Assembly: GCA_949743265.1 (NCBI GenBank)
Contig: CATJSX010000123.1
Coordinates: 1 to 13,020 of the forward strand
Length of the DNA: 13,020 bases
Reading direction: 5' to 3'
Origin: an uncultured Peptococcaceae bacterium
GTDB lineage: Bacteria; Bacillota; Peptococcia; Peptococcales; Peptococcaceae
Position 1 is the first letter of the stretch. The number at the start of each line of letters is the position of its first letter. Positions 1-13,020 of this stretch are shown here, piece by piece. The notes beneath the pieces are model-generated. The model had not been told where the DNA came from, did not search any database, and was given only the letters and a program-made list of their open reading frames with translations. The position numbers and the translations under genes are program-made.

Positions 1-1
1 C

Positions 2-769
2 TTATTAAAGCCAACATCGAAAAGTGAAGCAGGTTACCGGCTTTATGACGATAAAGCCCTAGAAAGGTTGCAACAGATTTTATTTTTTCGGGAATTTGAT
101 ATTCCGTTAAAGGAAATCAAATGGTTGATGGACGATCCCGACCTTGATCAACAGCAGATTTTGCAAACACAGCGAAAAATGTTTATCACCAAAAAAGAAC
201 GTTTGGAACGACTAACCACCATGATTGACAACATTCTGAAAGGAGAAAACAAAATGGACTTTGCCGTATTTACTAAAACAGAAATTGAAGCGCTTTGCCA
301 AACGACATTGGCACATATGTCGCAAGAAATGCGTCAGAATATCGAACGAGAATTTGGCAGCATTAACCAGTGGAGCAACCATTATCTGGAGCGTTGTCTT
401 AAAGAAGATGTACAAAGAGGGTATCAAAAAATGGTGGAATGGTACGGAGATAAAGAGACGCTGCTGAACTCTCCCGTTTATACAGCCAACGAAGCCATCG
501 GTACAGCGTTTGCCAATCGTATTAGCGATCTTGAAAAACGATTAAGCGCTAAAAAAATGCTGCCTGTCGATTCATTGGAAATTAAAAAATTGATTGGCGA
601 ATACGGTTTCGTCATCAAACAATTTTTTCAAGTTGATTGTGAAACAGAATTGATGACATCTGTGGCCGCCGCTTACCGAAATAAACAACAAATCATTGAC
701 CAGAAATATGGTGCGGGAAGTGCTGCATTTTTTGTTCAGGCTATCGAAACATTTTACAAGGCTAACTAA
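2..769 (+). CDS. MerR-family transcriptional regulator, 5'-truncated by the window edge. The window holds only the C-terminal effector domain (possibly TipAS-like); the HTH lies upstream.
   Basis: The reading frame is open from nt 2 with no start codon before the TTG at 68. The upstream in-frame peptide ...SEAGYRLYDDKALERLQQILFFREFDIPLKEIK matches the MerR dimerisation/linker motif (YRLYdd..l.rLqqIlffR.lgfsLkeI). Stop codon at 767-769. Confidence 0.7.
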   Translation, partial: LLKPTSKSEAGYRLYDDKALERLQQILFFREFDIPLKEIKWLMDDPDLDQQQILQTQRKMFITKKERLERLTTMIDNILKGENKMDFAVFTKTEIEALCQTTLAHMSQEMRQNIEREFGSINQWSNHYLERCLKEDVQRGYQKMVEWYGDKETLLNSPVYTANEAIGTAFANRISDLEKRLSAKKMLPVDSLEIKKLIGEYGFVIKQFFQVDCETELMTSVAAAYRNKQQIIDQKYGAGSAAFFVQAIETFYKAN

Positions 770-790
770 TTTAATTCTTTCTAAGACGTC

Positions 791-837
791 AAAAAGCGTA
801 TCAGTTACTGCCAAAACTGATACGCTTTTATTTTTAT
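791..837. terminator. Bidirectional intrinsic terminator between the convergent MerR-like and MFS genes
   Basis: Perfect 12-bp stem AGCGTATCAGTT (795-806) / AACTGATACGCT (815-826) with an 8-nt loop. An A5 run lies 5' and TTTTATTTTTAT lies 3'. Confidence 0.7.
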
Positions 838-2273
838 AATTCTGCTTTAGCTGATTGACGACGAGCTAACGCCGCTTCATCATCATGTACTTTAAAGAAG
901 GCGATTACTAACGCAATTAGTGCCAAAATAGTGCTGAACATAAACGCAGCGTGCATTCCTTCAACGGTGGCGTGGACTTCGCCCATTGTCATAGTAGCAG
1001 TCATGACAATAGTCATGATGGTGATCATGATTGCCGTTCCGATAGAGCCTGCCATTTGTCTGGCTGTATTATTAACAGCATTGCCATGGGCGACATAACG
1101 ATTATCCAGTGCGTTAATTCCCCATGTATTGATGGGCATATTGACCATAGACATGCCAAAAGAGCGAATACAAAAAATAGAGCACAAATAAAGTGCTGTA
1201 GAATTTTCTGTAAAGAAACAAAAACTAAAAGTGGTCACTGTCATGATGCTTAGACCAACCAGCGACATTTTGCGAGGCCCAAACCTATCGAACATCATAC
1301 CGCTAATAGGACTCATAATTCCCATAACAACAGCTCCCGGCATCATTATCAAGCCTGATTTTAAAGCGCTATAGCCCAATACGTTTTGTAAATAAATGGG
1401 AAAAATAACGGTGCCAGCGATCAAACCAGCGTTGATTACCATCGTTAAAATCGTAGCATAAGCAAAAATGGGCGTTTTCAAAACTCTTAATTCCAATAAG
1501 GGTTCTTCTAATACTAACTGTCGCTTAACATAAACTACTAGTGCAACTGCGCCAATGATTAGCGGCACGATAGTTGTCATGCTTCCCCAGCCATAGCTGC
1601 CGGCAGCGCTAAAACCGTATAATAACCCACCAAAAGCGAAGGTAGAAAGAATAACGGATATCCAATCTAATTTCGGATGGCGCACTTCGCCGACATTGCG
1701 TAAAAAGAAAAAAGCAAATAAAATATCTAAAGCCGCTAATGGCACAATGAGTCTAAAAATATAATGCCAACCCCATGCGTCAACAATCCAGCCGGAAAGC
1801 GTTGGACCGATAGCCGGAGCAAAAGATACGACGATTCCAACCAAACCCATTGCAATGCCGCGTTTTTCTTTAGGAAACAATAACATCATCACCACAGAGC
1901 CCAGCGGCATCTGAATACCAGCGCCTATGGCTTGAAAAATTCGAGCGGCTAACAAAATCGAAAAACTAGGTGCAAAAGCTGCCAGCGCTGTTCCTATGGT
2001 GAATATGCTCATGGAAAACATAAATAAAAAGCGCGTTGTAAAACGATCCACTAAATATGCCGTTACTGGCACCATAATGCCATTGACCAACATAAACGCT
2101 GTAGTTAACCATTGACCTTCGCTGGCATTAATATTGAATTGGCGCATAATGCTGGGTAAAGCTGGCGATAATACCGTTTGGTTGAGAATCGTCACAAAGC
2201 CGCCAGAAATAATGATTGCTACGATAAATAAATCTCGCCTAGAAATAAACGATTTATCATTGCTCATCAGCAT
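834..2273 (-). CDS. MFS transporter, DHA2 (EmrB/QacA-like, 14-TMS) drug:H+ antiporter family
   Basis: 479 aa, highly hydrophobic. The N-terminal motif LNQTVLSPALPSIMRQFNINASEGQWLTTAFMLVNGIMVPVTAYLVDRF is typical of DHA2. It overlaps the upstream marR by 17 nt, consistent with one operon. Confidence 0.88.
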   Translation of the reverse strand: MLMSNDKSFISRRDLFIVAIIISGGFVTILNQTVLSPALPSIMRQFNINASEGQWLTTAFMLVNGIMVPVTAYLVDRFTTRFLFMFSMSIFTIGTALAAFAPSFSILLAARIFQAIGAGIQMPLGSVVMMLLFPKEKRGIAMGLVGIVVSFAPAIGPTLSGWIVDAWGWHYIFRLIVPLAALDILFAFFFLRNVGEVRHPKLDWISVILSTFAFGGLLYGFSAAGSYGWGSMTTIVPLIIGAVALVVYVKRQLVLEEPLLELRVLKTPIFAYATILTMVINAGLIAGTVIFPIYLQNVLGYSALKSGLIMMPGAVVMGIMSPISGMMFDRFGPRKMSLVGLSIMTVTTFSFCFFTENSTALYLCSIFCIRSFGMSMVNMPINTWGINALDNRYVAHGNAVNNTARQMAGSIGTAIMITIMTIVMTATMTMGEVHATVEGMHAAFMFSTILALIALVIAFFKVHDDEAALARRQSAKAEL

Positions 2274-2754
2274 AACCTCCTTGATTATGTGGGCGTTTTA
2301 AAAGAAAATCGTGCAGACAAAAATTTTTTTCGTCGTTATTTTTGGCAATGTTATCAATCATGCGTGTCAAGAGTTTTTCTAAAGACTGTAAATCTTCTTC
2401 GCTAAAATCGCTGAAACAACAATTATCAAATTCATTGAGCAATTGACGACAGTTTTGTACTGCTTGTGTGCCTTCTTCGGTAATAAATAATTGATTGCAA
2501 CGCAAATTATGGGTGTCGACCTGCTTTTTCAAAAAGCCCGCTTTTTGCAGCCGTTTGGTGGAAGCTGCTACAGAAGCCGCTGAAATATGCAGATGCTCGG
2601 CAATATCATTTTGCATACATCCCGGATAAGCAACAATATATTCTAGGATTGGCAACTGTCCTTGATATAAGCCGGTCGCGGATGTCTGGCGCTGGATAAA
2701 AATTCCCCGCAGCGCCCAAAAAGTATTCATTTTTTTTAATAATGATTGTTGCAA
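2257..2754 (-). CDS. MarR-family transcriptional regulator, first gene of the marR-MFS operon
   Basis: 165 aa with a winged-HTH core (ILEYIVAYPGCMQNDIAEHLHISAASVAASTKRLQKAGFLKKQVDTHNLRCNQLFITEEG). Start is a TTG at 2754 with a GAGAGGA Shine-Dalgarno about 10 nt upstream. An alternative ATG lies 8 codons in, so the start is uncertain. Confidence 0.8.
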   Translation of the reverse strand: MQQSLLKKMNTFWALRGIFIQRQTSATGLYQGQLPILEYIVAYPGCMQNDIAEHLHISAASVAASTKRLQKAGFLKKQVDTHNLRCNQLFITEEGTQAVQNCRQLLNEFDNCCFSDFSEEDLQSLEKLLTRMIDNIAKNNDEKNFCLHDFLLKRPHNQGGYADEQ

Positions 2755-2789
2755 CGTGCATGTGTCCTCTCTTTATATTTAAACAGCTA

Positions 2790-2809
2790 ATAGTTAATTG
2801 ATTAAATAT
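2790..2809. promoter_or_regulatory. Imperfect 20-bp palindrome ATAgTTAATtgATTAAaTAT, candidate MarR operator overlapping the predicted transcription start of the marR-MFS operon
   Basis: 16 of 20 positions are self-complementary. It sits immediately downstream of the candidate -10 (CACAAT, 2810-2815 on the - strand), which is spaced 17 nt from a perfect TTGACA -35 (2833-2838 on the - strand). Confidence 0.4.
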
Positions 2810-2846
2810 ATTGTGACAGAATACACAAGATTTGTCAAGAGAATAA

Positions 2847-2864
2847 TTGATAAACGCTTATCAA
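2847..2864. promoter_or_regulatory. Perfect inverted repeat TTGATAA-ACGC-TTATCAA, a candidate regulator binding site
   Basis: Exact 7-4-7 palindrome read directly from the sequence. It lies 9 bp upstream of the predicted -35 of the marR-MFS promoter. Confidence 0.45.
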
Positions 2865-3035
2865 CAGAGGGATTGCTGCTAGCGGAGAGAGTATCATTAT
2901 TTTGGGCTGTTGTTATTTACTATATGCTTTGTTTGACAAATTTTTTTGCCTATTGAAGATTGGAGTTCTTTTCAAAAATAAAAAGCGGTTTCATCATATG
3001 ATGCGGTGTTTTGCTTTTTATTTGGTCATTTAACC

Positions 3036-3100
3036 AAAACCGTCACGCTCAAGAACGCAAAATATTTCTTGAGTGTGATGGTTTTTTAGTTGTTTTTTAT
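3036..3100. terminator. Bidirectional intrinsic terminator that ends the - strand ABC operon
   Basis: 20-nt stem AAAACCGTCACGCTCAAGAA (3036-3055) pairs with TTCTTGAGTGTGATGGTTTT (3066-3085) with two G-U wobbles. GGTTTTTTAGTTGTTTTTTATTTTATTT lies on the + side and an A-rich run followed by U-rich sequence on the - side. Confidence 0.65.
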
Positions 3101-3105
3101 TTTAT

Positions 3106-4902
3106 TTAGCCTGAAAATTGACTTTGATATAGTTGGTGATAAAATCCTTTTTGTGCCAAAAGACTTTGATGAGTGCCTGATTCAACAATACGACCATCGT
3201 TGACAACTAGTATTTGATCAGCGGTTTTAATGGTGCTGAGACGATGAGCGATAACAAAGCTGGTGCGTCCTTTCATTAGGCGTAACAGTGATTCTTGGAT
3301 CAACATTTCGGTGCGCGTATCGATAGAAGACGTAGCTTCGTCCAGAATTAAGAGTGCTGGATCAGCAAGAATCGCTCTGGCAATAGCAATTAGCTGGCGC
3401 TGTCCTTGCGAAAGATTTTGTCCGCCTTCAGTTAGTAGCGTGTGATAGCCTTGCTCTAACTGCATGATAAAATTATGGGCATTAGCCAGTTTAGCCGCTT
3501 CAATGACTTCTGCTTCCGTAGCGTTTAAACGTCCATAGCGAATATTATCCATAATAGATTCGCTGAAGAGAAAAGTATCTTGTAGTACGATACCAATAGC
3601 GCTGCGCAAACTTCGGCGAGTAATTTGGTCAATGTCTTGCCCATCAATGAGCAGTTCGCCGCCATTTTTGCGGTAAAAGCCGGTTAATAAACTAATGATA
3701 GTAGTTTTACCAGCACCAGTAGGACCAACGATAGCTACTGTTTGACCGGCTTTAACTGAAAAAGAGGCTTCTTTCAAGATCAATTGGTTTGGCGTATAGC
3801 CAAAATTTACTGAACGAGCCATAATATCGCCGCGGATAAAGGATAATTCTTGCGCTTGCTGCCAGTCTTTTTCTGGCGGTTCATCAATGATTTCAAAAAT
3901 CCGTTCAGCGCCGGCTAATGCTGATTGAATCGTATTGAATAAATCTGCCAACGAATTAAGCGGGCGAGAAAAGTTGCGCATATACAATAAGAAAGTGAAT
4001 ACAACGCCGACTGTCAAATGCCCTTGCATGATGAAGTATGCGCCTAAAAGAGTAATCAAAACGTAGATCAAGTTGTTGATAAAGGACATAAACGGTCCCA
4101 TAGCTGAGAAAGTTTGTGCCAAGGCAAAATTGCGTTGCAGTTTATCATTGATAGCTGCAAATTCCTTGGCGACATGTTTTTGCTGATGAAAAAGTAAGAC
4201 GACTTTGCTGCCGGAAATCATTTCTTCTATGTAGCCGTTTAATTGTCCCAAACTGCGCTGATATTGACTGAAATAGCGTCTTGACAATTTGATAATGATT
4301 TTACTGACCAATAGCGTTAACGGAATCACCAACATGGCGAATGCTGTTAAGCGTGGACTTAATATAACCATAGCAATAAACATGCCGCCGACATTAATGA
4401 CGCCGCTAAAAAACTGAGTAATATTTTGCGATAAAGTGGTATTAACATTATCAACATCGTTGGTCAGACGACTCATCAAATCGCCGCTGTTGTGTGTGTC
4501 AAAAAAAGTAAGAGGCAAAGTGAGCAGACGGTTAAATAGTTGACTGCGCAGTTGTGCCGAAATATTTTGCGCCATGTCAATCATCAGGAACTGCTGCGCA
4601 TAATTGGCGATAGTACTCAATAGATACATGATTAACATAATAACGCAAATGATGGCTAGGCCAGTCAAATCACCTGTCATGATGTAGTGATCGACAGCTA
4701 CACCACTTAAGCGAGTTCCTACAATTGTAATGATGGTTGAAATCGTTACAGCAAAAAATACAACTAACAGTCTTTTCCAGCTGTCTTGTAAATAATTCAG
4801 CAGTCGCCTGAATGTGCCTTTGCTATCTTGCGGTTTAATAGGGGCTTTGAGCCGCGCATTATGTTTGCCTGACGGCGCATGGGGCGGTTTGGGTCCCATC
4901 AT
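3106..4902 (-). CDS. ABC exporter permease/ATPase subunit (type I exporter, LmrD/YheH-like) carrying the consensus nucleotide-binding site
   Basis: Walker A GPTGAGKTT, signature LSQGQRQ (non-canonical), Walker B LILDEATS with catalytic Glu, H-loop VIAHRLST. The start is revised to the ATG at 4902. Evidence for the revised start: an AGGAGAGGAGG RBS 7 nt upstream and an ATGA overlap with the upstream gene's stop. The ORF-track start at 4956 is probably 18 codons too long. Confidence 0.88.
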   Translation of the reverse strand: MMGPKPPHAPSGKHNARLKAPIKPQDSKGTFRRLLNYLQDSWKRLLVVFFAVTISTIITIVGTRLSGVAVDHYIMTGDLTGLAIICVIMLIMYLLSTIANYAQQFLMIDMAQNISAQLRSQLFNRLLTLPLTFFDTHNSGDLMSRLTNDVDNVNTTLSQNITQFFSGVINVGGMFIAMVILSPRLTAFAMLVIPLTLLVSKIIIKLSRRYFSQYQRSLGQLNGYIEEMISGSKVVLLFHQQKHVAKEFAAINDKLQRNFALAQTFSAMGPFMSFINNLIYVLITLLGAYFIMQGHLTVGVVFTFLLYMRNFSRPLNSLADLFNTIQSALAGAERIFEIIDEPPEKDWQQAQELSFIRGDIMARSVNFGYTPNQLILKEASFSVKAGQTVAIVGPTGAGKTTIISLLTGFYRKNGGELLIDGQDIDQITRRSLRSAIGIVLQDTFLFSESIMDNIRYGRLNATEAEVIEAAKLANAHNFIMQLEQGYHTLLTEGGQNLSQGQRQLIAIARAILADPALLILDEATSSIDTRTEMLIQESLLRLMKGRTSFVIAHRLSTIKTADQILVVNDGRIVESGTHQSLLAQKGFYHQLYQSQFSG

Positions 4903-6614
4903 GATAACGCCTCCTCTCCTAGCTGCGAAGCACAAATAGTACGGTAAAGCGGGCAATGGGTTAATAATACTTCATGACGTCCTTGAGCCACTAAGCGGCC
5001 TTTCTCTAAAACCAAGATTAAATCAGCGTCTTTGATACTGTTAATGCGTTGAGCAATGATTATGGTAGTGGTTCCATGCTGGTTAGTCTTTAATCGTTTG
5101 TATAAAGCGGCTTCCGTTGCGAAGTCCAATGCGCTGGAAGCATCGTCAAGAATGAGGATTTTTGGCATTTTCAGCAATGTGCGTGCAATAGTTAAACGCT
5201 GTTTTTGACCGCCGGAGAAATTACTGCCTCGTTGTTCAACCAAATGACTCAATCCTTCCGTCGTCGCATATTCAGCGAAAGACGAAGCGATGAGCGCTTT
5301 TTTAAGCAGTTCATCATCGGCTTCTTGATTGCCAAAACGAAGATTATCGGCAACTGTGCCAGAAAAAAGAATATTCTCCTGTAAAACAACACCTACTAAT
5401 TCTGATAGTTTTTGCTGACTGAGTTGTTTAATATCTACGCCACCCAGCAAAATTTTACCATCGTCAACATCATATAAGCGAGCGCATAGTGCCGCCAACG
5501 TACTTTTGCCGCTGCCAGTAGGACCGATGACACCGACGCGCAAACCTTCTTTGAGCGTAAAAGAAATATCTTCCAATACCCATGCGCCGTGTTCATGGTA
5601 CTTAAAATAGACATGTTCAAATTGTAAGTCATAACCCTGCGGCTGCGTTGCTATAACGTTTTCAGCAAGGGCAGTTTTTACCGCCAAAACGTCATTGATA
5701 CGGTCAAGTGAAGCCTTGGCACGAGAAATCGACGTCATAATCATCATTGACATCATCAATGAGTGCATTACTTGCAAAATATAGGTGATAAATGCCATAA
5801 TTTTGCCGACTTCCAATAGTTGATACTGTACCAAAATGCCACCGAACCACAAAATAGCAATAATCGAAAGATTGATGATCAATGTCACTAACGGCGACAA
5901 AATAATCATTATGCGCTGAGCCTTGATACTCCACTGTCGTAAATCATCATTACATTGGGCAAATTTCTGTCTTTGACGATTTTCGGTTACAAATGCTTTG
6001 ATCATGCGAATGCCCAACAATGTTTCGCGAGAAACATTATTTAGGTTATCCAATTTTTCCTGCATGCCTTTGAAAATGCCGTTAGCACGCGTCAGCACTA
6101 CCAGCGCCAGTACAAAAACGAGCGGTATGGTTATTCCAAAAACAACTGATAATTGCGGGCTTAAACGATAGGCCATAAAAAGACCGCCAATACACAATAA
6201 CGGCGCTCTGACCAAAATTCGCTGACTGCTTAATAAAAGACTCTGTACTTGCGAAACGTCGTTCGTTAATCTTGTAATTAACGTCGAAGGCTGAAAATAA
6301 TCAATTTCCCGAAAAGAAAAGGTCTGAATATGGTCGAATAATCGCTGGCGCAATCGTCCTCCAGCAGCAGCTGTTGATTTTGCCGAAAAGAATAGACAGC
6401 CAAAGCCACCGATCAAGCCTAATATCGCCATGAATACCATTTGACCGCCTACTCGCAAAATATAAGCAGGATCATTGTTTCTGACGCCTATATCAATAAT
6501 ATCAGCCATTAGCGTTGGTTGATACAAATCGCAATAAACTTCCAAAATCATCAATAACGGTGCTAAAACAAAGAAAATTAAACTGCCTCGCATGGTTTGC
6601 CACAATGTTTTCAT
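4899..6614 (-). CDS. ABC exporter permease/ATPase subunit (LmrC/YheI-like) carrying the degenerate nucleotide-binding site
   Basis: Walker A GPTGSGKST, signature FSGGQKQR, Walker B ILILDDASS (Asp replaces the catalytic Glu), H-loop IIIAQRINS (Gln replaces His). RBS AAAGGAGAAG upstream of the ATG at 6614. Stop overlaps the next gene's start (ATGA). Confidence 0.88.
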   Translation of the reverse strand: MKTLWQTMRGSLIFFVLAPLLMILEVYCDLYQPTLMADIIDIGVRNNDPAYILRVGGQMVFMAILGLIGGFGCLFFSAKSTAAAGGRLRQRLFDHIQTFSFREIDYFQPSTLITRLTNDVSQVQSLLLSSQRILVRAPLLCIGGLFMAYRLSPQLSVVFGITIPLVFVLALVVLTRANGIFKGMQEKLDNLNNVSRETLLGIRMIKAFVTENRQRQKFAQCNDDLRQWSIKAQRIMIILSPLVTLIINLSIIAILWFGGILVQYQLLEVGKIMAFITYILQVMHSLMMSMMIMTSISRAKASLDRINDVLAVKTALAENVIATQPQGYDLQFEHVYFKYHEHGAWVLEDISFTLKEGLRVGVIGPTGSGKSTLAALCARLYDVDDGKILLGGVDIKQLSQQKLSELVGVVLQENILFSGTVADNLRFGNQEADDELLKKALIASSFAEYATTEGLSHLVEQRGSNFSGGQKQRLTIARTLLKMPKILILDDASSALDFATEAALYKRLKTNQHGTTTIIIAQRINSIKDADLILVLEKGRLVAQGRHEVLLTHCPLYRTICASQLGEEALS

Positions 6615-6746
6615 CAGGGCTTCTCCTTTCTCAAAAGAGGTTTTGTAATGACTGCTTAACTAACCGTTAACGCGGAAAAATTAGTTGGCTTTCTAATAGA
6701 GTAATGAATTTATCGGCAGAATATGATGCTAGAGTTTACCGATTAA

Positions 6747-6790
6747 ATTATACAAAACAATAGAGCTGCTGAAAACATTTTTTTCAAACG
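6747..6790 (-). promoter_or_regulatory. Candidate sigma-70 promoter of the ABC exporter operon
   Basis: Perfect TATAAT on the - strand (+ strand 6747-6752) with a TTTTCA -35-like hexamer 17 nt upstream. It implies a 5' UTR of about 130 nt. Confidence 0.35.
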
Positions 6791-6794
6791 AGCG

Positions 6795-6832
6795 CAATAA
6801 AAAAGAGACAAAAGCAATTTGCTTTTGTCTCT
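6795..6832 (-). terminator. Intrinsic terminator of the AP-superfamily gene
   Basis: 12-bp perfect stem AGAGACAAAAGC (6804-6815) / GCTTTTGTCTCT (6821-6832) with a 5-nt loop, followed on the - strand by UUUUUUAU (complement of the 6797-6804 A run). Confidence 0.7.
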
Positions 6833-6845
6833 AAAATTTATCATC

Positions 6846-8954
6846 TTACATAGTTTCGGTGAGAATCTGATAGACTGGAGCACCTTCACATTCTTTAGGA
6901 ATTTCAACGCCTAAAAGAACAGCAATAGTCGGCGCAACGTCTACTTCACGAATCCAGCGGTCGGTACGGTAATTCTTTTTGATTCCTTGACCAGCAGCAA
7001 AGAAAATAGGTGATAAAGAAGTATCGTTATAGCCTTGTGCCGTTGATAAACCGCTGCCATGTCCAACAGAATAATCGTCATGGACAAAACAAATAATATC
7101 GGCGCATAACGGACCGCCTAGTCCTAATAAAACAGCGTCTTTATTGTGTAGTGCCAGTGTAACGACACGATGACCTGTTTCAGGATCTTTTAAGCTGTAT
7201 AAATCCGTGATAACCCGTTCTTCCATTTCATATTTGTCTTCTGGTTCGACAATGCCATGGGGGTCTCTGCCTTTTAAGTTGATATAGATGCTACTGGAAC
7301 GAGTTTGGAAAGCCGTTGTCTTGCTCCAATCAACTTCTCTCATTTCATTGCCGTCAGCATCGCGTTTTAATACGGTGTAGCCAAATTGACGCAATGGATC
7401 AGCATTAACAAAACTAGTGTCGCCCATGCAGCGGGAACCATCGTTTTCACAGCAGTTCAAGCCATGGTCGGAGCAGACGATGATAGTCCAGCCTTCATCT
7501 AAATAATGCAGAAAAGAACCCAGATATTCATCAGTGGTTTGATAGGTTGCTTCTGCAAATTTGACCACTTCGCTTTCGTCATAACGGGAAGTAGGACGAT
7601 TCTTCATATATTTGATATAGTTGTGTGTTTGTAAATCAACATTATGATAATGAGAGAAAACAGCTTCTATGCCTTTTTCTTTGATAAGATACTGCATGCA
7701 ATCGGATTGCCATTTAGCAGCCATACGCCATTGTTCGTTATTACATTTCATAATCAAATCGGCATCGTTGCCGCTCATTTGGCTAGTTGGTGTTGGCGGA
7801 CCGAATAAATCAGTCAGTTCTTTGTGTAAAGATTTTGGGAAAAATACGCTGTCATCATTGCAGAGCATACCACAAGAAGCCCATATACGGACATAAGTAC
7901 CATCTTCAGCAACTTCTAATAGGCGCATATTGCGAGTAACTTTTGCTTCGCCTTGTGGCGTTGGGATAGTGTCATACACATGATCGGTAAAGACGTCGTT
8001 TTCTAAGATGACGATTTCTTTTTCGGTTTGTTTGTCTTTATAAATAGCCACGCGATCGTATTTGCCATTTTCATTTGGTAAAATCAACGCATAACGGATA
8101 ACTTTGCCGGATAAAAGTTGAATCATAAATTCTTTGCTGTTAGCAGGAATCTCAAATGCCCAATCTTCTGGCTCAGAAATTGGCGACATGGAACAACTAA
8201 TGCACCAATCTTCGACAGTCCACTGTACATGCTGATCTTCATCAGTGATAACGTCACACGAAACATAGCTGCTTTCAACTTTATAGCCGGGAACGTTAAT
8301 GAATTCTTCGTATTCTTTTCTGTATTTAGCAGCTTTTTCTGCCATTTCTTTGCCGCCTTTCTTTAAAGAACGGCGTCTTGGCCAAGTATAAGCTTTTAAT
8401 TCTTCGTCACCTTTTAAATCTGTTATAGGTGTGGATTTTATTTTATAGACAGGTTCTTTGGTTAAAGTGCTGGCAATAATAGCGGTGTCATCATCACATT
8501 TAGAACACCAACCGCAGCATGCGCCCGGGCTGGAACCGTCAATGGTGTATAAATTGTCGCTTTCGATAGATGGTGGGAAACTGCCGCCCGGCCAATGAAA
8601 GACTAAAGTTTTGATTCCTGCTTGTGCTGTAACGTTGAAAATAGGTTCTGCTTTCAAAAAGCGGGAAGAAAAAGCGCCTAAAGCAACATCTTTATCGGGA
8701 TCAGCTGAAATATTGTAGTCAGTGATACCGTGTGTCATAGGATAGCAGCCTGTTGCCAAAGTTGCCCATAATGGAGGCGTAATCGTTGGGTTTGCACCTA
8801 ATAACATTAAATCATCGCGGCAAGCGCCTGCATCAATCAATTTTTGGATGTTAGGTAATTTTCCTTCGTTTAACAAACGTTTGGTGAAACGAGGATCCAT
8901 ACCGTCTATCCCCAATACCATCAGTTTGTTGGTCAATCCTTTGTTTCTCAGCAT
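6846..8954 (-). CDS. Alkaline-phosphatase-superfamily protein, nucleotide pyrophosphatase/phosphodiesterase (NPP, type I phosphodiesterase)-like, 702 aa, no signal peptide
   Basis: N-terminal LMVLGIDGMDPRF...LGANPTITPPLWATLATGCYPMTHGITDY matches the NPP metal-ligand and Thr-nucleophile motif (fPTvTfPnh..l.TGlyPe.HGI). The C-terminal GHGSG...DVAPTIAVLLGVEIP matches the distal metal-site motif. RBS GAGGAGAG 7 nt upstream of the ATG. Confidence 0.78.
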   Translation of the reverse strand: MLRNKGLTNKLMVLGIDGMDPRFTKRLLNEGKLPNIQKLIDAGACRDDLMLLGANPTITPPLWATLATGCYPMTHGITDYNISADPDKDVALGAFSSRFLKAEPIFNVTAQAGIKTLVFHWPGGSFPPSIESDNLYTIDGSSPGACCGWCSKCDDDTAIIASTLTKEPVYKIKSTPITDLKGDEELKAYTWPRRRSLKKGGKEMAEKAAKYRKEYEEFINVPGYKVESSYVSCDVITDEDQHVQWTVEDWCISCSMSPISEPEDWAFEIPANSKEFMIQLLSGKVIRYALILPNENGKYDRVAIYKDKQTEKEIVILENDVFTDHVYDTIPTPQGEAKVTRNMRLLEVAEDGTYVRIWASCGMLCNDDSVFFPKSLHKELTDLFGPPTPTSQMSGNDADLIMKCNNEQWRMAAKWQSDCMQYLIKEKGIEAVFSHYHNVDLQTHNYIKYMKNRPTSRYDESEVVKFAEATYQTTDEYLGSFLHYLDEGWTIIVCSDHGLNCCENDGSRCMGDTSFVNADPLRQFGYTVLKRDADGNEMREVDWSKTTAFQTRSSSIYINLKGRDPHGIVEPEDKYEMEERVITDLYSLKDPETGHRVVTLALHNKDAVLLGLGGPLCADIICFVHDDYSVGHGSGLSTAQGYNDTSLSPIFFAAGQGIKKNYRTDRWIREVDVAPTIAVLLGVEIPKECEGAPVYQILTETM

Positions 8955-9013
8955 AATACCACTCTCCTCATAAAATCATTTTAATTCAGTGTGTGCATAG
9001 AACACAGAGTATC

Positions 9014-9050
9014 ATTATATGATAACTGTGCTGGGCAAGCAATAAATACT
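9014..9050 (-). promoter_or_regulatory. Candidate promoter of the AP-superfamily gene
   Basis: Perfect TATAAT on the - strand (+ strand 9014-9019) with a weak TTGCTT -35 17 nt upstream. Gives a 5' UTR of about 55 nt. Confidence 0.3.
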
Positions 9051-9322
9051 ATATATATAATATACAACTAATTCAAAATAAAATCTAATAACTATTTTAA
9101 GGCTTTTTTCAATAAGTAATAACCAATGATTATATGAATGTGGAATATTTGCCATTATCTGCTAAAGATGATTAAGCAACAACGGGTTAACAGTTATTTT
9201 TTGCTAGTTAGTCGTATTTATTTTTGGAGCTGAGAAGAAATTTTTTAAGTTCGCAACTTTTTTGTCATGATAAATAAAAATAACAGTGGTAAACTATGGT
9301 TAAAACGAAAGAGAGATGAACA

Positions 9323-10558
9323 ATGATGCAAATTATTGACAGCGAAAAAATTCGTCGACCTATCAAAATATGGGTTGACGATATGAATCATATTGAAGAA
9401 AGTTGTTTAGAGCAAGCCTATCATTTAGCCAATTTGCCTTTTATTTATCAATGGGTGGCATTGATGCCAGATACGCATACAGGAATGGGTATGCCTATTG
9501 GCGGTGTTATTGCCTGTCAGGATGTGATTATTCCTCATGCAGTGGGCAATGATATTGGTTGTGGCATGGCGTATATTAGTACCGATGTGCCGGCAGAACT
9601 TTTAACGGAGATTATCACGCCCAATGGCACACTGTTACAAGCAATAGTCGGTGATATCTTGCGCAATATTCCCGTAGGTTTTGCACATCACAAAACGGAT
9701 CAGCCTTCAGAAGTACTTGCAAAAGCGTCGCAAAATCCATCATTGTCTTTGAGCCGCCAAAGTGATTTATTGCCAGAGATTGAGGCGGCTTATCGGCAGA
9801 TTGGAACTTTGGGCGGTGGTAATCATTTTATTGAACTGCAAAAAGATGAAGCCGGCTATTTGGCGATTATGCTTCATTCAGGCAGTCGCCGTTTGGGCAA
9901 AGAAATATGTCATTATTTTAATCAACTGGCGAAAATGCTTAACGCACGCTGGCATACTAAAGTACCGGAGGAGTATGGTTTGCCGTTTTTGCCGATTGAC
10001 AGCGAAGAAGGGCAAGCGTATTTGGCGTGGATGACCTTAGCGTTAGATTTTGCTGAGGAAAATCGAGCCGTTATGTTAGAAAAAGTAAAACAGATTATCG
10101 AAAAATGGCTGGAAAAAATGGCGATTCCTATTCACTGGCAGGAAAATATTAACTGTCATCATAATTATGCTGCTTTGGAACATCATTATGGCCGCGATGT
10201 GTGGGTTCACCGCAAGGGAGCCACCAGCGCTCAACTTGGTCAATTAGCTATTATCCCCGGAGCAATGGGCAGTTTTAGCTATATAGTGGAAGGACTAGGC
10301 AATGCAGAAAGTTTTTGTTCATCTTCTCATGGTGCCGGTCGGCTATATTCTCGTAAAGGCGCTATGAAGGCTTTTTCTCAAGAAGAAGTCATAGTGGATT
10401 TAAAAAAACAAGGCGTTGTCTTAGGCAAACATCATAAAACGGATATTGCCGAAGAAAGCCGCTTTGCTTATAAAAATATTGAAGAAGTCATGGCTTTGCA
10501 AAATGATTTGGTTATTATCAAAAAACGATTGCAAACCATGGGCGTCATCAAGGGTTAA
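9323..10558 (+). CDS. rtcB: RtcB-family RNA 3'-phosphate/2',3'-cyclic-phosphate ligase
   Basis: 411 aa. All hallmark RtcB metal and GTP-binding motifs are present: MPDTHTGMG, GNDIGCGM, GGGNHFIEL, HHNYA, VHRKGATSA, PGAMGSFSY, SSSHGAGR. RBS AAAGAGAGA upstream of tandem ATG ATG. Confidence 0.92.
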   Translation: MMQIIDSEKIRRPIKIWVDDMNHIEESCLEQAYHLANLPFIYQWVALMPDTHTGMGMPIGGVIACQDVIIPHAVGNDIGCGMAYISTDVPAELLTEIITPNGTLLQAIVGDILRNIPVGFAHHKTDQPSEVLAKASQNPSLSLSRQSDLLPEIEAAYRQIGTLGGGNHFIELQKDEAGYLAIMLHSGSRRLGKEICHYFNQLAKMLNARWHTKVPEEYGLPFLPIDSEEGQAYLAWMTLALDFAEENRAVMLEKVKQIIEKWLEKMAIPIHWQENINCHHNYAALEHHYGRDVWVHRKGATSAQLGQLAIIPGAMGSFSYIVEGLGNAESFCSSSHGAGRLYSRKGAMKAFSQEEVIVDLKKQGVVLGKHHKTDIAEESRFAYKNIEEVMALQNDLVIIKKRLQTMGVIKG

Positions 10559-10567
10559 TTTGATATT

Positions 10568-10596
10568 TTGACTTCTTTATTCAAGAAGTGATGATA
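10568..10596 (+). promoter_or_regulatory. Possible sigma-70 promoter for the downstream ncRNA
   Basis: TTGACT -35 (10568-10573) with only weak -10 candidates (ATGATA/TGATAT) 17-18 nt downstream. Read-through from rtcB is equally possible because no terminator follows the rtcB stop. Confidence 0.2.
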
Positions 10597-10689
10597 TACC
10601 AGAACCGAAATTTTCTATATCAGGCATTTTGTATCTGCCGATGGTGCAGTCGGGTTTTACCCGTTGCTGTATGCCGAAAAAATTGGTTC

Positions 10690-10825
10690 AAAAAGAAGAT
10701 TGAAGGTTCGAGTCCTTCACTGTCAAAAGACAGTTGGCGAAACGGTTAACGCAAATGTAGAAGATGTGTTGATGGTTCGAGTCCATCACTGCAAAAGGCA
10801 GTTAGCGTAATTGGTAGCGCGATCT
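10690..10825 (+). ncRNA. Two tandem diverged tRNA-elbow-mimic modules (T-arm, capped acceptor-like helix, D-arm-like hairpin), a candidate Y-RNA/YrlA-like structured ncRNA
   Basis: Module A (10703-10752): GAAGG-TTCGAGT-CCTTC, ACTGTC-AAAA-GACAGT, GCG-AAACGGTTAA-CGC. Module B (10771-10820): GATGG-TTCGAGT-CCATC, ACTGC-AAAAG-GCAGT, GCGT-AATTGGTA-GCGC. The T-loop is identical to the tRNA consensus GGTTCGAnTCC. The module B D-arm differs by one nt from the canonical GCTCAGTTGGTAGAGC. A compensatory A:T to T:A change keeps the T-stem intact between copies, and helix changes are also compensated in the acceptor-like hairpin. Confidence 0.55.
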
Positions 10826-10888
10826 TGAAGTGACCAGTACAGTCATGAATCACATTATCCTAAGCAAAAGGATACCCACAACTATTCA

Positions 10889-10915
10889 TCGGCAAGGCGA
10901 GCCGACAGATTTTTT
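10889..10915 (+). terminator. Weak intrinsic terminator candidate after the tRNA-like ncRNA
   Basis: TCGGC-AAGGCGA-GCCGA 5-bp stem followed by CAGA and T6. A second small hairpin GACGC...GCGTC lies at 10916-10937. Confidence 0.35.
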
Positions 10916-11041
10916 GACGCAAAAGCAATATAGCGTCAAAACAATCGCGCGGCACCGAAAAAATGACCAGCAGAAGATAGGATACCGTTTAAAACCGTTT
11001 TTTGCCAGATAAAGAGCAGGGCTTTATTCCGCAAAAGCGCG

Positions 11042-11050
11042 TGTTAAACT
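11042..11050 (+). promoter_or_regulatory. Candidate extended -10 promoter (TGtTAAACT) for the repeat+SPFH gene
   Basis: TGnTAAACT motif about 78 nt upstream of the ATG, with a poor -35 (TTTATT). A strong RBS AAAAGGAGG lies 7 nt before the ATG at 11128. Confidence 0.25.
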
Positions 11051-11127
11051 AAATATCATCTCCGTCATTTCTTTGGTGCCAAACCGATGAATAACGATTT
11101 TTCCCTCAATTAAAAGGAGGTTTTTAT

Positions 11128-12657
11128 ATGTCAATGATTACAGAGCAGCAAGTCGGTATTTTAAGCAAAAACGGACGGTTCCAAAAAGTTTTAACCGCCG
11201 GTAAATACTATTATCCTCAAATTTTAGGCTATCAATTGGAAATTATTGAGGCAAATGGATTGGTACAGCCTCAATCTGTACCGCTGGCTATTTTAGCGAA
11301 AGATCCTAATTTTTGTCGCCTGACTGCTATGGTTGAAATAACGGATACAACATTAGCCGCTCATTACAAAGATGGATGCTTGTCAGAAATCATTTATACG
11401 TCTGGTCGGTATTATTATTGGAATATTTTACAAGATCATAGTTTCTTGCTGATAAGTTTAACGACGCCTGATATTGCTCAAGAAGTACCGTTGTCGTTGT
11501 TTGATCATATCAACAAACAATTTTTTATAGAGATTAACGTTGCCGAAGGCGAAGGGGCATTGGTGTACTTTGATAATAAATTAGAAAGATTATTAACCAA
11601 CGGTCATTATTATTTCTGGAATTATCTTACAAAAGTAACTTATAAGATTATTACGCTGAATTCACCCTTTATTTCTTGTGTGTCGCAAGGATTGGAAGCG
11701 GAATTATTAGCGGATCATCCTGCTATTGCTGAAAAGCTCGCCGTAATAGATGTGCCTGATGGCAACATTATGTTGCACTATGTCAATGAACGTTTGCTGG
11801 ATGCTTTGCCCAGCGGTTGGTATGGCTATTGGCAAACAAGCGGCGACCATACTTTTCGTTTGCTGGATATTACTGATGCGGAAAGTGCCAATACATTAGG
11901 CGACGAAAGCGAAACCATTTTTCGGGTAGTGAATGAAAAATGGTATGATCGTTATGACGTCGCTTCCGGTGAAGTCGGTTTGTTATATCGTGATAATGTG
12001 TTGATTAAGACACTTCCCAGCGGACGCTATTATTTTTGGCGGTATCGTGAGAAAATTACGCTGGAAATTTACGATTTGCGTTTGCAGCCATTAGATATTA
12101 CGGGTCAGGAGATATTAACTAATGATAAAGTAATGGTTCGTTTGAATTTTACCTGTACATATAGAATCGACGACCCTGTTGCCTTGGCTTCTGGTTTGCA
12201 AAATTACGCCAGTCAGTTATATACGTTCGTTCAGCTGGTGTTGCGAGAATATATCGGTCAGTATAAATTAGATGAACTGTTAGCGCAAAAAGAGCAGATT
12301 GCTTCTAAAGTATTGGCATTGTTGCAGGAACAGAATAAATTTGCTCTGACGTTTGTTAGCGCTGGGCTAAAGGATATTATTTTGCCCGGTGATGTTCGGG
12401 AGATTATGAATACTGTGCTTTTGGCAGAAAAGAAAGCCCAAGCCAATGTCATTACTCGACGTGAAGAAGTGGCTTCCACACGCAGTCTTTTGAATACGGC
12501 TAAATTGATGGACGAAAATCACACGCTTTATAAATTGAAAGAATTGGAGTATTTGGAGCGCATCTGTGATAGCGTCGGTTCAATTTCTGTTAGTGGCGGC
12601 GGGGATTTATTAGGACAATTGGAGCGTTTATTAGTAAGCAAAAAAACAGAAGAATAA
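11128..12657 (+). CDS. Soluble SPFH/band-7-domain protein with five N-terminal tandem ~67-aa beta-rich repeats
   Basis: The C-terminal region (aa ~280-480) fits the SPFH pattern: ...LEIYDLRLQPLDITGQEILTNDKVMVRLNFTCTYRIDDP...YKLDELLAQKEQIASKV...AGLKDIILPGDVREIMNTVLLAEKKAQANV. Five repeats share G-x-h-x-h-Y-x-[DN]-x-x-L-x3-L-x2-G-x-YY-x-W with the YY at aa 27, 95, 161, 232 and 301. Repeat 5 is the native SPFH N-terminal beta-segment. No hydrophobic TM segment is present. Confidence 0.85.
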   Translation: MSMITEQQVGILSKNGRFQKVLTAGKYYYPQILGYQLEIIEANGLVQPQSVPLAILAKDPNFCRLTAMVEITDTTLAAHYKDGCLSEIIYTSGRYYYWNILQDHSFLLISLTTPDIAQEVPLSLFDHINKQFFIEINVAEGEGALVYFDNKLERLLTNGHYYFWNYLTKVTYKIITLNSPFISCVSQGLEAELLADHPAIAEKLAVIDVPDGNIMLHYVNERLLDALPSGWYGYWQTSGDHTFRLLDITDAESANTLGDESETIFRVVNEKWYDRYDVASGEVGLLYRDNVLIKTLPSGRYYFWRYREKITLEIYDLRLQPLDITGQEILTNDKVMVRLNFTCTYRIDDPVALASGLQNYASQLYTFVQLVLREYIGQYKLDELLAQKEQIASKVLALLQEQNKFALTFVSAGLKDIILPGDVREIMNTVLLAEKKAQANVITRREEVASTRSLLNTAKLMDENHTLYKLKELEYLERICDSVGSISVSGGGDLLGQLERLLVSKKTEE

Positions 12658-12661
12658 AATG

Positions 12662-12698
12662 AAAAAAAGCGGTAGGAGAGAATCCTGTCGCTTTTTTT
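12662..12698. terminator. Bidirectional intrinsic terminator after the repeat+SPFH gene, shared with the convergent LysR-like gene
   Basis: A7 run, then nested stems AGCG...CGCT and AGGA...TCCT (12668-12692), then T7. Confidence 0.7.
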
Positions 12699-12701
12699 CA
12701 T

Positions 12702-13020
12702 TTAAGATAATGCATAATATTGTTTGGTGAAATTTACAAACGCTTCTCCCGCCGGTGTCAAGGAAGCATTTTGGGCGATAGCTAAACAGACGGTAAAATT
12801 TAAGTCTTCGCGAAACTCTATGGTTGCTAGAGAAGAAGAAGGCAGTGAAGCGACATTTTCGCCATGGATGATTTTCGTAGAAATGCCTATTCCTTGTCCA
12901 TTGGCAGGGGCTTGCGTATACAGTAGAAAATTATTAGTACTGTAAGATATATTATAGGCGCCGAAACTTGCAAACAATCGCAAGAGGATATCGTCTTCAT
13001 CTTGCGGTTGTGGTTTCAGC
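12702..13020 (-). CDS. LysR-family-like transcriptional regulator, C-terminal end only; the gene continues past the window end
   Basis: The - strand frame is open to nt 13019 (LKPQPQDEDDILL before the TTG). The C-terminal peptide ...GQGIGISTKIIHGENVASLP...FTVCLAIAQNASLTPAGEAFVNF resembles a LysR substrate-binding-domain C-terminus (GIallP...l.w.k..lspa.raFidf). The overlapping + strand 73-aa ORF has no RBS or support. Confidence 0.45.
   Translation of the reverse strand, partial: LKPQPQDEDDILLRLFASFGAYNISYSTNNFLLYTQAPANGQGIGISTKIIHGENVASLPSSSLATIEFREDLNFTVCLAIAQNASLTPAGEAFVNFTKQYYALS

Follow-up and report, generated by a model that had tools for sequence, protein, structure and literature searches.

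Which role would be played by a locus where an RNA ligase gene, a tRNA-like RNA and an SPFH gene follow each other on one strand? The window, meaning the whole stretch of DNA analysed (13,020 nt, from an uncultured Peptococcaceae bacterium), contains such a trio on the + strand: rtcB at 9323-10558, a structured RNA at about 10606-10990 and an SPFH gene at 11128-12657, the RNA lying inside the 569-nt gap between the two genes. The features of the unit are given below, where L081 is the nearest related locus and R1 is the covariance model of the tRNA-like module built here from related loci.

9247-9277, + strand: conserved block AAGTTCGCAACTTTTTTGTCATGATAAAT, putative promoter or operator for the unit (near-identical in L081)
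9323-10558, + strand: rtcB, 3'-phosphate/5'-OH RNA ligase of 411 aa (Pfam PF01139 and motif alignment)
10589-10603, + strand: TGATGATATACCAG box right behind the stop codon of rtcB, putative extended -10 promoter for the RNA (conserved in L081)
10623-10639, + strand: 5' hairpin GGCA...UGCC (compensated as GGCG...CGCC in L081)
10642-10676, + strand: 5' element formed by UGGUGCA, a hairpin and UGUAUGCCG, a bulged helix and candidate protein-binding site (covariation)
10692-10760, + strand: tRNA-like module 1, with T-arm 10702-10718, closed acceptor hairpin 10719-10734 and D-arm 10735-10753 (R1, 58.4 bits)
10761-10828, + strand: tRNA-like module 2, with T-arm 10771-10787, closed acceptor hairpin 10788-10802 and D-arm 10805-10820 (R1, 68.9 bits)
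10830-10846, + strand: anticodon-arm-like hairpin GUGAC-CAGUACA-GUCAU, centre GUA (sequence and fold)
10870-10877, + strand: second copy of the GGAUACCG box, GGAUACCC
10889-10915, + strand: weak terminator-like hairpin with U6, possible alternative 3' end of the RNA (terminator scan)
10980-10987, + strand: conserved GGAUACCG box (kept in most of 80 related loci)
11128-12657, + strand: SPFH (slipin-type) protein of 509 aa, predicted soluble, with 4 N-terminal beta repeats, SPFH domain and 62-residue C-terminal helix
12662-12698, both strands: bidirectional intrinsic terminator that closes the unit (folding energies)

An earlier note on this DNA had claimed a co-directional unit of rtcB, tRNA-like RNA and SPFH gene, bounded by a strong bidirectional terminator and devoid of the canonical RtcB partners, and each of these points was recovered here. 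The folding energies of the terminator are -25.7 kcal/mol (+ strand) and -21.3 kcal/mol (- strand), each with a z of about -7.7. The ligase assignment of that note also held: the ORF matches Pfam RtcB (PF01139) with E 2e-109 and its motifs MPDTH, GNDIGCG, GGGNHF, HSGSR and SHGAGR align with P. horikoshii RtcB (PDB 1uc2/4dwq), the metal-binding and nucleophile motifs being intact, and it scores below the NCBIfam cut-offs for both E. coli-type and PrfH-linked RtcB. RtcA, RtcR, TROVE/Rsr, archease and PrfH were absent from the nine window ORFs scanned (including every window ORF above 100 aa outside another gene), and no sigma-54 promoter (TGGCAC-N5-TTGCA) was matched near rtcB or at the 9247-9277 block. 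Compared with the RtcR/sigma-54/RtcBA operon, the window shares an RtcB with intact catalytic residues but lacks RtcA, RtcR and the sigma-54 promoter.

The trio belongs to the Band-7/b7a-tRNA/RtcB neighbourhood, which was already predicted. As summarised in 10.1101/312249, Burroughs and Aravind (2016) found RtcB adjoining a Band-7 protein and a predicted 'band 7-associated tRNA'; Wang et al. (2018) stated that YrlA occasionally adjoins a Band-7 protein and that b7a-tRNA lacked validation at that date (10.1101/312249). The Pelobacter carbinolicus genome paper of 2012 described a mutant tRNA, derived from tRNA-Asn, beside a stomatin-like gene, rtcA and rtcB (PMC3543383). Since the same idea is present in 10.1101/312249 and PMC3543383, the word 'undescribed' in the title of the earlier note is wrong, the same trio having been predicted as an RNA-repair system in 2012 and 2016. 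In its summarised form, the predicted neighbourhood resembles the window in encoding Band-7 protein, tRNA-like RNA and RtcB together, and the loci analysed here in the swapping of partner enzymes, RlaP included, at some of them; the role proposed is also the same, a scaffold with its cognate RNA. The RNA differs, at least from that summary, where b7a-tRNA 'strongly resembles an authentic tRNA' (10.1101/312249), whereas the units here are permuted, YrlA-like and tandem, and sit in an RNA of ~400 nt with extra conserved elements. Pelobacter Pcar_R0061 is, like the window RNA, tRNA-derived, with A33 and beside rtcB, but its fold is a near-normal cloverleaf whose 3' end is recessed, in contrast to the permuted window modules (PMC3543383). 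In P. aeruginosa, paFlo8 is an SPFH gene within the rtc locus, beside rtcB as in the window, and its deletion gave no growth, motility, biofilm or oxidative-stress phenotype in assays that excluded tRNA damage (PMC13086221). Unlike the window, the Pelobacter and P. aeruginosa loci keep rtcA and a divergent rtcR.

The SPFH protein contains Band_7 (PF01145) at residues 278-447 (E 2e-28), the only domain found by Pfam, preceded by four copies of a beta motif of ~65 aa. It has no transmembrane segment (top 19-residue hydropathy 1.22) and is predicted from its sequence to be soluble, without a membrane anchor, as expected from the soluble multi-repeat SPFH protein of the earlier note. It is acidic (pI 5.0), which is atypical for an RNA binder. 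The protein model comprises four beta repeats, the SPFH domain and a 62-residue helix, and only the major vault protein (MVP) matched it over its full length in the structure comparison, in favour of the vault analogy drawn before. As modelled, the succession of tandem beta repeats, SPFH-fold domain and long helix would be shared with the eukaryotic vault, where MVP is likewise soluble and has a small structured RNA as its partner. The SPFH part is nearest in sequence to stomatin (slipin), and the PDB profile search identified stomatin, QmcA and HflK, MVP not being among them. The window protein differs from MVP in having no sequence match to the vault repeat and four repeats instead of nine; the window also lacks a TROVE/TEP1 or PARP partner. 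An SPFH domain followed by an oligomerisation-type helix is common to stomatin, HflK/C and QmcA, but the window protein has no N-terminal anchor and no NfeD or protease partner, and genes for NfeD, FtsH, PARP and TROVE partners were all absent from the window.

The RNA is organised as a bulged 5' helix, two modules, the anticodon-arm-like hairpin and the GGAUACCG box. Two R1 matches in the gap indicate two modules rather than one within a longer conserved RNA, and each comprises T-arm, closed acceptor hairpin and D-arm, circularly permuted and in tandem. A candidate promoter 5' of the RNA is the TGATGATATACCAG box, whose counterpart in L081 is GTGATAATATACCAG; a TATATAC-like box occupies the equivalent side in L005, L008, L020, L025, L024 and L076, and the promoter scan gave TTGACT-16-GATGAT at 10568-10595. 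The terminator-like hairpin at 10889-10915 folds no better than its shuffles (z -0.9).

Covariation was identified throughout the RNA. The 26 seed modules have 88.9% of cells paired, with 16 of 19 pairs changed on both sides and a covariation score of 0.685 (0.21 in shuffles; slid controls pair at ~40%), and the 65 model matches reach 91.0% and 0.678. Module 1 has its T-stem GAAGG/CCTTC replaced by GGAGG/CCTCC in L081, where the acceptor stem is wholly compensated; the closing stem, AAGAU/AUCUU, is confined in the window to module 2. In the bulged 5' helix (61 loci) the R:Y pair is GC in 45, AU in 14 and mismatched in 2, the N:N' pair is CG in 30, AU in 14, GC in 9 and UA in 2, and the hairpin inside 10642-10676 presents a compensatory change in L081. 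Selection acts on the RNA to keep two tRNA-elbow folds and the bulged 5' helix. The earlier description of an RNA mimicking the tRNA elbow is borne out by the covarying T, acceptor and D helices, in two modules.

These modules are not canonical tRNAs: the acceptor stems are closed hairpins, ARAGORN called no tRNA in the window and the Rfam tRNA model gave 26.3 bits (threshold 29). Rfam YrlA (RF02553) matches 10742-10840 at 35.3 bits, below its gathering score of 69; no Rfam family matched the trio RNA at gathering score, and the YrlA cut-off was reached in none of 12 related loci. The permuted order of T-arm, closed acceptor and D-arm is that of YrlA, but the gathering score and the adjacency to rsr are missing. 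Similarly, the Rsr-YrlA/YrlB-RtcBA operon of Salmonella Typhimurium presents the tRNA elbow made of T-arm, closed acceptor stem-loop and D-arm, in an RNA within the RtcB locus and with more than one RNA unit per locus; the window differs in lacking Rsr/TROVE, RtcA, RtcR and the sigma-54 promoter, in having SPFH as the partner protein, and in its bulged 5' helix, the conserved non-tRNA part, which is distinct from the YrlA stem. A closed acceptor and an open anticodon stem are also the layout of those permuted tRNA genes that have been considered in connection with YrlA (10.1101/312249), and the modules could be permuted pre-tRNAs, matured by RtcB ligating the anticodon-stem ends and by opening of the acceptor loop. 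RtcB is adjacent, and an 'inter-module' reading by the Rfam tRNA model accounts for the 26.3 bits of the window and reaches 40.3 bits in L076. This is nevertheless very unlikely, with acceptor stems of just 4-7 bp, short loops, no CCA, RtcB missing from many loci and no bacterial splicing endonuclease known (10.1101/312249).

The anticodon-arm-like hairpin reads AUGAC-CUGUCAA-GUCAU at the corresponding position of L081. The cut made by colicin E5 in Tyr, His, Asn and Asp tRNAs falls between positions 34 and 35 and yields RtcB-type ends; U33-G34-U35 is the sequence recognised by bacterial TGT. The RNA might act on anticodon nucleases as a decoy or sensor, with a hairpin that mimics queuosine-family tRNAs (GUN) or other target loops; either it would titrate the toxin, or the attack would be signalled by its cleavage, with the SPFH cage holding it and RtcB resealing it. 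GUN was identified in 20 of 70 anticodon-like loops (GUC 11, GUU 4, GUA 4, GUG 1), a count uncorrected for shared ancestry, against a background of 5.2% in comparable hairpins elsewhere in the same loci; GUA in the window and CUGUCAA in L081 are examples, and the Pelobacter RNA comes from tRNA-Asn (PMC3543383). Many loci, however, carry other triplets (UUU, UUC, GCA, AGG) or lack a hairpin of this kind, the loop in the window carries A33 instead of U33 in a hairpin no more stable than shuffles, no toxin gene was identified among the nine window ORFs scanned and PADLOC gave no defence match. We consider this function unlikely.

Whether the triad recurs in other genomes had been left as a check, and it does. 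R1 gave 65 matches in 785 kb (both strands), all on the strand of the SPFH gene and 64 directly 5' of one. RNA-repair genes are nearby in 51 of 80 related loci: RtcB in 45, of two or three classes and either upstream or downstream of the SPFH gene, RlaP (PF10127) in 12 and a T4-Rnl1-like ligase with PNK/HD in one. In the other 29, several of which are truncated contigs, no repair gene was recognised within 5 kb. The RNA and SPFH pair was identified in Clostridia, Bacillales, Synergistaceae, Erysipelotrichaceae and E. coli, the latter with a slipin and nucleotidyltransferase cassette. The number of protein repeats does not follow the number of RNA modules. In L081, RtcB and the SPFH gene are separated by a 606-nt gap and have other flanking genes than in the window, with the AAGTTCGCAACTTTTTTGTCATGATAAAT block 5' of rtcB almost the same as in the window despite different upstream genes. 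The rtcB, RNA and SPFH genes, with this conserved block, move as one cassette, and across loci the constant core consists of the RNA and the SPFH gene, with an exchangeable ligase partner. An accidental adjacency, of decaying tRNA pseudogenes by unrelated rtcB and membrane-type SPFH genes, would agree with the failure of ARAGORN and Rfam to call the RNA at threshold, but the covariation and recurrence contradict it: every helix presents compensatory changes, the nucleotide identity of module 2 between window and L081 is 94% when the flanking genes are at 65-70%, the arrangement is the same in 64 independent loci, the cassette is retained between different flanks and the SPFH protein has no predicted membrane anchor. 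We give it next to no weight.

The constant position of the RNA 5' of the SPFH gene counts against a repair function, since it equally fits a cis-acting leader. As such, the RNA would be mainly an attenuator or switch of the SPFH gene, whose tRNA-like domain senses tRNA cleavage, modification or protein binding, and read-through into the gene would be set by alternative pairings among 5' element and GGAUACCG box. In 64 of 65 cases it precedes the SPFH gene in the same orientation, even with RtcB downstream, and the box, which most of the 80 loci have between modules and SPFH start, is complementary to each half of the 5' element; because these halves pair with each other and each with the box, the pairings are mutually exclusive. 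RNAalifold (12 sequences) picked the long-range helix from 5' element to box, a U-run is found 3' of the box in L007, L015, L033 and L025, and in E. coli a sigma-54-like promoter lies 5' of the RNA, with no separate slipin promoter seen by eye. The long-range helix, on the other hand, has almost no covariation, and Paenibacillus-type sequences disrupt it but have compensatory changes in the local helix instead; between box and start codon there are 120-200 nt, and a conserved terminator hairpin is missing; the tandem, independently folded and strongly constrained modules look more like stable Y-RNA-like RNAs, and the Salmonella Y RNAs are also co-transcribed, in the rsr-rtcBA operon (10.1101/312249). 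A leader as the main function is improbable in our view.

We favour, at somewhat better than even confidence, the trio as a Band-7 (SPFH)/tRNA-like RNA/RNA-ligase member, a proposed RNA-repair system working as follows. Rings or cages are formed by stomatin, HflK/C and the vault protein, and the SPFH protein would assemble likewise through its long C-terminal helix. The RNA would be made from its own promoter, or via read-through from rtcB, and bound by the SPFH protein, the conserved 5' helix being the most plausible binding site. Through its tRNA-shaped modules and its anticodon-like hairpin, the RNA would recruit tRNA-handling factors or broken tRNAs to RtcB, which would seal the 2',3'-cyclic phosphate and 5'-OH ends that anticodon nucleases produce. 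By analogy, this may parallel Ro60 and Y RNA beside RtcB in Salmonella. We infer that the SPFH protein may bind RNA and may have a role in ribotoxin damage. Of the RtcB-centred repair particle in the earlier note, where an SPFH-repeat protein stands in for Rsr/Ro60 next to the tRNA-like RNA, the comparative association stands and the novelty does not.

A bolder proposal, which we regard as quite unlikely, is that a soluble vault-like bacterial cage houses the tRNA-mimic RNA, its GUN-type loop acting as nuclease decoy or sensor, and that the broken RNA is passed to RtcB or another ligase. The eukaryotic vault particle has, to our knowledge, a function still unknown; if this proposal were true, the cage particle would be its prokaryotic counterpart, and possibly its forerunner.

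The cassette comprises three elements on the forward strand, and the co-orientation of rtcB, tRNA-like RNA and SPFH gene described in the earlier note was confirmed by PF01139, by R1 (the covariance model of the tRNA-like module, built here from related loci) and by Band_7, respectively. The strong bidirectional terminator it had placed after the SPFH gene was also recovered.

Features of the cassette and its surroundings
68-769, + strand, TipAS-domain gene
9323-10558, + strand, rtcB, 411 aa (Pfam PF01139, E 2e-109)
10642-10676, + strand, 5' bulged helix (pair covariation, 61 loci)
10830-10846, + strand, anticodon-arm-like hairpin GUGAC-CAGUACA-GUCAU with a 7-nt loop, downstream of module 2
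10980-10987 and also 10870-10877, + strand, GGAUACCG box, kept in most loci
11128-12657, + strand, SPFH protein, 509 aa (Band_7/SPFH domain, residues 278-447)
12662-12698, both strands, terminator, strong on each
downstream of the cassette, - strand, LysR fragment

The metal-binding and guanylylation motifs of RtcB align with those of the P. horikoshii enzyme; the protein scores under the NCBIfam cut-offs for both E. coli-type and PrfH-linked RtcB and thus belongs to another subfamily. Canonical partners are absent, as had been claimed: RtcA, RtcR, Rsr/TROVE, archease and PrfH were not identified among the nine window ORFs scanned, and sigma-54 control of the window cassette was discarded, no match being found near rtcB or the RNA. 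A mobile or phage context was rejected as well (no phage match, and no more than 9 records labelled 'plasmid', for the most part replicons of megabase size), and PADLOC gave no match to a defence context. The other window genes bear no relation to RNA repair. The minus-strand neighbours are a type I phosphodiesterase-family protein, two ABC exporters, a MarR regulator and an MFS transporter, the set at 834-6614 (-) resembling drug-efflux genes; the ABC exporter genes share 58 nt (4899-4956), and the MarR gene and the start of the MFS transporter overlap at 2257-2273. The phosphodiesterase-family protein (6846-8954, -, 702 aa) has a large paralog at L084 (10774-12816, 680 aa), both flanking the cassette and a LysR gene in the source organism. 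These paralogs are probably unrelated to the cassette, since they are absent from the neighbourhood of L081, its nearest relative.

The RNA, as read from the sequence, contains two units in tandem, each formed by a T-arm, a closed hairpin replacing the acceptor stem and a D-arm.

Units of the tRNA-like RNA (T-arm / closed hairpin / D-arm)
unit 1: GAAGGTTCGAGTCCTTC / ACTGTCaaaaGACAGT / GGCGAAACGGTTAACGC
unit 2: GATGGTTCGAGTCCATC / ACTGCaaaagGCAGT / GCGTAATTGGTAGCGC

The tRNA-elbow nucleotides identified in these units are the D-loop GG, the T-loop TTCGA and U8 with A14, and R1 scores in the window were 68.9 and 58.4 bits. The closing helix of unit 2 is AAGAU/AUCUU, and the first AAGAU could pair with the AUCUU 3' of module 2, so enclosing both modules. 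Module 1 lacks a closing helix in the window (10692-10760); in L081 (5530-5594) it has GGAAATA/TATTTCC. The tRNA-like RNA of the earlier note is therefore present, but not as a single unit, since two modules, a 5' element, a hairpin and the GGAUACCG box were found. Rfam at gathering thresholds and ARAGORN found nothing in the window; permissive Rfam searches gave YrlA at 10742-10840 (35.3 bits, cut-off 69) and tRNA (26.3 bits, cut-off 29), and Rfam on 12 related loci yielded only two marginal tRNA calls. These results rule out filing the RNA as YrlA or tRNA. A hidden gene in the rtcB-SPFH gap was also ruled out, since the gap ORFs of the window lack conservation in L081. The units do share the circularly permuted tRNA topology of YrlA (10.1101/312249), and with RtcB encoded alongside, the RNA might be read as a permuted pre-tRNA matured by this ligase, which is considered very improbable.

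The 5' element ahead of the modules has the form C-R-G-U-G-C-N, hairpin, N'-G-U-A-U-n-C-Y-G. Across 61 loci the R:Y pair is G:C in 45, A:U in 14 and mismatched in 2, and the N:N' pair is C:G in 30, A:U in 14, G:C in 9 and U:A in 2, so the element does form a helix, one interrupted by a 1-by-3 internal loop. The GGAUACCG box is complementary to each half of this element, halves that also pair mutually, and could act as a switch or a closing stem. Duplex folding of the box gave mixed partners, and Paenibacillus-type loci disrupt its pairing with the first half. A local-hairpin model, read by eye, had no covariation at the first flanking pair, and RNAalifold on 12 sequences preferred the long-range box helix with almost no covariation. 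An internal terminator listed by the scan at 10889-10915 was dropped, its fold being no better than shuffles. The anticodon-arm-like hairpin is present in the window, in L081 (5669-5689) and in many loci. GUN triplets, which correspond to the anticodons of the queuosine-family tRNAs for Asp, Asn, Tyr and His, were identified in 20 of 70 anticodon-like loops vs 5.2% of control hairpins, a raw count in which kinship is ignored; a queuosine-family bias in these loops is possible. This count favours a role of the RNA as decoy or sensor for anticodon nucleases, an explanation that we nevertheless hold to be unlikely.

On recurrence in other genomes, which the earlier note had asked about for the triad, a genome scan identified 80 loci in Clostridia, Paenibacillus and other Bacillales, Synergistaceae and Erysipelotrichaceae. 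In most of them the SPFH gene is preceded, at a distance of 250-600 nt, by a T-loop motif of the same orientation. The four helices of the module are supported by covariation, with both-side changes at 16 of 19 pairs in the hand-picked set.

Covariation of the four-helix module
26 hand-picked modules: 88.9% of cells paired, covariation 0.685 (controls: 0.21 shuffled, ~40% paired when slid)
65 model hits, the alignment itself being fitted to the R1 model: 91.0% of cells paired, covariation 0.678 (control: 0.178 shuffled)

When both strands of 785 kb were searched, R1 matched 65 sites; every one has the SPFH orientation, and 64 of them directly precede an SPFH gene. With such figures accidental adjacency is practically negligible as an explanation; the same position would suit a cis-acting leader of the SPFH gene, which is judged rather improbable. 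Module number does not track protein repeat number, as locus L076 has four T-arms and a short protein and locus L001 one T-arm and a long protein.

The nearest relative, L081, retains RtcB (69% amino-acid identity), a 606-nt gap and the SPFH gene (64%) among different flanking genes. Module 2 is 94% identical between the two, vs 65-70% for the coding sequences, and compensatory changes were identified in module 1, the 5' hairpins and the acceptor stems. Also kept in L081 are a promoter-like box right after the rtcB stop (10589-10603) and, within an otherwise diverged pre-SPFH stretch, GCCAGATAAA (11001-11010) and TTATTCCGC (~11027-11035). Upstream of rtcB, a block of 30 nt (9247-9277) hardly differs from its counterpart in the 65%-diverged L081, where the upstream genes are different; this block may serve in regulating the cassette.

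RtcB was identified in 45 of the 80 loci; two or three classes of it occur, on either side of the SPFH gene. The RlaP nucleotidyltransferase (PF10127, 'RNA repair pathway') was present in 12, and a T4-Rnl1-like ligase with a kinase/HD-phosphatase protein in one; none of the three occurs within 5 kb in 29, some of these being short contigs. Two loci without RtcB carry a replacement after the SPFH gene: the T4-Rnl1-like RNA ligase and kinase/HD-phosphatase protein in L053 (6288-8426) and RlaP in L036 (6125-6922). According to these counts the RNA and the SPFH gene form the constant core, with a repair enzyme that can be exchanged. In another locus, L052, a group II intron domain match was found directly downstream of its RtcB gene (7011-7235, -; RF02001, 34.7 bits). 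E. coli STEC639 (L087, CP061233.1, 4640-6898) has a related cassette between yjbD and lysC, comprising a sigma-54-like promoter TGGCACGCTTCTCGCA (4661-4676), a weak tRNA-like module (4775-4828, R1 14.7 bits), a slipin gene whose product is 33% identical to the window protein, and then a nucleotidyltransferase gene. Of 5426 complete E. coli genomes, 1632 (~30%) carry this cassette, chromosomal every time, a frequency that opens the question to ordinary genetics. E. coli strains WAT and C2 are among the carriers.

Relatives of the window SPFH protein number in the thousands, and their lengths cluster near 365, 500 and 640 aa, which corresponds to differing copy number of the ~65-aa N-terminal repeat. 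The AlphaFold model is confident (mean pLDDT 88.4) and comprises four beta-rich repeats, the SPFH domain and a 62-residue helix (421-482); neither a transmembrane segment nor an NfeD partner was identified for the window protein. The SPFH part is closest to stomatin by sequence, and structure matches to the C-terminal half were stomatin, HflK/C, prohibitin and erlin. The predicted repeats-SPFH-helix architecture is shared with the major vault protein, and vaults, like the window cassette, pair with a small structured RNA. The vault repeat has no Pfam match in the window protein, the likeness being in the architecture of the predicted model.

The 2016 abstract of Burroughs and Aravind reportedly presents, as scaffolding cofactors, modules of the SPFH/Band-7 type together with a novel tRNA-like molecule. 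In the account given by Wang et al. 2018 (10.1101/312249), the 2016 findings were that RtcB adjoins a Band-7 protein and an RNA predicted as a 'band 7-associated tRNA', and that YrlA occasionally sits beside the Band-7 protein; the predicted RNA was without validation as of Wang et al. 2018. In Pelobacter carbinolicus, a tRNA-Asn carrying mutations, with A33 and with its 3' end buried, was reported in 2012 beside a stomatin-like gene, rtcA and rtcB, its authors suggesting a substrate or guide (PMC3543383); A33 is common to the window hairpin (centre GUA). A 2026 study placed the SPFH gene PaFlo8 within the P. aeruginosa rtc locus, its deletion giving no phenotype in general assays (PMC13086221). 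The Band-7/tRNA-like RNA/RtcB neighbourhood has thus been on record since 2012 and 2016 and, as the interpretation coincides with the existing prediction, the 'undescribed' of the earlier note does not stand. What is new here is the defined RNA architecture (two tRNA-like modules of permuted order, the bulged 5' helix with its covarying pairs, and the GGAUACCG box), together with R1, which is reusable for finding such modules, the possible queuosine-family bias of the anticodon-like loops and the related E. coli cassette.

The best-supported reading, on balance a probable one, is that the locus encodes an RNA-repair particle, resting on the way the parts travel as one cassette, on selection acting on the RNA structure and on the specific link to repair enzymes. 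The SPFH protein would oligomerise, would bind RNA, perhaps at the 5' helix, and would couple the tRNA-shaped RNA or broken tRNAs to RtcB. If true, bacteria would have a second RNA-protein particle serving RNA repair, scaffolded by SPFH and parallel to Ro60 and Y RNA. Since both the protein architecture and the company of a small structured RNA recall the vault, a bacterial model could also illuminate its long-unsolved function.

Follow-up and report, generated by a model that had tools for sequence, protein, structure and literature searches.

Between the genes for RtcB and an SPFH/Band-7 protein, in a 13,020-nt stretch of DNA from an uncultured Peptococcaceae bacterium (hereafter the window), lie two short tRNA-like modules, raising the question of what RNA they form and which protein it partners. 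The answer bears on why tRNA-like RNAs accompany bacterial RNA-repair ligases, Salmonella YrlA included. An earlier note on this DNA had read the modules as tandem tRNA-elbow mimics forming a candidate bacterial Y RNA of the YrlA class, an interpretation that is partly supported: half of it holds, in that each copy is, judging from its sequence, a YrlA-type tRNA-elbow mimic. The element as a whole is probably the non-coding RNA component of a predicted RtcB/Band-7 (SPFH) RNA-repair gene cassette.

Fold and covariation of the tandem modules

Each copy carries a T-arm, a capped acceptor-like helix and a D-arm on the + strand (Table 1), as the earlier note described, and for each the order of these elements is that of a tRNA opened at the anticodon stem. 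The tRNA identity elements U8, A14, G18-G19, T54-Psi55-C56, and A58 are present in both window copies, position 55 corresponding to 10708 in module A and 10777 in module B, the 15:48 (Levitt) pair is A:U in both, and the GTGTT of module B, positioned between the closing stem and the T-arm, resembles a variable loop. The window holds two occurrences of GGTTCGAGTCC at a spacing of 69 nt, compared with a mean of 0.07 in shuffled sequences, none of which (0/200) held two or more. Tandem Repeats Finder did not report modules A and B in the window, as the copies are too diverged. D-arm B had been placed one nucleotide from the canonical GCTCAGTTGGTAGAGC, which is true of the loop alone; over the whole arm four positions differ, with two of the stem changes paired with each other. 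Compensatory substitution between the copies is evident in the T-stem, where an A-U pair becomes U-A, but the change in the acceptor-like helix, also presented as compensatory, adds or removes an entire base pair and is not a substitution.

Table 1. Features of the rtcB/Band-7 region, in window coordinates.
Feature	Position	Strand	Description
rtcB (RNA 3'-phosphate/5'-OH ligase)	9323-10558	+	411 aa; Pfam RtcB, E = 2e-109
P1 hairpin	10563-10597	+	directly after the rtcB stop codon, ends in conserved ATATAC; inverted repeat, paired in MFE
Conserved 5' block	10643-10676	+	GGUGC, variable hairpin, GUAUGCCG
tRNA-like module A	10689-10761	+	T-arm, capped acceptor-like hairpin, D-arm in order; no closing stem
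T-arm A	10702-10718	+	GAAGG-TTCGAGT-CCTTC
Acceptor-like hairpin A	10719-10734	+	ACTGTC-AAAA-GACAGT
D-arm A	10737-10752	+	GCGA-AACGGTTA-ACGC, 3 bp plus A.A
tRNA-like module B	10758-10829	+	closing stem, GTGTT linker, T-arm, acceptor-like hairpin, D-arm
Closing stem of module B	10761-10765/10822-10826	+	AAGAT paired with ATCTT, 5 bp
T-arm B	10771-10787	+	GATGG-TTCGAGT-CCATC
Acceptor-like hairpin B	10788-10802	+	ACTGC-AAAAG-GCAGT
D-arm B	10805-10820	+	GCGT-AATTGGTA-GCGC
Post-module hairpin	10830-10846	+	5 bp, 7-nt loop; GUGAC-CAGUACA-GUCAU
Hairpin	10857-10873	+	AUCC-UAAGCAAAA-GGAU; L091 counterpart AUCC-GCAAA-GGAU; two lineages only
Intrinsic-terminator-like hairpin and U run	10889-10915	+	terminator scan
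Band-7 leader	10980-11036	+	GGAUACCG block, then stem 11000-11005/11031-11036 enclosing CCAGA...UUCC
SPFH/Band-7 (slipin-type) gene	11128-12657	+	509 aa; Pfam Band_7, E = 2e-28

Across 18 modules, collected at 15 loci and representing four phyla, standard pairs fill 95.3% of pair cells compared with 65% in shuffles, and both sides change in 17 of the 20 pairs, the tertiary 15:48 pair included (G:C in 12 modules, A:U in 5, and U:G in 1). Covariation scores 0.74, compared with 0.18 for shuffled modules and 0.05-0.16 with the pairing partners slid, and this covariation, in the 15:48 tertiary pair as well as the helices, backs the proposal that selection acts on RNA structure. Modules A and B were among the training sequences of a covariance model (R1) built in the present analysis, which gives 68.3 bits for A and 80.4 bits for B. 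Folded alone, module B adopts an MFE structure identical to the proposed four-helix structure; the unconstrained MFE of 10686-10850 is -46.2 kcal/mol, with other long-range pairings, compared with -36.2 kcal/mol for the tandem model.

Searches for ordinary tRNAs gave a consistent picture. ARAGORN returned no tRNA genes in the window, where the Rfam tRNA model (RF00005) reaches 26.3 bits against a gathering score of 29, and does so only with a hybrid of D-arm A and T-arm B. The same hybrid scores 30.7 bits in L091, the locus with the closest RtcB outside the species (69% identical), and is the sole match when the window and 11 related loci are searched at Rfam gathering thresholds, YrlA being absent from the results. 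An inter-module cloverleaf of this kind was considered and rejected, as its energy of -22.4 kcal/mol falls 13.8 kcal/mol short of that of the tandem fold, its acceptor stem is limited to 4 bp in the window and carries 2 mismatches out of 7 in L091, it is impossible in single-module relatives, and the local acceptor-like hairpins covary. No cloverleaf with an end-formed acceptor stem and an anticodon arm was found, and the ARAGORN result, the sub-threshold tRNA score, and the lower stability of the hybrid all indicate that this is not an ordinary tRNA gene. The likeness to canonical tRNA extends to the T-arm, D-arm, identity nucleotides, 5-nt variable-loop-like linker, and Levitt pair, with the closing stem of the window RNA occupying the place of the anticodon stem, but the acceptor is a capped hairpin, and free 5' and 3' ends, CCA, and an anticodon loop are all absent.

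The silence of ARAGORN and of Rfam at gathering thresholds in the window would also suit tandem tRNA genes in decay, or a functionless likeness arising by chance, and adjacent tRNA genes can mimic a YrlA-like match (PMC4201824), as seen at the tRNA arrays of L039 and L042. Such an origin is nonetheless extremely improbable, with the spacer between T-arm and D-arm being self-complementary and covarying as a hairpin, unlike the spacers of tRNAs, with conservation spanning four phyla while the linkage to Band-7 is kept, and with compensatory change preserving the helices in both copies. Standard annotation misses the RNA, which scores below Rfam and tRNA-finder thresholds; a covariance model made for it would pick it up.

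The near-tRNA formed by D-arm A and T-arm B, in both the window and L091, also bears on whether the modules could serve as substrates or processing signals, cut by RNase P, RNase Z, or a toxin and resealed by RtcB, with the cutting and resealing punctuating or stabilising the rtcB 3' UTR, or reporting tRNA damage. In Mycobacterium smegmatis, RNase P cuts YrlA and CCA is added to it (PMC4201824), and at the start of the window RNA a hairpin immediately follows the rtcB stop codon, suggesting co-transcription with rtcB. However, the capped acceptor-like helices are 4-6 bp long and together with the T-stem provide 10-11 stacked pairs compared with 12 in tRNA, the hybrid cloverleaf is the less stable fold and is unavailable to single-module relatives, and Salmonella YrlA is cut by neither RNase P nor anticodon nuclease (PMC4201824; PMC7790460). 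A role of this kind is therefore improbable.

Relationship to YrlA and Ro60

Rsr/Ro60 binds YrlA (Rfam RF02553), a bacterial Y RNA that resembles tRNA (Chen et al. 2014, PMC4201824). The window RNA shares with YrlA the same permuted arrangement of stem, variable-loop-like linker, T-arm, capped acceptor-like stem-loop, D-arm, and stem, the same conserved nucleotides of the T-loop and D-loop, G15:C48 / A15:U48 covariation, and an rtcB neighbour. In a 591-nt search with the Rfam YrlA model in E-value mode, positions 10742-10840 match with 35.3 bits (E = 5e-6; gathering score 69), identifying the core as a YrlA-type module, albeit below the gathering score. The match covers the tRNA-like core only, with the outer YrlA helices unmatched in the Rfam alignment. 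The Rsr-linked RNA at L066, whose core aligns column for column with the window modules, scores 68.2 bits with the YrlA model and possesses the full outer stem. The window RNA differs from YrlA in having tandem modules, an SPFH/Band-7 partner gene, and half the Rfam score, and in carrying additional conserved 5' and 3' elements foreign to the YrlA model.

The core match and the alignment with L066 would be expected of a bona fide Y RNA whose Ro60/Rsr partner has its gene at another place in the genome, yet several other features of YrlA are missing. The Ro60-binding motif GNCGAAN0-1G, present in L066 as GGCGAAUG, does not occur within 150 nt upstream of the window modules (background 0.09 per 150 nt). 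A long stem pairing the 5' and 3' ends was not found, module B having a 5-bp closing stem and module A none. A Pfam search identified no TROVE gene in the window, in agreement with the earlier note that no Ro60/Rsr gene is present, and ten contigs of the same species were free of TROVE/Rsr genes to a distance of 10 kb, as were the 14 Band-7 lineages sampled. Among the 185 loci collected, tblastn with an Rsr protein matched at L066 and L038 only, whilst published surveys place the best YrlA matches within 4 kb of rsr (PMC4201824). With a score of 35.3 bits against the 68.2 bits of the Rsr-linked L066 RNA, and with motif, long stem, and nearby rsr all missing, the description as a Y RNA in the Ro60-binding sense is not supported, and a partnership with a distant Ro60/Rsr is very improbable.

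A looser resemblance extends to Deinococcus Yrn1 and the metazoan Y RNAs, each a small RNA that has a protein cofactor forming a ring or cage and takes part in RNA surveillance, and Yrn1 also bears a T-arm (PMC4201824). These RNAs are defined by an end-formed, bulged Ro60-binding helix that is missing in the window RNA, and the metazoan Y RNAs, unlike the window RNA, have no tRNA-like domain.

Linkage to the Band-7 gene

The informative neighbour, overlooked in the earlier note, is the SPFH/Band-7 gene downstream of the modules. Its product consists of two ~130-aa N-terminal units followed by the SPFH domain, and has stomatin matches in the PDB. Full-length orthologues with 35-65% identity lie beside the same RNA at L091, L095, L001-3, L180, L065, and L021, in three phyla.

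The Band-7 subfamily is present in 60 of the 185 loci, and in 13 of 14 independent Band-7 lineages R1 finds a module in the same orientation as the Band-7 gene and no more than ~600 nt ahead of it. R1 scores are 41-80 bits in most of these lineages and 22-26 bits in L181 and L183, whose modules are weak or lack the D-arm; in the remaining lineage, L182, R1 detected no module. The rtcB/RNA/Band-7 triad recurs at L091, L095/96, L001-3, L180, L065, L021, L181, and L183, with the order rtcB-RNA-Band7 in the window, L091, L095, L001-3, and L180, and RNA-Band7-rtcB in L065 (Glaciecola), L021 (Bacteroidota), L181, and L183, whilst in L184 the RNA lies upstream of Band-7 without an adjacent rtcB. The RNA therefore tracks the Band-7 gene rather than the position of rtcB, in an arrangement found in Bacillota, Bacteroidota, and Gammaproteobacteria, and its helices are conserved beside Band-7 in these relatives. 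RtcB loci with neither Band-7 nor Rsr give weak R1 matches of at most 32 bits, which span adjacent tRNA genes.

In the strains represented by L118, L119, and L128 the RNA is deleted and the Band-7 gene is truncated too. As the RNA has been lost in some strains of a related species, it is dispensable at least in some settings. Searches of plasmid and phage collections with the RNA (blastn), and of IMG/VR viral contigs for the Band-7 family, returned no match.

A system of this composition has been predicted before. According to a preprint (bioRxiv 10.1101/312249), Burroughs and Aravind in 2016 predicted a system of RtcB, Band-7, and a “b7a-tRNA”, with YrlA occasionally found beside Band-7, an occasional arrangement that the window matches. 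The same account describes b7a-tRNA as strongly resembling authentic tRNA; among the papers searched, no other mentions b7a-tRNA. All three components as there related, RtcB, a Band-7/SPFH gene, and an intergenic tRNA-like non-coding RNA, are present in the window, and the window RNA is probably a member of the predicted kind, and arguably a variant of it. In contrast to the tRNA-like b7a-tRNA of this second-hand description, the Band-7-linked RNAs examined here are all permuted (T, capped acceptor, D), and none is called a tRNA by ARAGORN or Rfam, the L091 hybrid excepted.

Under the probable assignment to an RtcB/Band-7 cassette, the RNA would be transcribed together with rtcB or directly after it, ahead of the Band-7 gene, with the modules lying inside a larger structured transcript that spans the rtcB-Band-7 intergenic region. 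Each module is predicted to fold into a tRNA-like L-shaped corner, in which the T-arm and D-arm would dock by the usual tRNA tertiary contacts. The RNA may associate with an oligomeric Band-7 protein, as YrlA does with Ro60, and the resulting complex could display tRNA look-alikes, uniting tRNA-recognising factors, such as RtcB and modifying or processing enzymes, with damaged tRNAs. Alternatively, the look-alikes might be decoys or competitive inhibitors of tRNA-cleaving toxins. [quoted passage not shown] Transcription, protein binding, and function of the window RNA are in this scheme predictions made from sequence and gene order.

Ro60 is not required, with the tRNA-elbow module selected beside an SPFH/Band-7 partner in at least three phyla. 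The cultured carriers Eisenbergiella porci, Lacrimispora sp., and Glaciecola amylolytica make the Band-7 branch of the 2016 prediction directly testable.

The intergenic region and the number of modules

Around the modules, conserved structure extends over the whole of the 569-nt intergenic gap. The first element, the P1 hairpin, has an upper stem that, as read from the sequences themselves, covaries (CUUCUU/AAGAAG in the window, CCUGC/GCAGG in L091, GGC/GCC in L095, and AAGC/GCUU in L177), suggesting that transcription may start upstream of P1. A promoter-like arrangement within P1 (TTGACT, 16 nt, GATGAT) was not adopted, as the same upper stem covaries as an RNA hairpin. The 5' block occupies the same place upstream of the module in the window, L091, L095/96, L001-3, L177, L180, L183, and L184, and at the base of its hairpin GUGC can pair with GUAU, the equivalents being GCGC/GUGU in L002 and GUGCC/GGCAU in L003. 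The stem of the post-module hairpin covaries through AUGAC/GUCAU (L091), CAGAC/GUCUG (L095), GACAU/AUGUC (L001), GACAC/GUGUC (L180), and AACAU/AUGUU (L003).

Further downstream, the terminator-like hairpin at 10889-10915 separates the modules from further conserved leader elements and may be an attenuator, or mark the 3' terminus of a separate RNA. Analogous hairpin-plus-T-run sites are found in the AT-rich L091 and L177, whilst none is evident in GC-rich relatives. In the window, L091, L177, L021, L181, and L183, a distance of 123-148 nt separates the GGAUACCG block from the Band-7 start downstream, and the leader stem that follows the block covaries (UUUUGC/GCAAAA, AGCCGC/GCGGCU, AUAAAUGC/GCAUUUAU, and CAGAGC/GCUUUG). 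RNAalifold returned no structure from MAFFT alignments of the 5' block and the Band-7 leader, as these alignments were out of register; the pairings given here for both elements come from inspecting the sequences themselves and are less certain.

These leader elements raise a different possibility, that the RNA is a cis-acting leader of the Band-7 mRNA, with the modules forming a sensor bound by a tRNA-recognising factor or by Band-7 or RtcB itself, and with the terminator-like hairpin and a structured leader at 10951-11080 setting how much transcription or translation reaches Band-7. This would account for the RNA directly preceding Band-7, in the same orientation, wherever rtcB lies, for the terminator-like hairpin after the modules in the window, L091, and L177, and for the near-constant distance of GGAUACCG and its covarying hairpin from the Band-7 start codon, and is consistent with the strong structure of 10916-11127, which folds with z = -4.25. 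However, the same module type beside Rsr belongs to a known trans-acting RNA (L066), in L179 it follows an unrelated 715-aa gene, no alternative anti-terminator pairing was identified, and the GC-rich relatives have no obvious terminator. A cis-acting leader is accordingly considered unlikely, though less so than the rival readings weighed above, and cis and trans roles can coexist.

Taking the RtcB/Band-7 cassette as the preferred assignment, the conserved elements may be parts of one composite RNA of several hundred nucleotides, comprising P1, the GGUGC-hairpin-GUAUGCCG block, one or two modules, the hairpin with a 5-bp stem and 7-nt loop, and the GGAUACCG block with its covarying hairpin. 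It is conceivable, though we regard it as doubtful, that such an RNA joins an oligomeric SPFH protein in a bacterial RNA-protein particle, which in this lineage would have two tRNA elbows per RNA. The shoulder domain of the major vault protein (MVP) is SPFH-like, and the vault particle (MVP and vault RNA) offers a loose parallel, as an oligomeric protein of the SPFH fold goes together genetically with a small structured RNA in both; the two are unrelated in sequence, and an RNA-containing cage is here an analogy only. If it exists, the particle would be a Ro60-independent, vault-like counterpart of Ro/Y-RNA complexes, serving tRNA repair or protection against toxins.

The presence of two modules in the window invited comparison with the two ~130-aa units of its Band-7 protein. 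A one-to-one relationship between units and modules fits the window and L091 (2/2 in each) but was rejected, as it fails elsewhere, with 3/1 in L181, 2/1 in L183, 2/0 in L182, and 1/1 plus a mini tRNA-like element in L095. The short repeats CCGAAAAAAT and AGAAGAT had also prompted a covariance-model search for a third, degenerate module at 10825-11135, which was not found, the best match being 4 bits.

The tandem duplication looks lineage-specific, being common to the window and L091 only, and the two modules would have arisen by duplication in this lineage, with the helices maintained in both since. More than one module is evidently tolerated, the helices being kept in both tandem copies. Module B of the window is ~95% identical to that of L091, and module A differs between them through compensatory changes in the T-stem (GAAGG/CCTTC in the window, GGAGG/CCTCC in L091) and in the acceptor-like helix (ACTGTC/GACAGT and GCCA/TGGC respectively). 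Module A of L091 additionally has a 7-bp closing stem, GGAAAUA/UAUUUCC, where the window sequence is 4 nt shorter on each side.

Architecture of the tandem modules

Our analysis shows a tRNA-elbow fold under selection, tightly linked to Band-7, usually together with RtcB, and lacking Ro60 features in the window. The 569-nt gap between rtcB and the Band-7 gene contains two diverged direct copies of this module (A and B), ~69 nt each, with the 11-mer GGTTCGAGTCC occurring twice in the window compared with a mean of 0.07 in shuffled sequence. The T-arm, acceptor-like hairpin, and D-arm described for both copies in the earlier note are correctly placed, small errors aside. Two details are revised, with the D-arm of module B showing four differences from the canonical 16-mer rather than one, and a whole base pair, not a substitution, distinguishing the acceptor-like helices of the two copies.

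Features of the rtcB/Band-7 region, in window coordinates
Feature	Position	Strand	Description
rtcB	9323-10558	+	Pfam RtcB, E = 2e-109
P1 hairpin	10563-10597		first base five after rtcB stop codon
5' block	10643-10676		GGUGC, variable hairpin, then GUAUGCCG
Module A T-arm	10702-10718		GAAGG-TTCGAGT-CCTTC
Module A capped acceptor-like hairpin	10719-10734		ACTGTC-AAAA-GACAGT
Module A D-arm	10737-10752		GCGA-AACGGTTA-ACGC
Module B closing stem	10761-10765 / 10822-10826		AAGAT / ATCTT
Module B T-arm	10771-10787		GATGG-TTCGAGT-CCATC
Module B capped acceptor-like hairpin	10788-10802		ACTGC-AAAAG-GCAGT
Module B D-arm	10805-10820		GCGT-AATTGGTA-GCGC
Post-module hairpin	10830-10846		5-bp stem, 7-nt loop, directly 3' of modules; stem covaries
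Terminator-like site	10889-10915		
GGAUACCG block	10980-10987		Band-7 leader
Band_7/SPFH gene	11128-12657	same as rtcB	Pfam Band_7, E = 2e-28

[quoted passage not shown] Module A of the window has no closing stem, and is predicted to fold alone as three hairpins. Over 10686-10850, the tandem modules have a fold energy of -36.2 kcal/mol, compared with -30.5 kcal/mol for a single outer stem around both modules and -22.4 kcal/mol for a hybrid cloverleaf, with the unconstrained minimum (-46.2 kcal/mol) reached via non-conserved pairings. One AAGAT copy lies 5' of each module (10695-10699, and the 5' strand of the module B closing stem), and either could pair with the single ATCTT, so that a closing stem around module B only and one around both modules would exclude each other. 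A second AGAAGAT 5' of module A is a potential competitor of the copy beside module B for ATCTT. The paired AAGAT arrangement is present also in L091, the closest species. The sole difference across the intergenic region between the window and ten other same-species contigs is at 10753, the equivalent of purine 26 following the D-arm of module A, which is A in the window and G in the ten others.

Conservation and relation to known RNA families

Genome and metagenome collections, searched with RtcB as the anchor and supplemented by look-ups of exact proteins, yielded 184 related loci, and a covariance model (R1) was built from nine modules. R1 identifies two tandem modules in L091 (RtcB 69% identical; 60.8 and 78.9 bits), a single module in many Lachnospiraceae loci (L001-3, L098-L130, L095/96, L177, and L180), and one module in each of the distant Band-7 loci of Glaciecola amylolytica (L065, 49.4 bits), a Bacteroidota MAG (L021, 49.1 bits), and L184 (46.3 bits), with matches beside other neighbours in the Planctomycetota locus L066 (41.1 bits) and in L179 (53.1 bits). 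Neighbouring tRNAs yield weak false matches of ≤32 bits in the Acidobacteriota loci L039, L040, and L042, where rtcB is immediately preceded by arrays of 5-9 tRNA genes, a source of YrlA-like false matches about which Chen et al. cautioned (PMC4201824). Similar weak matches lie upstream of rtcB in L160, with the tRNA scan covering L039, L040, and L042.

Among 18 modules aligned with MAFFT, standard pairs fill 95.3% of pair cells, compared with 65% when shuffled and 31-48% with slid partners, and 17 of 20 pairs show two-sided changes. The tertiary 15:48 pair also covaries (G:C in 12 modules, A:U in 5, U:G in 1), the signature reported for YrlA by Chen et al. (PMC4201824). This shows the module helices to be conserved and maintained by selection, as required by the test that the earlier note had set. 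The tandem duplication, common to the window and L091, is lineage-specific, with module B ~95% identical between the two. Module A shows compensatory divergence in the T-stem (GAAGG/CCTTC in the window, GGAGG/CCTCC in L091) and the acceptor-like helix (ACTGTC/GACAGT and GCCA/TGGC respectively), and retains in L091 a 7-bp closing stem lost from the window.

The RtcB/Band-7 RNA escapes standard annotation, with no tRNA found by ARAGORN and no Rfam match at gathering thresholds. In E-value mode, Rfam returned two matches in 10540-11130: YrlA (RF02553) at 10742-10840 (35.3 bits, E = 5e-6; gathering score 69), aligned over the T, acceptor-like, and D core only, and the tRNA model at 10731-10791 (26.3 bits; gathering score 29), a hybrid of the module A D-arm and module B T-arm.

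As a separate observation, L095 (7445-7500) and L096 (7472-7527) carry, 3' of their single permuted module, a second mini tRNA-like element in standard order, comprising a 6-bp stem (TGTGGA/TCCACA) around TTTTGGTAA, a GGGA-GCAA-TCCC hairpin, and a GGGG-TTCGAAT-CCCC T-arm.

Genomic partners

The constant neighbour of the RNA is one SPFH/Band-7 subfamily, with 35-65% full-length identity across Bacillota, Gammaproteobacteria, and Bacteroidota. The RNA lies just 5' of the Band-7 gene, on the same strand, in all three gene arrangements: rtcB-RNA-Band-7 (window, L091, L095, L001-3, L180), RNA-Band-7-rtcB (L065, L021, L181, L183), and module with Band-7 but rtcB not adjacent (L184). A module accompanies Band-7 in 13 of the 14 independent lineages, by our own count. 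In seven strains close to L001, internal deletions downstream of rtcB remove or damage the module, with only a truncated Band-7 match in L118, L119, L128, L144, and L145, and no Band-7 match in L125 and L126, which suggests that RNA and partner gene decay jointly in these strains. The Band-7 protein has an N-terminal unit of ~130 residues with a recurring G-x-Y-Y-F-W motif, present once in most relatives, twice in the window, L091, L182, L183, and L184, and three times in L181, with no correspondence to the number of RNA modules.

The absence of a Ro60/Rsr gene noted earlier holds, with no TROVE gene either in the window or, on longer contigs of the same species, within 10 kb, and an Rsr protein query against 185 loci matches L066 and a fragment in L038 only. 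In L066, the module lies between Rsr (vWA_Ro60/TROVE) and rtcA-rtcB, and the RNA scores 68.2 bits against Rfam YrlA and carries the Ro-binding motif GGCGAAUG, a motif absent from the window. The observation in the earlier note is confirmed, and its proposal of a YrlA-like Y RNA stands in part: with no TROVE gene over the range searched, no Ro motif, and no aligned outer helices, the element belongs to the YrlA type of module rather than to the Y RNAs of Ro type. In L179 (5353-7616), where an NYN plus OST-HTH gene precedes rtcB, the module follows a 715-residue protein unrelated to Band-7 and without Pfam or PDB match, which may be a third kind of partner. One module type therefore has at least two candidate protein partners, and perhaps a third.

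According to bioRxiv 10.1101/312249, Burroughs and Aravind (2016) predicted that RtcB stands beside a Band-7 protein and a non-coding RNA, "b7a-tRNA", in some bacteria, which places the window in a system predicted before. As related there, the predicted RNA strongly resembles tRNA, YrlA occasionally adjoins Band-7, and these predictions were then without experimental validation; no further discussion of the system was found in the literature searched. The element is probably the tRNA-like RNA of this computationally predicted cassette.

Flanking elements and possible roles

Further conserved elements surround the modules. P1 has an A/U-rich lower stem ending in a conserved ATATAC and an upper stem that covaries across lineages, and is overlapped by a weak sigma-70-like match (TTGACT, 16 nt, GATGAT). 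The 5' block holds a constant place upstream of the modules in every sampled Bacillota Band-7 locus (window, L091, L095/96, L001-3, L177, L180, L183, and L184). Across phyla, in six lineages, GGAUACCG lies 123-148 nt 5' of the Band-7 start codon (window 10980, L091 7698, L177 5543, L021 1659, L181 3374, L183 3378), followed by a stem (to 11036 in the window) that encloses CCAGA...UUCC and covaries in four lineages (UUUUGC/GCAAAA, AGCCGC/GCGGCU, AUAAAUGC/GCAUUUAU, and CAGAGC/GCUUUG). The folding z of 10916-11127 is -4.25. The flanking pairings were read directly from the sequences; RNAalifold, run on automatic alignments that had lost register, did not confirm them.

YrlA is modified by TruB and DusA (PMC4201824), and its tRNA-like domain has been proposed (10.1101/312249; PMC7790460) to act as an effector-binding domain or nuclease decoy. 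By analogy, the module RNA may form the RNA component of a particle with Band-7, in which it would either display tRNA mimics while RtcB-dependent repair takes place or shield tRNAs from cleaving toxins. The main rival is a cis-acting leader controlling Band-7 expression, favoured by the invariant position upstream of Band-7, the terminator-like site, and the leader elements at fixed distance from the Band-7 start; the two roles are compatible rather than exclusive.

A gene pair (~415 and ~330 residues) is found alongside the cassette across most loci from Clostridia (L001-L003, L095, L096, L177-L181), upstream of rtcB or Band-7, and is absent beside rtcB in the window and L091; members tested from L001, L003, L095, and L181 give weak WYL/WCX matches. 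In L181 (5433-7435) and L183 (5004-7010), the order is Band-7, RtcB, and RlaP (PF10127 nucleotidyltransferase), tying the cassette to another RNA-repair component.
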